Shown one piece after another: positions 1 through 64,000 of a stretch of DNA of 64,000 bases. How positions within the stretch are numbered: the first letter of the stretch is position 1; the number at the start of each line of letters is the position of its first letter. Made by a program: the position numbers and the translations under genes. Source of the DNA: Candidatus Nitrosocosmicus sp. (GTDB lineage: Archaea; Thermoproteota; Nitrososphaeria; Nitrososphaerales; Nitrososphaeraceae); assembly GCA_031177355.1 (NCBI GenBank), contig JAPSGR010000002.1, positions 34,161 through 98,160 on the forward strand, in the 5' to 3' direction. The notes under the pieces are model-generated. The model did no database searches, was not told where the DNA came from, and saw nothing but the letters and a program-made list of their open reading frames with translations.

Positions 1-249
1 GGGTTCTGGGATATGTGTAACACCCTTTCTTGTATTTTCAATCACCTGTTGTGATTTATCGATTCCTATTACTTTTACGCCTGCCCTAAGCCATACAGAA
101 GCTATCGGGGCACCTACGTGACCCAGGCCATAAACTGAAACGAGATATTCACCAGATCTAAATTTATCAACAATACTTTCTACAGTTTCCCTGTTTGTAC
201 TGATTTGATTAGAATTATGAGGGACACTCTGAGTTCCTCCTGATTGCAC
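1..249 (-). CDS. Nucleotide-sugar dehydrogenase (UDP-glucose/UDP-ManNAc/GDP-mannose dehydrogenase family), 5' part only; runs off the window start
   Basis: Not in the ORF track. Manual minus-strand translation from GTG at 249 gives ...EYLVSVYGLGHVGAPIASVWLRAGVKVIGIDKSQQVIENTRKGVTHIPEP: Rossmann GLGxVG motif, G-x-D acidic residue and the family's PxxEP-like motif. Confidence 0.85.
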   Translation of the reverse strand, partial: MQSGGTQSVPHNSNQISTNRETVESIVDKFRSGEYLVSVYGLGHVGAPIASVWLRAGVKVIGIDKSQQVIENTRKGVTHIPEP

Positions 250-398
250 AGATTCAATATTTTGTTAACCTGTTATTATGTTTTTGATTAGATTAAAAAG
301 AGTAAGCAAATGTTTTAGATTGGCATATAATTAATTAGTATAGAATGATTTGAATTTCTAAAAGAATATTTACATAGACACTATTATAACTATATAGA

Positions 399-773
399 AT
401 GTTATTTCCTGGTTATGAGCTTAATATAGCCGGATCTGAATGGTTTATTATTATACTTGTCATAATAATATTTATTTTTCCGACCAAAATCGCAAGCATC
501 TCCAAAACTATTGGAAAATTTATTGGGGAATACGAAAAAGCAAAGACCAAGTTAAATAATCAAAAAGATATACTGACATCAGATCCATATGCCAAACCTG
601 TAAAGCATGAGTATATAGGTCCCAAAATTCAACGACCCATATCTTCAGAAAGGGAGAAGCTAGAATTAATTGCAAAATCTTTAAGCATAGAATCTGAGAA
701 TTTGCCAGATGAAGATTTGAGAGTTCAAATCTCGCTCAAATTAAGAGGAACTCATGCCAATGATGGCAAATAG
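399..773 (+). CDS. tatA: Twin-arginine translocase TatA/TatE-family subunit
   Basis: N-terminal 'GSEWFIIILVIIIFIFPTKI' TM helix followed by amphipathic 'KTIGKFIGEYEKAK', the typical TatA/B architecture. Confidence 0.8.
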   Translation: MLFPGYELNIAGSEWFIIILVIIIFIFPTKIASISKTIGKFIGEYEKAKTKLNNQKDILTSDPYAKPVKHEYIGPKIQRPISSEREKLELIAKSLSIESENLPDEDLRVQISLKLRGTHANDGK

Positions 774-807
774 TTGAGTTCGCAATTCTTTGTATTAATT
801 TATTATA

Positions 808-1428
808 CTAATTCTTTGTTGGCGGAGGTATTAATAACTCTGCTTCCAATAACTGTTGAATTAGTTGCACTACTTCTTGTTCTACTTGTTGTCGTGGCAG
901 GTTAAGCTTCTGTGAGAAATCATCGGCTAGCTGATTGATTGTTCTATCTCCACTACAACTCTCCCAAAACTGAATGATGTTCTCATTAACCATAAAGCCC
1001 TGTTCGCGTTCATTTACCAAGGCAAGTGAGCCGTCCTCTTGTTTTAAAACCTTTCCGCTTTTTTGCGGCATATACTTTTCATAATCGATTTGGAATCTTA
1101 AAGAAGGTTTTCCGAAGCCCAATTTGTCTCTAACCGTTGGATTCATTTTCTCAACTGACCATGGAGGATCCCAGACTATCTCTACATTAATTGTTCCTAC
1201 CCCTTCTATTGTATTAACATATTTTTTCACATCATTTACCAGAGTATCATGTAGTGGACAACCACGAGTTGTCATCGTCATTTTAATATCCACATTGTTT
1301 TTTTCCGACACATCAACGTTATATATTAATCCAAGATCAACAACATTTACCGGTATTTCTGGATCCATACATTTACGGAGCTCAGAAAAAACTCTCTCCC
1401 TTGTAATTTGGCTAGTATGCACTATCAT
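808..1428 (-). CDS. DUF59/MIP18 (SufT-like) Fe-S assembly domain fused to a C-terminal PqqD-like (RRE) domain
   Basis: N-half has DPEIPVNVVDLGLIY, MTTRGCP and WDPPW (DUF59 signature). C-half has 'FWESCSGDRTINQLADDFSQK...VEQEVVQLIQQLLEAELL', a PqqD-type winged-helix pattern. Confidence 0.8.
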   Translation of the reverse strand: MIVHTSQITRERVFSELRKCMDPEIPVNVVDLGLIYNVDVSEKNNVDIKMTMTTRGCPLHDTLVNDVKKYVNTIEGVGTINVEIVWDPPWSVEKMNPTVRDKLGFGKPSLRFQIDYEKYMPQKSGKVLKQEDGSLALVNEREQGFMVNENIIQFWESCSGDRTINQLADDFSQKLNLPRQQVEQEVVQLIQQLLEAELLIPPPTKN

Positions 1429-1446
1429 TGTGATTCAAATCGCTTC

Positions 1447-2544
1447 TTAAATTTTTTTCCCCGAATGATGAGTCGATACAGTTTGTTTTATCTCATTGTT
1501 AAACAAATTTGTTAAGTTCCGCTCGTAGGGAGCAGTTATTACGCCCTTTTCTGTTATTATACCAGCAATTAACTCAGGAGGAGTCAAATCGAAAGCTGGA
1601 TTAAAAATTCGAACACCAGTTGGTGCAATTCTTTTATCGCCTATCTTTATAACCTCTTCAACTGATCTCTCTTCAATAACAATGTCAGAAATATTGTTTT
1701 TAAGATCAAAAGTAGATAACGGGGCTGCAACATAGAAAGGTATTCCATGAGATTTTGAAAGTAATGCCACTTGGTAAGTACCTATTTTATTATATACATG
1801 ACCAGTTCTTAAAATACGGTCTGCTCCCACAATTACTTTATCGATCATCTTGTTTGCCATTAGGTGACCCACCGCAGTATCTGGAATTAAGCTAACATCG
1901 ATATCATCATGAACTAATTCAAATGCTGTTAATCTGGAACCTTGCATTACTGGCCGGGTTTCTGTCGCTATCACACTAATTTTTTTTCCTGATTCCTTTA
2001 CTGATCTGATCACCCCTAATGCAGTTCCATAAGAAACAGTAGCTAATGCGCCCGCGTTACAATGCGTCATTACCACGTCCCCATCATTTATCAAATATGA
2101 ACCAAATCTGCCAAGCTTTTTATTTGTAGCTATATCTTCTTCTGACATCTTTATTGCACACAACACAGTATTTCGTTTAATCTCTTCTATGGTATCGTAT
2201 TTTAGCGCTTCGTCAATTATCATATCTAATCCCCACTTTAAATTAATAGCAGTAGGTCTGGTTTCTAATAGGACCTGATACGCCGTCTTTAAATCATTCA
2301 TGAGTTTAGACTTTGTTGAACTTGAACTTTTGACAGCACAAAGTGCTAATCCCATTGCGGCGGCCACTCCTATTGCCGGAGCCCCTCGGATTGCTAATCT
2401 CTTTATCGCCTCTGCTACCTCTAAATATGTAGAACAAGTGATGACTTCAAGATCTTCAGGTAATTTAGTTTGATCGATAAGTTTAACGCAGTCATTCTCC
2501 CAAGAAATGGTTGTAAGGTAAGTTGAACTTCTTTTGTGCTTCAA
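1447..2544 (-). CDS. mtnA: S-methyl-5-thioribose-1-phosphate isomerase
   Basis: IRGAPAIG, TRPTAINL, THCNAGALAT, ETRPxxQGSRLTA, GADRI, NKIGTY and NPAFDxTP motifs. Confidence 0.95.
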   Translation of the reverse strand: MKHKRSSTYLTTISWENDCVKLIDQTKLPEDLEVITCSTYLEVAEAIKRLAIRGAPAIGVAAAMGLALCAVKSSSSTKSKLMNDLKTAYQVLLETRPTAINLKWGLDMIIDEALKYDTIEEIKRNTVLCAIKMSEEDIATNKKLGRFGSYLINDGDVVMTHCNAGALATVSYGTALGVIRSVKESGKKISVIATETRPVMQGSRLTAFELVHDDIDVSLIPDTAVGHLMANKMIDKVIVGADRILRTGHVYNKIGTYQVALLSKSHGIPFYVAAPLSTFDLKNNISDIVIEERSVEEVIKIGDKRIAPTGVRIFNPAFDLTPPELIAGIITEKGVITAPYERNLTNLFNNEIKQTVSTHHSGKKI

Positions 2545-2640
2545 GATAATGATTATACCAATAGCAGATCATTTATTATTTATTTCTACTAAATTAAAAT
2601 TTAACAAACATTTCTATAGGAAAATGCTCTAAACTGATTA

Positions 2641-3054
2641 ATGAATGAGAGAGATTTATCAAACACCATCCAACTTCCACAGCGCAAGTTAATTGTTTCA
2701 TCAAAGGATATTGATTTGTCTTCGCCCATGAGTTCGAAAAGCACCAACACCATCTTTGTTTTAATGATCAAGGAATCTAGTGGTTCTGCAGGTGGCAGAG
2801 GCGGAGGTTCTGGAATGCGAAAAATTGAAAGGATCATAGGTTTTGAAGTATTACCAAATAGTGAGAGATTAATCTATGAATCAAGCAGCGAAGTAGAAAT
2901 TGAAAGGTTTGAAATTCCATATAGTGCAGTTGCGATGGATATTGTTTTGAGAAGCGGTGAAAATTATGTAGTCCAGGGAGTTGTAGATCCGCAACTAATT
3001 AGCACTTATCTAGAAATAATTGAGAAAAGAAATAAAGACAGACTAGATATTTGA
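2641..3054 (+). CDS. Hypothetical protein (probably conserved in thaumarchaeotes); true start may be downstream
   Basis: 137-aa ORF with a Gly-rich linker and a globular-looking C-terminal half; occupies the gap between mtnA and the next gene. Confidence 0.6.
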   Translation: MNERDLSNTIQLPQRKLIVSSKDIDLSSPMSSKSTNTIFVLMIKESSGSAGGRGGGSGMRKIERIIGFEVLPNSERLIYESSSEVEIERFEIPYSAVAMDIVLRSGENYVVQGVVDPQLISTYLEIIEKRNKDRLDI

Positions 3055-3444
3055 ACTACTACGCACATGTCTAAAATAGAAATGCTCTTCTTTACAGTGT
3101 AGAGAACAGAATTCTGCTCTGCATTGTACATCCATAGTTCCCCTAAAATTACACTTAATCGGCTCAGTATTGTTAAATTCCTTATTACAAAATGTACAAA
3201 GGTTCTCTAGTCCTGGCAGTACCCTTCCCATGAATTCTATCCCGCAGTTCCTTTTCTCTTTAAACCATAGAATATGGTACCCGGTCTTTTCTGCAAACGT
3301 CATCACTCTATCGTAAGCCTCATAATACCCAGCAGCCAGAAATTGCCTATATGACAACTTGTTTTTAGATTTAGATTTAAAGAATGCGACTACCCAATAC
3401 TCCACGATTGGATCAATGTCTAGTTCCCCCTCGAATTCTACCAT
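3043..3444 (-). CDS. Hypothetical protein with C-terminal Cys/His zinc finger
   Basis: CTFC...C...C..FCSLHCKEEH...H pattern; lies 25 bp downstream of priS on the same strand. Confidence 0.7.
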   Translation of the reverse strand: MVEFEGELDIDPIVEYWVVAFFKSKSKNKLSYRQFLAAGYYEAYDRVMTFAEKTGYHILWFKEKRNCGIEFMGRVLPGLENLCTFCNKEFNNTEPIKCNFRGTMDVQCRAEFCSLHCKEEHFYFRHVRSSSNI

Positions 3445-3469
3445 AGTTTAATTCCGAAATGAGGCAGTA

Positions 3470-4702
3470 TCATTTTTGAATATATATATCTCCTATTCCT
3501 TTTGAGACCACATAGACTGCGACAAATTCAGGTAAACAATTTACCCCCATTTTAATTCTGTATGACATCCCTTTCATAATTAATTTCATTTCAATTTTTG
3601 AATTAATTTCGACCATGGAATCTTCATTGATACAGGCATCATTAAAGGGATTAAACGATTCTAAATCTAAGCAATGAAATTTAATTAACCCACTTTTGCT
3701 GTTTACTGTTCCGGCTAGTCGAAAAATCCTATGGATATCCATAGTAACGTTCGGATCAATCTTTACAGAAAGATTTTCAATCTCACTACTAATAACATTT
3801 AGAAGGCCGACTTTACTTGTTTCCTTTATGCTATTTATTTTTTTAATGAATTTTTCGTCTATTCGATGATTTTTTAATTGAAGATGAAGCTGCTTCATTA
3901 GTCGGGCTCTCCATCCGACGTTGTAGAGAATTTTATTGGAAAGTATAGTAACCTTATCGGATCCATTCAATCGAAATCCTAAATTATCGGTCAAATACCC
4001 TTTTCCAAGTAAATATTGTGTTAAGGCACTCCTTTTTATAGAAGTTGATTTAAAAAATTTGTCATCTTTCACATGTATATGAAACCCATTGTTTCCCGAA
4101 AAGTAGATATTAATGGAATTATTGTCAATGCCAAAATCATCACACAAAATCTCAATTAGTTTGCGGACTTCGAGTTTCAAATGCTTTATACATTTTTGAC
4201 AGGGTATCTCAATAATTTGAATCGAAGCTGATCTACACTCTATGCAGTTAAGGTGAACCTTACTGGTAATTAATTTGCACTTTTTGCAATAGGTGAGATT
4301 ATGGATTTGAGCACATTCAAGGTGTAGATCTTTTCCATCAATATCAAATATGAGGTCCGATCCAATCCAACCCTTTTGATCTATACTAGCAGACGGATTA
4401 TGATATCTGGATGAGGAACAAAAAATGTCTGATGGAGAGTGTTTAATAATATTGGCAACTAGTTCATTCTTATTATTAAAGTTCAGATGTCTACGTATAT
4501 GTCCGTCAAAGAGTCGGAATCCAAATTCACGCTGCGATACGAAATCATCTATTTCGATATTAGAGTTGCAATTAAAATAATGCTTTCTAAAAACCCGCTC
4601 AAGCCAAATCTTGTTAATGTCATCATGTACAGAAGAATGGTAGTTGATAGAATCATTGGATTGATTCTTTAATTCATCAAAAGGAGAAGAATGGGTGGTC
4701 AT
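3470..4702 (-). CDS. priS: DNA primase small (catalytic) subunit PriS
   Basis: REFG, DLIFDID (catalytic DxD), FSGNNGFHIH and IDxxVTxDIHRIFRL motifs. Start moved from 4771 to the ATG at 4702 to remove the overlap with priL. Confidence 0.93.
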   Translation of the reverse strand: MTTHSSPFDELKNQSNDSINYHSSVHDDINKIWLERVFRKHYFNCNSNIEIDDFVSQREFGFRLFDGHIRRHLNFNNKNELVANIIKHSPSDIFCSSSRYHNPSASIDQKGWIGSDLIFDIDGKDLHLECAQIHNLTYCKKCKLITSKVHLNCIECRSASIQIIEIPCQKCIKHLKLEVRKLIEILCDDFGIDNNSINIYFSGNNGFHIHVKDDKFFKSTSIKRSALTQYLLGKGYLTDNLGFRLNGSDKVTILSNKILYNVGWRARLMKQLHLQLKNHRIDEKFIKKINSIKETSKVGLLNVISSEIENLSVKIDPNVTMDIHRIFRLAGTVNSKSGLIKFHCLDLESFNPFNDACINEDSMVEINSKIEMKLIMKGMSYRIKMGVNCLPEFVAVYVVSKGIGDIYIQK

Positions 4703-4706
4703 ATTA

Positions 4707-5753
4707 CTAATTATTTTTTCGGGAAACCAGTTGAATAGGATTATTGATTCCTCTGCAAATTTTAGTCTCAAAACAAAGATTACTTAGTTTAATTTTCTCA
4801 CAAGAAGGAACATAATATTTTTTTGGATTTCCTCTTTTACCTGCAAGGTGTTCTAACTGATACCGGGTAATTTGTTCATTATAATCAGGTAATCGTTTAA
4901 AGAGCTCTAACATTTCTTCTATCGATTTGTTTGAATAAATTAAAAAAGTGCCCAACAAAACTCTGGCCGGATGAGGAAGGTTTTCTCCCTTGTCTATTTG
5001 GTCATATATATGTTGGATGCATGGGGGAGTGACAGCGTTATGTGGATTTATCCTTAACGGTGGATATAGTTTTTCCCAATTGACTCTCATTGAATGTGAA
5101 ATAGCACTGATGAGATAGGGGATCCTTTCTGGAGTCATTTTTTTGATCCTCTCGATAATTAATAGATTCAATTCATTTCTAAATAGTCTTACTATTTCAC
5201 TACCATCTAAATATACATAACCACTATTTACAGTCCTATTTACCAGATTCCACTCTCGTTCATGAAAAGCTATTGGATGGTCCAAATAATCATTAATCTT
5301 TATTTTATAAAAGTTATAGATGTTAACTTCAAGATCTATTTTAGTTTTAAATAAATCTTCAAATATTTTATACAAAATGAATTTAATAGTTTTATCATCT
5401 TGGTTAGAAATATCTAAATCCTCAATAAGATATTTTTCAAATCTCATTGACTCCATTAGGGCAAATTTCTTTGTAACAGCATCAATAGATATTGCTTTAA
5501 TTATTAACAAAGAAATTAAAAATATGATCACTTCCTCTTGTACTATTATTTCATGTGTTTTGTTATAATCAATTTGGTATTCTAATTTTCCGTTAAAGAC
5601 ATACTGCTCAATTTTTCTTTCAGCTTTTTTGACAAGGTGATGAAATTCTGAATTATCTAGATCTTCGAGTCTAAAGTCATATTTAGTCACATAAGATAAC
5701 GCCTCTCTAAGAAAGGGATATCTAGCGAGATCCTTATTGCCAAATCTTACCAA
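4707..5753 (-). CDS. priL: DNA primase large subunit PriL
   Basis: YPFL N-terminus, PPCI...GENLPHPAR, and Y..PSC..IK...LC Fe-S cysteines; directly upstream of priS. Confidence 0.92.
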   Translation of the reverse strand: MVRFGNKDLARYPFLREALSYVTKYDFRLEDLDNSEFHHLVKKAERKIEQYVFNGKLEYQIDYNKTHEIIVQEEVIIFLISLLIIKAISIDAVTKKFALMESMRFEKYLIEDLDISNQDDKTIKFILYKIFEDLFKTKIDLEVNIYNFYKIKINDYLDHPIAFHEREWNLVNRTVNSGYVYLDGSEIVRLFRNELNLLIIERIKKMTPERIPYLISAISHSMRVNWEKLYPPLRINPHNAVTPPCIQHIYDQIDKGENLPHPARVLLGTFLIYSNKSIEEMLELFKRLPDYNEQITRYQLEHLAGKRGNPKKYYVPSCEKIKLSNLCFETKICRGINNPIQLVSRKNN

Positions 5754-5845
5754 ATTACAGTTATATTCCTATAACATCAAAATTAAATAAAATTTTCTAT
5801 CAATTAAACAAATAAATTTAGTGCAAACTAACTGAAATTAGGTAT

Positions 5846-6004
5846 ATGGAAAAATTACAAATATCAACCTATTGTAAGAATTTAAAACATGTAGAATGTG
5901 ATGACTGTATGTGTAATTGTCATGTGCCTGGTACCATGGAGAATCTTGCAAGAAAGATTTCAATGTTAGATAAGACCAATCCAGGTATGGGAGAGAGTAT
6001 CTAA
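5846..6004 (+). CDS. Small (52 aa) Cys/His-rich putative metal-binding protein, not in the ORF track
   Basis: ATG 5846 to TAA 6004 encodes MEKLQISTYCKNLKHVECDDCMCNCHVPGTMENLARKISMLDKTNPGMGESI. It fills an otherwise empty gap, with an AT-rich TATA-like element about 25-35 bp upstream. Confidence 0.6.
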   Translation: MEKLQISTYCKNLKHVECDDCMCNCHVPGTMENLARKISMLDKTNPGMGESI

Positions 6005-6070
6005 CTTAAATTATCTGGCTCTGATTTATAATTTAATCAAAAGCCTTTATCACTCTCTACTTTAATTACC

Positions 6071-7171
6071 TTAATCATTGTTTTTAGATATCAATCGATC
6101 GCTATCTCTACTTGCATGCGGACTGGCATTTGATTCACTGGTTTCAGTGCCACTATTATCCACTGAATCGGTGGTAGACCAAAACTTTGGGTAAGTATTA
6201 GGCTTCATAACAATTCTTTTGATTTGACAGCATATCCCCTTCTTTTTGCTAAAGAATCCTTCAAAATCTAGCATCGATATGCCTAGACCAATTATTTCCC
6301 CTTTCAATGAATATATGCCAACCAAATCTCCTCTTTTGATATCTTTAGAGAGGGAAACAACACCCGGCATAGCCAACTGTGCGCCATGGCATAAAGCATC
6401 AATAGCAGTATCCCTGACAGTCACAGCAGGCAAATGAGTCATTGCGATTTCAATTGGATGAATAATACGTCGGAGTTTTTCCTCGTTGTTAGTTTCTTTA
6501 TACATCTGAAAGGCATCAACCAAATCATGAAGTCTCACAAAATCTGACTCGGTTGCAAAGTTGCAAACTCTTGTTCGACGTAACTCTATCATTGATGCAC
6601 CCACACCTAAAACCTCACCCACATCATATATCAATTTACGAATATAAGTTCCCGACTCACATAATATTCGTAAAAGCAACAATCGATCAAATTGATCATC
6701 TATTTCGAATTTATATATAGACCTCACACGAGTTTGACGCTTCACAGACGATCTTTGGGGCGGTTTTTGAAAAATTGGACCCGTAAATTCTTGAATTACC
6801 TCAGAAAGTTTATAGTTTGACACGTGACTGTGTAATCTCCCCAGAGCAATATACTCTTTAGGACCTAACAGCAAAACAGGAATTATTTTTGTTCCTTCTT
6901 CTAATCCTATAGGGAGCAACCCTGTTGTACCAGGATCGAGTGTTCCGCTGTGCCCTGCCTTCTCCAACTGCAAGATTTTTTTTACATAAGATACTATTTC
7001 ATGGCTTGTATTACCTGACGGTTTATCCAAAAGGATCAATCCGTAATTAAGTAGCTGTAAAATAGGTCTTTTATAGGGATAGTTACCATAAGATTCATCA
7101 GAAACACTATCGTTGATTGTAATTAAATTGTCTAGTTGTGTAAGTTTAAAATCTGTCATTCTTATTCGCAC
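6071..7171 (-). CDS. cbf5: H/ACA RNA-guided pseudouridine synthase Cbf5
   Basis: LDKPSG, GHSGTLDP (catalytic Asp), CESGTYIRKL, ELRRTR and a C-terminal PUA domain. Confidence 0.96.
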   Translation of the reverse strand: MRIRMTDFKLTQLDNLITINDSVSDESYGNYPYKRPILQLLNYGLILLDKPSGNTSHEIVSYVKKILQLEKAGHSGTLDPGTTGLLPIGLEEGTKIIPVLLLGPKEYIALGRLHSHVSNYKLSEVIQEFTGPIFQKPPQRSSVKRQTRVRSIYKFEIDDQFDRLLLLRILCESGTYIRKLIYDVGEVLGVGASMIELRRTRVCNFATESDFVRLHDLVDAFQMYKETNNEEKLRRIIHPIEIAMTHLPAVTVRDTAIDALCHGAQLAMPGVVSLSKDIKRGDLVGIYSLKGEIIGLGISMLDFEGFFSKKKGICCQIKRIVMKPNTYPKFWSTTDSVDNSGTETSESNASPHASRDSDRLISKNND

Positions 7172-7190
7172 TAATATTTTTTCATTTGAT

Positions 7191-7811
7191 TTATGTTTTT
7201 ATTACGTTTTCTACTATACTTTTAGATATCATAACTAATGACTCTAACGTTAATATATCCGTATTCATAGCAAAATCAAACACGTCTAAATTCTCCCCAA
7301 ATTCAAAATGATAAAGTTTTTTATATATCAACTTGTTTTCATAATCTCGTCTTTGAACTATCTTCCTTGCGGTATTGATATCTATATTATCACGCATAGA
7401 CATGCGCTTTGACCTATTATCCACTGATCCTTGTAGCCAAAAGTTAATAGTTGCATCAGCTATCCACGGTAGAGTGTAACTAGTAATAACAACATTACCT
7501 TCATTTAATAGTTTAATTAATCTATCATCTACTTCCCTATCGAAATTTGGATTATTATTCCGTTCGTTCATAAATCTTGTTGCCTCTTCAGTATCCCACC
7601 AGTCATGATGAAGTGAAGATGAATACCCTCGTTCATAGGCCATCATTTTTAATATATCCCCACCATTCCATAGTTTTAGATTAAAATGCCTAGCAAGATT
7701 CTCGGCGATGGTAGTCTTACCTACAGCTGGCCATCCAGAAATCACTATGCTTATCTTATTACCTACAGAGGGTTCATATTTATTAATATCATTGATTTGG
7801 TTTGAGTCCAT
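7191..7811 (-). CDS. cmk: Cytidylate kinase (archaeal type)
   Basis: ISGWPAVGKTT P-loop, DxxVD and RR motifs; conserved position between adk and cbf5. Confidence 0.88.
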   Translation of the reverse strand: MDSNQINDINKYEPSVGNKISIVISGWPAVGKTTIAENLARHFNLKLWNGGDILKMMAYERGYSSSLHHDWWDTEEATRFMNERNNNPNFDREVDDRLIKLLNEGNVVITSYTLPWIADATINFWLQGSVDNRSKRMSMRDNIDINTARKIVQRRDYENKLIYKKLYHFEFGENLDVFDFAMNTDILTLESLVMISKSIVENVIKT

Positions 7812-7884
7812 TTTTCACACTAAAACTAGATTTGGGTGAGTAGTGACATATGAATATATAAAGCTATCAATGAATTATACAATG

Positions 7885-8460
7885 TCATTTACCCAGAATG
7901 ATTTTACAAATAATTTCCGTAGCTTTTTCAATTTGATTTGTATTATTTTGTACCACATAAAAGGGGCACCCTGTAATAATTGAACTAGAAGATATCATAC
8001 TTTCTGATAACCGCAAGTCACTAGTAATACGATCCAAAGAAATCATATCCCTTTGTCTACTACTATCATTTTCTCTCCTTTTGTAAATTTCTTCGGCCGT
8101 GGCAGTTATTAACACTAGATGAGTAGGATTAATTATATTTAGTAGTTTCAAAGGCATACCCGGATAAAATCCATTATCCGTACTAATGAACAAATGTGTA
8201 TCAACTATGACTACATCGTTGCCTAAGGAATTTATCGAATTCGCTGCCATTTCCTGTAAAGTCCTCTGTTGTTCTATTGACAACCTACGAAGCTGGTCTC
8301 GATTGTGAATAGACATGATTCTCGCTTGGTCAAACATTATTTTTCCGAATTCTGCTATTTTTGTATCTATTCCTCTTTGGGACAAGAGATCACGTACATT
8401 TGTTATAACTGTAGATTTTCCGACCCCAGGAATTCCGACTATTATGACACGTTTTGTCAT
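7885..8460 (-). CDS. adkA: Adenylate kinase (archaeal AdkA)
   Basis: GIPGVGKST P-loop, RDQLRRL, VDTH and PG(M)P motifs; follows secY. Confidence 0.93.
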   Translation of the reverse strand: MTKRVIIVGIPGVGKSTVITNVRDLLSQRGIDTKIAEFGKIMFDQARIMSIHNRDQLRRLSIEQQRTLQEMAANSINSLGNDVVIVDTHLFISTDNGFYPGMPLKLLNIINPTHLVLITATAEEIYKRRENDSSRQRDMISLDRITSDLRLSESMISSSSIITGCPFYVVQNNTNQIEKATEIICKIILGK

Positions 8461-8600
8461 AAGAATCTGATTAAAAGAAGATTTTGGAATTTTTGAATTA
8501 GAAGAACTTTTGGAACTTGATTAAAGATATTCAACAATAATAAGTAATTAGCAGGGGTGGATGGGTAGGAACCAATTATCATTCCCAATATTGAGCCCTT

Positions 8601-10052
8601 TTATGAACGCCCCAATAGGGAAGCAAGCTTAGGCATATGAACATCAACTTGCTCCCTAACAAGCAGGTTATAATAATTCACCAGAATATCCACCATAAGA
8701 AGCAACCCAATTCCTGTCCCAAATACGCTAAATAAATCAGAGACCGAAGCTAACAGCCCTATTATTACTCCTCCGATTATAGTAACAGATGGAATATACC
8801 GATTCAGCAAAGATTGAACAGAGCTTTCCGACCGTCTGAATCCAGGAACCTGAACATCTGCGTCTAAGAGATTCTTAGCTGCTGCTTTTGCCGATAAACC
8901 CCCCAACTCTACCCACAATCGGCCGAAAATGGTCACTATTGTAGTAAGAAATAGAACATAAACAAGCGCTCTCACTGGATCGGCTATCGTTGCCTCATAT
9001 GATCGAGGTGCAGTAACGTAATAAAATAAACCACCAGTTGGATTCTGTGTTTCCGCATCATACTGTGCAATTAGATTAAAGGCGGGATTATCATTATTTG
9101 GGTTGTAGTTAATCCAGACCATTTGTCCAATAAAAAGCGCGTTAGCCATTAGCGCAGACGCCAATATCACCGGGATGTTAGAGGTGTACAGTAATTTAAT
9201 AGGATATGTAGCAGTAAACCCCCTATACCTTGTAGACACGATAGGAATGTCAATGTGTATACCCTGTACATATACCAGTAAGGCTAGTATACCTGCAGTG
9301 ATTCCTAACGCAAATAGACTTGGCATATTTGGTACAGGTGCTGGCGGAGCTGATCTCAGTACAGAATCGCCTATATGCCCTTCCATTCCACTAGTAATCA
9401 TAAAAGGGATTAAGCCGCTGAGTTCTTCCCCATTAGGAATAGGAAGGGGATTGAATAAACTCCACAAAATAGCCTGGGCTACTCCGGCCATAATGAATAC
9501 ACTAATTCCTGAACCCAACCCCCAACCCTTTTGAACTAATTCATCCAGATACATTATGACAATACACGCCGCCGTTAGCTGCGCTATGAGCACGGTCAAG
9601 TGATAGCCAGATGGAGTTGCCCCTCCATAGACACTTATACCATATAGTAAGGTCTCAGCGACTATTACTATTATTGTCACTATTTTTGTTGCAGAGGTAA
9701 AAAGCGATCTATCATTAGGATCTCTGAAATTGAGCTTTAAAATGTCAGATCCTTTTAATAACTGCATCAACAATCCGGCCGTAACTATGGGACCAATGCC
9801 CAATTCTAATAAGGTTCGCTGTTGAGCTGCGAATATAACCCTAGCAAATGCTAATGGATCCGTTGCAGGGTCCACATTAACTCCAAATAAGGGTACTTGC
9901 CCCATAACAAGATAAACTAATAAAGCAATACCAGTCCAAATTAGTTTGTTTGTAAGAGTAATTTTCTTCTTCGGTTTTTCAACTTGTGGAATAAAAGGAG
10001 AAATAGTCTTTACGACTGTTCTAAAGAGTCCCTCATTCTGAATTGAGCTCAT
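8601..10052 (-). CDS. secY: Preprotein translocase subunit SecY
   Basis: Multi-TM protein with LELGIGPIVTA, GxGSGISxFI, YTSNIPVI, QVPGFR and GTGxLL motifs. Confidence 0.97.
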   Translation of the reverse strand: MSSIQNEGLFRTVVKTISPFIPQVEKPKKKITLTNKLIWTGIALLVYLVMGQVPLFGVNVDPATDPLAFARVIFAAQQRTLLELGIGPIVTAGLLMQLLKGSDILKLNFRDPNDRSLFTSATKIVTIIVIVAETLLYGISVYGGATPSGYHLTVLIAQLTAACIVIMYLDELVQKGWGLGSGISVFIMAGVAQAILWSLFNPLPIPNGEELSGLIPFMITSGMEGHIGDSVLRSAPPAPVPNMPSLFALGITAGILALLVYVQGIHIDIPIVSTRYRGFTATYPIKLLYTSNIPVILASALMANALFIGQMVWINYNPNNDNPAFNLIAQYDAETQNPTGGLFYYVTAPRSYEATIADPVRALVYVLFLTTIVTIFGRLWVELGGLSAKAAAKNLLDADVQVPGFRRSESSVQSLLNRYIPSVTIIGGVIIGLLASVSDLFSVFGTGIGLLLMVDILVNYYNLLVREQVDVHMPKLASLLGRS

Positions 10053-10470
10053 CTGTTACTAACACCTCTCCACCGGCAGCTATGATTTTATTTTTGGCCG
10101 AATCAGAAATTTTTCCGACCTTAACTGTAAAAGCAGAATTGATCATACCTGTGCCTAAGACCTTGCCTATACCTAGTTTATCTAAATCCAAAATCACCTT
10201 TCCATTTTTATCGGTTTCAGAAAACCTAACTAAATCATTTAAATCCTTAATATTTACCCATTTTTGAACATCATTAGCTCTAAGAGCATGAAATTGTTCA
10301 TGTCCAAAATGATTAGGTTCTTCTTTAATAGTCCTAATAAAGAAGTGTTTATGCTTTCCAGCTCCACCAACACCACCACGGCTTCCTGAGGCTCTATGTT
10401 GACCAATTTGACCCCATCCACAATATCGACTTCCGCGCTGTTTTCTACTTTTTCTCAATCGAGTAGCCAT
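10033..10470 (-). CDS. rpl15: 50S ribosomal protein uL15
   Basis: RKQRGSRYCGWG, GSRGGVGGAG, KVLGTG and KIxAAGG motifs. Confidence 0.95.
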   Translation of the reverse strand: MATRLRKSRKQRGSRYCGWGQIGQHRASGSRGGVGGAGKHKHFFIRTIKEEPNHFGHEQFHALRANDVQKWVNIKDLNDLVRFSETDKNGKVILDLDKLGIGKVLGTGMINSAFTVKVGKISDSAKNKIIAAGGEVLVTDELNSE

Positions 10471-10572
10471 CCATTATCACCATTTATTCCTATAGGGGAT
10501 ATGCAACATAAGGTGTAAATATTAAAGTTTGCAATTGGTCGTCAAACAACAGAATAATATCTCCGAACATAA

Positions 10573-11043
10573 TTACATCATCCTTTTTACTAATTCTAAA
10601 AGATCATGGTTTTCACCTAGGATTCCGTTTTGCGAATAAAGTAATTTCGTCTTCTTTTTGAATCCACCTCTAGGGGGATTTAATGCAAACCAAGGCTTTA
10701 ATCCAGATATCTTGGATAAAAACGAATCATTTTTTGCGATGTTAGCAATCATATTTTCTAGATCAGGAGTACTATTCGTGTCCAGTTCCGATTCACCTTC
10801 AGAAGACAATAGCTTTGATGAGGAAAAGCGCCCTTTTTTTTCTATGAACTCTCGGATAAAACTTTCCTCAACGGATGTCCATGCAACTATTTCCTTTATT
10901 TTTTGTAGCATTCCAAGAGTTTGTTCATTTTCAGGAATCAATGTTGCTCTAAACTTCTTTTGTAAATGCAAATTATCCAAAGTAGTTTTAGCCCATTTTG
11001 GAATATTAACTGTTCCTTTCATTCGTACGACTAGATAAACCAT
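10573..11043 (-). CDS. rpl30: 50S ribosomal protein uL30
   Basis: VVRMKG, TLxxLxL, GMLQKIK and FALNPPRGGFK motifs. Confidence 0.93.
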   Translation of the reverse strand: MVYLVVRMKGTVNIPKWAKTTLDNLHLQKKFRATLIPENEQTLGMLQKIKEIVAWTSVEESFIREFIEKKGRFSSSKLLSSEGESELDTNSTPDLENMIANIAKNDSFLSKISGLKPWFALNPPRGGFKKKTKLLYSQNGILGENHDLLELVKRMM

Positions 11044-11050
11044 TTCTAAT

Positions 11051-11680
11051 CTATCCTGTTACGAATGTACTCCGCAATGCGTTAAATATTGCTTTGGCAG
11101 TTGATGACATTGTGTTAGTTGATCCAAAAGATCTACTCCAGCAGTCTTTCAAACCAGCTAATTTTAACAAGTTTCTGATATTTTCACCGGCTACTATTCC
11201 TAATCCTCTTGGTCCTGGAATCAATTCTATAGTAACGCTGCCTCCCCTCCCTTGTACTTTAAATGGTACCGAGTGGGCCTGGTGACATCTGCATTCCCAA
11301 CTACCACAACCAAGTTTTACTGGGATGACATTAAGATACGATGCATTAGTGGCCTTGTCAATTGCATTTCTCATTTGAGACGCCTTACCCTTACCTATCC
11401 CAAACCAACCGGACTCGTTTCCTATAGCAACTAGTGCGTTAAAACGGGTCAATTCACCAGCATCAGTTTGTTTTTGTACTATTTCAACGCTTACTACCTG
11501 GGTTTTTATATCGGGTAATAGGTGCTTAACAATCTCTGATTCTTGGATCCTCATACCATTCTCAAATATTTGTTCCATAGAATTTATTTTCCCACTTGCT
11601 ACCATTATACCCAAGGTAGTTCTAGGCTTCCATTCTACCTCAGCCTCGTTAGGTCGAGCCATTCTACTCATTTTCAACAC
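11051..11680 (-). CDS. rps5: 30S ribosomal protein uS5
   Basis: WKPRTTLG, QKQTDAGE, GCGSWEC..HSVP and PGPRGLGIVA motifs. Confidence 0.96.
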   Translation of the reverse strand: MLKMSRMARPNEAEVEWKPRTTLGIMVASGKINSMEQIFENGMRIQESEIVKHLLPDIKTQVVSVEIVQKQTDAGELTRFNALVAIGNESGWFGIGKGKASQMRNAIDKATNASYLNVIPVKLGCGSWECRCHQAHSVPFKVQGRGGSVTIELIPGPRGLGIVAGENIRNLLKLAGLKDCWSRSFGSTNTMSSTAKAIFNALRSTFVTG

Positions 11681-11809
11681 CTACTACTTGGACAATTATA
11701 CTTTTAAAGGTCAAAGCTTTCATTCCTAATTCATCATAACCTTATAGAAATCAATATTTTTTTTGTTTATTATTCTTTCGGTAATAATAGATGTTGTCAA
11801 CATTCCACC

Positions 11810-12382
11810 TCAGTTAAAATTGCTATTAGATACTTGAACCTTTGTCTCTTCGAAATGCTTTGAATAATCCTCTGGATTTATGTTATTACTAATTAGTCTT
11901 GAAAATTGCTTTTGATAATGAACTTTATCTTCTCTTAAGCTTGTTGCATATTGAGATATATGCGTTCCCTTAATACGATCATCGCTTGGCAATGATTCCT
12001 CTGAAAGTGGTATGGTGATTCCTGCAGCGGCAATTCCTTTTAAACAAGATGCGACTTTGCTTGTAAAAGAAGCCTTTCCAACATACAATATTGCAGAATC
12101 AATTTTTTTGGAGAGCATTTTTTTGCCAAGAATAAAACCAACCAAAAAACAAGCGGACAAGTTGTTTAGTGACCCTTTCCAACCATATTTTGCAAGCTCT
12201 TTGCTACTGGCATATGCTAAAACGAGATCTCCTTTCATTGCAGGCTGTATAAGTTGACAATGAATATTTTGATTACTTACCCTTATAGTTACAAAGTTTC
12301 GCTTACTAATTAATATGGCCTTTCTTTTTCTATAATTAGTTTTATTATTTCTTATTCTTTTAAGAGTTTTAATATAAGACAT
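11810..12382 (-). CDS. rpl18: 50S ribosomal protein uL18
   Basis: KTNYRKR, RVSNQNI and S.EL.KYGW motifs; position upstream of rps5. Confidence 0.93.
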   Translation of the reverse strand: MSYIKTLKRIRNNKTNYRKRKAILISKRNFVTIRVSNQNIHCQLIQPAMKGDLVLAYASSKELAKYGWKGSLNNLSACFLVGFILGKKMLSKKIDSAILYVGKASFTSKVASCLKGIAAAGITIPLSEESLPSDDRIKGTHISQYATSLREDKVHYQKQFSRLISNNINPEDYSKHFEETKVQVSNSNFN

Positions 12383-12538
12383 ACATTATTTCTTCTCCTT
12401 TATTCTAACAATCAAAAAAACTCTCTTACATCTCTTATAAACGTTTTAATAATTTTATAGTCTGGTATGACCTTTCTTGATTACATCAAGGTAAAGGTAA
12501 TAAAAAATCAGTTGTATTTCTTAGTTTATTTGTCCAGG

Positions 12539-13309
12539 CTATTTGTTGGCGATCATGCTTGCAAAGATCCCTCCGCCGATGCCATTATCGATATTTACAA
12601 TCGAGAGGCCAAATGAACATGTCTGTAGCATCGAGGCAAGAGCCCCTACTCCATTACCTCCGAACCCATATCCAATTGATGTTGGAACACCTATCACGGG
12701 GACGTTAACAAGTGATGTTACAACGACCGGAAGGGCTCCTTCCATTCCAGCTATTGCCACTATAGCATCCACCTTTTCTAGGGTCATCTCCTTTAATGGT
12801 CCAATTAACCTGTGAATGCCTGCAATTCCGACATCATAGGAAACATATGATGAGCATCCCATAACTCGAGTTGCCAACCTCGCTTCCTCTGCTATTCCTA
12901 TATCGGAAGTGCCAGCACAGATTATCCCTACTTTACCTTCTCTGATTCGTGGTAATGAGGATTCATCTTTGTAAATAAGAAGAGAAGTACTATTACGACC
13001 GTTATCAACTATATACCCCATCTTGTCAAAGTAATCACCAAGCTTCTTAATGAAAGAGGGATTAATTTTACTCACTAAAACATACCCCTTCTTTTGAAGG
13101 ATCCTATTTACGATCAATAGTAAATCGCGGGGTTTTTTGTGAGTAGCAAGCACAATTTCTGGAACAAGTTTTCTATGAGATCTATTAACATCAAGTTGTG
13201 CTACCTGGTTTTCAATGTGTTCTATGGAGAAAAGGGAGAGACTATCAATCACCTCATCTAGGCTTTTCTTATTGTTCCTATAATCAAGTAAAATATCTTT
13301 TAAATCCAT
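12539..13309 (-). CDS. larB: Nickel-pincer cofactor biosynthesis carboxylase/hydrolase LarB
   Basis: PurE-like fold: AGTSDI.IAEEA, DVGIAGIHRL, AGMEGALP, PTSIGYG, LASMLQTC and VNIDNG.GG; N-terminal D..R..R...PE motif. Confidence 0.92.
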   Translation of the reverse strand: MDLKDILLDYRNNKKSLDEVIDSLSLFSIEHIENQVAQLDVNRSHRKLVPEIVLATHKKPRDLLLIVNRILQKKGYVLVSKINPSFIKKLGDYFDKMGYIVDNGRNSTSLLIYKDESSLPRIREGKVGIICAGTSDIGIAEEARLATRVMGCSSYVSYDVGIAGIHRLIGPLKEMTLEKVDAIVAIAGMEGALPVVVTSLVNVPVIGVPTSIGYGFGGNGVGALASMLQTCSFGLSIVNIDNGIGGGIFASMIANK

Positions 13310-13326
13310 AGAACATGCTATTACAT

Positions 13327-14244
13327 TTATAGGGGCAACACGGATATCGCTTCTCTTACATTCTGAACACCGCTCTCAAATTCCTTACGTTCAAAATCGT
13401 TTAATGGAAGTTCAATAATTTTTTCAATACCATTTCTACCAACTACTGCTGGTACACCTATACAAACATCTTTTATGCCGTATTCTCCATCTAGACAGGC
13501 TGATAAAGGTATCACACTTTTTTTGTCTTTGACTATGGCTTCAGCCATAATTGAAACGGCGTTACCCGGTGCATAAACTGTAGCTCCCTTTAGTTTTATA
13601 ACTTCAGCAGCCACCTGTTTAGTCTTTTCATAAATTTCATTCGATTGACTTTCATTTATAAAATTAGTCAAAGGTATCCCTGATATTGATGAGAAACGGA
13701 TCAAGGGTAACATTTTTTCCCCATGTTCGCTGATAACCATAGCAGAAATGGAATCTCGAGAGAGTTTCGTATAATCATGAATGAAGCTAGTAAATCTCGA
13801 GAGATCCAGCATACCACCCATACCCATTACATTGTTGCGGGGAAAATTAGTAATTCTTAAGGCTAGATAGGTCATAGGATCTAGAGGATTCGTTACTACA
13901 ATCAATTTGGAATTTTTATTGTAGTGTACAATTTTTGAAGCAACATCCTTGACAATTGTGGCATTTGTCTTCAACAAATCCATTCGAGTCATGCCGGGTT
14001 TTCTTCCAACTCCGGCAACTAGAATAACAATGTCCGAATCCTTGACAACACTAAAGTCGTTGGTTCCAACCAAATAACTATCTAGACCTTGGACAGAAAG
14101 TTGATGATTAATGTCCATTGCTTCCCCTTGAGGCAAGCCTTCAATAATATCTATGAGATTTATGTTAGGATCCAGTTCCCTTAACCCACAATTAAGAGCT
14201 ATTGAAGCTCCAACTTTGCCAGAACCAATAATAGAAATTGTCAT
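13327..14244 (-). CDS. mdh: Malate dehydrogenase (LDH-like, archaeal)
   Basis: GSGKVG Rossmann motif, [10 protein letters not shown] substrate loop (MDH-type Arg), VTNPLD, SEHG and KGATVYAP. Confidence 0.95.
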
Positions 14245-14382
14245 ATACTTGTGAGATTATTTTTTTTATTTATAGTTTTAAAAATATCATTTAATATAAT
14301 AGTGAATCAAGGCCGATAAAGGAGATGACATCTATTTTTGCAATAATTCAATATAGAGGTCAGTATATTAACCTAATATACA
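14245..14382. promoter_or_regulatory. Divergent promoter region for mdh-larB and larC-larE-iscS
   Basis: 138-bp AT-rich gap between head-to-head genes, containing TATA-like runs (TTTATAG, TTTAATATAA). Confidence 0.5.
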
Positions 14383-15642
14383 GTGACTAAAATAGCAGTA
14401 GTTGATGCACAAGTCTGCGGAATTTCCGGAGACATGTTCTTGTGTGCTTTAGTCGATTGCGGAGCAGATAAGAACAAAATCATAAGAAAAATAAAACTGA
14501 TAGAGAAGCAATTTAATGGATCGACTATAAAGAGTCTTGATTTCATCACATCAGAGTCAAACGGGATAAAAGCAACTAAACTTATGATTGATCTAGAAGA
14601 AAAAATTGCAGAAAGAAAGGCACTTGAGATGCTACGGATTCTTGCAAGATGTTGCGAAATTGCGAAACTCAATGAAAGAGGAAAGTATTTCGTAATCGAG
14701 TCGATGAAAGCCATAATTAGGGTCGAGTCCATTATTCATAATAAAGACCCAAGGGATCTTCATTTGCATGAGTCAGCTAGCATAGACACAGGTATTGATT
14801 TGATTGGAACTGCAATAGCATTGGATGATTTAGATTTGCTTAATAATACTGTTTTTTATGTAACAAAAGTAGCAGTTGGTGGAGGATTTACTAAATTTTC
14901 TCATGGTATAGTACCAAATCCGACTAATGCTGTATTAGAGATGTTAAAAGATCTCAAAATACCTATTATAGGTGGACCAGTGAATTCCGAGGTTACTACA
15001 CCAACAGGTGTGGCAATACTATTTGGATTAAACGCTAAAAAAACTCTATTTTATCCGGATATTTCTGTAAACCAGATCGGGTACGGATCAGGATTAAAGA
15101 AATTTGATGGAGTTCCCAACTTGTTAAGAGTGTGTATAGGGACTCCAAATTATGATGTTAGTATTTCAAAAGATACCGTTTCAATCTTAGAAACAAACAT
15201 AGATGATACAACCGGCGAAATTTTGGGAAACCTAATGGAAAAATTATCTTCCTCGGATTTAGGCGTAAAAGATGTTACGATAACTAATGGATTGACGAAA
15301 AAAAATAGACCCGTTCACATCCTTAAGGTGATATGCTCTGAACAAACAGAAAAAAAAATTGTGAGCACTATATTTGAAGAAACTGGTACATTGGGTATTA
15401 GAAGAACAAATAATGAAAGGTATAGATTGAACAGATATAATATAATACTCCCAATCAATATTAATAACAAAAATTTCGTGATTAATGCAAAAGTATCTAA
15501 AGACGCTTTAGGAAATGTAGTTCGCGTAAAACCCGAATCTGAAAGCATAAAATACATTGCTCAGAAATCAAACAATAGTTACAGGAAAACTCTCGAGATC
15601 GTCAATAATTTAATATTTCAAAAAAAACTATATTCAAAGTAG
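14383..15642 (+). CDS. larC: Nickel insertion protein LarC (full length, unsplit)
   Basis: GISGDMFLCAL, HLHE...D..ID, HGIVP.P, TPTG, GYG.G, LETNIDD, TGTLGIR and KPE motifs. Confidence 0.92.
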   Translation: MTKIAVVDAQVCGISGDMFLCALVDCGADKNKIIRKIKLIEKQFNGSTIKSLDFITSESNGIKATKLMIDLEEKIAERKALEMLRILARCCEIAKLNERGKYFVIESMKAIIRVESIIHNKDPRDLHLHESASIDTGIDLIGTAIALDDLDLLNNTVFYVTKVAVGGGFTKFSHGIVPNPTNAVLEMLKDLKIPIIGGPVNSEVTTPTGVAILFGLNAKKTLFYPDISVNQIGYGSGLKKFDGVPNLLRVCIGTPNYDVSISKDTVSILETNIDDTTGEILGNLMEKLSSSDLGVKDVTITNGLTKKNRPVHILKVICSEQTEKKIVSTIFEETGTLGIRRTNNERYRLNRYNIILPININNKNFVINAKVSKDALGNVVRVKPESESIKYIAQKSNNSYRKTLEIVNNLIFQKKLYSK

Positions 15643-15651
15643 TGAACTTCT

Positions 15652-16518
15652 ATGCATTATAAGAATACTAAAGATATCTCTTTTTCAGCTAGTAAGAAGT
15701 TTAACAATTTGTTGACTTGGTTTAAATCCAAAAACTCAAAGGTCATTATTGCTTTGTCCGGTGGCGTCGACAGCGCCTTAGTAGCCCTGGCAGCAAGACA
15801 AGCTTTAGGAAGGAAGAATGTATTAACGGTAACAGCGAATTATAAAACCTTGGCAAATGAGGAACTGGAGGTAGCCAAAAAAATAGCTAAAGAGATTGAT
15901 GTGGACCATATTATGATAGAATATAATGAACTTGAAAATCAAAATTTTGTCAAAAATGATAATCTAAGGTGTTTTCATTGCAGAAATGAGCTGGCAGATA
16001 ATCTACTAAAAGTTGCCAAGGAAAAGAAATTTGACCTAATCGTAGACGGAAGCCAAATTGATGATTTAGATGACTACAGGCCAGGGTTGATTGCATTACG
16101 AGAAAAAGGAATCAGCAGTCCACTAATGGAAACTGGATTAAACAAGATAGAGATACGTTATTTGGCAAAAATTAACAATCTATCAGTTTATGATAAACCA
16201 TCTAATTCTTGTCTCGCATCAAGGATTCCACATGGATCAGAAGTCACAACGATTAAGTTAAAGAGAATTGAAAGCTGTGAGAGTTGGATTAAGCAAAACC
16301 TGAAATTGAGAAACATTAGAGTTAGGGATCATGGAGATTTAGCAAGGATTGAAGTTGAGAAAGATGAACTTGGTAAAGTACTAGATCCTGAATTAATTCC
16401 ACAATTAATTAATGTTATAAAGGGCCACGGTTTTAAGTTTGTTACACTGGATTTAGAAGGATATCGGAGTAACAAAAACGATCATCCAATTAATTATGAT
16501 ATCAAATTAAAAGTGTAA
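15652..16518 (+). CDS. larE: ATP-dependent sulfur transferase LarE (PP-loop; CxxC...C type)
   Basis: LSGGVDS PP-loop, RCFHCR, DDYRPG, KPSNSCLASRIP, RVRDHG and LDLEGYRS motifs. Confidence 0.93.
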   Translation: MHYKNTKDISFSASKKFNNLLTWFKSKNSKVIIALSGGVDSALVALAARQALGRKNVLTVTANYKTLANEELEVAKKIAKEIDVDHIMIEYNELENQNFVKNDNLRCFHCRNELADNLLKVAKEKKFDLIVDGSQIDDLDDYRPGLIALREKGISSPLMETGLNKIEIRYLAKINNLSVYDKPSNSCLASRIPHGSEVTTIKLKRIESCESWIKQNLKLRNIRVRDHGDLARIEVEKDELGKVLDPELIPQLINVIKGHGFKFVTLDLEGYRSNKNDHPINYDIKLKV

Positions 16519-16529
16519 ATCGGAATAAT

Positions 16530-17711
16530 ATGCACATGAAAAATAATTCTACTATATATTTAGATAACGCGGCCTCAACCCCGGTGGACTCAGAAGTCAT
16601 CCAAGCAATGATACCTTTTTTGGTAGATCACTTTGGTAATCCGTCATCTCTTCACAATATGGGAAGGAGAACAACCCTTGCTTTATCCAAATCTAGATCA
16701 CTTGTTTCTAAACTAATAGGCGCTAATCCCAACGAAATTTATTTTACTTCAGGCGGGACCGAATCTAACAATTTAGCTTTAATAGGATATTCTAAAGCAA
16801 TAAAAAAGATAAGGCCAGATTGTGATAGAATTTTGGTATCAGAGATAGAACATGAATCCGTATTAGAAGCTGTCAAATATATTGAAAAGGAATTAAAGTT
16901 TACTGTTGATTATATCCCTATTACCTCTGATGGTATCGTGGATATGAATGCCTATTCTAATTTATTGTCTCCTAAAACTAGTCTGGTTAGCGTAATGTTA
17001 GTAAATAACGAAATTGGTACAATACAACCTATACAACCAATGATTGAAATCATAAAAAAAAGAAGATATAATACCGTTTTTCATTCCGATGCAGTCCAAG
17101 CGCTGGGAAAAATTCCTATTGATGTAAAGCAGATCAAGCCAGATATGTTATCGATTTCATCTCACAAGATAAACGGGCCAAAGGGAATAGGTGCATTATT
17201 TGTTAGAAAAGGAATTTGTCTTGAACCCATTGTTTTTGGTGGAGGTCAGGAGCTGAACTTGAGATCCGGAACAGAGAATGTATATTCCATAGTGGGGTTT
17301 GGAAAAGCATGTGAGATCTGGAAAGACAAATTACAAATGTCACTTCCAGTCCTTCAAAAACTCCAGAATTACTTAATTAGCCGAGTCCTTAACGAAATAC
17401 CGGGCGCAAGTGTAAACGGCACTTTGCAAAAAAGGATTTTCAATAATGTAAATTTCTCGTTTAAGGGAGTTAACGGAGAAGATCTACTTACCAAGTTGGA
17501 CGAGTTTGGAATAGAGGCATCTACTGGATCCGCATGCTCCTCTAATAAGAAAAAGAAAGCATCTCATGTACTAAAATCATTAGGACTGTCATATGATCAA
17601 ATCAGTGGCTCAATAAGATTCTCAATAGGAAGTCAAAACACTATTGCAGAATTGGAAGTAGCAGTAGATATTTTGAAAAGAGTGGTAAACGAATTTAGAA
17701 ATATGAAATAG
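16530..17711 (+). CDS. iscS: Cysteine desulfurase (IscS/NifS type)
   Basis: YLDNAASTP, GNPSS, FTSGGTES, HSDAVQ, SSHKINGPKG (PLP Lys), RSGTEN and STGSAC (catalytic Cys). Confidence 0.95.
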   Translation: MHMKNNSTIYLDNAASTPVDSEVIQAMIPFLVDHFGNPSSLHNMGRRTTLALSKSRSLVSKLIGANPNEIYFTSGGTESNNLALIGYSKAIKKIRPDCDRILVSEIEHESVLEAVKYIEKELKFTVDYIPITSDGIVDMNAYSNLLSPKTSLVSVMLVNNEIGTIQPIQPMIEIIKKRRYNTVFHSDAVQALGKIPIDVKQIKPDMLSISSHKINGPKGIGALFVRKGICLEPIVFGGGQELNLRSGTENVYSIVGFGKACEIWKDKLQMSLPVLQKLQNYLISRVLNEIPGASVNGTLQKRIFNNVNFSFKGVNGEDLLTKLDEFGIEASTGSACSSNKKKKASHVLKSLGLSYDQISGSIRFSIGSQNTIAELEVAVDILKRVVNEFRNMK

Positions 17712-17806
17712 AAATTCTTCATCCATAATCATCAAAACTCATTGAATTAAATTACACTAATTTTCCTCGTTGCATAGAATAATTTATTACGTCGAAAACG
17801 TAGTTT

Positions 17807-18310
17807 ATGAATATGAGTAATATTACTAATGATAACAAAATTGAGGTTGGAGATAGAGCCCCTGATTTCGAGTTATTAGATACAGACCAAAAATTACATA
17901 AATTATCAGACAACAAAGATGGTATGACAATTTTGGCTTTCTTTCCTGCTGCTGGCTCACCTGTATGCACAGTCGAGATGTGCAACTTTAGAGATTCCCT
18001 CAATAGTCTTAAGAGCAAAAACGTGAATGTTCTGGGAATATCAGTTGATAGTCCATTTGCAAATAAAGTATTTGCAGAACATCATAAACTCAATTTTCCG
18101 ATACTAAGCGATTATGACAGACAAGTCATTGAAAAATACAATGTCGTAATGCCAAGTCTTGGCAAATTAAAAGATTACAAAGTGGCAAAGAGATCAGTAT
18201 TTGTTATAGATAAGAACTCTCAGGTGATATATAAATGGGTAACAGACAATCCATTAATTGAACCTAACTATAATGAAATCAGAAAAGTTACCAATACACT
18301 TACTGGATAA
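17807..18310 (+). CDS. Peroxiredoxin (BCP/PrxQ-like)
   Basis: GDRAPDF, FFPAAGSPVCTVEMC (PxxxTxxC-like, CxxxxC), GISVD, LSD and RSVFVID motifs. Confidence 0.88.
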   Translation: MNMSNITNDNKIEVGDRAPDFELLDTDQKLHKLSDNKDGMTILAFFPAAGSPVCTVEMCNFRDSLNSLKSKNVNVLGISVDSPFANKVFAEHHKLNFPILSDYDRQVIEKYNVVMPSLGKLKDYKVAKRSVFVIDKNSQVIYKWVTDNPLIEPNYNEIRKVTNTLTG

Positions 18311-18379
18311 TCACTCTTCCACTTTTATAGTCATTTCTGTCCTTTATACAATGAAAAATCGTAGAAATTTTTAAGATCA

Positions 18380-18901
18380 TCATTCCAAAACTGCAACGGT
18401 ATCATTTCTAGATATACTTTGACCTTCTTTCACCTTTAATTCTTTTATAATCCCATCCCTGTGCGATTTTATGGCTACCTGCATTTTCATCGACTCCAAA
18501 ACCACAATGTTATCTCCTTGTTTTACGCTGTCGCCTTTGTGGATTGCTATTGAGATTACTCTTCCTGGTATTTGACTTGAAATAGTATTTTGAGAGTTTG
18601 GACCTCCAGAAGATGCACTCGATTTTTCAATTATCTCAGACAATTTACTATGTTTTTTGAGCACCATCGGTAAATTATCCAAAATTATCTTTAATTCTGT
18701 GCTAGTTGCTTCACTAATTTTGGTTTCGTGATATGTATTATCTAACATAAATTCAAATTTATCTGTTCTGATATCAATAATTCCAATTAGGTGTTCCGAT
18801 CCATTTATTTCAATAATCATATTATTATTCTTGTCAAATCCTTTTATTTTTCCCTCGAATTCCTTATTGATATCATCGATCTTTATTTCCATGTTAATCA
18901 A
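18380..18901 (-). CDS. accB: Biotin carboxyl carrier protein of acetyl/propionyl-CoA carboxylase
   Basis: LESMKM biotinylation motif in a C-terminal lipoyl/biotinyl domain. Confidence 0.92.
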   Translation of the reverse strand: MINMEIKIDDINKEFEGKIKGFDKNNNMIIEINGSEHLIGIIDIRTDKFEFMLDNTYHETKISEATSTELKIILDNLPMVLKKHSKLSEIIEKSSASSGGPNSQNTISSQIPGRVISIAIHKGDSVKQGDNIVVLESMKMQVAIKSHRDGIIKELKVKEGQSISRNDTVAVLE

Positions 18902-20406
18902 TCAATCCTCCCAAATTTCCAGGAATCTTGTTTGGCTCTATCGGTAGTATTGTTTTTCTTAATGAATTCAGATTGAATAATAGATGAAGCTACTGCAGGT
19001 AAGAGCCTTTTTTGTAAATCAGAGTTTTGAATCTTCTGTTCATCCTTCATTTTTTGAATGATAGAATATCTATCAAGGTAATCTGTGGATAACTCACCGC
19101 TAATAAAGTATTGGTCATTCATAATTGTTTTGTAGAGCGGAATAGTTGTATTTATCCCCTCGATAATAAACTCATCAAGAGCATTCCTCATCCTGCGTCT
19201 AGATTCATCAAAGGTGGAGCCCCAAGATATCAACTTTGCCGTCAATGAGTCATAGAATCCAGAAACAGTACAGCCTGGATACAGGTAAGTATCTACACGG
19301 ATCCCTGGGCCATAGGGTAGATTACAATAAGGAACTCTGCCTACAGAAGGAGCAAAGTCATAGAAGGGATCTTCTGCATTTATACGACATTCAATTGCAC
19401 TACCATTTAATTTTAGATCATCCTGCTTAAATGGTATTTCTTCTCCATTAGCTATTGATATTTGCAGTTTCACTAGATCTAGACCTGTAACTAGCTCTGT
19501 TACAGGATGTTCTACTTGTAATCTTGAATTAATTTCTATAAAGTAAAAGTTACCTTCGGGATCACAAAGAAATTCAGCAGTTCCGGCATTAAGGTAATCG
19601 ACTGCATCAGCGGCTCTTTTCGCTATTTCACCGATCTCATTTCTTTTTTCAGGAGTCATTATAGGTGATGGAGACATTTCTATCAACTTTTGATGTCTTC
19701 TTTGTATCGAGCATTCTCTTTCAAATAAATGTCTTGTATTACCATGGGAATCTCTGATGAGCTGAAATTCGATATGTCTGATTTTCTCTAAAAATTTTTC
19801 TACAAATAGAGCTGCCTTACCAAACGCAGCCTTTGATTCAGCAGATGCCATCTCAAATTCCTGTCTTAATTCCTTCTCGTCTTTAGCCAACCTAATCCCT
19901 CGACCTCCACCACCAAATGCAGATTTAAGCAAAACAGGGTATTTAGCATCATTTGCAATTTGAACTGCCTTCTCTACATCCTCAATTACCCCTTCGCTAC
20001 CTGGTACAGTGGGCACTTCCGCTTCCTTCATTATGCGTTTGCATTTCATTTTATCGCCCGTTAGATCCATTGCCAAACTCTTGGGACCGATGAAGATTAT
20101 GTTATTCTTCTCACACATTTCTGCAAATGTTTCATTCTCAGACAAAAATCCATAGCCTGGATGTATAGCATCTACACCAGTTGCGATAGCAACCTCCATT
20201 ATCTTATTCATATTCAGATAGCTCTGAGACGGCGCTGCTGGACCTATATGGTATGCATAGTCTGCACGCTTGACATGAATAGAACGTGTATCCTCATCTG
20301 AATAGATAGAAATAGATTTAATGTCTAACTCTCTACAAGCCCGTATTATCCTGAGAGCGATTTCCCCTCTATTTGCGATCAGAATACTTGATATTCGTTT
20401 GGTCAT
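18898..20406 (-). CDS. accC: Biotin carboxylase subunit of acetyl/propionyl-CoA carboxylase (3HP/4HB cycle)
   Basis: ANRGEIA, HPGYGFLSEN, GGGGRG, ERECSIQRRHQK, RLQVEHPVTE and ECRINAED motifs. Confidence 0.97.
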   Translation of the reverse strand: MTKRISSILIANRGEIALRIIRACRELDIKSISIYSDEDTRSIHVKRADYAYHIGPAAPSQSYLNMNKIMEVAIATGVDAIHPGYGFLSENETFAEMCEKNNIIFIGPKSLAMDLTGDKMKCKRIMKEAEVPTVPGSEGVIEDVEKAVQIANDAKYPVLLKSAFGGGGRGIRLAKDEKELRQEFEMASAESKAAFGKAALFVEKFLEKIRHIEFQLIRDSHGNTRHLFERECSIQRRHQKLIEMSPSPIMTPEKRNEIGEIAKRAADAVDYLNAGTAEFLCDPEGNFYFIEINSRLQVEHPVTELVTGLDLVKLQISIANGEEIPFKQDDLKLNGSAIECRINAEDPFYDFAPSVGRVPYCNLPYGPGIRVDTYLYPGCTVSGFYDSLTAKLISWGSTFDESRRRMRNALDEFIIEGINTTIPLYKTIMNDQYFISGELSTDYLDRYSIIQKMKDEQKIQNSDLQKRLLPAVASSIIQSEFIKKNNTTDRAKQDSWKFGRID

Positions 20407-20417
20407 TACTAAACCCT

Positions 20418-21962
20418 TTAAAGATTAATATTTCCATGTTTTTTCCATGGCCTGCTTTCTCTTTTATTTGAGAGAGCATTTAGTGCGCTAATTATCGTAC
20501 TTCGAGATTCCATTGGATCTATTACCGAATCAATTGTTCCCCTTTCAGCAGCAATGTATGGATTCGCAAACTTGTTTCTATATTCTTTAGCTAAATTTTT
20601 CTTTTTTGCCGCAGCATCAGCAGAATCTTTAAGGCTCTTGCGATGAATAATTGTTATGGCTGCCTCTGGACCGAGTACAGCAATTTCAGCAGTGGGCCAA
20701 GCAATGTTCAAATCGGTCCCTAAATTTTTGCTTCCCATGGCGATATATGCTCCTCCATATGCTTTGCCAATAATGCACGTAATCTTTGGTACGGTTGCCT
20801 CACAATAAGCAAAAAGAAGTTTACTCCCATGTCTAATAATACCATTATGCTCTTGATCAGTTCCTGGTAAATAACCTGGAGTGTCAACTAATGTAATAAT
20901 TGGGATATTAAAAGCGTCGCAAACTCTTACAAATCTTGCAGCCTTGTTTGAAGAGTGTATATCCAAAGCGCCTGCTAAGAATAGGGGCTGATTTGCAATA
21001 ATGCCTACAGATCTACCACCCATTCTCGCAAAGCCTACTACTATATTTTCAGCAAATAGTTCATGTACTTCAAAGAAATTCCCGTTATCGACCAAGGATT
21101 TTATGATTTCCTTCATATCATAAGATTGGTATGGATTCTCAGGTAGTATATTGATCAAATTTGGATCGAGTCGACTCGCATCGTCAGTGTTCTCCATTAT
21201 TATTTTAGGTTCTTCTCTATTATTTTGTGGTAGAAAAGAAATCAAAGTCTTTATCTTATCCATACAATCGACTTCATCTTTTGCTATGAAATGAGCTACT
21301 CCTGATTTTGTAGCATGAGTCCTTGCTCCACCTAATTCTTCAAATGTCACCTCTTGACTGAGCACCTCTTTTACAACCTCTGGTCCTGTTACGAACATTT
21401 GTCCAATGTTTTCAACCATGATCACAAAATCCGTCATGGACGGCGAATAGACTGCACCTCCAGCACAGGGCCCAATACTTGCGGTTATCTGCGGAATTAC
21501 TCCCGAAGCAAGCGTATTCTTTAAGAATATGTCTCCATATCCGTCCAAGCTTGACACTCCTTCCTGAATCCTTGCCCCACCAGAATCAAGAATACCAATA
21601 ATTGGACAGCCTACTTTGAGCGCTTGGGACATTACTTTAGAAACCTTTTTGCCAGCCATTTCTCCTAAAGAACCCCCTAAAACTGTAAAATCATAAACAT
21701 AGATGAATACTTGTCTGCCGTTAATTGTTCCAAATCCCGTAACCAAACCATCACCATAGAATTTCTTTAATTCTGGATCATCGCTTCTATGAGTTACAAA
21801 TTTATCAATTTCTGTAAACGTATTTGGATCCAATAAAAGATTTATTCTCTCTCTTGCAGTCAGTTTACCCTTCGAATGCTGGGATTCAACTTTATCTTGA
21901 CCACCACCGGCTTCAGCGCTATGCTTTCGGTTATAGTATTGTTTTAGTTTCTCCTCATGCAT
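20418..21962 (-). CDS. pccB: Carboxyltransferase subunit of acetyl/propionyl-CoA carboxylase
   Basis: GKLTARERI, DSGGARIQEG, GPCAGGAVY, DTPGYLPG, KAYGGAY and KKHGNINL motifs. Confidence 0.96.
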   Translation of the reverse strand: MHEEKLKQYYNRKHSAEAGGGQDKVESQHSKGKLTARERINLLLDPNTFTEIDKFVTHRSDDPELKKFYGDGLVTGFGTINGRQVFIYVYDFTVLGGSLGEMAGKKVSKVMSQALKVGCPIIGILDSGGARIQEGVSSLDGYGDIFLKNTLASGVIPQITASIGPCAGGAVYSPSMTDFVIMVENIGQMFVTGPEVVKEVLSQEVTFEELGGARTHATKSGVAHFIAKDEVDCMDKIKTLISFLPQNNREEPKIIMENTDDASRLDPNLINILPENPYQSYDMKEIIKSLVDNGNFFEVHELFAENIVVGFARMGGRSVGIIANQPLFLAGALDIHSSNKAARFVRVCDAFNIPIITLVDTPGYLPGTDQEHNGIIRHGSKLLFAYCEATVPKITCIIGKAYGGAYIAMGSKNLGTDLNIAWPTAEIAVLGPEAAITIIHRKSLKDSADAAAKKKNLAKEYRNKFANPYIAAERGTIDSVIDPMESRSTIISALNALSNKRESRPWKKHGNINL

Positions 21963-22070
21963 ATATTATGATTTTAATCCTTGGCATTATTTAATATAGA
22001 CTTTGCTATAGATATGGATATAAAATTAATAAAGAGATGGAAATACATTTCAACATGGCTATTTGGTTGA

Positions 22071-22304
22071 CTACTCGACTACCTTTTCTTTTATTTCCCG
22101 CAATCCATTCCTTCCACCTTTAGCGCGCCTAAAATAATTGAGTCCTAAATTATAATTATCATATAATGATTCTAAGGTTTCTATCTCCATCTTTAAAAAT
22201 TCCTTCTCATATGTGGAAGATTTATTTGTATTCTGCAAATCATTTAATTTTTTAATCTTTTCTGTGAGGAGTTTACTAACATTATATTCATATTCGGAAG
22301 ACAA
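22071..22304 (-). CDS. Small hypothetical protein
   Basis: 77-aa helical-looking ORF, co-oriented with its neighbours. Confidence 0.55.
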   Translation of the reverse strand: MSSEYEYNVSKLLTEKIKKLNDLQNTNKSSTYEKEFLKMEIETLESLYDNYNLGLNYFRRAKGGRNGLREIKEKVVE

Positions 22305-22354
22305 CTTGCTTACTGAGAATATATGAATATATTTATTTTAACGTTTTTGAATAA

Positions 22355-22804
22355 TTATTTCTTAATTTTTCGTTGGAACGCGTCCTTGTATTCTCTCAAA
22401 ACGCGGCTGTTAAATCCATTCATACATATGCTACAATACATAGTTTCTACCTTATCAGTTTTTTCCTCAACATTAATTAGATTAATAATCAAAGGATCTT
22501 GAGTATCGACCAAGGTATTACAAATAAAGCATTGTCCGGTTTTAACATCTGTTCTAAATTTATTGCCATTGTTATACTTATCAGTCATTCGAAGGTTACC
22601 ACACTTTTCTTGTCCGTGGGATTCAATCTCATAATTATTTGAATTTTGTAAACTATAACAAGCCTCATGAATAATTGCTTTTGAAGATTTCGACCAATAT
22701 CCGAAATCCCCTGTTTTTATCTTTCTTTTACAGGTCAAACATAGCCCTGAAAATTTTATTTTAATTTTTATCCAGTCTGTAAAAGAAGAGATATCATTGG
22801 TCAT
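22355..22804 (-). CDS. Hypothetical protein with two putative zinc-binding modules
   Basis: KF.G.CLTC..KIK.G...W......HEAC at the N-terminus; CFIC...YCSIC at the C-terminus. Confidence 0.65.
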   Translation of the reverse strand: MTNDISSFTDWIKIKIKFSGLCLTCKRKIKTGDFGYWSKSSKAIIHEACYSLQNSNNYEIESHGQEKCGNLRMTDKYNNGNKFRTDVKTGQCFICNTLVDTQDPLIINLINVEEKTDKVETMYCSICMNGFNSRVLREYKDAFQRKIKK

Positions 22805-22861
22805 TCTTAATAAATTGTACGTCTTCGAACTAAAATATCTTCTTTTATAAAGTTTAGATAT

Positions 22862-24085
22862 TTATCTTAATTTTTCCTTCTCAATAATTTCATTTAATTT
22901 TGTATTATCAGAATTGTCAAAATCAATAGTCGATATATCAGAATTTTTTAGAATCTGTATAAAGTAGGTGTAATAAAAGAGCCCAACACTACTTGTTCCA
23001 GTGTGAACCTTGGTAGACAATTCCATTCTAATCGGTTTAAGTGTCTGACCCCGCATAAATATTGAGCCGATCAATGGGAATGGAAGTGAATATTGATTAT
23101 ATTTCATAGAGGGAATTCTGCTTAGGTCAAACAGTTTCCAAATCAGAAGATCATTTGCATATTTTAATAATCTCCAATGTCGTTTCTCGTAGATTTTGTT
23201 TACAAATAAATCTAATTCAGATAACTGATGCAACAAGGTTGCCATATCCTCTATGGTAACATTCCTATGATTACTCACAATAGTTGTGTACAATGCATTT
23301 AAAAAATCCTTACTACGCTCCTCTTGACTATACCCAAATTTAGGAGTGGAATAACGTATTGATGAAAGAAGTAATATTTTTTTAGCCTCTGATTTATCAG
23401 TAGTTGAAAAAAATCTATTAACACATTCTTCAATTGGTATCTCTGATCCGCCCTTGGTATCACTAAGAATATCACCTTCTACAAGGGTTTGCAACGCATT
23501 TAAAACACTCCGTGCATCGCCCCTACTTTGCTTAATTATATCAAGTTTCTCTTTTTCATCAAGACTTTGTTTCTCCTTATCTAGAACATGTTGAATTAGA
23601 AGATAACTTGCAAAAGAGGATAGTTGGTGGAATGTTATAACCTTACTATTCTTGATTATGTCTTTAATCTTTTGGTTTTTTGAATTTGATGCCATTATGA
23701 CAGGGATTTCAGCATTTTTCAGGATTGATACTAAAAAAGCTGATCCTCCGTAATCATCTCTACCTGAAATTCCGTCAATCTCATCCAAGAAAAGCAAAAT
23801 TTTCTTGCCTGATAGACTAGAATTAAATAAGAGAGGATTAATAATGGTTTCTAAATTTATCTTGTTTCTAAGGTCACTGGCATTTAGCTCTATCAAATCA
23901 TAGTCAAAGTATGTGGATAAAGATTTTACAAAGGATGTTTTTCCTGTTCCAGGTGGACCTACCAATAAGAGTGGCTTGGTACCTTTCACCCACTTAGCAA
24001 GCCACTCTATTATATTAAGCCTTTCTTGCTCATTCCCAAAAAAACTATCTATGCTATCCACTCTATATTTCTCGGTCCACATCAT
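22862..24085 (-). CDS. rfcL: Replication factor C large subunit
   Basis: MWTEKYR, GPPGTGKT Walker A, ELNASD, LDEIDG Walker B and GDAR sensor motif. Confidence 0.9.
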   Translation of the reverse strand: MMWTEKYRVDSIDSFFGNEQERLNIIEWLAKWVKGTKPLLLVGPPGTGKTSFVKSLSTYFDYDLIELNASDLRNKINLETIINPLLFNSSLSGKKILLFLDEIDGISGRDDYGGSAFLVSILKNAEIPVIMASNSKNQKIKDIIKNSKVITFHQLSSFASYLLIQHVLDKEKQSLDEKEKLDIIKQSRGDARSVLNALQTLVEGDILSDTKGGSEIPIEECVNRFFSTTDKSEAKKILLLSSIRYSTPKFGYSQEERSKDFLNALYTTIVSNHRNVTIEDMATLLHQLSELDLFVNKIYEKRHWRLLKYANDLLIWKLFDLSRIPSMKYNQYSLPFPLIGSIFMRGQTLKPIRMELSTKVHTGTSSVGLFYYTYFIQILKNSDISTIDFDNSDNTKLNEIIEKEKLR

Positions 24086-24111
24086 AAGTACATTCCACCC
24101 CTTCCAAAAAC

Positions 24112-25242
24112 CTAGGTCCTAATCTTAAGATCTCGTTGGAACTTTTCTAAAAGATCAGTTCGTTTTTTAACCAATTCGCTATACCAGAATTCATTATAAT
24201 GACTGACAGTCAAAAACAAAAATTCAAGGTACGGTTTTATTTTAAAATCATCATCTAGCATCTCCAGTGCCAAATATGCTTCTGACAAATAAGATTTACT
24301 TTTCTCCAAAGTCAGTTTGAATCCAGACCTTACATCTTGAGTAAGTGAAGAATAGAAAAGAGGCCATGAAGGAGATTTAATTCCACCAGTTCCGATAGCG
24401 TCTTGAATTTCATTACCGCAGCCTACGCATTCTGCTGCTTTAGCCATTCCAATATAATAAATTTCTGATAAAGGTTTTTGATTAAGACACATATTTTTTC
24501 CGGCCGTACCAAGAATAGAACGATATTTTTTGTAACTGCGTTCTAAATTGTCAAACGTTAAGGCGATGGAATTAGTTTTTAAGTCGTAATCAATTTTCTG
24601 TCCCAATAAAGCATCCGTAAATCCTGCCTCAAACTCATTCATTACATCCGGGCCAGCTTGTTTAATTTTATTCCTTGCCAATGACAGAATGTAAGGGTTT
24701 AGAAATTTATAATCTTCAAGGTAATCGAGATCCTCATCCATATCTACAATCCTATCCATTGGTTCACTAAGATCAATTGCTATCAAATGTCCATCTATTA
24801 CATTGTCACGCAGTGTGTTATCTTTGAAATTCTTAGTTTCAGTATAACCATCAAAAAGAGCATAAAATACAGGATATGTCATCTTTATGAAATTTGAGTT
24901 AAGTATCCTATTAATTCTATCATTCAGAACGTTACTATCAGCCATTCTGGTCATAATAATTTCAATTTGGCTTTGTTGCAGCTCAAGTTCATCAGTGCCA
25001 CCTATTTCATCTATAAAAGACTTGTGGGTCTCAATGGGAGAAGAATCAGAATTTATCAAACTATAAATTCCATCTTTGTAACGTTTTACAAATCCGTCAT
25101 ATTGCTTTGTGGATTCTGTTAAATAATGTTTAAATAAAATATATTTTTTGTCCTTTAGTAAACCACTCCTGAGTATCTTCCTACCAGAAGGGGTTCTCAA
25201 CAAATTTATCTTATTAAAAATATGATCGTCTTTACTGCTCAT
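24112..25242 (-). CDS. Conserved hypothetical protein with possible divergent isoprenoid-synthase fold
   Basis: Long ORF in the rps7-rfcL run. Motif order DRIVD...GQKID...YKKYRS.L...GNEIQD...IKSPSWPL (see findings). Confidence 0.7.
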   Translation of the reverse strand: MSSKDDHIFNKINLLRTPSGRKILRSGLLKDKKYILFKHYLTESTKQYDGFVKRYKDGIYSLINSDSSPIETHKSFIDEIGGTDELELQQSQIEIIMTRMADSNVLNDRINRILNSNFIKMTYPVFYALFDGYTETKNFKDNTLRDNVIDGHLIAIDLSEPMDRIVDMDEDLDYLEDYKFLNPYILSLARNKIKQAGPDVMNEFEAGFTDALLGQKIDYDLKTNSIALTFDNLERSYKKYRSILGTAGKNMCLNQKPLSEIYYIGMAKAAECVGCGNEIQDAIGTGGIKSPSWPLFYSSLTQDVRSGFKLTLEKSKSYLSEAYLALEMLDDDFKIKPYLEFLFLTVSHYNEFWYSELVKKRTDLLEKFQRDLKIRT

Positions 25243-25280
25243 TCAATGTCCCTAAAGCATTTGGCAGAGTAAAATTAGTA

Positions 25281-25889
25281 TTACCTAGACGACATTGCTA
25301 TTCTTTCTTGTTCATTCTTCTTTTTGATTGCATAACTATTCATATCGTTATCGGATGCCAATATGATTTCCTTTGCCAATACTTCTTCCATAGTTTGGGG
25401 AGAAGAATAAGTTGATTCGCGCACACCTTCCGCTATAAACCTCAATGCTAAATCAACGCGCCTCAGGGGAGAGACGTCAACTGAGACATGATACACTACC
25501 CCTCCATATACTATACGAGTAGTATCTTCGTTTGGAGAAGAATTCTCTATGGCTCTTATAAGTAATTCAACAGGGTTCCTCCCAGTTTCTAATGAGATTA
25601 TTTCAAGAGAAGTTTTTACTACATTCATGACTCTTGCTTTCTTACCACCCATTCTACCAGTGTTTTTTGCATATCTTTTTCCAAAATGCATTAACTTGTT
25701 AGCTAATCGCTCAATTATATTGACTTCTGCTTTCTTTAAACGCTGATGCTCATGGCGTCCAAATGTAACTGGTATAGTCATTGATGGATGTAAATGTATT
25801 ACATTTTTTAATCCTTCATCTTCAATCTCGATATTGGTTGTATCCCATTTGTTGAAGAGAAGCATATTCGTTTGTTCTTTGCCGCTCAT
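25281..25889 (-). CDS. rps7: 30S ribosomal protein uS7
   Basis: LFNKWD, ERLANKLM, NPVELL.RAIENSSP.ED, YHVSVDVSP.RR and ERIAMSSR motifs. Confidence 0.97.
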   Translation of the reverse strand: MSGKEQTNMLLFNKWDTTNIEIEDEGLKNVIHLHPSMTIPVTFGRHEHQRLKKAEVNIIERLANKLMHFGKRYAKNTGRMGGKKARVMNVVKTSLEIISLETGRNPVELLIRAIENSSPNEDTTRIVYGGVVYHVSVDVSPLRRVDLALRFIAEGVRESTYSSPQTMEEVLAKEIILASDNDMNSYAIKKKNEQERIAMSSR

Positions 25890-25891
25890 AA

Positions 25892-26332
25892 TTATCTCCT
25901 CGGTTTCTCCTTCTTTCCTCTTACTAATTGATTAAGCGAAACACCATTTACCTTAAATACCTGCCATCTGACACCTGGAATATCACCCATTGCTCCTCCC
26001 ATTGATCCTCCAATTCCTTCTAAAATTACTTCATCATGCTCGTCTACGAAGTTCAAAGCACCATCTCGTGGTAAGAAAGCAGTAATAGATTTTCCATTTT
26101 TAATTAATTGTACTCTGACACATTTACGAACAGCAGAATTAGGCTGTTTGGATTCTATTCCCACCTTTTCCAAAACAATTCCTCTAGCTTGTGGAGCACC
26201 TTCCAAAGGATTTGCTTTTTTATCAAGCATCAGCATTCTTCTCTTATAATACTTGTTTGACCACCGGGCTCGTTTCCTTTTTGTCTTTAACACTCTACCC
26301 GAAAATAATCCTAAAGGTGATTTACTCAACAC
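25892..26332 (-). CDS. rps12: 30S ribosomal protein uS12
   Basis: [20 protein letters not shown] and GDIPGVRW motifs. Confidence 0.98.
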
Positions 26333-26335
26333 ATA

Positions 26336-26827
26336 TCACATCTTTTCACTTTTAATTAATTGTTCCGGACTTATTACCAATACATTTGTAATGTTGAAAT
26401 ATCTTCTTGCCAAAATTCTTGCTTTATCTACATTCCTGCCATCCTTTCCTACAACAAGCCCCTTTTTTTTAGCATCAACTACAACCAAAGCTTGTTTTGT
26501 ACCATCTGGTCTATCACTTAATTTTATTTCATGAATCATATTTGAATTAAAAATATTTCTTACAAAATCAAGTGGATGGTCAGAATGCTCTACCAATTCT
26601 ATCTTTTTATTAATTACATTCTGTAATTGCTTTATATTTGACCCACCTTTACCTATGGCCATACCCATTTGACCCTTATTTACAACAAAAATTACTCTCT
26701 CCATTTTTTCATCCATTATACAGTCTCTAGCATCAGCAGTGGTAACATTTTGAAATAATGATAATAACCTAAATTCATCTGGAGACAACTTTATTTTTTC
26801 GCTCACTTTGAACTCATCCCATGACAA
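26336..26827 (-). CDS. nusA: Archaeal NusA-like transcription factor (KH domains); true start probably GTG at 26806
   Basis: GMAIGKGGSNI and GLVVGKDGRN KH GxxG loops; canonical rpl30e-nusA-rps12 synteny. Confidence 0.92.
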   Translation of the reverse strand: MSWDEFKVSEKIKLSPDEFRLLSLFQNVTTADARDCIMDEKMERVIFVVNKGQMGMAIGKGGSNIKQLQNVINKKIELVEHSDHPLDFVRNIFNSNMIHEIKLSDRPDGTKQALVVVDAKKKGLVVGKDGRNVDKARILARRYFNITNVLVISPEQLIKSEKM

Positions 26828-26987
26828 ATCAATATTTTTTCCAACTATAAATAACTCTCTCCCACATATCCAATTTAAGTTTATTTTTAATTGTGAAACT
26901 CAACTGAAAGTTCTCATGTTAAAATATGGACTCGACCGAATACCTTGAAATGTAAAAAAAATGGGAGGACGTTAAGATCTATGATTC

Positions 26988-27308
26988 TTAATTCTTTAAT
27001 TCAGAGATTTCTTCGTCCGACACATTTTTTAAAGAAACTACACTTGTACCGTATGAAACGCTGCATAACCTTCCTAACAGAACAGAGTTTCCAGAATAAT
27101 GGATGACCTCAATTCCCCCTTCTGCAGCTATTTCCTTTAATTTGGTCTCAGATTCTAAAGGCAAAGAATTGGATACAACGATTAATTTGGTTCCCTTTAT
27201 ATACTGCATTACTTCCTTAAATCCAGTTTTTAATTTATGATTGGCTGCAGCTTCCTTCAACAGTTTGGTCAGTTTTTTTTCATTCATTCTGATTTTACTC
27301 CTTGACAC
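26988..27308 (-). CDS. rpl30e: 50S ribosomal protein eL30
   Basis: GFKEV, KLIVVSN and YSGNSVLLGRLC motifs; synteny after rpoA. Confidence 0.88.
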   Translation of the reverse strand: MSRSKIRMNEKKLTKLLKEAAANHKLKTGFKEVMQYIKGTKLIVVSNSLPLESETKLKEIAAEGGIEVIHYSGNSVLLGRLCSVSYGTSVVSLKNVSDEEISELKN

Positions 27309-30300
27309 TCATATATAGATCAATCATTCCTGTTCCTACTGGTACTGTTGCGCCAACTATAACATTTTCAGTGACCCCCTTCAATGGTTCAACCTGTCCT
27401 TCCAATGCAGCCCGTGCAATAGTAGGAACGGTAATTTCAAAAGCAGCTCTAGCTAAGACTGATGTTTTTGTGCCGGCGATCCCATGTCTACCGATTTGCT
27501 GTAGATATCCCTTTGAAGTCATCAAGTCTGCAACTAACATTATGTGACGAATATCTACCTCTAGACCTTGTTCCTCTAAAGTATTTGTTATCTCTTTTAC
27601 AAGGGCTGTTCTTGCTGCTTCTATTCCAAGGGTTTGCCAAATTTCAAAAACATTGTTTGTAGTAATTCTAGTAACATCTATTCCTTCGACCAAGACAACC
27701 TTTGCCAAATTGGACCCAGCTGTCTGAATAACCCATTCATCATTTTGTTTAACAATGGTAACTCTTTCAATATCAGGGACTCCTTTAACACGGCCATTTA
27801 AGAGCTTGTTTCTTAGAGTAAGGAGGGTTTGAGCATCCGGTTCCTGGGACAACGATATTTTAATGAATAATTGGTCTTCATTTACAGTAACTTCATATCT
27901 CTTCTTGGAACTCTTTAAAACTTCGTGAATTTCTTGAATTGAGGTTCCCCTATCGGCAATTTTCTTATCAGAGAAATAGAAGGTAAGATTTCCGCTATAG
28001 TCTGTATCAACTTTACTAACTAAATCCGATATTCTCGTGAAGATTATTTTCTTTGCAACTTCTAAAGCTTTTTCTCGGGACAGTCTATGCTCTTCGTCTA
28101 AATATATATCCATAGTGGGAGTGACAGGTTTCTTTCTTGCGTCCACCAGTTCAATTAGTCTAGGTAATCCTAAGGTAACGTTTCTTTCCTTTACACCAGC
28201 AAAATGAAAAGTTCGTAAAGTCATTTGTGTTCCTGGCTCCCCTATTGATTGAGCTGTAACGACACCAGCCGCTTCCCCAGGTTCAACCATTGCTTTTTCA
28301 AATAGGTCCATTATCTTGTGAATTACCTTCTTGATGCCAGTTTTGCTAAGGGGATAAGAAATTAATGCAGATTCTATCTCTTGTCCCAATTTGGGATTCA
28401 TCTTTTCTTTGAATTTCAGCAAAAGTTCTTTCATTTCCTCTTCTGTAGTCTTCGTACCATCATCAATTACCGATTCACTTTCAACTACCCTATTTATGTT
28501 TACAGCATCACCATGGTCACTTTTGGCTGGATCAATACCATCATCTCCATAAATATACTGAACAATATTCCCATGGGGATCTCTTACTGTCAAGTCATAC
28601 TCTATTTTTAAATGTTCTAAGGCGTTGATTAGTCTTCGTTGCATGTATCCTGATTGTTGGGTCCTCACAGCAGTATCAACTAATCCTTCTCGTCCCCCCA
28701 TGGCATGAAAGAAAAATTCGATTGGATTGAGTCCATCTCTATAGTTTGATTTAACAAATCCTTTTGAGTCAGGGTTTTGATCGCCGGGCCTGAAATGAGG
28801 CAAAGCCCTGTTCCTATATCCCTTAATGATACGTTTGCCTCGTATAGACTGTTGACCCAATGCAGCCGTCATTTGTCCGATATTTAAGGTAGACCCTCTA
28901 GCACCCGTTGAAGCCATAATAACCCCAGAGTTATCATCAGGGAAAGATCTATCAGCAATTTTACCTGCTCTATCTCTGGCTCGCGATAACTCGTTTACGA
29001 CATATAACTCCAATGCTTCTTCAGGTGATAATCCACGGGTTAACGGTAAAGTACCATCATGGTATTGTTTTATCAATTCATCTATTTTGTTATATGTCTT
29101 TTCGATAACATCATAGATCTCCTTACGAGTTTCATCACTTAACCACAAGTCAGAATAACCATAACTGAATCCTTTATGAGTAATATAGGTCTTGAGCATT
29201 ATGAGAATGGCGTCAAGGAATCTTTTTGCTTCATCATTACCATAGTCTTTAGCTATCCGGTGTAACACACTATCAGGTTCTTCGGCACCTATCGAGGCCT
29301 TGTCTATAACACCTGATATCAATTGTCCATTTTTTATTACAACATCTTTACCTTGTAATTTAGAAGCCTTATTCCACTTGGAGGTAATTACAAAGTTAAA
29401 GTCTTTTGGCAAGAATAATGAGAACAACTGTCTTCCCGTATAAAACGTTCTTCCATCCTTTTCAATTTCCGGCTTTGGTAACGGACCATTATAACCTCCT
29501 AAATAAGCAAAATTAGAGATTTCATCAGCAGTTAGAAGTGTCTCCTCTTTAGTCAACAAGAATGCACCAGTGATAAAGTCTCTAATCGCACCGATAATTG
29601 GCCCACCATATCTGGGAGATATTAATTGATCTTGCACCTTCATCAACAATGCAGCTTCAGCTCTTGCCTCTTGACTTTGTGGAACATGCAAATTCATTTC
29701 ATCACCGTCAAAATCAGCATTATAAGGAGGACAAACGGCAGGATGGAGTCGAAACGTTCTGTAGGGCAGTACCCTGACAGTATGTGCCATGATCGACATT
29801 CGATGAAGAGATGGTTGACGATTAAAGATTACAACATCTCCATCCATCAAGTGACGTTCAACTGTATAGCCATTCATCAATGAATCCGCAATTGCAGCTC
29901 TATCAGTGACATAGTCTAGTCTTATTTTTACGCCATCAGGTCTTATAATATAATTTGCTCCTGGATAATTGTTAGGTCCATTTAACACAAGTGCTTTTAA
30001 CTTCTCCACATTCCATGAAGATACAGTTTCAGGTATAGTAAGCTTTTTAGCCACATCGCTTGGGACTCCCACATCCGAAATAGTAAGATTAGGATCCGGA
30101 GAGATCACCGTTCGACTTGAAAAATCGACTCTTTTTCCAGATAAGGAACCTCTAAATCGCCCTTCCTTTCCTTTCAATCTCTGGGTAATAGTCTTCAGAG
30201 GTCTGCCAGACCGATGATGTGCCTGTGGAATACCTGAAACCTCGTTATCGAAGTATGTTGTAACATGATACTGTAATAAATCAACCAAATCTTGGACAAT

Positions 30301-31089
30301 CAGTGGTGGTGTTCCTGCTTCTTTACTCTCTTTCAATCTCTGATTGACTCGTATAATATCGACTAGTTTGTGAGTCAAATCATCCTCGGATCTAATACCA
30401 GTTTCTAAAATTATCGATGGACGCACGGTGACAGGAGGTACCGGCAAAACTTGAAGGATAAACCATTCTGGTCGAGCCGTTTTGGGATCATATCCTAGCA
30501 AGATTAGATCTTCATTCGAAACATTAAGCAATCTCTCTCTTATTGTAATTGGTAATAACCTATTTTCACCTACATCTGTCTTTTCGACAAATATAGTAGG
30601 TTTTGTAAAAATTAGATCATACTGTTCCTTTTGACAATGAGGACATACTTTTACCTTCTTCGCTTTCTCAATAATCTCATCCTTTACATTTTCGAGGGTA
30701 ATTACAGCATACGCAGCTTTACTATCCCTAAGATTCTTATATTTTTCTAAATCCTCACTGTTAAGCTTTATCCTATTACACGATCTGCATGTGATTAACA
30801 GTAACTTGTGGATATCATCTATAAAGGCAATATGTAAAACGGGTTCAGCAAGTTCTATATGGCCAAAGTGACCAGGACATCTGGCAGATGTATTTCCACA
30901 AGTCGCACATTTTTGTCCGGGCTCTAATGTTCCTAGGCGGTTATCCATTAATCCTCCCTGTACGGGCATACCATCCTCATCATATGTCTCAGGTGCAGTT
31001 ACCTCTGTGACGCTAAATTTTCTTACCTCTACCGGAGACCATATACTAAATCTAATTCCATCCAATATTTTTATTAATTCATCATTCAT
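27295..31089 (-). CDS. rpo1: DNA-directed RNA polymerase subunit A (A'/A'' fused, Rpo1)
   Basis: Catalytic YNADFDGDEMN, GLVDTA, IGEPGTQMTLRTFH and N-terminal zinc sites, all in a single 1264-aa ORF. Confidence 0.99.
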   Translation of the reverse strand: MNDELIKILDGIRFSIWSPVEVRKFSVTEVTAPETYDEDGMPVQGGLMDNRLGTLEPGQKCATCGNTSARCPGHFGHIELAEPVLHIAFIDDIHKLLLITCRSCNRIKLNSEDLEKYKNLRDSKAAYAVITLENVKDEIIEKAKKVKVCPHCQKEQYDLIFTKPTIFVEKTDVGENRLLPITIRERLLNVSNEDLILLGYDPKTARPEWFILQVLPVPPVTVRPSIILETGIRSEDDLTHKLVDIIRVNQRLKESKEAGTPPLIVQDLVDLLQYHVTTYFDNEVSGIPQAHHRSGRPLKTITQRLKGKEGRFRGSLSGKRVDFSSRTVISPDPNLTISDVGVPSDVAKKLTIPETVSSWNVEKLKALVLNGPNNYPGANYIIRPDGVKIRLDYVTDRAAIADSLMNGYTVERHLMDGDVVIFNRQPSLHRMSIMAHTVRVLPYRTFRLHPAVCPPYNADFDGDEMNLHVPQSQEARAEAALLMKVQDQLISPRYGGPIIGAIRDFITGAFLLTKEETLLTADEISNFAYLGGYNGPLPKPEIEKDGRTFYTGRQLFSLFLPKDFNFVITSKWNKASKLQGKDVVIKNGQLISGVIDKASIGAEEPDSVLHRIAKDYGNDEAKRFLDAILIMLKTYITHKGFSYGYSDLWLSDETRKEIYDVIEKTYNKIDELIKQYHDGTLPLTRGLSPEEALELYVVNELSRARDRAGKIADRSFPDDNSGVIMASTGARGSTLNIGQMTAALGQQSIRGKRIIKGYRNRALPHFRPGDQNPDSKGFVKSNYRDGLNPIEFFFHAMGGREGLVDTAVRTQQSGYMQRRLINALEHLKIEYDLTVRDPHGNIVQYIYGDDGIDPAKSDHGDAVNINRVVESESVIDDGTKTTEEEMKELLLKFKEKMNPKLGQEIESALISYPLSKTGIKKVIHKIMDLFEKAMVEPGEAAGVVTAQSIGEPGTQMTLRTFHFAGVKERNVTLGLPRLIELVDARKKPVTPTMDIYLDEEHRLSREKALEVAKKIIFTRISDLVSKVDTDYSGNLTFYFSDKKIADRGTSIQEIHEVLKSSKKRYEVTVNEDQLFIKISLSQEPDAQTLLTLRNKLLNGRVKGVPDIERVTIVKQNDEWVIQTAGSNLAKVVLVEGIDVTRITTNNVFEIWQTLGIEAARTALVKEITNTLEEQGLEVDIRHIMLVADLMTSKGYLQQIGRHGIAGTKTSVLARAAFEITVPTIARAALEGQVEPLKGVTENVIVGATVPVGTGMIDLYMSVKE

Positions 31090-31129
31090 TTAACAAAACT
31101 CCCACTTAAAATACCAAAAATAGAAAGGT

Positions 31130-34100
31130 TCAAACCTTCTCCTTTACCAATAATCGTGGAGCCACATTTAAACTCATCATTTCTTGTAATAGCAACTTAA
31201 AAGCATATGCAATTATCACGTTAGAGATCTTTGCTTTATCGCCGCAAACTCTACAAACATATTTTCTTTGTTTAGTATCAAAATATGATAATAGACCACA
31301 CCTTTCGCATACATTTATTTCGGCTTTGTCTGACTCCTCCAACAGTCTATCTTTTAACATCATAGAAGCACCATAGGCTATCAAACAATCTCTCTCCATT
31401 TCACCAAACCTTAGACCTCCTCCTCTCGCTCTTCCTTCCGTAGGTTGTTTAGTTAACATTTGTACTTGTCCTCTTGCTCTACTATGAATCTTGTCCGCTA
31501 CCATATGATGGAGTTTTTGATAATAAACAACTCCTATATACACATCCACCGGAAATTTTTTACCTGTTCTACCATCGTACATCACTTCTTTTCCACTATG
31601 CTTAAAACCGTAACGCTCCATTACATCTTTGATATCATTTAATTTTTCGCCTAGAAATGCAGAACCATCAACGATCTTGCCTCTAAGTGATGCAGCCTTG
31701 CCTCCTAGGGATTCCATAAACATACCCACAGTCATTCTAGAAGGAAATGCATGAGGATTGATCATAACATCAGGTACAACTCCATCCTCTGTGTAGGGTA
31801 AATCTTCCTGGTTTACAAGCATTCCGACCACCCCCTTCTGACCATGTCTTGATGCAAATTTATCGCCTATTTCTGGAATTCGCATATCTCTTACCCTAAT
31901 CTTATACATTTTGCCTCCCTCCACCGATTGTGTCATTATAACTGTGTCTACAACACCATTCTCAGAAGGCCTCACACCAATTGAGGTATCCCGCCTATAG
32001 GGCCCCTTTACTTCAAATTCCTTGTATTCTTCCATAAATCGAGGGGGCGATGTTCTACCTATTAATATGTCACCCCCATTTACCACGGATTCATGCATTA
32101 TAGCGCCATCCTGTTCTAATAATCGATAGGATTTTTCTCCTCTGTAACCACGAATATTAGCATCCGATGATGGTATTTCGAAGGTATCCTTCATGCCTCC
32201 AGGATATTGCTTTGCTTCAGCTTCATATACACGATAAAAGAATGTACGAGCTAGTCCTCTATCAACTGATGATTTACTAAATACTACGGCATCTTCAATA
32301 TTATACCCCTCAAATGGGAGAACAGCCACGACACAATTTTGACCCGTAGGCCTTTCATCTAAACCAAGTAAGTTTATCGCTTTAGTAGTAACGACTGGCA
32401 TTTGTGGATAGAGCATAAAATGTTGCCTCACATAAGTGCTTGCGTTCATTAGCGGTGTAGAAAATCCTAAACTTTGTTTAGCCATGGCACTCTCGTATGT
32501 ATTTCTTGGTGATTGATTGTGTTCTGGATAAGGGATTATAGAAGCGCCCACACCCAATATAGAGGACAAGAAAATTTCAACATGTGTATGATCTGAGGTA
32601 ATATTCTTCAATTCACTGGCGATATAGCAGTTTTCTTCTTCGTTAGCGTCAACCAATTCAATAATACCCATATACAAGAGGTCAGTCCATGATAAAAATT
32701 TCTTTGAAATCTTATCGATTACTTCCTTGGTTAACAAAATATTTCCATCCTTAACTATTGCAACAGGTCGTAAAACTCTTCCAGAATTGCAACTAATGTA
32801 TAACCTTTTAGTAGCATTCTCATTTAATGAAGAATAAAAATATATTCCCATATGGGGATGCATTCTTCCAGATCTTCTCATTGTACGTAAGCGATTAGCT
32901 AATGAGCCTCCATCTTCAATGTATCCAATCAATCGACCATCAACAAATATTCGTGCGCCCTTTTGCTTTAACTCATCATTAGTTTCATTAACATTTTGGA
33001 CGCCTAATTCATACAACTTTTCTATTACATCAGAGGACAATACACTTACAGATATTACAGCAGACAAAGCCAAATTCTTAACTAGTCCACAGTTTGAACC
33101 CTCAGGGGTCTCAGATGGACATATTCTTCCAAAATGAGTCGCATGCAAATCCCTTGCTTCAAAATTAGGTTGACTTCTGCTAAGAGGTGACTGAATTCGC
33201 CTTAAATGACTTACCGTTGACATATAATTAGTTCTATCCAACAATTGAGTAACGCCGACTCTACCTCTGCCCCAGTTGCCAGTAGCGATAGCGTTATTCA
33301 GCTTGTCTGAGATAATCCCCGGCCTAACTGCAGCGGCAACGGCATTTATTCCACGTTTCTGGCCCGACCTCTCTAATTGGTATTTCATATCTCGAATGAG
33401 ATTTCTAAATGCTGTTCGGAATAAATCAGCTAACATTTGTCCAGCAAATTTAATAACTTTGTTTCCATAATGGTCCTTATCATCAGGATCTATCCAGTTA
33501 AGATTTAGCTCTATCAATTTGCATGCGGATTCTCCTAAAAATAATGCTTTCTCGTAACGGTTATCAGGATTTTTTCCTAAATGAGGTAGCAGACCCCAAT
33601 CAAGCAGGGTTTCAGCTCTTTTAATTTGAAATTCTTCCAACATACCAGGAGCAATTCTCTTACTTATGTAAATAATGGCATCCATACTAGTTGTTACCTC
33701 GCCAGATTTTTCAAATGAGGGTTCCAATTCGTCTTGGATAGAATCGTTAAGTGATACTGCATTCGCGATATCCTTGTCGGACTCTAACCCTAATGCTCTC
33801 ACTAATATTATTAGTGGGATATCCACAGGTGAGCCAGGGATTTTTGATACAATAGAGCCATCTGGCCTCATTATCAATTCTAATTTGGCCCTATATCCTA
33901 CTATCGACGAATATACTTTGGCTTTATAAAGCATAGTCCCAGAGGTTTCCTCTATATCTACAATGATCTTGTTATATGATAGGTCCTCTAATCCTACAAT
34001 GACTCTTTCTGAACCGTTAATAATAAAATAACCTCCTGGATCTTTAGGATCCTCACCGACATCGACTAATTTTGCTTCAGAGTAATTATTTAACATACAA

Positions 34101-34492
34101 GCATTTGACTTGACCATTACTGGCATGTCCCCGATATGAATAAAACGTGACTCCAAAGTCTTTCCCTCTTCAACAATACTGCATTCTAACATTATTGGAG
34201 AAGCATATGTTAAATTTCGAAGTCGCGCTTCTACGGGGGCTACATGAGTAATAGAACCATCTAATTCCATTATTCGGGGCTGTTGCATCTTTATTTTGCC
34301 CAACTTAATCTTATATGGATATTCGGCAGTTTCAATTTCAATCTCATTTACTTCATCTATTATACTTTGAAGTCCCCTTTCAATAAATTCATTATAAGAA
34401 TTAAGATGTTGCCTAGCGACCCCTTCTCTACGCAATATATCATTTATTATAGGCCACATATCAATAGAATTATTATTAATACTGACTGTCAT
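31130..34492 (-). CDS. rpo2: DNA-directed RNA polymerase subunit B (Rpo2, unsplit)
   Basis: GYFIINGSERV, ETPEGSNCGLVKN, GDKFASRHGQKG, QPTEGR and GGLRFGEMERD motifs. Confidence 0.99.
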   Translation of the reverse strand: MTVSINNNSIDMWPIINDILRREGVARQHLNSYNEFIERGLQSIIDEVNEIEIETAEYPYKIKLGKIKMQQPRIMELDGSITHVAPVEARLRNLTYASPIMLECSIVEEGKTLESRFIHIGDMPVMVKSNACMLNNYSEAKLVDVGEDPKDPGGYFIINGSERVIVGLEDLSYNKIIVDIEETSGTMLYKAKVYSSIVGYRAKLELIMRPDGSIVSKIPGSPVDIPLIILVRALGLESDKDIANAVSLNDSIQDELEPSFEKSGEVTTSMDAIIYISKRIAPGMLEEFQIKRAETLLDWGLLPHLGKNPDNRYEKALFLGESACKLIELNLNWIDPDDKDHYGNKVIKFAGQMLADLFRTAFRNLIRDMKYQLERSGQKRGINAVAAAVRPGIISDKLNNAIATGNWGRGRVGVTQLLDRTNYMSTVSHLRRIQSPLSRSQPNFEARDLHATHFGRICPSETPEGSNCGLVKNLALSAVISVSVLSSDVIEKLYELGVQNVNETNDELKQKGARIFVDGRLIGYIEDGGSLANRLRTMRRSGRMHPHMGIYFYSSLNENATKRLYISCNSGRVLRPVAIVKDGNILLTKEVIDKISKKFLSWTDLLYMGIIELVDANEEENCYIASELKNITSDHTHVEIFLSSILGVGASIIPYPEHNQSPRNTYESAMAKQSLGFSTPLMNASTYVRQHFMLYPQMPVVTTKAINLLGLDERPTGQNCVVAVLPFEGYNIEDAVVFSKSSVDRGLARTFFYRVYEAEAKQYPGGMKDTFEIPSSDANIRGYRGEKSYRLLEQDGAIMHESVVNGGDILIGRTSPPRFMEEYKEFEVKGPYRRDTSIGVRPSENGVVDTVIMTQSVEGGKMYKIRVRDMRIPEIGDKFASRHGQKGVVGMLVNQEDLPYTEDGVVPDVMINPHAFPSRMTVGMFMESLGGKAASLRGKIVDGSAFLGEKLNDIKDVMERYGFKHSGKEVMYDGRTGKKFPVDVYIGVVYYQKLHHMVADKIHSRARGQVQMLTKQPTEGRARGGGLRFGEMERDCLIAYGASMMLKDRLLEESDKAEINVCERCGLLSYFDTKQRKYVCRVCGDKAKISNVIIAYAFKLLLQEMMSLNVAPRLLVKEKV

Positions 34493-34500
34493 GATCTAGA

Positions 34501-34752
34501 TCAACCTTCTACTACGTATCGGTAATATACACTTTCACCCGCCGTTGAGCTCTTTCTAGTAATTTTTATGACATCCCCAGGTTGGGCACCCAAACCTTGT
34601 ATACCTTTATCTGATGACATGATATAAGGAAATTGGCTAGGTTTGGAATTATATTTTTTAAATATCACTTCCGCTTCGTCCTTTGAGAGTATTTCATGTC
34701 TAGGTTGATAAATATGATTTACAATTCTTACTTCTTTCTTCTCAGCGGACAC
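34501..34752 (-). CDS. rpo5: DNA-directed RNA polymerase subunit H (Rpo5)
   Basis: HIYQPRHEIL, P.I...D and GDVIKITRKS.TAG...YYR motifs. Confidence 0.96.
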   Translation of the reverse strand: MSAEKKEVRIVNHIYQPRHEILSKDEAEVIFKKYNSKPSQFPYIMSSDKGIQGLGAQPGDVIKITRKSSTAGESVYYRYVVEG

Positions 34753-35225
34753 TAATTCTTCTCTCCTTATCTAAAATGTAACTGCATAATAACAAGATAA
34801 TTATCAAATACCCTATAAAACAATGGTCGATTATATATAATATTCCTTTTATACAAATAACTCATTATTGGTGGGTAATATTTGGAATGCAAGCTTCCTG
34901 CTTTCCCCTGTCTTTAAATCATCATAATAGAAGATTTGGATTTCAGTTCTTAACCATAAAATAGAATGAGATAATGCAATATTTGCAATTTTGAATCAGT
35001 TAGTGAACATCAATATTAATCATATTGATTATCATGAACAGTTTCTTCTAATGATGTAAAACCTGAGTAATATGCGAACATAGTAACAATCACATTAACA
35101 ACTTCTAATATTACATATATCAACGATACTTATAAATAAAAACCTTCCATATTAAGAATAATCCAATAGGATAATTAAATATAAGAAATAATCTTATATG
35201 ATAACATTATTATAATAATTAACTG

Positions 35226-36029
35226 TTGCAAAAGAATGAAGGCTCGTATGTTGTTAGTGCAAACTTTAACAAATTATTCAGTGCAATAGTTTTGGTTAAT
35301 CTATTTTATGTAGGATTCGTTAACCATTTACCGGAATCTGATTTAGTTTATTCAACTATAGACGCTAATTCTAAATTTAACAATTACAGTTCCTATAATA
35401 CTAATTTCCAAGCGAACCAAACCCATACTTCTGAATTGCTTATTGATTCTTATTACCAGATTAAACTAGGCGATACAATTGACCTAGTTATGATTTCAAG
35501 TTCTGGAAACAAAATTTCTGCTTTAAATTATGATGAAGATGAAAACAGTATAATGCTGCTACTTAGTCCGTCAGATGCAAAAGGTAACAGCATATTGATA
35601 GATATTCCAAGAAATATACTTGATTCAACAATAAATGGAAATGACAAAAATTTTACCGTGATGGTAGACGACCAGCCAGCAAAATTTTTGGAAATATCAA
35701 ATGACAGTGAGTTAAATTCAATTTCAAATAGTCAGATAGATAACATATCAGAAATACAATACTCAAATAATGTCGACTCAAGAAAATTGATGATTGAATT
35801 TGGAGCAGATTCAAAAATAATTAAAATCAGTGGCACTGATACCAATAACTTGATTAATCAATCTAAAAGTTTGAACATTCCAGGCAACCAAACTACTCAA
35901 GAGAAGGATGGTCAGCAAGATATTTTTTTTCCCATTTTATATATAATAGTGACAGTCGGGATTGCAGTCTTATACTTCCTTCACAGGAAAAATAAGTTAC
36001 GGATAATGAGAAAAACAAAGTCAAGATAG
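35226..36029 (+). CDS. Putative cell-surface protein (thaumarchaeal extracellular domain plus C-terminal TM anchor and basic tail)
   Basis: N-terminal hydrophobic segment; 'IDIPRNILD...FTVMVDDQ' domain like those in thaumarchaeal PEFG-CTERM proteins; C-terminal TM followed by RKNKLRIMRKTKSR. Confidence 0.65.
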   Translation: MQKNEGSYVVSANFNKLFSAIVLVNLFYVGFVNHLPESDLVYSTIDANSKFNNYSSYNTNFQANQTHTSELLIDSYYQIKLGDTIDLVMISSSGNKISALNYDEDENSIMLLLSPSDAKGNSILIDIPRNILDSTINGNDKNFTVMVDDQPAKFLEISNDSELNSISNSQIDNISEIQYSNNVDSRKLMIEFGADSKIIKISGTDTNNLINQSKSLNIPGNQTTQEKDGQQDIFFPILYIIVTVGIAVLYFLHRKNKLRIMRKTKSR

Positions 36030-36473
36030 ATGGGATTGAACTACGAATTTAGTAAGTTCATATAGAAGATAAATATTTCATTTAATTAGAAATTATTGTT
36101 CTAAAGAATATTAACAGTTATTAGTTCTCATTGGCACTCCACGTATTTTTGTCTGAAAAAAGATTTTGTAGTTTAAACAAAATGAAAATCACTTTTTATC
36201 TGACTTAATTCTACTATGTAGTTGACAAACTTTGCGTTAAAACGGGCACATATTATTGATAGTTATCCAACAAATTACAAAGTATCTATATATTTTAAAA
36301 AAAATCATTTGTATAAAATTATAATCAATGTCAATACACTTCCTAAATGAATAGCCTAGAATTATATATCTGGAGCAAATATGCAGTAAAATGTCTTTAT
36401 TTCCGAAAAAATCATTATAATAGATGAAAATTTTTTTAAACTAAAATATGTATAATGAAGTAGATTATTGTAA

Positions 36474-37916
36474 TTGACATTAGACTATAACAAAATGATT
36501 GAAATAATCTTAGAAAAGAAGCAAGAACTCGATTTTGATAAGGTAAAAGAGATGATTGAAGAAAAAAAAGCTAATGTTGGTGCAGGTTATTTAACGGATC
36601 AAGGTGCGTTATTTTTAGTAGCTGCGGATTTAGGCGTATCGCTTGAGAAATCTCCAAAGACAGAATACAGCCTCAAAGACATTTTTATTGGAGCCAGAGA
36701 TATAACAGTTATTGGGAGAATAATTACTATTAATCCTATCAGAACCTTCCAAAAGAGAGATTCGGATCAGCAATCCAGAAATCGAATTATTACTATATAT
36801 GATAAGGACTCTAGCATTAGAATAAAGCTTTGGGATGAATTAGTAGATTTTCCTGAACAACTTAATTTAAGACACGGGGATTTGATCAAGGTGTCTAATT
36901 GTCAAGTAAAGTCAGGGATGGATAACAAACCAATTGTTAATTTAGGTAGCAATGGTTCCATAGAGTTGATAGTAGATGACAATAAGTATCAGGTTCCAAC
37001 ATTATCAGAAATTACCGAATCCGTCGATGATCTCAGCATGCCTAAAGAAAATTTAGTCATCGTTGGCAAAATTAATTCAGATCCTAGAATTTCTGAATTT
37101 ACAAATAGTAAAGGCGAACGCGCGAAATCGTTACACTTAGAGCTAGTAAATGAAGATAATTCACGTAAGATCCGTTCTGTAATTTGGAATATAAATGAAG
37201 AAAACGTTCCAAAGTCATTAACAATGAATTCCCGAATAAAATTGATTGGAGTAAAAACAAAAATAGGCAATCCTAATTTTGGTAATGGTGACTTGGAAAT
37301 TCATGGTGATGAAGGAACCGTTTTAGAATTTGTTGATCAGGAAAAACCTATCGAAAATTATGTTTTGCGGATCATATCCAGAAGAATAGACAGGTCTGAA
37401 AACAAGTTATTATGTATGGCCGTAGACAGAGAAAGCAGACCATATTTCTTGAATATAAACACTAAGCTCTTTGAACTCGAGATAAATCCTAATGACATAA
37501 TAGAATGTTACCCGAATAGAATACTCGGTAATTCTATTGAAGTGACTGACCAAGATTCTTTTCTTCATGTCCTGAAGGAAGAACAGGATTTACCTCGAGG
37601 AGAGGAATTTGAAGTAAAGATAAGGAACATTAGTGTAGTCAATAGGCCCTATATAGTAGAAGCCATTGTCCTTCAAGTGCCAAATAAGGCAGATGTCAAT
37701 ACTAAGAGTGGCGAATTAGTAACAGTAGCTGATACAATTATCGGAGACGATACAGGCGAAATACGACTCGTTGGATGGAGGGAAAATAGTATCTTAGTGA
37801 GCCAATTGAAAATAGGAGAAAGAATTAAAGTATTTGCTGCAAATGCAGTGAGCGGAAAAGAAGGAAATGTAGAGTTATCGTTAAAGCCTTACTCAGACAT
37901 AATCACAGTTTCCTAA
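36474..37916 (+). CDS. rpa: Replication protein A / multi-OB-fold single-stranded DNA-binding protein
   Basis: N-terminal K...GYLTD.GAL motif followed by repeated OB folds (D.DSSIRIKLWD, IGDDTGEIRLVGW). Confidence 0.85.
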   Translation: MTLDYNKMIEIILEKKQELDFDKVKEMIEEKKANVGAGYLTDQGALFLVAADLGVSLEKSPKTEYSLKDIFIGARDITVIGRIITINPIRTFQKRDSDQQSRNRIITIYDKDSSIRIKLWDELVDFPEQLNLRHGDLIKVSNCQVKSGMDNKPIVNLGSNGSIELIVDDNKYQVPTLSEITESVDDLSMPKENLVIVGKINSDPRISEFTNSKGERAKSLHLELVNEDNSRKIRSVIWNINEENVPKSLTMNSRIKLIGVKTKIGNPNFGNGDLEIHGDEGTVLEFVDQEKPIENYVLRIISRRIDRSENKLLCMAVDRESRPYFLNINTKLFELEINPNDIIECYPNRILGNSIEVTDQDSFLHVLKEEQDLPRGEEFEVKIRNISVVNRPYIVEAIVLQVPNKADVNTKSGELVTVADTIIGDDTGEIRLVGWRENSILVSQLKIGERIKVFAANAVSGKEGNVELSLKPYSDIITVS

Positions 37917-37953
37917 CTCATTAGTATATTAGAGTTGATAAATAAACATTCAA

Positions 37954-40815
37954 TTAGCTTTCCCAGAATCCCCTAGTCATTACATATTGTTTCTCTGCTT
38001 CGTAGACCGCCTTTAATAAATTATCATCATCAGTATAATTTCGTAATATTCGCGCACATGTGTCAACACCAATACCATGACCAGATAACACAAATATGGC
38101 TAACTTACCAAAGTTATTTATTAGTGACGCCAATTTCCAGGCTCTATCAAATCTGTTGATTTCTTCCTTTGAGAGAGTACCCCCAACTAATTTACGACTA
38201 ATAATATTCCTCAAGTCATCGTCCTTCCAAAATGTTGCAGCGATTAATTTCGATTTACAGTATGGACAACCCAGTTTTGGGGGTATTTCTTGAGTTTCGT
38301 ATATTCGTTCCCATCGTGCACATCTAACACAAATCAATTTGTGTTTAGTTTTTGTCAAGCGTTCTCGTATTAATTCAAGAATTCCATTCTCCATGCCTTG
38401 AGGTGATGAAATAGTCTTCTTAGATTTTGACAAAATTGGCTGGGACAAGCCAGAAAATTGATCGCTATCAATCCAACATAATTTAATGGATCCTGATTTA
38501 ATTTTTTCAATAATGCGTGATGTACCTTGGATATCAAATTTATCATGTATTAATTCTCTTATGGATTCTTTGCTCACCGCTGTTTTACGATATTTCTCAT
38601 ATAGCATACGAGCCATCCTTTTGTCGTAAACTGAATCCTTTTTGATGATCCCAAATCTTTTTGCCACCATCCACACCTTCCAATTTATATTGTATGTACC
38701 AGTAAAGGAGGCTATCAAGACGGATTCGATATCAAATTCGTTTTCAAACAACTGTAAGATATGATTTTCCCTTAATCTTGTGTTTAAAGAGCTTAACAAA
38801 ATCCTATAAGGGTCAGATCGGTATTCAACTTCATAACCTGTCTTTGAAGATATAAATGTAGAAAAGAGAGATCCTAAGGTGTTATTTATTTTAGATCCAA
38901 ATGTACTATGAATAACTACAACGTTGTCTGAAGGCTTTGACTCAATGACGATGTTATGTGAATCTGGAATAATTTTCAATGGTTTCATATATTCATTCAG
39001 TTTAGTTATTAGCTCTGGAGTAAGATGATGCAGTATACTTGTAAGACCAGGTTGTCTGGCTCGCAAGCTCATTCTTATTTTGCCAACCAACACAGCCGTT
39101 TCGTAATCGACAGGAATCATTTCGCCTACCCAATAAGGGATATTTATTGGGGCCCCGTTAAGAGGTTCAACATGAACTTGAAATTTTCCCTCATTAACTG
39201 CTAGGATTCTCCATTGGGAGCCTTTTAATACAAAGACATTGCCTCTTTCTCCATAATCCCCTACAAATTGCTGGTCTAAAGTCCCTATTCTCTTATTAGA
39301 TATAGAGTCGATTACTTCAAATTTTACCACATGGGGTATTGTAGAGACATTCTCATAATAGTAAATATATGATCTTCCGGTTCTCGAAATAAGATTATTT
39401 TCATGATCCAATTTAACGAGATAATTATTTGCCAAAATGCTTAAGCAATCTTTGAAATCAAAGTAAGTTAATGACTTAAATAGAAAAGATGAAGACAAAA
39501 CTTCATAAAGCCTAGTCAATTCTAATTTTTCTCGACTCTGTAAGACGGCACCCACTATATTATGGGCTAACACGTCAAGAGAACATTGATGAGGGGTCTG
39601 TTCTTCAATGGAGCCACTATTTACTCTCTGTATAATACTCAAAGACTCAATAAAGTCATCATAATTATTGGTCAAAATCAAACCCTTTGCTGATGAGTTA
39701 CGCGTGTGCCTGCTTCGTCCTATCCGTTGAATTAGTTTTGAAACTTGTCTTGGAGAGCCATAATGAATTACTAGATCAATAGACCCGATATCTAAACCAA
39801 GCTCCAAAGAGGATGTACACACTACAATTCCATCAAAACCTTTTCGAAGAAAATCCTCTGTTTCTTCTCTCACATCTCTAGATAAAGAACCGTGATGTAC
39901 ATGAATTTCGACTACTTTTTGATTTTTCAGTATGGTTCCCATGAATTCTGATTCATCTCGAGTATTTGTAAAAAGTAATACGGATGATCCAGGATGATTA
40001 GTGGACACATATTCAAGTATATAATCAGAAACATCTTTGATCGAACCTTCGATATGTTTAAGTTCAAGGTCATATTTTCGAAGACTTTTATCAATCAGAA
40101 TTGCGCACTTTCTTTGATTTCCAACAAGAAAATTAGCAGTAGTAGAAATATCACCAATAGTAGCAGAAATTCCAATTCTACAGAAACCAGAATTATATAG
40201 AGTCAATCTCTCCAATGCTAATGAAAGATAAGCACCCCGTTTTGATGGGATTATTTCATGTATTTCATCAATAATTACCCATTGGACGGATTTTAACAAA
40301 TCGCTCATTTTTTCATTGACCAGCATTATTCCCAAAGATTCTGGTGTAGTAATTAGTATCTCAGGAGGAGTTTCAATAATCTTTTTTCGTCTAGAATAAG
40401 GAGTGTCCCCATGTCGTACGTCAACAGACAAATTTTCTGCGGTGGCATACTTGATGATTCTTCTCAATACATCGTTGTTTAATGAGCGCTGAGGTGTAAT
40501 ATACAAACATTTAATTCCGTTATTTTTTTCTAATCTGTCCTTTCCTAAAATCTTCTCATTGCTTAGAATGCTAATAACAGGAATAATTGCAGCTTCGGTC
40601 TTTCCAGAGCCGGTTGGAGCTACTAACAATGAATTTTTTCTGCGGGCTAATACCTTGTAAGATTGATCCTGTATTGATGTTAAACGTTCGAAAGATTCCT
40701 TTGTAAATTTGTTTAAAATTAATCGTTCTACTTGAGCGTAATGTTCATTCAACTTTATCAATTTGTGATTTGTTTTTGTTCTTAGAGGTCTTCCTTCCAA
40801 CTTTTCCGGATCCAC
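37954..40815 (-). CDS. lhr: Lhr-family SF2 DNA/RNA helicase with C-terminal Cys4 ribbon; true start probably a TTG near 40750
   Basis: APTGSGKT, HGDT, ITTPESL, DEIH, SAT, HHGSL, SSLELGLD, QRIGRS and P.W.GE motifs; C-terminal CVRC...CPYC. Confidence 0.93.
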   Translation of the reverse strand: MDPEKLEGRPLRTKTNHKLIKLNEHYAQVERLILNKFTKESFERLTSIQDQSYKVLARRKNSLLVAPTGSGKTEAAIIPVISILSNEKILGKDRLEKNNGIKCLYITPQRSLNNDVLRRIIKYATAENLSVDVRHGDTPYSRRKKIIETPPEILITTPESLGIMLVNEKMSDLLKSVQWVIIDEIHEIIPSKRGAYLSLALERLTLYNSGFCRIGISATIGDISTTANFLVGNQRKCAILIDKSLRKYDLELKHIEGSIKDVSDYILEYVSTNHPGSSVLLFTNTRDESEFMGTILKNQKVVEIHVHHGSLSRDVREETEDFLRKGFDGIVVCTSSLELGLDIGSIDLVIHYGSPRQVSKLIQRIGRSRHTRNSSAKGLILTNNYDDFIESLSIIQRVNSGSIEEQTPHQCSLDVLAHNIVGAVLQSREKLELTRLYEVLSSSFLFKSLTYFDFKDCLSILANNYLVKLDHENNLISRTGRSYIYYYENVSTIPHVVKFEVIDSISNKRIGTLDQQFVGDYGERGNVFVLKGSQWRILAVNEGKFQVHVEPLNGAPINIPYWVGEMIPVDYETAVLVGKIRMSLRARQPGLTSILHHLTPELITKLNEYMKPLKIIPDSHNIVIESKPSDNVVVIHSTFGSKINNTLGSLFSTFISSKTGYEVEYRSDPYRILLSSLNTRLRENHILQLFENEFDIESVLIASFTGTYNINWKVWMVAKRFGIIKKDSVYDKRMARMLYEKYRKTAVSKESIRELIHDKFDIQGTSRIIEKIKSGSIKLCWIDSDQFSGLSQPILSKSKKTISSPQGMENGILELIRERLTKTKHKLICVRCARWERIYETQEIPPKLGCPYCKSKLIAATFWKDDDLRNIISRKLVGGTLSKEEINRFDRAWKLASLINNFGKLAIFVLSGHGIGVDTCARILRNYTDDDNLLKAVYEAEKQYVMTRGFWES

Positions 40816-40942
40816 TGATGGTTTCGACTTTCTTTCTTTCTCCTTTTAAAATCATAAACTCATAAGTGAAAATAAGTATTAAAGCGGTAATGAAAATTAC
40901 TAGAGATGAAGAAAAGACCATAGTATCAAACAAGTCGGCCAT
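40745..40942 (-). CDS. Small single-TM membrane protein
   Basis: One hydrophobic helix followed by a Lys-rich tail; its stop overlaps the probable lhr start. Confidence 0.5.
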   Translation of the reverse strand: MADLFDTMVFSSSLVIFITALILIFTYEFMILKGERKKVETISGSGKVGRKTSKNKNKSQIDKVE

Positions 40943-41069
40943 TATGCTAACAATAATTTTAAGCAGTCAACATATAAATATGTTAAATCTAAATATTTTC
41001 ACTTAAATAGGTTTTTATATATAATAGTTCTTTGTTAATTGTTTTACTATTTGGTTTTAATCAGGAACT

Positions 41070-42971
41070 GTGATTATTATGTACTCGAGGTCGTCTGAGT
41101 CGAATCCCAATATGCAAGAAACACAATCTGTTATGGCAACAATTCTTCAAAATTTGCCTCGAGAATGTTCTTTGACAAAGATAGAATATGAAGGTCCAAG
41201 GATAGCACTTCACACCAACAATCCAAAATTTTTGCTAGAGAATAACAAGATTCTCGCCAACATAGTTGCGCAGATTAAAAAGAGAATAGTATTACGAATA
41301 GATGAAACCATAAGAGTTGAGGAAGAAAAGGTAAGAAAAATTGCTGAAAAATATATAACCAGCAAATACAATATTTCCGATATTCTGTTTGATCCAGCCC
41401 TTGGAGAAGCAGTAATTTTCCTAAAAAAATCAGAGACAAATAATATCGATAGTATTGTTAATCAAATAACCTTAGAGACTGGTTGGAAAACAACATTTAG
41501 AAAAACTCCAAAGATAATTTCCTCTATAAAATCAATAAATAAAATCGCAAAGGATTCCTCGGATTATAGAATTCAGTTTTATAAAAGAGTTGGCGAAAAG
41601 ATTTTTAGAGAAAAAATAGATCCTAATGTAGAAACAAGTTTAATATCCCTAGGAGGATTTGCAGAGATAGGCCGATCTGCCATGCTATTGAGCACCAATG
41701 AAAGTAATGTCCTCCTGGACTGTGGATTGAACAGTTATACTAACGATCCGCTTTTGAAATTCCCCAGATTTGACTCGATTGGTATGAAACTTTCAGAGAT
41801 TGATGCGGTATTATTAAGCCATGCACATTTTGATCATACTGGGTTTCTGCCAATTTTGTTCAAATATGGATATAAAGGTCCAGTATATTGTACAGAACCA
41901 ACAGCATACTTAATGTATATACTTTTTAGAGAACATGTAAAAAATAATGGGGTATATGCAAATTATATTGATAAAGACTATGAAAAGATTTTCTCACACC
42001 TAATCTATTTAAATTATAACGTAGTCACTGATCTCACTCCAGATATCAAGGTTACACCATATAATGCAGGACATATCCTCGGATCATCATCATTTCACTT
42101 TCATATAGGCAATGGGGATCATAATTTTGTTTACACTGGAGATATTAAATTTGGGAAAAGCTCATATTTAGAAAATGCCGTATGGAATTTTCCTCGAGTC
42201 GAAACCCTGTTAATCGAAGGGACAAACGGTGGAAGAGAAGATTCTTATTCAGCTAGGGAGGAAGCAGATTCCAAATTAATAGAAGAATTGAATCACATAA
42301 TAAAAGATAAGAAAATTATGTTGATGCCAACTCAATTGATCGGAACCTCGCAGGAATTAATAATAACATTAGACCATTTTATGAAAGAGAAGAAAATTAA
42401 GAAATGCAAAATATTCATGGACGAAATATTGTCAGAGATAAATTCTATTCATGAGTATGATTCAGAATTCCTTAATAAGGATTTGCATGTGAGTATTATG
42501 TCAGGAGAATATAACCCGTTTCGATCAAGAGTCATTTCTGTAATTTCAGATATCGAAAAACAGGAATTAAGCCCCGGAATAGTAATTTGCCCATCGTCAA
42601 TGTTAAATTGTAATCAAAGCTTCAGGTATCTAAAGAGAATAGCAACCGACCCAGAGAATTTAATCATTTTTACATCCAAACCCAATGGACCTAGTATGGC
42701 TAAGCAAATCATTGATGGAAAAAGAATATTTTCAAATGGAAAGGAAGAGATTGATATAAAATGTAGGATAGAAACTCTATATGCACTAAGTTCACATTCA
42801 GATTTTAATCAGCTCAATGCATATATTTCTAGACTGAGACCAAAGCTCAAAAAAATAATTGTTAATCATGGAGAGAAGGCCAAGATTCAAAATTTCTCAA
42901 GTTACTCGAGTAAGGTCCACAACATTTCAACTCAATACATGCAAAATCAAGAGGCCATAAAATTATTATAG
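41070..42971 (+). CDS. aCPSF1-like beta-CASP ribonuclease (KH-MBL-betaCASP), divergent
   Basis: YEGP, LGGFAEIGRS, SHAHFDH, AGHILGS, YTGD, SSHSD and NHGE motifs, with N-terminal KH-like domains. Confidence 0.88.
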   Translation: MIIMYSRSSESNPNMQETQSVMATILQNLPRECSLTKIEYEGPRIALHTNNPKFLLENNKILANIVAQIKKRIVLRIDETIRVEEEKVRKIAEKYITSKYNISDILFDPALGEAVIFLKKSETNNIDSIVNQITLETGWKTTFRKTPKIISSIKSINKIAKDSSDYRIQFYKRVGEKIFREKIDPNVETSLISLGGFAEIGRSAMLLSTNESNVLLDCGLNSYTNDPLLKFPRFDSIGMKLSEIDAVLLSHAHFDHTGFLPILFKYGYKGPVYCTEPTAYLMYILFREHVKNNGVYANYIDKDYEKIFSHLIYLNYNVVTDLTPDIKVTPYNAGHILGSSSFHFHIGNGDHNFVYTGDIKFGKSSYLENAVWNFPRVETLLIEGTNGGREDSYSAREEADSKLIEELNHIIKDKKIMLMPTQLIGTSQELIITLDHFMKEKKIKKCKIFMDEILSEINSIHEYDSEFLNKDLHVSIMSGEYNPFRSRVISVISDIEKQELSPGIVICPSSMLNCNQSFRYLKRIATDPENLIIFTSKPNGPSMAKQIIDGKRIFSNGKEEIDIKCRIETLYALSSHSDFNQLNAYISRLRPKLKKIIVNHGEKAKIQNFSSYSSKVHNISTQYMQNQEAIKLL

Positions 42972-43009
42972 TTACGAATCTTAACTATGCGATTAGAATT
43001 ATTTTAATT

Positions 43010-43285
43010 TTATTCACCGTGCCAAATTTTAACATCAGGTGGTGTAAGTATAATTCTTTCTTCACCTAATCTCGCCATATCCCCTCCCAAAGATGTAACA
43101 GAATCATAGAGAACTTCAACGACATTTTTTAGGTCGCCAACATCTTTTTGAGCTAAAGGAGTTATCCTTATAATAATTATCATCTTTCTTTCGATATCCC
43201 TTTTAATATCGTCTAGATCCTTCGTATCACGCAAGGTAAACGTTTTTAAGTAAATATGTCGATTTTGGGGGTTTTTTGGTGACAT
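43010..43285 (-). CDS. sepF: Cell division protein SepF (archaeal, DUF552)
   Basis: DLDDIK......IIIIRITPL and GGDMARLGEERIILTPP pattern. Confidence 0.8.
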   Translation of the reverse strand: MSPKNPQNRHIYLKTFTLRDTKDLDDIKRDIERKMIIIIRITPLAQKDVGDLKNVVEVLYDSVTSLGGDMARLGEERIILTPPDVKIWHGE

Positions 43286-43368
43286 TTTATTAAGTGTGTT
43301 ATAAAATTATAGAAAAAATGATTAATATAAATATCGAAGAATTGTATTGATATATTTTGGTGGCAAAT

Positions 43369-44493
43369 TTAGATCCTGAATAGCTCTACTTCTTTATTAT
43401 CGCATCGTTGTGACGAAACCAATTTTGTCCAATTCCTTTTCTTATTCACAATTCTTACCTCATAAAAACAGTCTTGGACAGTATCTGAGTAACGTAAGGT
43501 TATCTTTATAGATCGTTCAAGTAATTTTTTATGTTTGCGCATGTCAGGTTTTATAGAAAATCTTAATATAGATACCGGTCCCGGAATGGAAATTGGTTGA
43601 ATGAGATAATCCATTTCCTCACAATAGGAAAGGAGCATTTCGTTTTCTGCATGATTTCTACCAACAACAAGTTTTGAATATGAATCTAGTCGGAAATGTC
43701 TTCCAATTTTTAAAAGGTCAACATCATTAAGACTCGGTTCTGACGCTTCATGCTCAAATAAATCTCTTACTCTTTTTGAGAATTGAGGATCTGTTAAAAG
43801 GCATCCTCCCGCCGAGTTGGGAGGATCCATTACACCATATTTAGTAGCCAGATCTAACTGTCCTCTTCTTGAACGCCCTCGAATTGATCCCAAGAGGGAA
43901 CGGTTTATTATTCCCTTAGATTCTACTTTTGTAGGAGTCATCAATTTAGCAGATAAGGGTCGCAAGACTTTTCCTTCCATATCAGTATTTTTTTCTATAA
44001 TTGACAAGGCGTTGGAATTCTGGCTCATAGGTCTTTGATGGAGTACCTCCCCAGTGATAACAAATGAAGCTCCAATTTTTTCCATGTGCTTCTTTGCCTC
44101 TTCATACATCATCATCCGGCAATCAATGCAAGGATTCATTCCAGAGCCATATCCATATTTTGGGTTTTTTAACATAGTTAGATATTCCTTACCCAAATAG
44201 ACTGTTTTCAAATTGATGTCTAGTTCGGTTGCAACTTCTAAAACCTTGTGGCCACATCCTTTACCACAATCAAAATCACAGAAAGGAGTTTTAATGGCTA
44301 CAGCCTCTACTTCGATTCCCTGTTCTTTCATCATTCTGACTGCTAACTGGCTATCTAATCCTCCAGAAAGCAATGCAACTGCCTTTATTTTGTCTTTTTG
44401 TTTATCACTGCGCGGATCGTCATGATCATCATAATCAGTCTTGGTTTTTTCTTCCGACTTTAATTCGGGTTTGGACATATTGTACGGGATCAT
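43369..44493 (-). CDS. PP-loop tRNA thiolation enzyme (ThiI/DUF814-like)
   Basis: LLSGGLDS, YG.GMNPCIDCR, TGEVL.QRPMSQ, GRSRR.Q, GGCLLTD and GRHFRL motifs. Confidence 0.8.
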   Translation of the reverse strand: MIPYNMSKPELKSEEKTKTDYDDHDDPRSDKQKDKIKAVALLSGGLDSQLAVRMMKEQGIEVEAVAIKTPFCDFDCGKGCGHKVLEVATELDINLKTVYLGKEYLTMLKNPKYGYGSGMNPCIDCRMMMYEEAKKHMEKIGASFVITGEVLHQRPMSQNSNALSIIEKNTDMEGKVLRPLSAKLMTPTKVESKGIINRSLLGSIRGRSRRGQLDLATKYGVMDPPNSAGGCLLTDPQFSKRVRDLFEHEASEPSLNDVDLLKIGRHFRLDSYSKLVVGRNHAENEMLLSYCEEMDYLIQPISIPGPVSILRFSIKPDMRKHKKLLERSIKITLRYSDTVQDCFYEVRIVNKKRNWTKLVSSQRCDNKEVELFRI

Positions 44494-44529
44494 TTCTTAT
44501 TGATTAGCGACATCTTTATACTTAGCTAT

Positions 44530-44901
44530 TTACGTCAGTATTTCTTTTGACGGTAATTTTTTTAGAATACAATCATCCGTGATATTTCTTTGAAAAAGAC
44601 GAATTTTATTCTTTACATGTCTGAGAGTTCCGGATACAGAGACAATAATTAATTCTTGGCTAATCAGATATAAAGAAATTAAGGTATCAGATAGAGAATC
44701 GAGAGAACATTTTAGTAACAATATATTGTCAATGGGATTCTTCGTTTTTACAAGACGAGTAAGAGAATTGGAATATCCTATGGTTCCAAATAACTCGATA
44801 TACCGGGTAGAAAATTCTATAAAAATGTTGTCTGGAAAAAAAGAAGATTTACATGGAAAAAATACTGCAATATAACGGAATTTTTTCTTATTCAGTGTCA
44901 T
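44530..44901 (-). CDS. RNase P protein component Pop5/Rpp14
   Basis: KKKFRYI N-terminus and VSGTL motif; adjacent to rpp30. Confidence 0.65.
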   Translation of the reverse strand: MTLNKKKFRYIAVFFPCKSSFFPDNIFIEFSTRYIELFGTIGYSNSLTRLVKTKNPIDNILLLKCSLDSLSDTLISLYLISQELIIVSVSGTLRHVKNKIRLFQRNITDDCILKKLPSKEILT

Positions 44902-45484
44902 ATATTACTCCTCTATTTTTATTTTCTAACCAACTACACAAACTGGACCAATATTCGGCCGTAGAGATATTCATTTTATTTAATATAGAATCAATGATTC
45001 TAGGTGGTACCAACTCATAGATATTACTTGCTCCACTAGATAGAATGAGCTGGTGTCTGTACTTTTTACACATATGATATAAATGCTTGACATTAGAAAA
45101 CCATTTTCCTATTTCATGAGAATTAAGGTATTTTAAGTTTGAAAGTAGGAATTCGAATCCTATATTTTTTCCAGATAATTTTTGTAAAAGGGGCTTGTAG
45201 TTCAATGGCTCAGTTACTACAAGAACATCATATCCTGAATGCTTCATATCGAACTTATTATCAAGAATCTCATAAAGTAAGTACATGTAATCATTATTTA
45301 ACTTCAATTTGTGATTCTCGCTATTTTTGACCTTCATAATTACAGAACCTCTGTTCAAATTTTTCATTTTATCATTAGGTATACCGATAGTGTTGACGTA
45401 AAAATACCTTTTTATAAATGTCAAAGTATTTTCATCGCATTCAAAGTTTATAGATAAATCAATAATGCCGCTGAATTTAGTCAA
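44888..45484 (-). CDS. RNase P protein component Rpp30 (divergent)
   Basis: IGFEFLLS and LILSSGA...YELVPP motifs; synteny with Pop5 and the RNA-binding protein. Confidence 0.7.
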   Translation of the reverse strand: MTKFSGIIDLSINFECDENTLTFIKRYFYVNTIGIPNDKMKNLNRGSVIMKVKNSENHKLKLNNDYMYLLYEILDNKFDMKHSGYDVLVVTEPLNYKPLLQKLSGKNIGFEFLLSNLKYLNSHEIGKWFSNVKHLYHMCKKYRHQLILSSGASNIYELVPPRIIDSILNKMNISTAEYWSSLCSWLENKNRGVIYDTE

Positions 45485-45495
45485 TCCTATTCATC

Positions 45496-45885
45496 TTATT
45501 TTTCAAACTTTCCTTTACGTCTAAAAATTATTCTAACTGAATCATTATCGGATAGACGGACTTTTCCTAAACAAAATTTCTGTTTATCTAATCTCACATA
45601 TATCGATCCCTTCTCATCAACGTTATTTTTAAGATATAGATCGATTTCTATCTCCCCGTAGATTCCCTTAAGTTCATTCATGAGAATTTCAAAATAATTA
45701 TCTATGTATTTTGTCAAAGTGATATTGATGCGAGTAATTGGATTTTTCCAATGACCTTCCGTTTTCACAATTTTGATTTGTTTTGAAGTAGATGACTTTT
45801 CAAAATATTCTAAAATGTATTGTATAATTTTGTTATCATCTTCAGTTGCATGCGCAAGTATCGAAATATCGAGAGATGAAAACAA
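45496..45885 (-). CDS. RNA-binding domain protein (DUF54 / PF01877-like)
   Basis: HATED..KI, GHWKNPI and YVRLDKQ motifs. Confidence 0.8.
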   Translation of the reverse strand: MFSSLDISILAHATEDDNKIIQYILEYFEKSSTSKQIKIVKTEGHWKNPITRINITLTKYIDNYFEILMNELKGIYGEIEIDLYLKNNVDEKGSIYVRLDKQKFCLGKVRLSDNDSVRIIFRRKGKFEK

Positions 45886-45902
45886 TGTTTCAGATGGTAA
45901 TC

Positions 45903-46631
45903 CTATGCTTCTTTCTCTTCTGGTAATTCTTCTTCGAGATCTTCATTGACTCCGTCTGTTGATGCAGGTTCAGCCTCCGGTAGATTATCCGAATTCGAGT
46001 CCAATTGTGTCTCTTCTGACTTGAGAGGAGATGAAATCAATTTAGTCTTACGTACACCAACGTGTCTAATAATTGCGATCTTTCTTGCTTCCTCCATCAT
46101 GTCAGATCCCATCTTTCCCATAGTTGCCTCTTTGACAAAGTCATTGAGAGACAAAGTTGGGATTTTTTCTCTTAATAATCGATCCATCGATAATCGAATT
46201 TCATGTTTTTTTGCAGAATTGATTCTTCTTTGAGTGAATGCCGTAACTGAAACTCTAAACACATATCCATCACTTGTTGTATATTCATCTACAAAATTTA
46301 TCATCGAGCTGCCTCGTCTGATTAAACTTCTTAAGAATTCTTTAGCATATTCATGGCCCTTAAATATTGTCGAAGCAATTCCCGCATTAATCCTGTCTAT
46401 TTGAACAAAAATCTTTGTTTGATGCTGCGTTGGGTCTTGTTTAAGCATATCGTACAATGTATTTTCAATTACTCTCCCCTTTGCATTGGTTGCATCTGAA
46501 ATTGGAATATAATTAAGGGGGACTTGATCAAAAGCCGGCGGAGCATTGACTACAATCCATTGTTTATCTCTCCATTTATCACGGACCCTTCCCCCTCTTC
46601 TGGAACCTTTTGCCATATTCAGGCAATCCAC
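45903..46631 (-). CDS. rps3ae: 30S ribosomal protein eS1 (S3Ae) with acidic C-terminal tail
   Basis: RDKWRDKQW..V.AP, F.GHEYAKEFLRSLIRRGSS and K.KL motifs. Confidence 0.93.
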   Translation of the reverse strand: MDCLNMAKGSRRGGRVRDKWRDKQWIVVNAPPAFDQVPLNYIPISDATNAKGRVIENTLYDMLKQDPTQHQTKIFVQIDRINAGIASTIFKGHEYAKEFLRSLIRRGSSMINFVDEYTTSDGYVFRVSVTAFTQRRINSAKKHEIRLSMDRLLREKIPTLSLNDFVKEATMGKMGSDMMEEARKIAIIRHVGVRKTKLISSPLKSEETQLDSNSDNLPEAEPASTDGVNEDLEEELPEEKEA

Positions 46632-47010
46632 GAATCCAAAATATAAGTGATGCTAACTTTTAGAGTATTTGACTTCAAAATATAAATAGATTTACAAAAC
46701 TAAAGGTCCTCATTAATGAATGTAAATTAGAATACTGCCTAGAATAGGTAGTGATAATCGCAAACATTGTAAATGTATCTGACCCCATAACTAGTATAAT
46801 CTATACCACATTTAACTAACAGAGTTACCCAAGATGTGCCACTTATCAATGTATTGTCGGTATATAGAGTATGATATTTGAGGTGGACTATGAAAATTTG
46901 CTCAATTAGTCTCATCTAATATAATAATATTTAGGTTTGAATAACAATCCGCAAACTAAATTAGAGTAAAAAAAGTATATAACAAAAAGTTGAGATTCTA
47001 TTAGCATCCT

Positions 47011-48786
47011 TTGAAAAATAATCATTACTTGAGCCGTTCACTATATTTAAGTATCCTTCTTTTACTCGTTGCATTCTTGATTGATCATATGAGAACCTAT
47101 AATGACAATAATGCATTTGCATCTGAGATACCACAAAGTGCACTTCCAATTTCGGAGTTTGAGAAATGGAATTGCGGTATCAATAATCAAGTTAACTCAA
47201 ATTATTATGTAAAAGAAGTTCGAATCCCCGAGGTGTGTAGTATTCCCATCTCCATTGCATTTGACGAAAGAGACAACAAAGTATGGTTTATTGGGACCAG
47301 AAATGGTACATTATTTGAATATGACCCCATAAATCAAGAATTTGAATCTCATAAAGTGCCACAATGGTTTTCAAGAAATCTTCCTGCAGGTAGTTCTTGG
47401 AGTTGGGATCTAGAATTAGATAATTCTGGAAATACAATTTGGTTCACTGACGAGAAGTTAAACTCAATTTGGAGATTTGACAAAAATGACAAGAAATTTG
47501 AACAATTTATCATACCATTTTATTCAACTTTGTATGCGACATCCTATCCTGTCTCCATTGAATTTATAGATGATAAAAATCTGTATTTTGTTGGAATACG
47601 ATCATTATCTCTATGGCATGGAGATGTGGATAAAATGGCAAATGGGACTTCTTATGGAATTGAAGAAATACCGATACCATTGAATAGTACATTTAAAGGG
47701 ATTCCTGAATACGAAATTGGTTTAGGGTCGCTTGCAATTGATAATAACAAGGAAAATATATGGATTACAGCCCTAGCGTTTGAGAAAAAGGGAGTATTGA
47801 TCAAGTACGATATCAACAATAAGAAATTTTATTTATATGAATTACCTGATTCTTTCCGATCTCCTACAGGTGTAACTATCGATTCTAATAACTATATCTG
47901 GATAACAGATCATGCCACAAGTTCGTTTTACAAAGTCCATCCTCCTGTTGAGTCGAGAAAATTAACAGTATCAGATATGGAACATTTCGTTACATCTCCC
48001 TTATCATCCAGAATTTATGGCATCGAAATTGGCAACACTCATAACAGATCTAATAATTTATATGAAAATTCATTGCCATATTGGATAAAGGCCACTAAAG
48101 ATGGAACAATTTGGACGAATGAACATGTAGGCAATAGGATAGCTAAGTTTTTCCCCGTTAATAATACAATGATAGAGTATTGGATACCAAGTCAAAATAG
48201 TATTTACTCTGGTTGTAGTCCCGAAAGTAGCAATATAAAATGCGGATATTCAAATGTCTTGCAGTTCGATTTAGAACCTGAAATTTCTTTAACTAATTCG
48301 AGTGGCCGTATCTCGAAAGTTTGGTTTACCGAACAATCAGAGAATAAATTTGGGTTCATTGATCTTGAAAAGAAAATTCCTGTATCATTGACAAATATTC
48401 CCAACCTTTTAAACATTAGAAATGATATCGAAAACGAAACCATAAGGTTACAAATGAATGTAAACCTAGAACAAATAAAAAAGGATGATAGTTTCGCTAG
48501 GCCATCCCTTTCAAACAATAATAGCATAACTCTTAAACCTGTGATATCAAGCTCATTTAGCTCAAATGGTAATTTAAACGGACTAGAAGCGAGATTTAGC
48601 CCAGAAATACTCCAAATCAACCTTGACCACAATAACAACCAGACCAATAATAAATCCAGTAACATTATTAATATCAGCTTAAAACCAGTGCATCACATTA
48701 TGCCAGGTAAATACAACTTGATGATCGGGGTTGAAAGCCAAGATTTTACTATTATTAAGAAAGTACAATTAAATGTAAATGAGTGA
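47011..48786 (+). CDS. Secreted/anchored Vgb-lyase-like (NHL) beta-propeller protein
   Basis: N-terminal hydrophobic helix; repeated P.GI/V..D...IWFT blades (IWFTDE, IWITDH, IWTNEH, VWFTEQ); beta-rich C-terminal domain. Confidence 0.75.
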   Translation: MKNNHYLSRSLYLSILLLLVAFLIDHMRTYNDNNAFASEIPQSALPISEFEKWNCGINNQVNSNYYVKEVRIPEVCSIPISIAFDERDNKVWFIGTRNGTLFEYDPINQEFESHKVPQWFSRNLPAGSSWSWDLELDNSGNTIWFTDEKLNSIWRFDKNDKKFEQFIIPFYSTLYATSYPVSIEFIDDKNLYFVGIRSLSLWHGDVDKMANGTSYGIEEIPIPLNSTFKGIPEYEIGLGSLAIDNNKENIWITALAFEKKGVLIKYDINNKKFYLYELPDSFRSPTGVTIDSNNYIWITDHATSSFYKVHPPVESRKLTVSDMEHFVTSPLSSRIYGIEIGNTHNRSNNLYENSLPYWIKATKDGTIWTNEHVGNRIAKFFPVNNTMIEYWIPSQNSIYSGCSPESSNIKCGYSNVLQFDLEPEISLTNSSGRISKVWFTEQSENKFGFIDLEKKIPVSLTNIPNLLNIRNDIENETIRLQMNVNLEQIKKDDSFARPSLSNNNSITLKPVISSSFSSNGNLNGLEARFSPEILQINLDHNNNQTNNKSSNIINISLKPVHHIMPGKYNLMIGVESQDFTIIKKVQLNVNE

Positions 48787-48816
48787 AGAAACTTGAGTGA
48801 TTAAGATAACCAAAAA

Positions 48817-50160
48817 TCAAGTATCACTAGCATACCTAAAGCCTGAAAAAAGAATTCTTTCATGTGGTTTAAAGTAGTTCCTATAGCTATTGCGTATTTG
48901 TTTTTTCGGGGTAGCAAAACATCCTCCACGAAGTACTTTTTGATTTATCGCCCATTTGTCTGTATATTCCTCGAATCTTGATACAAATCCAGGATATAAA
49001 TTATACTCTGAAGATGTCCATTCCCAAACATCTCCCAACATTTGGTAACATCCGCTATGGCTTTTTCCTTTGGGAAAACATCCGGCTTCAGTAGGATGCC
49101 AAATATTCATATCCATCAAGTTAGCATGTTCAGGAGTTATTTCATCATTTCCCCATGGATAAAGTGTTATAGTATCATCAGAACAATTCCATGAGGCTGC
49201 TTTTTCCCATTCTGCTTCTGTTGGCAATCTTTTTTTTGCCCACTTGCAAAATGCATCCGCCTCGTAGTAACTCACATTTACAACAGGTTCATTTTCACGA
49301 ATTTTGTGAATACCCCGAAAATCCTTTTTCATCCACGTATTTTGACTTTTGTCAAAACTCCAATATAAGGGGGAATTCCAATCTTCAGTCGTTACTATAT
49401 CCCATCCATCTGCTAACCAGTATCTATAGTTCTGATAGCCACCAGATTCAATAAAGTCTATAAAGTCCTTATTCGTAACTAGTGTATTTCCGATTTTATA
49501 ATCATTCAAGTAGACATTATGCTGAGGCAATTCATTATCATAACAAAAGGCACTTCCTTGGTATCCCATTACAAAAAGTCCTCCTGGTACAGTAACCATT
49601 TCCTTTTGAACCTTTTCTACTACATCAATTGTACAATTAGTTTTGGGACTATAGTTGTCACTTTCATTTATGAAACGACTATAATAATGCTGAAAGTCGT
49701 ATATCATGAGTTCCTGGTGTTGTCTTTCATGGTTAATTGCTATTTGAATATCCCAGACTAAACCTTTTAGATTATCCACTTTATCGATATTATCATACTT
49801 TAGATAATCTAAGAATAATCTCTCAATTTCCTTTCTGTATTTAATGGTTTGTAAAACTGTGGGGCGAGGGTACTTTCCCCTATCGCTTTTCTTTAATATC
49901 GACCCATATTTTTGATAATAAGAATTCAAATATGAAAGATCGTAAACACCTCTTAAAGAGAGGGGTAATAAATAATATTTCTCTAATATCTTATGAAAAA
50001 ACCATGTCACATGTCCTATATGCCAATTTGGAGGACTTCCAAACTCACTAGATTGAATAACTGCGTCCTCTATGCCCAATGGAGAAAATAGCTCCATTGT
50101 TTTATTTCTCACCTCTATAAACTCCTTAGCTAACACTTCCAATTGCATCGAGACTTGCAT
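48817..50160 (-). CDS. egtB: EgtB-type sulfoxide synthase (DinB_2 + FGE-sulfatase domains)
   Basis: SPPNWHIGHVTWFF, NSYY, RP, HERQHQEL iron ligands, RLPTEAEWE, GDVWEWT, VLRGG and RNYF...FSGFR motifs. Confidence 0.85.
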   Translation of the reverse strand: MQVSMQLEVLAKEFIEVRNKTMELFSPLGIEDAVIQSSEFGSPPNWHIGHVTWFFHKILEKYYLLPLSLRGVYDLSYLNSYYQKYGSILKKSDRGKYPRPTVLQTIKYRKEIERLFLDYLKYDNIDKVDNLKGLVWDIQIAINHERQHQELMIYDFQHYYSRFINESDNYSPKTNCTIDVVEKVQKEMVTVPGGLFVMGYQGSAFCYDNELPQHNVYLNDYKIGNTLVTNKDFIDFIESGGYQNYRYWLADGWDIVTTEDWNSPLYWSFDKSQNTWMKKDFRGIHKIRENEPVVNVSYYEADAFCKWAKKRLPTEAEWEKAASWNCSDDTITLYPWGNDEITPEHANLMDMNIWHPTEAGCFPKGKSHSGCYQMLGDVWEWTSSEYNLYPGFVSRFEEYTDKWAINQKVLRGGCFATPKKQIRNSYRNYFKPHERILFSGFRYASDT

Positions 50161-50268
50161 TTTATTCTATAGTAAACGAAAAAGTATTTTAATTTACTTT
50201 GATAAAAATGGCTCTAGAATATCAAAGTTGAAATATCCATTAATATTATAGTAGTGTACTGATATAGA

Positions 50269-50616
50269 TTGGAAAACAGTGAATCACAACCATCAGGAAT
50301 AGAGCAAATTTCACAAGGTGACAATAGTCAAAGAAGATTTTCTAACAGAAGAAACGAGAACGGAGGAGGTAGTAATAATAATGGAGGCGGAAGCTATAAT
50401 AGATTTTTTAAGCCATCCCCAGTAAACGCAGGAGAAGAACATGAAATTGACATAGAATCAATGAGCAAAAGAGGAGATGCAGGAGTAGGAAGGATTCAAG
50501 GATTAGTAATTTTTGTTCCTAATACGAAGGTAGGAGACAAGGTGAAAGTAAAGATCACTCGTGTCGGAAGAGGTTATGCTACGGCAGATTTGGTAGAAGC
50601 TAAGACTGAAGAATAA
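50269..50616 (+). CDS. Single-TRAM-domain RNA-binding (RNA chaperone) protein with Gly/Asn-rich N-terminal extension
   Basis: PV..GEE.E..IE....RGD.GVGRIQGLVIFVP.TKVGDKVKVKI pattern. Confidence 0.88.
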   Translation: MENSESQPSGIEQISQGDNSQRRFSNRRNENGGGSNNNGGGSYNRFFKPSPVNAGEEHEIDIESMSKRGDAGVGRIQGLVIFVPNTKVGDKVKVKITRVGRGYATADLVEAKTEE

Positions 50617-50669
50617 GTTAAAAAAACTTTATAGTTTTTTCCAAAAATTTTATTATTATTTACATTCAA

Positions 50670-51743
50670 ATGAGTTATCACTCGACTCATATTATGCAGT
50701 TACCCAGAAAGGTAATTATAGGTAACAACATTTTACGAGATTGTGGAGTGTTGATTAAAGAGGGCAATTCGAATGTGAAAAGAATTGCCATTATAAGTGG
50801 ACCAAATGTTAAGAGCAAAGTAGCCAGTTTGATTGAATCGAGTTTATCTGACAGAAATATAGAGTTCCAATGGATAATAGCTTATGAGGCATCATTTTAT
50901 TTTGCTGATAAAATTATAAATCTACTTAAGAATGATGAAATATCAATCATAGTCGGCCTTGGTGGAGGCCGATGTATTGACCTTGGAAAGCTGATTGCAA
51001 GTCGCTTACATGTTTCATTTATAAGTATACCCACTTCTGCTTCTCATGATGGTATATCTAGCCCCTTTGTTTCTTTAAAAGGGAATGAGCGGCCTTATTC
51101 CATTATGGCGGAAACTCCTTTGGAGATTATTTGCGATTTAGATATCATTTCCAATGCGCCTTATCGATTACTTGCTAGTGGCTGTGGTGACTTGATAGCA
51201 AAGACTACAGCGGTAAGGGATTGGGAATTAGCAAGAGATTATAACAACGAGTATTTTGGAGAATATGCCGCTAAACTGGCTTTTTTAGGATCGAGAATGA
51301 TTGTAGATATTTCAAATGAAATGCATGGGTCAAAGCCATCGGGCGGAGTTACACGAACGATCGTGGAAGGGTTAATTAGTTCAGGGGTTGCAGCGGGAAT
51401 AGCGGGAAGTAGCAGGCCATGTTCAGGCTCAGAACATCTATTTAGTCATGCACTGGAATATATAACAAAAAACAAGTGTGGATTGCATGGTGAAAGAGTT
51501 GGAATAGGTACAATCATCATGTCCAAATTGCATGGAGTAAACTGGAAAGAAATTAGGGATGCTTTGTTTAGAATAAAGGCACCTACAACGGCTAAGGAAA
51601 TCAATGTTGACAAAGATCAACTTATCGACGCAATGATATTAGCAAAGAAAATTCGTCCAGAGCGATTCACTATTTTAAATAGAATCGAACTCAACAGGAC
51701 TCAATGTCAAGACATATTTGCAGAGTTAGGAATTTTGGATTAA
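50670..51743 (+). CDS. egsA: sn-glycerol-1-phosphate dehydrogenase
   Basis: GLGGGRCID.GK, PTSASHDG..SP, SGCGD..AK and SSRPCSGSEHLFSHAL...LHGE motifs. Confidence 0.95.
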   Translation: MSYHSTHIMQLPRKVIIGNNILRDCGVLIKEGNSNVKRIAIISGPNVKSKVASLIESSLSDRNIEFQWIIAYEASFYFADKIINLLKNDEISIIVGLGGGRCIDLGKLIASRLHVSFISIPTSASHDGISSPFVSLKGNERPYSIMAETPLEIICDLDIISNAPYRLLASGCGDLIAKTTAVRDWELARDYNNEYFGEYAAKLAFLGSRMIVDISNEMHGSKPSGGVTRTIVEGLISSGVAAGIAGSSRPCSGSEHLFSHALEYITKNKCGLHGERVGIGTIIMSKLHGVNWKEIRDALFRIKAPTTAKEINVDKDQLIDAMILAKKIRPERFTILNRIELNRTQCQDIFAELGILD

Positions 51744-51773
51744 AAAAAAGATAAATTAAAAAAGGTTTCCAAG

Positions 51774-52631
51774 TTACGGTTCTTCTTCTCTTTTTGGTTT
51801 ATCTTTATCAGAATCTGTAGTTAAGTCGCTAATATTATCACTTTTGTTATCTAGTGTCTTATTACTTTCAGATTTAGGAATTGGATCGGTATTTGTTGTA
51901 GAATCACCTACTGTTTTTGTTTCAGTGGAGGAGGTTTCAGATTTTGAAGATAAATTATCATACTTCTCAATAAATATAACGCTTTTTAAAGATGGAATAA
52001 ATTTAAAGATATCTGCAGATATTCCGCGTTTGATAATTTGAATTCCTTCGATTAAAAGGGTATTCTCAGGAAGTGAAATCTCCAAATTTGAATCTTTATT
52101 TTCATATTTAACATCAGCTGTATCGATAGGTAAACGACGTCTAATGAGGTTAACAATTTTTTCATCATCACTATCCAATTTCTTTACTATGTTTGCATTA
52201 TATACTAGGGTCCTTCCAGCATATTTATGATTAAAATCGACTTGTACACGTCCAGAACCTATGAATCGTATAATACCGATACGATCGTCGATCTCTATCA
52301 CATCGCCAATACTAACTTCATTCGCTTTTTCTCCTAGTTTACGTAATGGTATCATACGCACTTTAGATGGATCTCGTTCTCCAAAGGCCTTTTCTGGAGG
52401 AATTTCAATATTCAAAGGCGTATCAATACTGGATTGAAGTAACGCTTCGTCCAAACCTTTTAAAACCCAGCCTTCGCCCACACCTAATAGCCGCGGTTCA
52501 TATTTCTTGTTGGGATCAAAATCAGGATTATTCTTTACATCATCTATCCTAGTAGTCTCAAAAATTTCATCAGAATCTTTAATCTTAGCAGTATAATCTA
52601 ACAGAATAAGAGAACCTTTTTCTAATGTCAT
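51774..52631 (-). CDS. slyD: FKBP-type peptidyl-prolyl isomerase (SlyD-like, long archaeal form)
   Basis: LDYT, FETT, GLDEAL, PEKAFGERDP and VDFNHKYAG motifs. Confidence 0.9.
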   Translation of the reverse strand: MTLEKGSLILLDYTAKIKDSDEIFETTRIDDVKNNPDFDPNKKYEPRLLGVGEGWVLKGLDEALLQSSIDTPLNIEIPPEKAFGERDPSKVRMIPLRKLGEKANEVSIGDVIEIDDRIGIIRFIGSGRVQVDFNHKYAGRTLVYNANIVKKLDSDDEKIVNLIRRRLPIDTADVKYENKDSNLEISLPENTLLIEGIQIIKRGISADIFKFIPSLKSVIFIEKYDNLSSKSETSSTETKTVGDSTTNTDPIPKSESNKTLDNKSDNISDLTTDSDKDKPKREEEP

Positions 52632-52686
52632 AAAATTCGCTATAAAGTTTCCTTATATTAAGTTTGACAAATATATGAAATAAATA

Positions 52687-53832
52687 TTAAAGCTTTGCTA
52701 AAGCTTTGTTTATGGAACCCGAGGGTATATCTATGCTCATCATTCTAAAAGCTGATTCAATTGCAGATAAGGTCCTTACGACATGATACTTATTGACTTC
52801 GCCCATTGATCCAATTCTAAACACTTTACCCTTTAAGTTTCCAAATCCACCTGCTACCAACACCTTAAACTCATTAGACAATAGGTCTCGAAATTTCTTG
52901 TCATCCACCCCTTCAAGATAATTGACGGCTATGACCACGTTACTTCTAGCATCAGACTTTGCGTATGGAGATAAACCCATAGCCCCTAACCCTTCATAAA
53001 ATGCATCAGCACATTTTCTATGTCTTTCAATACGCTTATCTAGCCCCTCTTCAAATATGAGATTTAGGGCTTCATCATAAGCATAGCACAATGGCAATGC
53101 GGGTGTAAAAGGAGTTTCAAAATGTTCCTCATAGTATTTGAAATATCTCTTAAGATTAAAATAAAGAATTGGTGACGGGTTTTCTTGAATATACTTCTTT
53201 GTCTTTGGACTAATGGAAATAGGAGACACTCCAGGTGGCGCTGCAATGGCCTTTTGAGAAGCGGTAACACATAAATCGATATTCCATTTATCTACAGGCA
53301 ATTCATCGCCTCCAAGAATTGATACCGAATCTGCTATGAAAAAGGTATCAGTCTTTGTGCACAATTCACCTAACTTATCCATATAGCGGATGGTAGTTCC
53401 CGTAGATGTTTCGTTATAAACAGCATATAATGCTTTTATATCCTTATGAGTATCGAATACTTCTTCAAATTTTTCATATGGTGGGTTTTCACCATATGGT
53501 GACTCAATCCTAATAGATTGTCCACCCCAACTATCAATCAAGTCAGCCAACCGTGTGCTAAATTCGCCATTGACAGGAATCACAACTTTATCCCCTTTCT
53601 TTACTAGGTTTACCACTGATGATTCCACAGCACCAGTGCCCGATGCAGATAACAAAACTACATCACTTTCAGTTTGAAATAGCTTTTGTGTTTTTTCGAT
53701 AATGGATTTATATAAATTCCTAAAATCTTCGCTCCTATGATTAATAATAGGAGCTAACATAGCATTCATTACTCTGTTCGGAACATTGGTGGGACCGGGC
53801 AACATAACTAAATATTCCATTGCAACTTTCAA
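52687..53832 (-). CDS. Class V PLP aminotransferase (alanine-glyoxylate/serine-pyruvate family)
   Basis: MLPGPT, SGTGAVE, YNETSTG, DSVS, ASQKA.AAPPG, TP and FRIG.MG motifs. Confidence 0.92.
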   Translation of the reverse strand: MKVAMEYLVMLPGPTNVPNRVMNAMLAPIINHRSEDFRNLYKSIIEKTQKLFQTESDVVLLSASGTGAVESSVVNLVKKGDKVVIPVNGEFSTRLADLIDSWGGQSIRIESPYGENPPYEKFEEVFDTHKDIKALYAVYNETSTGTTIRYMDKLGELCTKTDTFFIADSVSILGGDELPVDKWNIDLCVTASQKAIAAPPGVSPISISPKTKKYIQENPSPILYFNLKRYFKYYEEHFETPFTPALPLCYAYDEALNLIFEEGLDKRIERHRKCADAFYEGLGAMGLSPYAKSDARSNVVIAVNYLEGVDDKKFRDLLSNEFKVLVAGGFGNLKGKVFRIGSMGEVNKYHVVRTLSAIESAFRMMSIDIPSGSINKALAKL

Positions 53833-53901
53833 AATTACAGGATACTTTCCCGTTATTTATAAGTAATTCAGAAGTAACATATCTGGAAGGGCAAAAAGAT
53901 C

Positions 53902-55047
53902 ATGAGAAGAGTTGACTCAAGAAAACAAAAACTCCTAACAAAACTAGGCACATTGACCTCAAAGACCAAAGCAAGGGGACAATTGACAGCAATAATCGAC
54001 AAGCCCGAAGACATATTTTACTATACTTGTTATTGGGGAGAAGGCATACTGATCATGAAAGAAAACGAAGAAAGTAAATTGATTGTTCCGAGATTAGAAT
54101 ATTTAAGAGCAGTAAGTTCATCAAAGGAATGTGACATTGTATCTTCAGAAAGAGGAAAAGGATTAACAAATTCGCTTTTGAAACATCTCGGATCAGATAA
54201 TATTGTATGCTATGGTGGCAATGATTACTGGACAGCTAATATCATTGCCAAACAAGTTGGAAAGAGAAATTTGATTCTAGGTGAAGAACAATTGAAGAAG
54301 GTCAGAGAAATCAAGGATAAACAAGAAATTGAAACTATCAAAAATGCATCCAACATTATTGACAAATTATTTGAAATTGCTAAAAAAGAAATTAAAATCA
54401 ACATTTCTGAGGAGGAAATTCAGTCCATTTTGGTATACGAGGCTATGAATCGTGGTGCTAGATTTCCAAATTATCAGTTTACCTCTAACCCTCTAATAGT
54501 TGCAAGCGGACCCAATGGCTCATTTCCTCATGCTGAAACTTCTTCGAGAAGGATCAAGAATGGTGATTTTGTTGTACTAGATATTACACTAAGCTACAAT
54601 CACTACATTTCGGACGCAACAAGGACATTTGGAGTAGGAAAGATATCTAAAAAAATGCAAGACGCGTATAATTTAGTAAAACATGCCCAGGAAAGCGCGA
54701 TTGAAAGAATAAAATCTACGAACAACTTTGCTGAAGTCGATTTAGAGGGTAGAAAGATAATCCAGGAAGGTGGATACGGCGATTTTTTCATTCATTCTAC
54801 AGGTCATGGAATTGGATTAGAAGTCCATGAATTACCTTGGATTAGACCGCAGACATACACCACAATCAAAGAAAATATGACAATAACAATCGAACCTGGG
54901 GTGTACATTGAGAACAAATTTGGAATAAGGATTGAAGATAGTTTATGTATAACTACAAAAAGGAATTCCAAAAAAAGATTAAGTGAATTTGATAGATATG
55001 ACTATATCAATTTTCACAAATTCGATAAAAGTTTAATTGTGATATGA
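53902..55047 (+). CDS. Xaa-Pro peptidase (M24B)
   Basis: IVASG, PH, D...Y.SD.TRT, HSTGHGIGLEVHE, TIEPGVY and GIRIED motifs. Confidence 0.92.
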   Translation: MRRVDSRKQKLLTKLGTLTSKTKARGQLTAIIDKPEDIFYYTCYWGEGILIMKENEESKLIVPRLEYLRAVSSSKECDIVSSERGKGLTNSLLKHLGSDNIVCYGGNDYWTANIIAKQVGKRNLILGEEQLKKVREIKDKQEIETIKNASNIIDKLFEIAKKEIKINISEEEIQSILVYEAMNRGARFPNYQFTSNPLIVASGPNGSFPHAETSSRRIKNGDFVVLDITLSYNHYISDATRTFGVGKISKKMQDAYNLVKHAQESAIERIKSTNNFAEVDLEGRKIIQEGGYGDFFIHSTGHGIGLEVHELPWIRPQTYTTIKENMTITIEPGVYIENKFGIRIEDSLCITTKRNSKKRLSEFDRYDYINFHKFDKSLIVI

Positions 55048-55099
55048 TATAATTTATTTAACAAACGATCAGTCATAGTTTATGACTATATAATATTCA

Positions 55100-55168
55100 T
55101 TGGGGATGAAGTATTTCGCTGCTCCAGTCTGAGCATGACAATGATGACCCTGCGACGAGCTGACCCAA
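55100..55168 (+). ncRNA. Box C/D 2'-O-methylation guide sRNA (candidate)
   Basis: Terminal stem TTGG(G)...CCCAA; box C-like GGGATGA 55103-55109; D' CTGA 55129-55132; perfect C' ATGATGA 55141-55147; 12-nt guide; box D CTGA 55160-55163. GC-rich island in AT-rich intergenic DNA. Confidence 0.75.
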
Positions 55169-55415
55169 AATATAAGCAATTAGATGTTAATAATGCATAT
55201 ATATAACAATCACAATAGTAGGTCGATATATTACTAACCATAACTCCTTTTTACAGTATCTCACTTTGACAAGTTCATTTGAAAAGTATACTTTCGATTT
55301 AAAATGACGACTAAAAGAGTTACTATGAGTAACTCATAAGAAAAATATCTTCAACATTGTTCTAAAGTCTAAATCGCAAGGTTAAATTAAACATTAAGAA
55401 GTATAATATAACTAA

Positions 55416-56297
55416 ATGGAACTTGTCTATGATTATCCACTCTATCGACCGCCATCTGAATCACGTTCATTGATATTCCAGGTCACTTTGGGATGTTCCT
55501 TCAATAAGTGTTCGTTTTGTAACATGTATAGAACAAAGGACTATTCGGAGAGGCCTCTAGATGAGATTTTTAAAGAGATTAAACTTATGGCAAAGTATTT
55601 TCCTAATACTAGACGGGTGTTTTTGGCTGATGGGGATGCTATGAATCTAGCGACTGAAAAATTAATTGACATAATTTCTAGAATAAGGGAAAATTTTGGT
55701 TCTATAGAGAGAATCTCCTCGTATTCTATGCCCAAGAACTTGCTCCAAAAATCTCCTCAGGAATTAAAGTCTTTGAAACAGGCAGGATTAGACATGATAT
55801 ACTTAGGTATAGAGAGCGGAAATGACAAGATATTGAAAAAGGTTACGAAGGGTGCAACTTCTAAAATGATCATTGAGAGTTGCCAAAAGGCAAAGGATGC
55901 AGGATTCATTCTTTCTTGCATGATAATCTTAGGATTAGGGGGAAAAACATACACTAAGGAACATGCAAAAGATACTTCCAGGATAATAAGTACAATTTCC
56001 CCGGATTTTGTAGGTGCCTTGACTTTATATATGGAGCCAAATATTGAAGAAGAATTTTATGAGAAATTTGGAGAACAATTCATACCGCTTGAAGACAATG
56101 AAGTTTTAGATGAATTGTATTGGTTAATAGAGGATATCAATCTATCAACTGATTCAATTTTTAGAGCAAACCATGCTTCAAATGTTTATGCTATCGGAGG
56201 TACACTACCCAAAGACAAAGGAGAAATATTACAAAAAATTGACCAGTTAAAAGGGCATCCCGAATTATTTAAGCCCAAAGTACTAAGGAGGTTTTAA
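55416..56297 (+). CDS. Radical SAM protein of unknown function
   Basis: YRPPSE..SL..QVTLGCSFNKCSFC (CxxxCxxC), FLADGDA, GIESG and FRANHASN motifs. Confidence 0.9.
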   Translation: MELVYDYPLYRPPSESRSLIFQVTLGCSFNKCSFCNMYRTKDYSERPLDEIFKEIKLMAKYFPNTRRVFLADGDAMNLATEKLIDIISRIRENFGSIERISSYSMPKNLLQKSPQELKSLKQAGLDMIYLGIESGNDKILKKVTKGATSKMIIESCQKAKDAGFILSCMIILGLGGKTYTKEHAKDTSRIISTISPDFVGALTLYMEPNIEEEFYEKFGEQFIPLEDNEVLDELYWLIEDINLSTDSIFRANHASNVYAIGGTLPKDKGEILQKIDQLKGHPELFKPKVLRRF

Positions 56298-56358
56298 AAG
56301 ATATAAGCCAAGTAAATAAATTTTTTTAATTAAAAAAAATATTGATAACTTATTTAAT

Positions 56359-56943
56359 TTATTTGAATAAATTCATCAACATGTCTAGAGGATTTTCGGA
56401 TCCTGTTGCGTTTGTAGCATTTCCTCCAGTTGATGTAGCATTATTTGCTGCTTGACTTGCACTTTCATCAGCGGTAGTTGCGTTATCTGCTGCTTGACCA
56501 GTTTCACTTGCTGCTTGACCAGTTTCACTTGCTGCTTGACTTGCACTTTCATCAGCGGTAGTTGCGTTATCTGCTGCTTGACCAGTTTCACTTGCTGCTT
56601 GACTTGCACTTTCATCAGCGGTAGTTGCGTTATCTGCTGCTTGACCAGTTTCATTTACGGCACCGCTTAGTCCTTGTGTTGCGTTTCCTGTCGCTTCGCC
56701 AGTTTCATTTGCGGCTCCACTCATGGATTGTGTTGCATTAGTACCAAATTCACTTGCTCCTTGCGTTACATTACCAAGGCCTTCACCCAACTCATTTAAT
56801 GCGCCGCCAAGAGTATCACCAATTTGGTCGCCAGTAGATTGGGCATTTACATATTGTACTATTGAACTTCCACCGTTTGCGGCGAATAATGACAAAATTC
56901 CTGCAAAAACGAATATCCCTGCTGCATATTTACTAAAATACAT
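56359..56943 (-). CDS. Secreted low-complexity Ala/Thr/Ser/Asn-rich repeat protein
   Basis: Signal-like N-terminus; (ETGQAADNATTADESASQAAS)n repeats; 11 N-x-T sequons. Confidence 0.8.
   Translation of the reverse strand: MYFSKYAAGIFVFAGILSLFAANGGSSIVQYVNAQSTGDQIGDTLGGALNELGEGLGNVTQGASEFGTNATQSMSGAANETGEATGNATQGLSGAVNETGQAADNATTADESASQAASETGQAADNATTADESASQAASETGQAASETGQAADNATTADESASQAANNATSTGGNATNATGSENPLDMLMNLFK
56444..56653. repeat. Intragenic tandem repeat: three 63-bp units plus one 21-bp sub-unit
   Basis: Units at 56444-56506, 56528-56590 and 56591-56653 are identical apart from the first base of unit 1; 21-bp partial unit at 56507-56527. Confidence 0.95.
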
Positions 56944-57106
56944 TAGAAAGTAATAGTATAGGGTTGTTTTTAAAATTTACATAGAATAATTTTATAGATA
57001 TTTGCAATAATGTTAAATTATATAATTATTGTCTTTATAAATTTAGTATATTTTTCATCGTTCGATCCAATTATTATAAGATTCAAAGAAATATGTGAGG
57101 GAAAAA

Positions 57107-58150
57107 TTAATGCGGTTTAATTTCTCCTGGAGCAAAGAATTGGATGACTATGCTGAGAATATATAAAGCAAGGAGAAATATTCCAACACGTATTCCAATG
57201 TATTTTCTAAATAAAGGGATTAGTGCAACGACTGTAATTGATGTAGCCAAGACCATTTGAAACCACAATAATTCGCTATTGTGTATAACGGTAAAAAAAC
57301 CTCCATGGTACATAGCAGCAATTATCGCGACACCTAATAGCAGTGAATTATTCAAAATCTTTGAGCCCAGTACATTGGCGATTGCTATTGCGGCACCAGC
57401 AGCTCCCTTTCTCGCTAAAATCATCATGGAAATTTTCTCCGGCATCTCACCAGCAATAGGACTAATTATGACAGCCAATATTATGGTGGAAACTCCTATA
57501 TCTTCTGAGAAAGTTTGCAGTGAGTGAATAAAAGGGCCAGCGCCAATCACTATACCTATTGTACCCGCTATGAAAGCCAAAATTGCCTTGGTCATATCGT
57601 TCCTACTTGTCACCACCTGAGCATGAGTACTCACAGATTTGTTTTCTGCGGTTAAGGTTACTGCAGATTCATTAACCTTCGTTTCTCTTTTCATCTCAAT
57701 ATAAGCTATCATCACATAGGCAACAAACATCCCCACGAAAATGAATCCATCAATAAAATTATACCCATCAAGTAACAGAACAGCACTTATTAACGCTGAA
57801 ACCAATAAGAATATTTTATCGATTTTGAAAGTACTTACATCTATTTTTTTCAGAGGTGCTTTTGATAGCCTGGTAGTTGCTATGAGTAACATAATTGCAA
57901 GTCCAAGGGTCATCATCAAGATATTGCTCCCTAGACCTGCACCTATAGCGACTTCATACAATCCAACTGATGCAGCATACATTACAATTGCAATTTCAGG
58001 TAAAGTCGTTGCTACTGAAAGAAGTGTACGTCCTACAAATTTCGCCCCAAATCTCATAGAAAGGTGTTCTGCACCATAAGATAATACCCAACTAGCAAGG
58101 ATGAGCTCTCCAAGCCAGCCCAACATTAATAAAAAATTCTCAATATTCAA
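57107..58150 (-). CDS. Cation/Ca2+ (CaCA family) antiporter
   Basis: Alpha-1 repeat ATTLPE...G..LGSN and alpha-2 repeat AGEMPE...LGS.ILN; about 10 TM segments. Confidence 0.88.
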   Translation of the reverse strand: MNIENFLLMLGWLGELILASWVLSYGAEHLSMRFGAKFVGRTLLSVATTLPEIAIVMYAASVGLYEVAIGAGLGSNILMMTLGLAIMLLIATTRLSKAPLKKIDVSTFKIDKIFLLVSALISAVLLLDGYNFIDGFIFVGMFVAYVMIAYIEMKRETKVNESAVTLTAENKSVSTHAQVVTSRNDMTKAILAFIAGTIGIVIGAGPFIHSLQTFSEDIGVSTIILAVIISPIAGEMPEKISMMILARKGAAGAAIAIANVLGSKILNNSLLLGVAIIAAMYHGGFFTVIHNSELLWFQMVLATSITVVALIPLFRKYIGIRVGIFLLALYILSIVIQFFAPGEIKPH

Positions 58151-58263
58151 AAATCAAAATGATTTATCTATCAACAGAATATAAATTTTATATTTTTCAA
58201 TTTATCTGTATTCCGTATATGTAAACAAAAATATCTGTTATGCCATTACTATTCACTTAATTC

Positions 58264-58833
58264 ATGTATTTCGTAAGTAAAAATGTTAACAAATATAATG
58301 AAATCAAAGAATTGCTATTGGATAATGGATTAACTCATTTACGTCTAGAACACAAGAAAATAGAGTTGAAAGAAATTCAATCGAATTTTTTAGATGAAGT
58401 CGCCACAGTAAAAGTAAAACAAGCATTTGAATTATTTGGAGAGCAAGTTCTCATAGAAGATGACGGTTTATTTATTGAATCATTGAATGGTTTTCCTGGA
58501 GTGTACTCTTCTTTTGTATATGACACTTTAGGAAACAACGGAATTTTAGACTTGCTCAAGAATAAAACAAATAGAAAGGCAGTTTTCAAATCCGTTATTG
58601 CTTTCTATGAAGGAAAAAATATTAAAACCTTTATTGGTGAAGTTAAAGGATTGATATCAGATAACATCCAAGAAGGTGGATGGGGGTTTGATCCTATTTT
58701 CATTCCGGAGAATGCTGAGAAGTGTTTCGGACAAATGGATTTGAATTCCAAAAATAAATATTCCCATAGAAGATCCGCATTAGTTCAGTTCTATAAATGG
58801 TATATTCAAAACATAAACAAAATTGTTAAGTGA
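58264..58833 (+). CDS. rdgB: Non-canonical purine NTP pyrophosphatase (RdgB/HAM1)
   Basis: N.NKY.E, EIQ, EDDGL....LNGFPGVYS, GWGFDPIF and SHRR motifs. Confidence 0.92.
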   Translation: MYFVSKNVNKYNEIKELLLDNGLTHLRLEHKKIELKEIQSNFLDEVATVKVKQAFELFGEQVLIEDDGLFIESLNGFPGVYSSFVYDTLGNNGILDLLKNKTNRKAVFKSVIAFYEGKNIKTFIGEVKGLISDNIQEGGWGFDPIFIPENAEKCFGQMDLNSKNKYSHRRSALVQFYKWYIQNINKIVK

Positions 58834-58840
58834 TTTGAGT

Positions 58841-59872
58841 TTATTGTGAATATTCTTCAATCCATCGTGAAACCAATCTTTCCTGATTCTGCAAAACTAC
58901 AATTCTTGAAGCAACACTTTCATCCATCACAAAGTAATTTGATAATTTGGAATTTAATTGCTGTGCGAAAGATCTTACTTCTTCCATTTCTAACATATTT
59001 GAATGCTCCAGTCTATTAGTGGACATTCCTATATGCATATAGGACTTTATCTCTATAAAATGGGGTCGTCCAATGTCTATTAATTTAGCAAAGTTTTGAT
59101 GAAACCTTGATTCATTATTAAAATTTCTTATCAAAGTAAAGCGTAAAACTGTCCTTGTCTTTGCTTGAGAGATAAATTTAAGGCTTTGTTGCCAACGCTC
59201 CCATGCGTCTTTGCGCTTTGGGCCATTAATCTTAAAGAACATGTTCTTTGTTGAAGCATTGGTTGACAAATAAATTTGAGTAGGTAATGCGTTTTCGTCA
59301 GCAAGCCGGTACAACATTTCCGGTTCTTGGCCATTCGTAACTAAGAAAATTGATTTGGTGGCTTTTAATCTAAACAAGTATTTTATTAACTCTGGTAATT
59401 TAGGATACATAGTAGGTTCTCCTGAAAGGGAAATGGCATAGTGTTCTGGAAATAAGGATTCATCCAATTTAGACAAATTTATATCCTTTTTTCCATAAAA
59501 ACCAACTATCAATTTTCTTCGTTCTTCAAGTAGGGATTGTACTATTGTTTCGGGATCGTCAACTAGGTGAGAAGGCATTTCCAGTGTATCATAGAACTCT
59601 GTAGGCCTCCAACAGTAAATACATCTATTCTCGCAATTCAGAGCAGCAGGAGTCATTTCCATACACCTGTGAGTAGAAATCCCATAGAACTTGTGCTTAT
59701 AACAGGTCCCTTCATCTGAGAATGATTTTTTAGTCCAATGACAGAGTTCTACAGCAGAATGGTTATAAACACCATATTTTGCCTTGTTTAGTTTCCTTTT
59801 AATAGAAGGGGTTATTTGAATTAGGTTATTTTCAAAATTATTATGTGAATAGACTTCTCCAGAACAGCTCAT
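58841..59872 (-). CDS. taw1: 4-demethylwyosine synthase Taw1/TYW1 (radical SAM)
   Basis: HSAVELCHWTK, CYKHKFYGI..HRCMEMTP, CENRCIYCWRP, AISLSGEPT and FIEIKSYM motifs. Confidence 0.94.
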   Translation of the reverse strand: MSCSGEVYSHNNFENNLIQITPSIKRKLNKAKYGVYNHSAVELCHWTKKSFSDEGTCYKHKFYGISTHRCMEMTPAALNCENRCIYCWRPTEFYDTLEMPSHLVDDPETIVQSLLEERRKLIVGFYGKKDINLSKLDESLFPEHYAISLSGEPTMYPKLPELIKYLFRLKATKSIFLVTNGQEPEMLYRLADENALPTQIYLSTNASTKNMFFKINGPKRKDAWERWQQSLKFISQAKTRTVLRFTLIRNFNNESRFHQNFAKLIDIGRPHFIEIKSYMHIGMSTNRLEHSNMLEMEEVRSFAQQLNSKLSNYFVMDESVASRIVVLQNQERLVSRWIEEYSQ

Positions 59873-59970
59873 CTCTATACTGAATGCTATTGCCGATATA
59901 AGTTTTGTAGGAAAGTAAATTGAAAGGGACTAATCTTGACTAAAGAAGGGGTTAACCTCGTGAATACATA

Positions 59971-59990
59971 AAACAATTATATATAAATAA
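59971..59990 (+). promoter_or_regulatory. BRE/TATA promoter of tRNA-His
   Basis: AAACAA followed by TTATATATA, about 30 bp upstream of the tRNA 5' end. Confidence 0.6.
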
Positions 59991-60015
59991 TTGGTTAAAA
60001 TTTTTAATAATATGT

Positions 60016-60120
60016 GGCCTTCGTAGTATAGCCTGGTTAGTATAGGCGGCTGTGGATCGCGTCTTACATTGTGTCGTGGACGGAAACCGCTTGAGGAGGG
60101 TTCAAATCCCTCCGAAGGCC
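60016..60120 (+). tRNA. tRNA-His(GUG) with encoded G-1 and a 30-nt intron at 37/38 (60056-60085); CCA not encoded
   Basis: Acceptor GCCTTCG/CGAAGGC with G-1:C73; anticodon arm GGCGG-CT-GTG-G|A-CCGCT; T-arm GAGGG-TTCAAAT-CCCTC; complete bulge-helix-bulge motif. Confidence 0.96.
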
Positions 60121-60493
60121 CTCCTAAATTTAGTTGATTTGTTAATGCAAGATAAGCACCTTCTTGGACTGCCTATTTTGACAAAATTCTAATGTAAAGA
60201 TATTTAATAAGATTATATTTCCTTTTCTTCAAGCAAACAGAATGAGATTATTAGTCTGAAAGGAGACAATTTGATCATTTATCATCGTCTTTTTTTGTAT
60301 GTCCAAATAAATATATTCTAACAATTATGCAACAAAAATAGCATTTTATATGTTTTATATATGTCAAGGCTAGTAATCTGTAAAACAGTAAAATTTCCTT
60401 GATATTATATTTGCAAGGGCCCAGATCATATTTATAATCAGCCCGATTTACTAAACATTTACATTTTATCTACAGGATAAGAGAACATTGCAA

Positions 60494-61195
60494 TTAATTC
60501 CTTAGATAATTTTTGAAATTAGTATAAACCTGTTTTGAAAGACTCCTTAATTCCGAAAATTTCTTATCTTTGTCAAGAAGTAACGACTCAGCAGATATTT
60601 TATCGGCAGTAAGTTCTCGCTGATAGCATTTGCTCCAGTTCTTTATCATCTGCTTGTCAACCTCTAGGTGGAATTGTATACCAACGGCACACTTGTATCT
60701 AAACGCTTGAATATATAGGTCAGACGTAGCTAGTACTTCAGTTTCATTTGGTAATGAAAAGGTATCACCATGCCAATGAAATGCAATCATTCTCCTATTA
60801 GGAACGTCTCTGAATATGCTGTTCAATCCGCTATCGGTTATATCTACATTTCCCCATCCAATCTCCTTCCTCAACCCTTTATAAACAAGACCTCCACATG
60901 CAGAGGCAATCAATTGAGAACCCAAACAAATACCCAAAACAGGAACCTCATGCTCGATAGCAGATTGAATCAGTTTTTTTTCTTCAACTAAAAAATCATA
61001 GTTATCGTTAACGGACATAGGGCCACCAAGTATAAAAACAAAGTCATATTGATTTAATTTTTGAGATCTAATGGCGTTTTTATTTGCCAGGATATCGGTG
61101 ATGGTGTATCCGTCATCTAATAAATACTGCCCTAAACTACCTAATGTCTCAATTTCTATATTTCTAATGCAAAGTATTTGGTTCGTATTACCCAA
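60494..61195 (-). CDS. Type 1 glutamine amidotransferase (GuaA-like, stand-alone)
   Basis: LGGPMSV, LGICLGSQL (catalytic Cys), WHGDTF and QFHLE (His-x-Glu) motifs. Confidence 0.9.
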   Translation of the reverse strand: MGNTNQILCIRNIEIETLGSLGQYLLDDGYTITDILANKNAIRSQKLNQYDFVFILGGPMSVNDNYDFLVEEKKLIQSAIEHEVPVLGICLGSQLIASACGGLVYKGLRKEIGWGNVDITDSGLNSIFRDVPNRRMIAFHWHGDTFSLPNETEVLATSDLYIQAFRYKCAVGIQFHLEVDKQMIKNWSKCYQRELTADKISAESLLLDKDKKFSELRSLSKQVYTNFKNYLRN

Positions 61196-61272
61196 TTTGA
61201 CTATCTAGACCATATCACTTTATTTAAAAACATTATATAACCACGTCTCCAAATCCCCCATATCCAGACAAA

Positions 61273-62598
61273 ATGAATTTTAAAGAGATGCTTTTCTTAA
61301 CTTATAGTTCACTCAGAGAGAGGAGAACTCGTAATGCTCTAACCATCTTAATGATTGTAATGGGCTGTGGGTTATTAGTTTCCCTAAATAGCCTCTCACA
61401 AGGTTTAATAAATTTCGTGGATCAGAATTTTAAGAGGATTTTACCTAACCAGATTGTAGTCTCCAATACTGATAAATTACAAGAATCAAGTATCGAAGGT
61501 ATTACAAATAAACTCGAAGTACTTTTTGATCAAAATGTAACTTTTGTTGAAAAGAGTATGCCCCTTAATAATAAGACTATAACATATTTGCAAGGATTAG
61601 ATGGTGTCCAATCCATCAATCCAGCATATCAAGGTGTAGTAATGCTAAACTTTAAAGATCAGTCTCAAGTTACGAACGTGCTTGCAGTTGATTTTGATAA
61701 CATTACAGATATTATAACTACGGTAAGTATAGATTTCGGTGGTGGGAAGGCTACATCTAAAAATAACGTCATTATCCCTCAAAAAATAGGAGAAAAATTA
61801 CTTTTAAATAGCTCTGACCTAGGTCAAGGCCTGGTCAAAGGTAATCTCCTTAAGAGTATATCAAATCACACAAGTATGGTTACGATAAACGGAATAAAGG
61901 ATGTTATAAATTCATCCTCTAAACCAAATGAACAGAACACATTTATTGTTTCTACCCTTTTGAATTCGACAGGCAATCCAATCATAGACAATTCGATTTT
62001 TATTGACATAGATAAAGGAAAAGATATTCTTGAAAAAACAGAAGACTATGATTTGTTGTTCATAACCTATAATGATATAGGTAAAGTCGAAGAGATAGTT
62101 AGTAAGATCCAAAAATATTTTAACAATCAAGTTACTATTTTGAACTCTTTAGAGTTAGTAAAGAGTATAACAAAATTCATTGTCGGTATTTCTACGTTTA
62201 TCTCAAGTATCGCAGTAATTTCCTTAATAGTAGGCTCTATTGGCATCGTTATTACAATATATACTTCGGTAGTTGAAAGAACGAGAGAGATAGGCATTCT
62301 AAAGGCACTTGGCGGCACTAATCGAGTAATAATGGGGATGTTTTTGACAGAATCTATTTTTTTGGGTATAATAGGAGCTTTTTTAGGAATAATTTTTGGT
62401 TTTATTGGAGCATATTTACTTTTAAGTGGATTTTTATACTTTCTTAATTTACCGCTCAGTATATACCCGGTTTTTAACATGATGGAGATTTCGAAAATTG
62501 GGATTGCGGTAATCGTTTTGAGTATATTGTCAGGACTTTATCCAGCCTACAAAGGATCGAAAATTTCTCCAGTAAATGCTTTGTCTAAGTTTTCATAA
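61273..62598 (+). CDS. ABC transporter permease, MacB/FtsX/LolE family
   Basis: R..R..LTILMIVMG TM1, large extracellular domain, SVVERTREIGILKALG and LYPAYKGSKISPV.AL motifs. Confidence 0.9.
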   Translation: MNFKEMLFLTYSSLRERRTRNALTILMIVMGCGLLVSLNSLSQGLINFVDQNFKRILPNQIVVSNTDKLQESSIEGITNKLEVLFDQNVTFVEKSMPLNNKTITYLQGLDGVQSINPAYQGVVMLNFKDQSQVTNVLAVDFDNITDIITTVSIDFGGGKATSKNNVIIPQKIGEKLLLNSSDLGQGLVKGNLLKSISNHTSMVTINGIKDVINSSSKPNEQNTFIVSTLLNSTGNPIIDNSIFIDIDKGKDILEKTEDYDLLFITYNDIGKVEEIVSKIQKYFNNQVTILNSLELVKSITKFIVGISTFISSIAVISLIVGSIGIVITIYTSVVERTREIGILKALGGTNRVIMGMFLTESIFLGIIGAFLGIIFGFIGAYLLLSGFLYFLNLPLSIYPVFNMMEISKIGIAVIVLSILSGLYPAYKGSKISPVNALSKFS

Positions 62599-62699
62599 TC
62601 AAAATCCAAAGTATTATTTATTCGTAAAGCCATATATAACACGATATACTTGCTGAATATTTTTGCAATAATAGTATTGAGCGATGAGATGTTCAATAA

Positions 62700-64000
62700 A
62701 TGAAAAGGTTTCAATTAACTGATAAATTAATTCCTAAAGGAGACCAACCAAATGCAATTATGCAGTTGGTTAAGGGGTTAGAAAATGACAAAAATAGACA
62801 AGTCTTGCTCGGAGTTACTGGTAGTGGCAAGACATTTACTGTTGCTAATGTAATAGCAAGGTATAACAAGAATACGCTCATTATCTCTCACAACAAAACA
62901 CTAGCTGCCCAACTTTATGCTGAATTTAAAGAATTTTTCCCCAGCAATAATGTAGGATACTTTGTTAGCTTTTACGATTACTATCAACCAGAAAGTTACA
63001 TACCCCAAAGTGATACTTATATAGAAAAAGATACCCAAATAAATGACAAAATTGAACAGTTGAGATTAGAGGCTACCTCAATGTTACTTTCAGGGGAACC
63101 AACCATAATCATTTCTACAGTCTCTTGTATTTATTCATTAGGCTCACCGCAGGAATGGAAGGCCCAATCTCTTATGTTGAAGAAGAATATGATAATAGAT
63201 AGACGTTCAATTATCCAAAGTCTCGTAAAAATCAGATACGAAAGAAATGACACCGAATTGAAAAATGGTTCATTTAGAGCTAAAGGTGATGTCATAGAAA
63301 TAATTCCGGGTTATTCCGACGATATTATAAGAATAAACCTGTTTGCACAAACTATTGAAAAAATTACTGTGCTAGACAGTATAACCAAATCGGTTAAAAA
63401 GGAATTAGATTTTGTAACTATATTTCCAGCAAAACATTACATAGTAGACGAAGCCAGTCACAATAAAGCACTTCACTCGATAAGAGCTGAATTAGAAGAG
63501 TGGTTACCACAGTTACCAACAGAGTTGGAACGTCAGAGACTTTTATCAAGGACAACATACGATCTAGAGATGTTATCTGAGCTGGGATATTGCAATGGAA
63601 TTGAAAACTACTCGAGGCATTTTGATGGCCGTAAGCCAAATCAACCTGCGTATTGTCTTTTAGATTTTTTTGAAAAGGATTTCTTGTTGGTAATAGATGA
63701 ATCACATGTGACGCTGCCTCAGGTTATGGGAATGTACAAAGGAGATTATTCAAGAAAAAAAACTTTGGTAGACTATGGTTTTCGATTACCCAGTGCTTTT
63801 GACAACAGACCACTCAAGTTTGAAGAATTTGAAAATTATCTTACCAATGTGATTTATGTTTCTGCCACTCCAGGTAAATATGAACTGAATAACAGTAACA
63901 ATGTTGTCGAACAGCTAGTCCGACCGACGGGACTAGTGGATCCTGAAATTGAGATTAAGAAAACTGCTAATCAGATGCCAGACTTGATCAAACAAATTCA
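62700..64000 (+). CDS. uvrB: Excinuclease ABC subunit UvrB (5' part; runs off the window end)
   Basis: Not in the ORF track. ATG at 62700 gives MKRFQL...PKGDQP.AI..L..G....QVLLGVTGSGKTFTVAN, HNKTLAAQL, FVSFYDYYQPESY, GIENYSRH, DESH and RLPSAFDNRPL. Confidence 0.97.
   Translation, partial: MKRFQLTDKLIPKGDQPNAIMQLVKGLENDKNRQVLLGVTGSGKTFTVANVIARYNKNTLIISHNKTLAAQLYAEFKEFFPSNNVGYFVSFYDYYQPESYIPQSDTYIEKDTQINDKIEQLRLEATSMLLSGEPTIIISTVSCIYSLGSPQEWKAQSLMLKKNMIIDRRSIIQSLVKIRYERNDTELKNGSFRAKGDVIEIIPGYSDDIIRINLFAQTIEKITVLDSITKSVKKELDFVTIFPAKHYIVDEASHNKALHSIRAELEEWLPQLPTELERQRLLSRTTYDLEMLSELGYCNGIENYSRHFDGRKPNQPAYCLLDFFEKDFLLVIDESHVTLPQVMGMYKGDYSRKKTLVDYGFRLPSAFDNRPLKFEEFENYLTNVIYVSATPGKYELNNSNNVVEQLVRPTGLVDPEIEIKKTANQMPDLIKQI

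Follow-up and report, generated by a model that had tools for sequence, protein, structure and literature searches.

The window, a stretch of 64,000 nucleotides from the genome of a soil archaeon, Candidatus Nitrosocosmicus sp., contains a real, ancient and orphan locus for the biosynthesis of the nickel-pincer (NPN) cofactor, the client of which could not be pinned down. In the best explanation, to which we assign a probability of about 0.58, this locus surrounds an ordinary malate dehydrogenase (MDH) gene and serves a separate client, other than LarA, encoded outside the cluster. The genome carries amoA, and the nearest relatives with a name belong to Ca. Nitrosocosmicus, in agreement with an earlier note on this DNA, which took the host to be an ammonia oxidizer.

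Organization and identity of the lar genes

On the minus strand, larB (12539–13309), recognized by the LarB family profile, lies 17 bp 3′ of mdh (13327–14244), recognized by the LDH-like L-malate dehydrogenase profile. An AT-rich region of 138 bp (14245–14382) separates these two genes from larC (14383–15642), larE (15652–16518) and a group I (IscS/NifS-type) cysteine desulfurase gene (16530–17711), all three on the plus strand and separated by 9 and 11 bp, respectively. The 138-bp spacer contains several TATA-like tracts on inspection and is presumed to be a bidirectional promoter region for both divergent arms. Beyond the desulfurase gene are a peroxiredoxin gene (17807–18310) and a BCCP/biotin carboxylase/carboxyltransferase operon (18380–21962). 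The earlier note had described this order, with the acc operon past the peroxiredoxin gene, and the positions, strands and gaps that it gave for the five ORFs were reproduced exactly.

LarB scored 220 bits with the NF033503 equivalog model (cut-off 175) and aligned with Lactiplantibacillus plantarum LarB (7MJ0; E 1.4e-32), and it keeps, in MLQTCSFG, the Cys that occupies position 221 of the 7MJ0 chain. We take this position to be the catalytic Cys221 of LarB (Rankin et al. 2021). LarC (PF01969, 308 bits) is encoded by a single ORF with a GTG start, has the N-terminal motif GISGDM and includes both the LarC1 (TIGR00299, 130 bits; cut-off 90) and LarC2 (NF052512, 104 bits; cut-off 50) parts. LarE (TIGR00268, 274 bits; cut-off 150) aligned with the cluster-type LarE 8CNZ and displays an SGGVDS PP-loop, a CFHC motif and a third Cys in SNSCLASR. 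The corresponding cluster motif, CxxC...C, was defined in PMC9283937, in which LarEs of this type were reported to bind [4Fe-4S] and to turn over with IscS and cysteine. The LarE of the window is thus predicted to be an ATP-dependent sulfur insertase of the catalytic [4Fe-4S] type. The lar genes look intact and functional, and the complete NPN biosynthesis set proposed in the earlier note was recovered, with LarB, LarC and LarE all over curated cut-offs.

The desulfurase (PF00266, 275 bits) gave its best scores with the NifS and IscS models, both under the equivalog cut-offs, and has the PLP lysine (SSHK) and the catalytic cysteine (TGSACSS). Its gene adjoins larE in all six loci of ammonia-oxidizing archaea (AOA) examined, including that of genome G135, in which the cluster is otherwise dispersed, and the other desulfurase-like genes of the host genome show only 25–27% identity to it. 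This protein is presumed to be the sulfur donor to LarE.

The same LarB, [4Fe-4S] LarE and LarC are found in Thermotoga maritima-type NPN synthesis (PMC9283937), with an SGGxDS PP-loop and a CxxC...C motif in both LarEs, a single LarC polypeptide, and a cysteine desulfurase as the expected sulfur source in both. However, the desulfurase gene is located 11 bp behind larE here, an arrangement kept across AOA, whereas the desulfurase genes of T. maritima are distant from larE. T. maritima also has LarA-family clients (Lar_N was over the cut-off in this genome, used as a search control), with none in the genome studied here. LarB, LarC and LarE are orthologous to the products of the L. plantarum larA-larB-larC1/C2-larD-larE operon, the Cys aligned with LarB position 221 is shared, and NPN is the expected product. 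The locus differs from that operon in having neither larA nor larD, in a LarE of the catalytic cluster type rather than the sacrificial single-Cys type, in a larC requiring no frameshift, and in a malate dehydrogenase gene at the centre of the cluster.

Our sample comprised 201 genomes of the class, 141 of which had LarB over the cut-off. The presence of LarC tracked that of LarB in 14 of 14 test genomes: both genes were found in amoA-positive genomes, and neither in the closed, amoA-negative genome G164 from the same order. The lar genes are retained in streamlined marine genomes of 1.1 Mb. The lar unit appears ancestral to AOA and is kept in essentially all the sampled genomes of the amoA-carrying families.

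Canonical LarA and a divergent LarA-fold protein

A search of the entire genome (2.32 Mb, 97% complete) with the Pfam models Lar_N and LarA_C gave no match at E≤1. The earlier note had seen no LarA-like ORF in the 64 kb; a custom LarA HMM run unfiltered against all the six-frame ORFs of the genome bore this out, with the best ORF of the window reaching only E=1.2. Canonical LarA was missing from 134 of the 135 larB-positive genomes sampled from four amoA-carrying families, and in the 201-genome sample Lar_N was found in only one genome of the families with amoA in tested members. The absence of LarA from the AOA sampled fits the results of Kerou et al. 2021 (PMC8397731), in which LarA was confined to sediment clades. 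A canonical larA in the unassembled ~3% of the genome, an explanation left some room by an assembly of 131 contigs and 97% completeness, is extremely improbable, given that Lar_N matched nothing in G120, G159 and G171, which belong to the same genus and are each closed in a single contig, that the other listed genomes of family f1 also lacked a match, and that soil AOA have been reported without Lar (PMC11131427).

The whole-genome search proposed in the earlier note thus upheld the absence of canonical LarA but revealed a divergent LarA-fold protein of the arCOG02046 type, encoded on a contig other than that of the lar locus (G000:C24:9863–10984). This protein is a new finding here, and "no LarA" is true for canonical LarA only. 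Its AlphaFold model is confident (pLDDT 92, pTM 0.91), and the 15 best PDB matches with Foldseek were all LarA-family structures, with a top value of E ~4e-21 to lactate racemase (8EZH, E 3.7e-21, TMq 0.81), the next match being at E 1e-3. Profile-profile comparison with Nitrososphaeria LarAs confirmed the homology (probability 99.3%, E 8e-20). Relative to the LarA superfamily (5HUQ, 7S91 (Mar2), 9EID and 9Q3J), the protein has the full two-domain fold (TMq up to 0.82), but is about 50 residues shorter and is missed by Pfam. In IMG, such proteins are sometimes labelled "nickel-dependent lactate racemase".

The fold, the occurrence of the family in every AOA genome sampled, that database name, and the position of the residues invariant within the family (Asp133, Phe136-Gly137, Thr143, Met154, Trp254-Asn255 and Glu271) in the segments bearing the LarA active-site residues would all be in keeping with a client in which NPN or an NPN variant is bound by residues unlike those of known LarAs. 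However, the equivalents of all the known cofactor-binding and catalytic residues of LarA (Asp72/Arg75, His108, His174, Lys184, His200 and Tyr294/Gln295/Lys298) are replaced, and the family retains no conserved His, Lys or Cys that could bind nickel or tether the cofactor. Furthermore, its distribution is independent of larBCE: the family occurs where lar genes are lacking (in G164, in most f9 genomes and in several from f6 and f11) and is absent from G031 and G058, both LarB-positive, and the gene is never beside lar genes, its conserved neighbours being TBP and a pyrE-like gene. The replaced residues and the occurrence in lar-less lineages make this protein appear a poor client candidate, and its identity as the NPN client is unlikely. 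The same results speak against the suggestion in the earlier note of a malate or 2-hydroxyacid racemase encoded elsewhere and coupled to the MDH, since the LarA-fold protein was the only one found.

The embedded malate dehydrogenase

The mdh gene adjoins larB in 126 of the 134 related genomes having both genes, an arrangement far from chance and conserved across AOA; the earlier note had counted a canonical larA elsewhere, together with an unconserved mdh linkage, as evidence against its reading, and neither was found. The divergent mdh/larC pairing is maintained in four AOA families, and the outer flanks vary by family: in f1 they hold acc/prx and ribosomal genes, and in f2 a radical-SAM gene. 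The conserved linkage with differing flanks goes beyond background synteny, and the MDH itself could be involved. Nevertheless, etfBA-fixCX lies between mdh and larB in two AOA families, and the linkage is dissolved in one genome; G135 has kept all the genes, but at three separate sites.

The protein scored 369 bits with NF004863 (cut-off 283), has both the Ldh_1_N and Ldh_1_C domains, and gave full-length matches to ordinary bacterial-type MDHs (E 5e-83 to 6e-80; 4PLH, E 4.8e-83). The GSGKVG motif, Arg102/Arg109, LDLSRF (Asp168/Arg171) and EHG (His195) are intact, and the adenosine-binding Asp is retained. It is the sole Ldh_1_N match in the genome, with no other MDH/LDH-family gene, and orthologues are present in lar-less families (43–48% identity) and in lar-less G164. 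It looks like an ordinary LDH-like L-malate dehydrogenase that would use NAD, as judged from these motifs. The linkage is consequently weaker functional evidence than it appears, because the MDH is canonical, is the only one in the genome and has orthologues in lar-less relatives, and because the linkage is interrupted in two families and lost in one genome.

It could be argued that this "malate dehydrogenase" is itself the NPN enzyme, a hydride shuttle for 2-hydroxyacids or 2-oxoacids rather than a plain NAD-MDH, in which case its Rossmann site would probably hold the cofactor in its adenine-dinucleotide form (NPAD). Its place in the cluster and the spacer shared with larC would then be accounted for, the retained adenosine-binding Asp is compatible with a dinucleotide cofactor, and many of the genes found with larBCE in larA-less clusters bear NAD(P)H oxidoreductase annotations, possibly wrongly (PMC13524815). 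A Rossmann enzyme using NPAD, an ornithine cyclodeaminase, has already been published (Desguin 2025, cited in PMC13524815). The MDHs of lar-positive AOA also share eight substitutions missing from lar-less MDHs, some of which, in a motif-based mapping, fall near LDH residues 166, 169 and 252 and the nicotinamide pocket; several seemingly AOA-specific residues, however, are also present in the MDH of G164. All the NAD-binding and catalytic residues checked are canonical, the standard reaction of the sole MDH is needed by the cell, and LarB is a normal equivalog that, given hydrolysis like that of L. plantarum LarB, would lead to the mononucleotide rather than NPAD. Together with the orthologues in lar-less lineages and the dispersed genes of G135, these observations make an NPN-dependent MDH quite unlikely.

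Other clients and the proposed pathway

The view expressed in the earlier note that the characterized NPN enzymes are LarA-family proteins is outdated, given the NPAD-dependent ornithine cyclodeaminase and NphT, a non-LarA client with an AKR fold (PDB 9YEB) that binds NPN covalently (PMC13524815). A gene for ornithine cyclodeaminase is absent from the genome studied here. The larA-less clusters with these two clients resemble this locus in having larB, larC and larE, but not larA, beside a gene annotated as an NAD-dependent oxidoreductase; however, the neighbour here has an LDH/MDH fold with a full canonical NAD site, whereas the AKR NphT combines a His/Lys motif with a truncated cofactor tunnel. 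NphT shows that an AKR fold can hold NPN, and co-occurrence with lar clusters has been reported for 427 AKR genes (PMC13524815). Four AKR genes are present in the genome, on contigs C75, C126 and C88, and every AOA sampled has at least one. That one of the four encodes an NphT-like, NPN-dependent hydride transferase is nevertheless very unlikely: all are far from the lar genes, AKRs are equally present in lar-less G164, and none has a His just after the S/T-N motif, where His144 of NphT is placed, or a Lys where strand 7 ends, although this by-eye mapping, made without the NphT sequence, is weak. 9YEB was also not among the PDB sequence matches of one of them (AKR2), in a copy of the PDB that may lack this entry.

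The empty searches for LarA, for an AKR at the locus and for ornithine cyclodeaminase would also be expected if the product were not enzyme-bound NPN but a free metabolite that binds metal or another thiolated pyridine nucleotide, or if the locus were a relic with another role. Several f9 genomes show the converse, LarA without LarB or LarC, so in this class a client need not go together with its pathway. This is highly improbable, as LarB, LarC and LarE score as equivalogs and keep the catalytic motifs checked, LarB and LarC strictly co-occur, and the retention of the pathway in the 1.1-Mb genomes argues for a selected function. We know of no precedent for a function of free NPN.

We therefore favour an orphan NPN locus with a separate client other than LarA, reached by elimination, as no client was identified; the undescribed non-LarA NPN enzyme put forward in the earlier note is the best reading, with no candidate pinned down. 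LarB would carboxylate C5 of nicotinic acid adenine dinucleotide, with release of AMP. LarE would then adenylate and thiolate both carboxylates catalytically, drawing on a non-core sulfide carried by its [4Fe-4S] cluster and replenished from cysteine by the co-transcribed IscS/NifS-type desulfurase, and LarC, a CTP-dependent cyclometallase, would insert nickel and form the C–Ni bond. The embedded mdh would encode the cell's ordinary NAD-dependent L-malate dehydrogenase, sharing a divergent control region with larC and brought beside larB by old synteny, with etfBA-fixCX still lying between them in two families. The client, neither canonical LarA nor encoded in the cluster, would most likely be a hydride-shuttling enzyme with tightly bound cofactor, of a fold not yet tied to NPN in archaea. 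The orphan pattern is common to nearly all the AOA sampled, and therefore probably points to a new nickel enzyme in a hugely abundant group of microorganisms.

Gene layout and nickel-pincer biosynthesis genes

The ORF scan placed larB (12539-13309) and mdh (13327-14244) on the reverse strand, separated by a gap of 17 bp, and larC (14383-15642), larE (15652-16518) and a class-V aminotransferase-fold gene encoding a cysteine desulfurase (16530-17711) on the forward strand, with gaps of 9 bp (larC-larE) and 11 bp (larE-desulfurase). The divergent mdh/larC spacer of 138 bp is AT-rich and contains multiple TATA-like tracts. The five-gene arrangement around mdh described in the earlier note was thus recovered in full, with all ORF coordinates, strands and gaps matching. 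The genes for ribosomal proteins L18, S5 and L30 lie downstream of larB, and the desulfurase gene is followed by genes for a BCP-type peroxiredoxin, a biotin carboxyl carrier, a biotin carboxylase and a carboxyltransferase. A 119-aa ORF antisense to the start of larC (14373-14732, reverse strand) is most likely spurious. The window belongs to contig C71 of an assembly of 2.32 Mb (131 contigs, 97% complete). This genome encodes an archaeal amoA and its nearest named relatives are Candidatus Nitrosocosmicus; the organism is therefore an ammonia-oxidising soil member of the Nitrososphaeraceae, in agreement with the ammonia-oxidation part of the earlier description of the host as an autotrophic ammonia oxidiser.

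The LarB protein was assigned to the NF033503 equivalog (220 bits, cut-off 175) and scored only 34 bits with the purE model (cut-off 149.6), indicating that it is not a PurE. In the alignment with LarB from Lactiplantibacillus plantarum (7MJ0), it keeps the cysteine at position 221, which is reported to be the catalytic residue of that enzyme (Rankin et al. 2021). LarC matched PF01969 (308 bits, cut-off 22.1), and its LarC1 (TIGR00299, 130 bits, cut-off 90) and LarC2 (NF052512, 104 bits, cut-off 50) parts are united in a single ORF of 419 aa. LarE matched TIGR00268 (274 bits, cut-off 150), contains the PP-loop SGGVDS together with CFHC and a third cysteine, and aligns with the cluster-bearing LarE 8CNZ. 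The CxxC...C motif binds a [4Fe-4S] cluster, and LarE enzymes of this type are catalytic when IscS and cysteine supply the sulfur, whereas the L. plantarum enzyme is sacrificial (PMC9283937). As the CxxC motif is present, a LarE of the sacrificial type, with a single Cys176 and no CxxC, was ruled out, and the motifs of the protein place it in the predicted [4Fe-4S] CxxC...C class.

The gene 11 bp behind larE encodes an IscS/NifS-type desulfurase with the PLP lysine (SSHK) and the catalytic cysteine (TGSACSS). All other desulfurase-like genes of the genome show 25-27% identity to it. The larE-desulfurase adjacency was found in all six of the loci from ammonia-oxidising archaea (AOA) examined, including that of G135, a genome with an otherwise dispersed cluster. 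The locus is predicted to hold a complete set for nickel-pincer nucleotide (NPN) biosynthesis, which would make P2CMN, P2TMN and NPN.

Distribution of LarA and the lar genes

The occurrence of larBCE without larA has been a puzzle in the literature since 2014. In the whole genome studied here, the Pfam models Lar_N (PF09861) and LarA_C (PF21113) yielded no match at E<=1. A custom HMM, built from six LarA ORFs of Nitrososphaeria and run unfiltered against 10,286 six-frame ORFs, gave a single match, an ORF for a divergent LarA-fold protein on contig C24. The statement in the earlier note that larA is lacking thus extends to the entire genome for canonical LarA, by both Pfam and the custom HMM, but has to be qualified by the presence of this divergent protein.

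In a sample of 201 genomes of the class, Lar_N was found in 16, and G179 was the only Lar_N-bearing genome within the families whose tested members carry amoA. There was no Lar_N match in the host's own family within this sample, nor in three closed genomes of its genus. LarB, by comparison, scored above the cut-off in 141 of the 201 genomes and was present in essentially all members of families f1, f2, f3 and f5, including streamlined genomes of 1.1 Mb. The presence or absence of larC followed that of larB in 14 of 14 genomes tested, and the amoA-positive genomes of the tested set all have both genes. Lar-positive lineages outside the AOA are f7 g43, f8 and f14. Genome G164 (family f4; closed, 1.5 Mb, same order) lacks amoA, larB and larC, and is a natural subtraction control for the client search, the client being the enzyme that uses the cofactor. 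It retains mdh (47% identity) and aldo-keto reductases (AKRs), and the LarA-fold protein has a weak homologue in it. The correlation of the lar genes with ammonia oxidation is suggestive only, because the contrast is provided by this one genome. Genome G167 lacks larB, larC and mdh all together, which we read as a missing contig.

Four f9 genomes (G005, G009, G013 and G021) contain one to four LarA homologues above the Pfam cut-off without LarB or LarC; either the cofactor is scavenged in these organisms or their LarA homologues are cofactor-independent. A congener, G025, has larB-larC-larE.

Kerou et al. 2021 (PMC8397731) reported LarA to be confined to deep-sediment clades and listed a 'nickel cofactor maturation system', larB and larC, for the sediment bins, other clades not being commented on. 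Soil AOA have been said to lack Lar (PMC11131427). No paper connecting Thaumarchaeota as a whole, or Nitrosopumilus, to the nickel-pincer cofactor came up in our literature search.

A LarA-fold protein with an altered site

The ORF recovered by the custom HMM (G000:C24:9863-10984, equivalent to L101:9863-10984, forward strand; E 3.6e-6) encodes a protein of 374 aa with no match in Pfam or PDB sequence searches. When the profile of its family was aligned to that of LarA (hhalign), the probability was 98.1% in local mode and 99.3% (E 8e-20) in global mode. The AlphaFold model, obtained with an alignment of 18 sequences, had a pLDDT of 92.1 and a pTM of 0.91, and its best 15 PDB matches in Foldseek were all members of the LarA family, the next match appearing at E 1e-3. 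The top match was 8EZH (E 3.7e-21, TMq 0.81), and others included 5HUQ, 6C1W, 7S91, 2YJG, 9EID, 4NAR and 9Q3J; the lactate racemase entries had TMq values of 0.74-0.82. The protein is thus modelled with the two-domain LarA fold.

In the global profile alignment, the phosphate-binding LarA residues Asp72 and Arg75 correspond to variable residues, the catalytic His108 and His174 to Phe and Asp133, the tether Lys184 to Thr143, the nickel ligand His200 to Ala159, and Tyr294, Gln295 and Lys298 to Gly, Asp and Asn, respectively. Among the 18-24 members of the family, His or Lys is conserved at none of the LarA functional positions, and there is no invariant His, Lys or Cys at all; the N-terminal MPEIWLxYG motif is invariant. 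We conclude that this is a member of the LarA superfamily with an altered site.

The family occurs in all AOA sampled, in lar-less G164, in most f9 genomes and in some f6 and f11 genomes, and is missing from the LarB-positive genomes G031 and G058. As the NPN client it is a poor candidate: its fold is that of LarA, but all the cofactor residues are replaced and its distribution is independent of that of larB, and on these two grounds it was rejected as the favoured client.

The conserved neighbours of the gene are those for TBP and a pyrE-like protein. A class II fumarase gene (G000:C24:6901-8295, reverse strand) lies about 1.5 kb from it, with the TBP and pyrE-like genes in between. The fumC-TBP adjacency is repeated in several f1 genomes (loci L061, L064 and L067); the f2 loci, covering only about 1.5 kb on each side, did not show it. 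A supplementary table of Kerou et al. 2021 lists a 361-aa 'arCOG02046 nickel-dependent lactate racemase' adjoining PyrE, an entry that matches the setting of the C24 protein. In public databases the protein is named hypothetical (NCBI) or, sometimes, 'nickel-dependent lactate racemase' (IMG), a label that its residues do not support. As this protein shows, statements that larA is absent hinge on the detection method.

Linkage to malate dehydrogenase and candidate clients

The mdh gene adjoins larB in 126 of the 134 genomes having both. In five genomes of families f3 and f5, about 5 kb separates the two genes, occupied by genes for EtfB, EtfA and a FixC-FixX fusion that share the strand of mdh and larB (L045:8022-12133 in G116, f3; L046:3540-7477 in G174, f5); the genome studied here has no ETF/Fix homologue. 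In G135, mdh, larB and larC-larE-desulfurase are found at three separate sites. These insertions and this dispersal show that the physical coupling of mdh and larB is dispensable. The outer flanks consist of acc and prx genes in f1, f3 and f5, and larB is followed by ribosomal genes in f1 and by a conserved radical-SAM gene in f2. Since these flanks vary between families, the five-gene core is steadier than its surroundings, which leaves room for a co-regulation with the malate/oxaloacetate node.

The radical-SAM protein encoded next to larB in f2 has 524 aa and a CGRGCDFC motif (L051:8781-10358, L048:7848-9422), and is 77-78% identical to an orthologue in the genome studied here (G000:C55:32637-34208, reverse strand). 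Its gene stays beside larB even in G135, where mdh has moved elsewhere. It is probably unrelated to lar, with a role in lipid or cofactor chemistry; its gene is the only neighbour kept by larB in G135, and the dispersed cluster yielded no candidate client. Among the LarA-less relatives outside the AOA, the larB and split larC of G031 (f7, g43; L082:2575-11908) flank C1-transfer genes, encoding a formylmethanofuran:H4MPT formyltransferase, formylmethanofuran dehydrogenase-like subunits, a methenyl-H4MPT cyclohydrolase and an Mtd-like dehydrogenase, and G003 has fixCX-etfA about 7 kb from lar, past a suf operon (L081:17786-19989). Neither pattern carries over to the genome studied here, which is devoid of ETF/Fix homologues, and both were set aside as clues to the client.

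The mdh product is the sole Ldh_1_N protein of the genome. It exceeds the cut-off of NF004863 (369 bits vs 283) and falls below that of the stricter TIGR01763 equivalog (310 vs 352), and it matches solved bacterial-type malate dehydrogenases (MDHs) over its full length (E 5e-83 to 6e-80). Alignment to 4PLH and 7AOB showed it to retain GxGxxG, the adenosine-ribose Asp, Arg102 (malate specificity), Arg109, Asp168, Arg171 and His195. Orthologues with 43-48% identity are found throughout the lar-less families of the class. A residue scan of 31 MDHs from lar-positive genomes against 13 from lar-less genomes and two PDB sequences identified 19 positions characterising the lar-positive proteins, several of which (Gly80, Gly143, Ala221 and Thr222) are shared with the MDH of lar-less G164. 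Eight residues were lar-specific (Ser8, Met43, Val76, Met145, Leu148, His156, Leu179 and Asn228); some of them are near the nicotinamide pocket, according to a motif-based mapping to LDH numbering, and they are fully confounded with phylogeny. In the MDHs of this order, KGAT(V/I)(Y/F)AP stands in place of the GSA(Y/F)(Y/F)AP of others (positions 221-222), which puts a Thr at the position equivalent to Thr246 of LDH, and the Asn at position 228 is invariant in lar-positive AOA. It has been suggested that MDHs of this group may also take pyruvate (Kerou et al. 2021, PMC8397731); our literature search found no biochemical data on any AOA MDH and no nickel-requirement data for AOA. We read the protein as a probable ordinary NAD-MDH, because its motifs are canonical, orthologues occur in lar-less families and the lar-specific residues are confounded with phylogeny.

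An alternative is that this LDH-like MDH is itself the NPN client. The neighbours of larA-less clusters are often annotated as NAD(P)H oxidoreductases, perhaps wrongly (PMC13524815), which makes this reading worth testing, and the eight lar-linked substitutions are in its favour. Nevertheless, we rank it low, given its canonical catalytic and NAD-binding residues, the phylogenetic confounding of these substitutions and the further ones common to the MDH of G164. Two other types of client, both outside the LarA family, have been published. NphT (PDB 9YEB), an aldo-keto reductase with a truncated cofactor tunnel, tethers NPN via Lys200 and binds nickel via His144 (PMC13524815). The genome studied here has four AKR genes (contigs C75, C126 and C88), none of them in the window or adjoining larBCE; by-eye mapping onto AKR motifs revealed no His or Lys at the presumed positions of His144 and Lys200. 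A PDB sequence search with one AKR (AKR2) did not return 9YEB, an entry that may be missing from the database copy searched. Because AKRs are present in every AOA sampled and in lar-less G164 alike, their distribution is uninformative for or against such a client. An ornithine cyclodeaminase using the adenine-dinucleotide form of the cofactor, NPAD, is described in Desguin 2025, as cited in PMC13524815. The best match to OCD_Mu_crystall (PF02423) in the genome was below the cut-off (16.8 bits, E 0.0025), and this type of client was rejected.

The locus is real, ancient and orphan, and its predicted NPN pathway, with a LarE of the catalytic type, is arranged around a housekeeping MDH gene; its presumed client is not a canonical LarA. 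The interpretation of the earlier note was borne out as regards an orphan pathway in a genome without canonical larA, but no client could be pinned to the locus. It is possible, with a probability that we put at roughly one in three (about 0.35), that AOA depend on an undescribed nickel-pincer enzyme, distinct from canonical LarA, NphT-type AKRs and ornithine cyclodeaminase, that was gained or fixed with ammonia oxidation and is linked either to autotrophy or to the malate/oxaloacetate node. The candidates for such an enzyme are the LDH-like MDH with NPAD as its bound cofactor, the LarA-fold protein with its exchanged residues, and a hydride-transfer step of the thaumarchaeal 3-hydroxypropionate/4-hydroxybutyrate (3HP/4HB) cycle. 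The malonyl-CoA, acryloyl-CoA and succinyl-CoA reductase genes of this cycle were unidentified in 2018 (PMC6038301), and in three AOA families its acc operon lies beside the lar cluster.

If all AOA make the nickel-pincer cofactor, they would have a nickel requirement so far unaccounted for, and an enzyme would be missing from every metabolic model. To our knowledge, urease is missing from many AOA, Nitrosopumilus maritimus SCM1 among them. Few microbes of the ocean and soil are as abundant as these archaea, and nitrification, as well as much of dark carbon fixation, is under their control. They offer a clean hunting ground, with small genomes, cultured strains, a universally kept cluster and one lar-less relative. 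We know of only two non-LarA users of the cofactor, which were published in 2025-2026; a third, archaeal and present throughout an entire guild, would, if true, widen the known biological chemistry of nickel.

Follow-up and report, generated by a model that had tools for sequence, protein, structure and literature searches.

Background

Trans-isoprenyl diphosphate synthases (trans-IPPS, PF00348) hold the (Mg2+)3-diphosphate of their allylic substrate by the carboxylates of two acidic motifs (FARM and SARM), together with GQxxD and the KT lysine. A small residue ahead of the first Asp-rich motif is, by the chain-length rules, typical of long-chain enzymes. IDS-like terpene synthases and irregular prenyltransferases, such as the insect IDS-type enzymes and chrysanthemyl diphosphate synthase, evolved from FPP/GGPP synthases; known non-catalytic subunits of the superfamily have lost the Asp-rich motifs. 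Few microbes on Earth are as abundant as ammonia-oxidising archaea (AOA), whose isoprenoid lipids (GDGTs, crenarchaeol) are the basis of the TEX86 palaeothermometer. According to a 2022 review, the enzyme forming the cyclohexane ring had not yet been identified (PMC9385802).

Here we describe a gene, indicated as X, from a 64,000-nucleotide stretch of Candidatus Nitrosocosmicus DNA (the window), which an earlier note, made from the sequence alone, had read as a degenerate trans-IPPS. X is predicted to be a very divergent relative of these enzymes, and it probably performs an undescribed isoprenoid or ether-lipid reaction; the family is not described in any paper found by a literature search.

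Results and Discussion

Fold and homology

The open reading frame and its rps7 and rps12 neighbours were confirmed as earlier noted; the features of the locus are reported in Table 1. The AF2 model of the protein (pLDDT 93.6, pTM 0.90) is all-helical, as anticipated from the sequence, and its comparison with the PDB by Foldseek points to an all-alpha class I isoprenoid synthase fold, closest to trans-IPPS: the best 50 matches are all trans-IPPS, with modest E-values (4e-4 to 7e-3), high RMSDs and a TM on target of 0.5-0.68. They include the C45 enzyme Rv0562, hexaprenyl, heptaprenyl and octaprenyl synthases, and heteromeric HexPS and HepPS entries.

Table 1. Features of the X locus; coordinates refer to the window.
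Feature	Coordinates	Strand	Description
Gene X	24112..25242	-	376-aa ORF, ATG start; predicted divergent member of the trans-isoprenyl diphosphate synthase superfamily
rps7	25281..25889	-	PF00177, E=1e-38; 38 bp upstream of X
Replication factor C large subunit (RFC-L)	22862..24085	-	NF003229, E=1e-61; 26 bp downstream of X
Cys-rich zinc-ribbon protein	22355..22804	-	ORF; third in the order X, RFC-L, zinc-ribbon
First Asp-rich motif (FARM equivalent), D163-R-I-V-D167-M-D169-E170-D171	24730..24756	-	residues 163-171
G214-Q215-K-I-D218 (GQxxD equivalent)	24589..24603	-	Q215 and D218 invariant; aligned to GQSMD
Y237-K-K239-Y-R-S-I-L	24511..24534	-	residues 237-244; K239 invariant, aligned to the K of KT
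Second Asp-rich motif (SARM equivalent), N277-E278-I-Q-D281	24400..24414	-	D281 invariant
P291-S292-W293	24364..24372	-	conserved loop specific to the family, following the SARM helix

At the sequence level, no Pfam or NCBIfam family matches X at E<=1: PF00348 is not reached, PF03936, PF19086 and PF00494 give no Pfam match, and PDB sequence (phmmer) and profile searches returned no polyprenyl synthase. The X profile alone, when compared by hhalign with 32 canonical PF00348 sequences, shows no significant similarity (global probability 0.3%, local P 0.02-0.04). The two groups are bridged, at the profile level, by a newly found subfamily, X2, sister to X: the probability is 99.5% (E=3e-22) for X against X2, and 88.8% (E=2.5e-6) for X2 against the 32 canonical sequences. 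When X and X2 are merged into one profile, the window protein serving as master, PF00348 is reached with a probability of 91.2% (E=1e-6), while the reversed and 10 column-shuffled controls all gave P of at least 0.064. The X2 model features the same fold as X (48 matches at E<=1e-3), and its best 50 structural matches are all trans-IPPS or their elongation domains. Because X alone is not significantly similar to PF00348, the case for homology depends on the structure model and on the transitive link through X2.

Conserved motifs and the predicted diphosphate site

The five motifs recognised in the earlier note are all found at the positions given there. In an alignment of 27 sequences, reaching 27-37% identity, F118, D163, D167, D169, E170, L175, Q215, D218, K239, G245, G265, D281, W293, L329 and F343 are invariant; F118, D163, D167, Q215, D218, K239, G265, D281 and L329 remain so when a 20%-identical homolog is added. 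Six of these nine columns fall within the 40 motif residues (hypergeometric P=6.7e-5): the motifs are therefore not a chance pattern, and their residues are conserved among orthologs.

The first Asp-rich motif, located at the C-terminal end of helix 142-167 in the AF2 model, aligns with the DDIMD of canonical enzymes. D163 and D167 correspond to Asp1 and Asp5, both invariant, and R164 occupies the Asp2 position, where the family features either Arg or Ser. The second motif is NExxD in AOA, DDFQD or DExxD in distant X sequences, and DDFED in X2, whose D282-D283 align with the SARM DD of canonical enzymes; when X is aligned directly to the canonical SARM, the register is ambiguous by one residue. 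The stretch GCGNEIQDA (274-282) had been read with 'QDA' as the altered SARM, which is one helical turn off, the DDxxD equivalent being N277-E278-I-Q-D281. Similarly, GIKSPSWPL (287-295) had been likened to GKxTxP; its Lys is not conserved, so the likeness to a GK(x)T-type motif does not hold. What is conserved in this stretch is the PSW loop: W293 is invariant in the 27-sequence alignment, and conservation reaches 90% or more at P291 and S292.

The carboxylates and lysine corresponding to those that hold the diphosphate in trans-IPPS are kept throughout the family: helix D contributes D163/D167 and helix H N277/E278/D281, joined by Q215/D218 and K239. The label 'degenerate' was overstated, since the metal-binding positions are invariant. 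As FARM Asp2 is replaced by Arg and, in AOA, SARM Asp1 by Asn, metal binding by X is no more than plausible. We estimate a probability of about 60% that X is an active, Mg2+-dependent enzyme ionising a prenyl diphosphate, acting on an acceptor other than IPP, and involved in ether-lipid or isoprenoid metabolism, as the model, the alignments and the gene context in relatives suggest.

The IPP-binding side of the pocket is where X departs from chain-elongating enzymes. The basic residues of GKxxR and RRG have no conserved counterpart in the X or X2 alignments: L172-D173 are found at the RRG position, the residues aligned with GGKRLR are not conserved, and no invariant Lys or Arg is present N-terminal to K239 in the alignment down to 20% identity. 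This speaks against X being a true elongating prenyl diphosphate synthase whose IPP site is unconventional, and which would produce for example GGPP or hexaprenyl-PP (the menaquinone-6 side chain). AOA, moreover, already have two canonical PF00348 enzymes, one of them fully so, and in the clade sister to AOA the X gene adjoins a canonical GGPPS gene. An elongating activity would agree with the medium- and long-chain enzymes among the best structural matches, and with a small residue, S159, which precedes the first Asp-rich motif by four positions, as is the case in long-chain enzymes. PF00348 is absent from a DPANN genome, G156, in which X occurs together with G1PDH and two GGGPS genes; yet it is also missing from 6 out of about 88 PcrB-positive MAGs of the same phylum, making G156 weak evidence. 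On balance, elongation by X is considered unlikely. The candidate replacement of GGPPS by X, which also stems from G156, was judged weak on the same count, and because other X-bearing lineages have canonical enzymes.

The earlier note had proposed either a prenyltransferase or terpenoid enzyme, or a non-catalytic partner. The former agrees with the isoprenoid-synthase fold and the lipid-gene context reported below; the latter, taken here as a prenyl-diphosphate-binding subunit, scaffold or regulator of GGPPS/GGGPS, is disfavoured by the invariance of the metal-binding positions. An IPPS fold devoid of an IPP site, the heteromeric HexPS and HepPS entries among the structural matches and, in relatives, the location of X beside GGPPS and GGGPS-like genes would all suit such a subunit. 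On the other hand, D163, D167, D281, Q215, D218 and K239, invariant down to 20% identity, form the pattern expected of a working site, and X is full-length, with about 110 extra N-terminal residues, hence not a small subunit: a non-catalytic role appears doubtful.

Distribution and lipid-gene context

X is present in 60 out of 60 Nitrososphaerales genomes and in none of 341 other genomes of the phylum, so that it is, as far as taxonomic restriction was checked, essentially confined to this order. A single-sequence scan of genome contigs retrieved two close loci only; neither X nor X2 is found in one closed non-AOA genome, local profile search included. Identity between Nitrososphaeraceae and Nitrosopumilaceae is 51-53% for X and 35-38% for the neighbouring RFC-L.

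In lineages other than AOA, homologs 30-43% identical to X (20% for X2), which may use another substrate, are located in lipid clusters. In the sister clade of AOA (UFboot 98), IDI1, X, a GGGPS-family-like gene and GGPPS follow each other on the same strand, with gaps of 14-45 bp. In DPANN genomes, G1P dehydrogenase and one or two GGGPS genes adjoin X in divergent orientation. X2 is one gene away from G1P dehydrogenase, with GGR nearby at a single locus (L066); its cluster includes G1PDH and a nucleotidyltransferase, and no PcrB is detectable in the genomes concerned. The link to archaeal lipid chemistry suggested in the earlier note is thus sustained by gene context in non-AOA relatives, while nothing was found that ties X specifically to crenarchaeol or quinones.

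A replacement of GGGPS by X2 was also considered and rejected: it concerns only two related PcrB-negative genomes (G199 and G241), 17 other PF00348-positive, PcrB-negative genomes lack X2, and very divergent GGGPS-like genes are missed by Pfam. Replacement of DGGGPS by X was discarded as well, as AOA have three to five UbiA genes and X2 genomes have UbiA. Since AOA own, along with their two PF00348 enzymes, a strong PcrB/GGGPS and these UbiA enzymes, X fills no known pathway gap.

As an active prenyl-diphosphate-ionising enzyme, X would take up an allylic prenyl diphosphate; geranylgeranyl diphosphate (GGPP) is the most likely one, judging by the neighbours of X in other lineages. The bound substrate would undergo Mg2+-dependent ionisation, and the prenyl cation would then be transferred to an acceptor other than IPP, or be quenched intramolecularly or by water. 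The acceptor might be a glycerol-phosphate-derived intermediate or a second prenyl chain; a reaction like that of terpene synthases would need none. X would be placed in archaeal isoprenoid/ether-lipid metabolism, near the G1P/GGPP/GGGP node; in AOA it would work alongside canonical GGPPS, GGGPS and UbiA-type enzymes, rather than as their substitute.

A more specific proposal is that X carries out a prenyl transfer or cyclisation for which no enzyme is known and which became fixed when AOA arose, such as formation of the crenarchaeol cyclohexane ring, by carbocation chemistry on an unsaturated geranylgeranyl chain, or prenylation of a glycerol-phosphate-derived acceptor; in the X2 lineage, the latter activity on an IPPS fold could even stand in for a TIM-barrel GGGPS. 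The presence of X in all AOA, its absence from other Nitrososphaeria and its location, in the sister clade, in the IDI-to-GGPPS cluster fit an AOA-specific isoprenoid step; the proposal as a whole is tentative and considered unlikely.

It is very unlikely that X stands in for CDP-archaeol synthase (CarS, PF01864), or provides another way to CDP-activated lipid, in archaea lacking CarS. PF01864 is missing in 4 out of 4 AOA and 3 out of 3 DPANN genomes with X or X2 and present in 4 out of 4 other Thermoproteota without X, a striking pattern in these 11 genomes, and the association of X2 with a nucleotidyltransferase would be in agreement. At class level, however, the pattern failed: CarS is undetectable in 120 out of 121 Nitrososphaeria, 63 of these 120 being non-AOA genomes that lack X as well, and the closed non-AOA genome has neither X nor X2. 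Furthermore, CarS is a polytopic membrane protein, while X is soluble (maximum Kyte-Doolittle 19-residue mean 0.73, no membrane segment) and does not match PF01864, and such chemistry is unprecedented for the isoprenoid-synthase fold.

Genomic neighbourhood in AOA

Upstream of X the window carries rps7, rps12, NusA-KH and L30e, and the RFC large subunit lies downstream. The order X, RFC-L is found in 21 out of 21 AOA loci, belonging to two families, with gaps of about 10-50 bp; in 20 of them a zinc-ribbon tblastn match is located downstream of RFC-L. No lipid genes are present beside X in AOA loci, where the kept neighbours are RFC-L and the zinc-ribbon protein. The rps7-X adjacency is genus-specific, being limited to three Nitrosocosmicus loci and absent from all 18 Nitrosopumilaceae loci: the importance argued from the rps12-rps7 unit does not extend to AOA in general. 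A partnership with the DNA replication clamp loader, for which the isoprenoid-synthase fold would have been recruited to a non-isoprenoid role, might account for the conserved RFC-L and zinc-ribbon neighbours, but is very unlikely: non-AOA homologs never adjoin RFC and adjoin lipid genes, RFC-L does not adjoin a Nitrosocaldaceae ortholog, the conserved residues are those of a diphosphate/metal site, and archaeal operons commonly combine unrelated functions.

X may thus be described as a universally conserved, strongly constrained AOA gene, now placed, by predicted structure and profile comparison, in the prenyl-diphosphate enzyme superfamily, with the lipid-operon context of its nearest relatives in agreement. 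This turns an orphan gene into a concrete, cheap biochemical target; should prenyl-diphosphate ionisation be its activity, the trans-IPPS fold would be known to support a wider range of reactions. Together, X and X2 would represent a new marker family for annotation.

Comparison with known systems

Class I terpene cyclases and squalene/phytoene synthases share with X the alpha-domain architecture and Mg2+-binding acidic motifs. At the motif level only, the DKDED stretch fits DxxED, and YKKYR..GTAG recalls the YxxxVAGxVG of PSY/SQS. None of these enzymes, however, is found in the best 50 structural matches of X or X2, and the NSE/DTE motif of the cyclases is not at conserved positions in X: (N/D)Dxx(S/T)xxxE is not conserved in the alignment, position 285 being variable. 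The small subunits HexA, HepS and that of plant GPPS are IPPS-related and helical, have no elongation activity and are encoded near their catalytic partner; they lack Asp-rich motifs and are usually shorter, while X keeps the motifs.

Trans-IPPS such as Pyrococcus horikoshii GGPPS (1WY0), M. luteus hexaprenyl-PP synthase (3AQB_B) and M. tuberculosis Rv0562 share with X the all-alpha fold, two acidic motifs on the opposing helices D and H, and GQxxD and the KT lysine in the same order and spacing. They differ in the FARM, which is DDxxD...RRG in trans-IPPS and D-R-x-x-D followed by an acidic DED in X, in the SARM, NExxD in X, and in GKxxR and RRG, not conserved in X; the N-terminal extension of about 110 residues, the conserved PSW loop and the lack of a PF00348 HMM match also set X apart. 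A precedent is offered by IDS-like terpene synthases, compared here from general knowledge only: although, unlike X, still recognisable as PF00348, they have kept the IPPS fold and the allylic diphosphate/Mg2+ site and lost IPP condensation, as proposed here for X.

Gene X and its neighbours

The open reading frame of X, a 376-aa "hypothetical" protein, and its five motifs are reported in the table below; all lie exactly where they had been placed by the earlier note, which read X as a degenerate trans-isoprenyl diphosphate synthase (trans-IPPS) behind rps7. X contains no hydrophobic segment (19-residue Kyte-Doolittle mean, maximum 0.73). Upstream are found the genes for rps7, separated from X by 38 bp, rps12, a NusA-type KH protein and L30e; downstream, after 26 bp, come those for the RFC large subunit (rfcL; NF003229, E=1e-61) and for a Cys-rich zinc-ribbon protein. 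A 77-aa helical ORF without a family match lies past the latter (window 22071-22304, minus strand). A 514-aa carboxyltransferase (window 20418-21962, minus strand; PF01039, E=2e-189) presumably serves as beta subunit of the acetyl/propionyl-CoA carboxylase in the thaumarchaeal CO2-fixation cycle.

Coordinates of X, of its motifs and of related loci ("L" numbers indicate sampled loci of relatives; X2 is the sister subfamily of X; GGGPS, or PcrB, is an archaeal lipid enzyme)
Feature	Location	Strand	Remarks
X ORF	window 24112-25242	minus	ATG start, 376 aa
Motif DRIVDMDED	X residues 163-171		
Motif GQKID	X residues 214-218		
Motif YKKYRSIL	X residues 237-244		
Motif GCGNEIQDA	X residues 274-282		
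Motif GIKSPSWPL	X residues 287-295		
RFC large subunit and Cys-rich zinc-ribbon protein	window 22355-24085	minus	
Divergent GGGPS-family protein	L028:1225-1992		directly after X, ~255 aa
Divergent GGGPS-family protein	L063:2513-3283		directly after X, ~255 aa
Divergent GGGPS-family protein	L161:1908-2684		directly after X, ~255 aa
X2	L062:1477-2670	minus	about 390 aa
X2	L066:7001-8200		about 390 aa
X2	L067:7001-8170		about 390 aa
X2	L065:7001-8143		about 390 aa

Among ammonia-oxidising archaea (AOA), X is followed by RFC-L and the zinc-ribbon gene in all 18 Nitrosopumilaceae and all 3 Nitrosocosmicus loci. This order recurs in all 21 AOA loci, which represent two families; the zinc-ribbon protein is a candidate clamp-loader accessory factor. 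In the AOA loci compared, rps7 precedes X only in Nitrosocosmicus, and a Nitrosocaldaceae MAG has X next to neither RFC-L nor rps7. The importance formerly argued from membership in the rps12-rps7 unit therefore cannot be extended to AOA at large.

Fold and remote homology

X has no matches in Pfam, NCBIfam or PDB sequences. Its AlphaFold2 model, made from a 27-sequence alignment of X, is all-helical and of high confidence (pLDDT 93.6, pTM 0.90), and its 50 best Foldseek matches in the PDB are all trans-IPPSs (FPP, GGPP, hexaprenyl, heptaprenyl, octaprenyl, solanesyl and C45 synthases), with probability 1.00, E of 4e-4 to 7e-3 and TM on target of ~0.5-0.68, in agreement with the class I isoprenoid-synthase fold originally proposed.

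When X is compared directly, profile to profile, with 32 canonical PF00348 (trans-IPPS) proteins of the same phylum, the match is not significant; the best long local alignment, itself not significant, pairs the GQxxD, KT and second acidic motifs in the way the earlier note had done. X2 was first found as a far more distant homolog in a profile search of a DPANN phylum, and comprises 58 proteins, all hypothetical and without Pfam matches, with 'Aenigmarchaeota' and one 'Bathyarchaeia' as source names. Its profile matches that of X over 335 columns (probability 99.5%, E=3e-22) and that of canonical PF00348 (88.8%, E=2.5e-6). Merged into one profile whose master is the window protein, X and X2 match PF00348 at residues 161-333 (91.2%, E=1e-6); the reversed and ten column-shuffled controls gave P of at least 0.064 every time. 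All 50 structural matches listed for the X2 model (pLDDT 90.6) are trans-IPPSs or their elongation domains, the best being P. horikoshii GGPPS (E=1.4e-5). Thus, by the X2 profile bridge and model, X truly belongs to the trans-IPPS superfamily, as a very remote member outside the curated family PF00348.

Conservation and distribution

More than 2,200 homologs of X are found in a large protein collection; the named ones, all but one "hypothetical", come from Nitrosocosmicus and other Nitrososphaerales. An exhaustive phmmer search of 1.84 billion representative proteins gave only 77 matches. Within the order, all 57 genomes searched, from three families, carry a single copy of X, and the 64 genomes searched elsewhere in the class have none; when the closest non-AOA homolog serves as query, X is found in all 60 genomes from the order and in none of 341 others in the phylum. 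One closed genome from a non-AOA member of the class (1,593,902 bp), taken whole and searched locally, without filters, with the X, X2 and merged HMMs, has no X/X2 member (best E>1); it carries two canonical PF00348 genes.

In the 27-sequence alignment, reaching down to 27-37% identity, 15 columns are invariant, D163, D167, D169, E170, Q215, D218, K239, D281 and W293 included; nine stay so when a 20%-identical homolog is added (F118, D163, D167, Q215, D218, K239, G265, D281, L329). Six of the nine fall within the 40 residues previously flagged as motifs (hypergeometric P=6.7e-5): these residues are conserved among orthologs, and the motif observation is therefore confirmed as functionally meaningful. 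Between Nitrososphaeraceae-type and Nitrosopumilaceae proteins, identity is 51-53% for X and only 35-38% for the adjacent RFC-L, indicating strong constraint on X.

Active-site residues

The first Asp-rich motif, DDxxD, has its counterpart in D163-R164-I-V-D167, where Asp1 and Asp5 are retained and Arg (Ser in some lineages) takes the place of Asp2; the canonical RRG that follows the motif is replaced by L172-D173. Q215 and D218 align with GQxxD, K239 with the Lys of KT. The second DDxxD is N277-E278-I-Q-D281, one helical turn away from the 'QDA' register first assigned; in DPANN X it reads DDFQD, in two other lineages DExxD, and in X2 it has the canonical form DDFED. The GGKRLR(P) segment, which binds isopentenyl diphosphate (IPP), aligns with non-conserved residues of X, and no invariant Lys or Arg is present N-terminal to K239 in the alignment including the 20%-identical homolog. 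Judged from these kept acidic and Lys residues and from the non-conserved segment, the allylic-diphosphate/metal site looks intact, the IPP site not. With Asp1/Asp5, Q215/D218, K239 and D281 all kept in the alignments, 'degenerate' is wrong in degree.

Lipid-gene context outside AOA

In a maximum likelihood tree rooted on X2, a clade represented by P0123, P0198 (sampled proteins) and L161 forms the sister group of AOA (UFboot 98). There, X lies inside a same-strand cluster with gaps of 14-45 bp and is preceded by IPP isomerase type 1 (NF002995, E=4e-26). Next after X comes a GGGPS-family protein so divergent that its matches to NF003198 (E=2e-13) and TIGR01768 (E=5e-8) stay under the curated cut-offs; last in the cluster is a short-chain prenyl diphosphate/GGPP synthase (E=5e-48). 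These GGGPS-family proteins feature YLEGGSG and GGSI motifs, are missed by Pfam and score far under the NCBIfam cut-offs: they may form a new GGGPS-like subfamily. Two DPANN-type genomes have X proteins that share 49% identity; in both, X divergently adjoins G1P dehydrogenase (NF002022, E=1e-43 to 6e-50), itself adjoined by one or two GGGPS-family genes; the remaining flanks are rearranged. On two contigs, a single nucleotidyltransferase gene separates X2 from G1P dehydrogenase (E about 1e-110), and one of these contigs also carries geranylgeranyl reductase; no lipid genes are found near X2 on one Bathyarchaeia contig. Both G1P dehydrogenase and GGGPS serve specifically to make archaeal ether lipids, and the repeated linkage to such genes, on three deeply separated branches, is the principal evidence for a role of the family in the ether-lipid pathway.

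Possible reactions

X would bind, and probably ionise, an allylic prenyl diphosphate; its acceptor would be something other than IPP, or none, and in AOA it would work alongside the canonical pathway, as an addition. In the two sampled X2 genomes PF00348 and UbiA are present, PcrB and CarS not detectable; the lack of PcrB in these two related genomes is suggestive of an IPPS-fold substitute for GGGPS. One X-bearing DPANN MAG (0.6 Mb) has neither PF00348 nor UbiA; PF00348 is also missing from 6 of the ~88 PcrB-positive MAGs of the phylum. None of the seven X/X2 genomes tested has CarS (PF01864), and all four Thermoproteota tested that lack X have it, a seeming complementarity. In the window's class, however, CarS is undetectable in 120 of 121 genomes, whether AOA or not, and, as 63 of these lack X, X as a CarS stand-in is rejected as a general explanation. 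Archaetidic-acid activation in this class therefore apparently does without a Pfam-recognisable CarS, the activating enzyme appearing to be either too divergent for the Pfam model or a different one. Replacement of GGPPS, GGGPS or DGGGPS (UbiA) by X in AOA is ruled out by what these genomes already carry: two canonical PF00348 genes, one of which preserves every one of GKRIR, DDIID, RRG, KT and DDLID, a PcrB/GGGPS with a strong score of 170 bits, and 3-5 genes for UbiA.

In the window's own genome, the higher-scoring canonical polyprenyl synthase (contig C55:45781-46791, outside the window) features IRH in place of RRG after the first Asp-rich motif, and DDLIG as second motif; its paralog on contig C90 is fully canonical.

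Comparison with known families

No description of the X family was found in the literature. The present analysis contributes the profile link to PF00348 through X2, the neighbourhoods with lipid genes, the tree and the negative replacement tests. The enzyme forming the cyclohexane ring of crenarchaeol was unidentified as of a 2022 review (PMC9385802). The function of X is narrowed, not solved: of the initial reading, fold and conservation largely stand, the operon argument and the degree of 'degeneracy' do not.

Terpene cyclases and SQS/PSY are not among the best structural matches of X, which differs from non-catalytic small subunits in keeping its acidic motifs. X would work most like trans-IPPS-derived enzymes that gave up IPP condensation, for which insect IDS-type terpene synthases and irregular prenyltransferases are precedents; unlike these, it lies far outside PF00348.

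Follow-up and report, generated by a model that had tools for sequence, protein, structure and literature searches.

The ribose methylation of G2251 in the P-loop of 23S rRNA (Gm2251, E. coli numbering) is among the very few that are common to all domains of life. In E. coli it is made by RlmB, in H. marismortui (Gm1950) by fibrillarin with a guide RNA, and it is also guide-made in yeast (Gm2619), human (Gm4196) and Arabidopsis (PMC11542601). Guides for G2251 are predicted in three of seven archaea by Dennis et al. (2015, BMC Genomics 16:632, PMC4644070); guides for G2520 are predicted in three hyperthermophilic archaea, and their partner guides are directed at U2544, G2546 or G2490 (consensus numbering). 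Additional file 1 of the same paper contains Sac-sR110, an abundant small RNA of S. acidocaldarius (RNA-seq coverage 5636), which was published without a predicted target for either of its guides (NP/NP). Concerning the ammonia-oxidising archaea (AOA), these are absent from a 2021 review of archaeal C/D sRNAs, and our literature search found no paper that combines C/D sRNAs and ammonia oxidisers. The initial annotation of the locus presented here had held that descriptions of such RNAs in AOA are few, which agrees with this search; the family to which the RNA belongs, however, is already known in archaea through Sac-sR110.

The locus is found in the window that was analysed (the whole stretch of DNA, 64,000 nt, from a Candidatus Nitrosocosmicus genome), and we hold with high confidence that it encodes a functional dual-guide box C/D sRNA. 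Its features are presented in Table 1; the full read on the plus strand is UUGGG-G-AUGAAGU-AUUUCGCUGCUCCAGU-CUGA-GCAUGACA-AUGAUGA-CCCUGCGACGAG-CUGA-CCCAA. The C-D'-C'-D layout with a terminal stem, as proposed in the initial annotation, is confirmed, with every listed motif in its place and a stem of 5 bp. Also correct are the description of a GC-rich island (52% GC in the element, 20-25% in the surrounding spacer) and the two N+5 positions, C55124 and A55155. In box C, R-U-G-A and G6 are kept, the departures from the consensus are at positions 5 and 7, and G55108 and A55109 are the sheared G.A partners. The internal D' and C' boxes are both present and lie one 8-nt linker apart, as in a second K-turn or K-loop. 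The predicted fold is as stable as those of shuffled sequences (z = -0.36), which is expected for open guide regions and unlike a riboswitch. The element was rightly called unannotated: no Rfam family reaches its gathering threshold for the element or anywhere in the window. The sub-threshold scores for the element are 19.9 bits for snoPyro_CD (RF00095; threshold 45), 14.2 bits for sR39 (RF01122; threshold 50) and 17.9 bits for SNORD31, the alignment of the last resting on the P-loop guide beside box D'.

Table 1. Features of the predicted box C/D sRNA; positions are those of the window and rRNA numbers are those of E. coli.
Feature	Position	Strand	Remarks
Whole predicted box C/D sRNA, 69 nt	55100-55168	+	Match of covariance model R1; sharp conservation edges
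Terminal (C) stem, 5' half, UUGGG	55100-55104	+	Pairs with 55164-55168
Box C, AUGAAGU	55106-55112	+	Variant of RUGAUGA; GAUGA-N-G invariant in relatives
5' extension of the D' spacer, AUUUC	55113-55117	+	Non-conserved, variable in length; without target complementarity
D' guide, GCUGCUCCAGU	55118-55128	+	Complementary to the 23S P-loop, 5'-GCUGGGGCGGC-3', 2247-2257
Box D', CUGA	55129-55132	+	Invariant within the genus
D'-C' linker, 8 nt, K-loop	55133-55140	+	Sequence varies
Box C', AUGAUGA	55141-55147	+	NUGA-N-GA conserved
D guide, CCCUGCGACGAG, 12 nt	55148-55159	+	Complementary to helix 89, 5'-CUCGUCGCGGG-3', 2456-2466
Box D, CUGA	55160-55163	+	C-[U/C]-G-A across all relatives
Terminal stem, 3' half, CCCAA	55164-55168	+	Pairs with 55100-55104

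Concerning the register of box C, a reading as GGGAUGA (55103-55109) was considered and rejected; AUGAAGU is preferred because of the kink-turn geometry, the covariation between boxes C and D and the box C of relatives with a 12-nt spacer. In the AUGAAGU register the stem UUGGG/CCCAA directly abuts box D, and the 5-bp C-stem is followed by a 3-nt bulge (G-A-U) and then by the tandem G.A pairs. Position 5 of box C and position 2 of box D covary among the 25 distinct homologs (AU in 11, GU in 10 and GC in 2). The terminal stem is paired in 95% of cells and its outermost pair alternates between UA, AU and GU; none of 500 shuffles has a covariation score as high, and the slid controls collapse. 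The non-AOA relatives carry GAUGAUGU or GAUGAUGA at the position of box C, followed by a 12-nt spacer, and the box C of Sac-sR110 falls in line with AUGAAGU as well. With box C placed at AUGAAGU, the C-D' spacer is 16 nt long, not 19 nt as first annotated, while the C'-D spacer has the canonical 12 nt. Across the ammonia oxidisers the D' spacer varies from 15 to 22 nt, against about 12 nt in typical archaeal RNAs; in the non-AOA Thermoproteota homologs that were read it is mostly 12 nt.

A relaxed four-box pattern with archaeal spacings matches twice in the 2.32-Mb genome (both strands) and not once in any of 40 genomes that were shuffled locally, so the architecture is not due to chance. A looser scan for box C, box D and the stem gives nine matches compared with 3-10 in shuffles; its top matches look real, but without enrichment the scan cannot be used as a genome-wide finder of C/D RNAs. 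Based on BLAST, the element is present in 31 of the 33 congeners and, beyond the genus, in two further genera of its family as well as in a second family. Alignment of 34 relatives reveals a conserved block of about 68 nt which is sharp at both ends and whose flanks are unrelated. Covariance model R1, for which 25 distinct sequences were used, scores 90.7 bits at the locus, which is its sole match both in the window and in the genome. Across the order, R1 matches 186 of 251 genomes, nearly always in single copy (144 of the 177 high-quality genomes; 54 of 72 genera), and across a sample of the phylum 81 of 201 genomes. Conservation of the boxes in relatives, on which the initial annotation had made its reading depend, is observed for all four (C, C', D' and D), and the element is a single-copy RNA in most of the sampled ammonia-oxidising archaea. 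In the deep-branching families (f7, f10, f11, f12, f15, f17 and f19; L089-L098) the D spacer has 13 nt; in deep-branching families, too, a hairpin with as many as 9 bp takes the place of the D'-C' linker.

The assembly (a MAG, 97% complete, 131 contigs, 33% GC) contains no 16S or 23S gene, and aragorn finds only 20 tRNAs in it, many of them with introns; searches for RNA targets within the assembly are therefore blind. Both guides, searched exactly and with G.U pairs tolerated, give only background-level matches in their own genome and none in rRNA, as the MAG lacks the 16S and 23S genes. Target rRNAs were taken from the operons of three complete congeners (G012, G015 and G028) and of G048, which belongs to another family, and were numbered by alignment to E. 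coli rrlH (NC_000913). Mismatch-only pattern searches of the congener rRNA retrieved neither target, since they count G.U pairs as mismatches; a wobble-aware scan finds both in domain V of 23S rRNA, 212 nt apart. The D' guide forms a duplex of 11 bp (8 Watson-Crick and 3 G.U) with the LSU of all four genomes, and its fifth base, C55124, is opposite G2251 of the P-loop. In the LSU of the same genomes, the D guide finds an unbroken match of 11 bp (10 Watson-Crick and 1 G.U); its target lies at the start of helix 89, on the 5' strand and just past A2451, with A55155 opposite U2460. A placement of the D target at E. coli 2510-2520 was rejected on the basis of the rrlH alignment. Also rejected was the anticodon loop of tRNA-Ser(GGA) as a target of D', where the register would point to position 35; none of the aragorn tRNAs has a match. 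An aragorn prediction of a tRNA-Ser(GGA) in the window (60017-60121, plus strand, with a 30-nt intron) is not at Rfam gathering level.

The initial annotation could identify no target from the window. This is true of the organism's own assembly, which lacks rRNA genes, but no longer of the guides themselves: comparison of the guide complements with rRNA, which had been put forward as a check, yields the two 11-bp matches in the congener LSU. The suggestion that the long D' spacer might serve a non-rRNA target finds no support, as only its 3' 11 nt are conserved and exactly these pair with the P-loop. Complementarity alone is only moderately significant, shuffled guides reaching an equally good site in 16S plus 23S rRNA in 74 of 3000 cases for D and in 349 of 3000 for D'. 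An in-register match to the pre-specified G2251 is far less likely to arise by chance, and the comparative evidence for the targets is much stronger than complementarity alone.

All 14 LSU genes that were read from the order have the same P-loop target, and nearly all have the same helix 89 target. The D' guide itself hardly varies. Within the paired core of both guides (positions 2-11; 34 homologs at genus level and 31 at order level), nearly all substitutions are C/U exchanges opposite a target G, by which pairing is kept. Conservation of the D' spacer ends at the 11th nucleotide, where complementarity also ends, and the D' register places position 5 on G2251 in every one of 31 diverse homologs. 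Looking at single genomes, position 3 of the D guide in G044 (L085) is changed from G to A and C2458 of its own 23S rRNA (L102) is changed to U, a compensatory change between guide and target. In about 20 families the conserved cores of the guides have their match in rRNA sequence that is invariant. Taken from these sequences, G2251 is highly likely to be the target of the D' guide and U2460 is probably that of the D guide, and it is very probable that the RNA guides the methylation of two riboses next to the catalytic centre of the ribosome. U2460 is not among the known conserved sites of methylation; the 13-nt D spacer of the deep-branching families would place the predicted site at G2459 instead, so the exact site of the D guide is less certain.

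As described in the initial annotation, the sRNA lies between an Xaa-Pro peptidase gene of the M24 family (53902-55047) and a radical SAM gene (55416-56297; 293 aa), both on the plus strand. The radical SAM gene is linked to the sRNA across genera of the Nitrososphaeraceae (L059-L078), where the sRNA precedes it by 45-70 nt on the same strand; the peptidase neighbour is confined to the genus. For the radical SAM protein, no NCBIfam cut-off is reached. No archaeal TATA/BRE that is convincing by eye is found at -26 of the sRNA. An inverted repeat, GUCAUA-guu-UAUGAC, is located 12 nt upstream of it (55071-55088, plus strand) and is similar in the closest congeners (G015 and G023); it could be the terminator of the peptidase gene or a processing signal.

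Concerning the protein partners, the assembly contains an adjacent nop5-fibrillarin pair at G000:C24 (fibrillarin 280 bits, Nop domain 227 bits). The motifs, the kink-turn covariation, the conservation, the 23S targets and this gene pair all uphold the original reading of an archaeal box C/D guide sRNA with two N+5 guides. From what is established for archaeal C/D RNPs, we infer that L7Ae would bind the terminal kink-turn (stem UUGGG/CCCAA, box C AUGAAGU and box D CUGA) and the internal C'/D' K-loop, and that Nop5 and fibrillarin would then assemble on the L7Ae-bound transcript. By sequence, the D' guide pairs with the P-loop so that G2251 is the fifth paired nucleotide, and the D guide with the 5' strand of helix 89 so that the fifth is U2460. 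Fibrillarin would then 2'-O-methylate both riboses during large-subunit assembly, producing Gm2251 and Um2460. Tethering of the two segments of the peptidyl-transferase centre, which are 212 nt apart, may also aid their folding; such a chaperone role, joining the P-loop and helix 89, is inferred more weakly.

The position of the element would allow it to act in cis, as part of the 3' UTR of the M24 gene or of the radical SAM leader: it lies 52 nt past the stop of the peptidase on the same strand and, in the other genera of the family, at the distance given above from the same radical SAM gene. A 51-aa ORF on the minus strand (55086-55241) also overlaps it. Nitrosopumilaceae-type genomes, however, keep the element without either neighbour, and the fold, which is no more stable than shuffles, is unlike that of a riboswitch. 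The ORF has no Pfam hit, conservation stops inside it and the indels are not multiples of three; the chance expectation for the motif is about zero per genome. We therefore regard an element that is not trans-acting, whether a cis element, an ORF or a chance motif, as extremely improbable. A genuine C/D sRNA that acts physiologically on targets other than rRNA (tRNA, mRNA or another sRNA) is also highly improbable. Several matches of 10-12 nt exist in the genome itself when G.U pairs are allowed, and archaeal C/D sRNAs with tRNA targets are known (PMC7994747); but the genome-wide matches are at background level and, by comparison of coordinates, none falls within the 20 aragorn tRNAs. The additional nucleotides at the 5' side of the D' spacer are neither conserved nor constant in length, and what is conserved, the guide cores, matches invariant rRNA in the families mentioned above.

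The methylation reading itself faces three points of uncertainty: the 16-nt D' spacer, the 3 G.U pairs in the 11-bp D' duplex and the 13-nt D spacer of the deep-branching families. Experiments in vitro indicate that archaeal C/D RNPs need a 12-nt spacing to methylate efficiently. The D' spacer, with 15-22 nt in all ammonia oxidisers instead of the canonical 12, and the G.U pairs would suit a genuine C/D RNP which acts mainly as a folding chaperone of rRNA, tethering the P-loop (H80) to helix 89, and for which methylation at one site or at both is inefficient or dispensable. It would also suit such an RNP that the register of the D guide slides by 1 nt between lineages while the paired segment is unchanged, and chaperone roles of dual guides are discussed in PMC7994747. 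However, the strict retention of the D' register on G2251 in all 31 diverse homologs, the guided methylation of G2251 in other archaea and in eukaryotes, and the presence of fibrillarin make it improbable that chaperoning is the main function; moreover, chaperoning complements guided methylation and does not exclude it. Guided methylation of both sites is the reading that we prefer.

A wider proposal, which we put forward only tentatively and consider rather unlikely, is that the dual guide for the P-loop and helix 89 is an ancient part of the core guide set of the Thermoproteota, selected mainly to clamp together two strands of the peptidyl-transferase centre during 50S assembly, and that the AOA have relaxed the 12-nt spacer rule. 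If this were true, the AOA spacer of 15-22 nt would represent a eukaryote-like flexible geometry, and the Nop5-fibrillarin of AOA would tolerate or loop out the extra nucleotides. The P-loop guides that have been noted in DPANN archaea might also be related to it.

Other candidates are found elsewhere in the assembly. The second match of the four-box pattern is located outside the window, at G000:C55:92842-92914 (plus strand), and reads UGAUGUC-A-AUGAUGA-(14 nt)-CUGA-(10 nt)-AUGACGA-GGAUUAUGAGUA-CUGA-GACAUCA, with a perfect closing stem of 7 bp. Judged by these motifs, a further C/D sRNA is very likely here; its D guide was found to have no good match in rRNA. Two C/D-like candidates, also outside the window, have closing stems of 5-7 bp (G000:C83:24547-24614, plus strand, and G000:C7:684-750, minus strand); they come from the loose scan, which is not enriched over shuffles. 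Their D guides form 10-11 bp with the congener LSU (at about 2001) and SSU (at about 1180).

For the globally important ammonia-oxidising archaea, the result is a well-supported family of box C/D guide RNAs. These mesophiles probably make the Gm2251 of the P-loop by an RNA guide and not by a stand-alone enzyme. Model R1 could be used to annotate the gene in hundreds of genomes, and the conserved long D' spacer offers a natural test case for the archaeal 12-nt spacing rule. No new kind of system is revealed; the relevance of the findings is to annotation and to the modification of the archaeal ribosome.

Compared with the known families, the AOA element aligns end to end with snoPyro_CD (RF00095; model positions 1-58) and has the same four boxes and a GGG/CCC closing stem; the guides of the two, however, are unrelated, and the AOA element has an insertion in the D' spacer. 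A much closer likeness is seen with Sac-sR110, whose sequence is GAUGAUGA-CGCCGCUCCAGU-CUGC...CAACGCGACGAG-CUGA. The guide cores are the same and in the same order (D' ...GCCGCUCCAGU, D ...GCGACGAG-CUGA), and one of the non-AOA matches of R1 is nearly identical to Sac-sR110. The matches of R1, which was built from AOA sequences, thus include Sac-sR110 (G350 and G371, family f38). The combination of a P-loop guide at D' and a helix 89 guide at D is common to Sac-sR110 and about 15 non-AOA homologs in the Thermoproteota. Differences between the two RNAs concern the spacers and boxes: Sac-sR110 has 12-nt spacers, a degenerate D' box (CUGC), UGAUGU as C' box and, at first look, no obvious GGG/CCC closing stem, whereas in the AOA RNA the D' spacer is 16 nt long, both internal boxes (D' and C') are canonical, a stem of 5 bp closes the molecule, and U replaces C where the guides face a target G. 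Based on their sequences, we regard the AOA RNA as an ortholog of this expressed orphan sRNA of the crenarchaea. The targets proposed here fit Sac-sR110 too, and the Sulfolobus orphan would thereby gain assigned targets in the P-loop (G2251) and helix 89.

In some non-AOA Thermoproteota (L132, L135 and L143; G420, G298 and G361) the P-loop guide is accompanied by a different second guide, GGAAGAGCCGAG, so that partner guides appear to have been swapped in evolution. This second guide is similar to Nanoarchaeum NeqsR04; its complementarity is to the CGGCUCUUCC segment, which lies in domain V of 23S rRNA.

The P-loop guides of other organisms, i.e. human SNORD31, yeast snR67, the haloarchaeal Gm1950 sRNA and the G2520 guides of hyperthermophiles, share with the AOA RNA the same N+5 nucleotide, G2251; for SNORD31 and snR67 the assignment follows general background and the Rfam alignment, and PMC11542601 confirms guided methylation of the site as such. 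Beside the box, the Rfam consensus of SNORD31 has ...CCCCAGU-CUGA where the AOA element has ...CUCCAGU-CUGA. The partner sites are different: that of yeast snR67 is U2724, unlike in the AOA RNA, and those of the hyperthermophile guides also differ from the site of the AOA helix 89 guide. The eukaryotic P-loop guide RNAs are, in addition, longer, intron-encoded and nucleolar. The E. coli enzyme RlmB gives the same product on the same universally conserved nucleotide (Gm2251), but it is a protein-only enzyme of the SpoU type and uses no guide RNA. The AOA RNA belongs to an old family of the Thermoproteota which includes Sac-sR110, and the guide class itself is well known.
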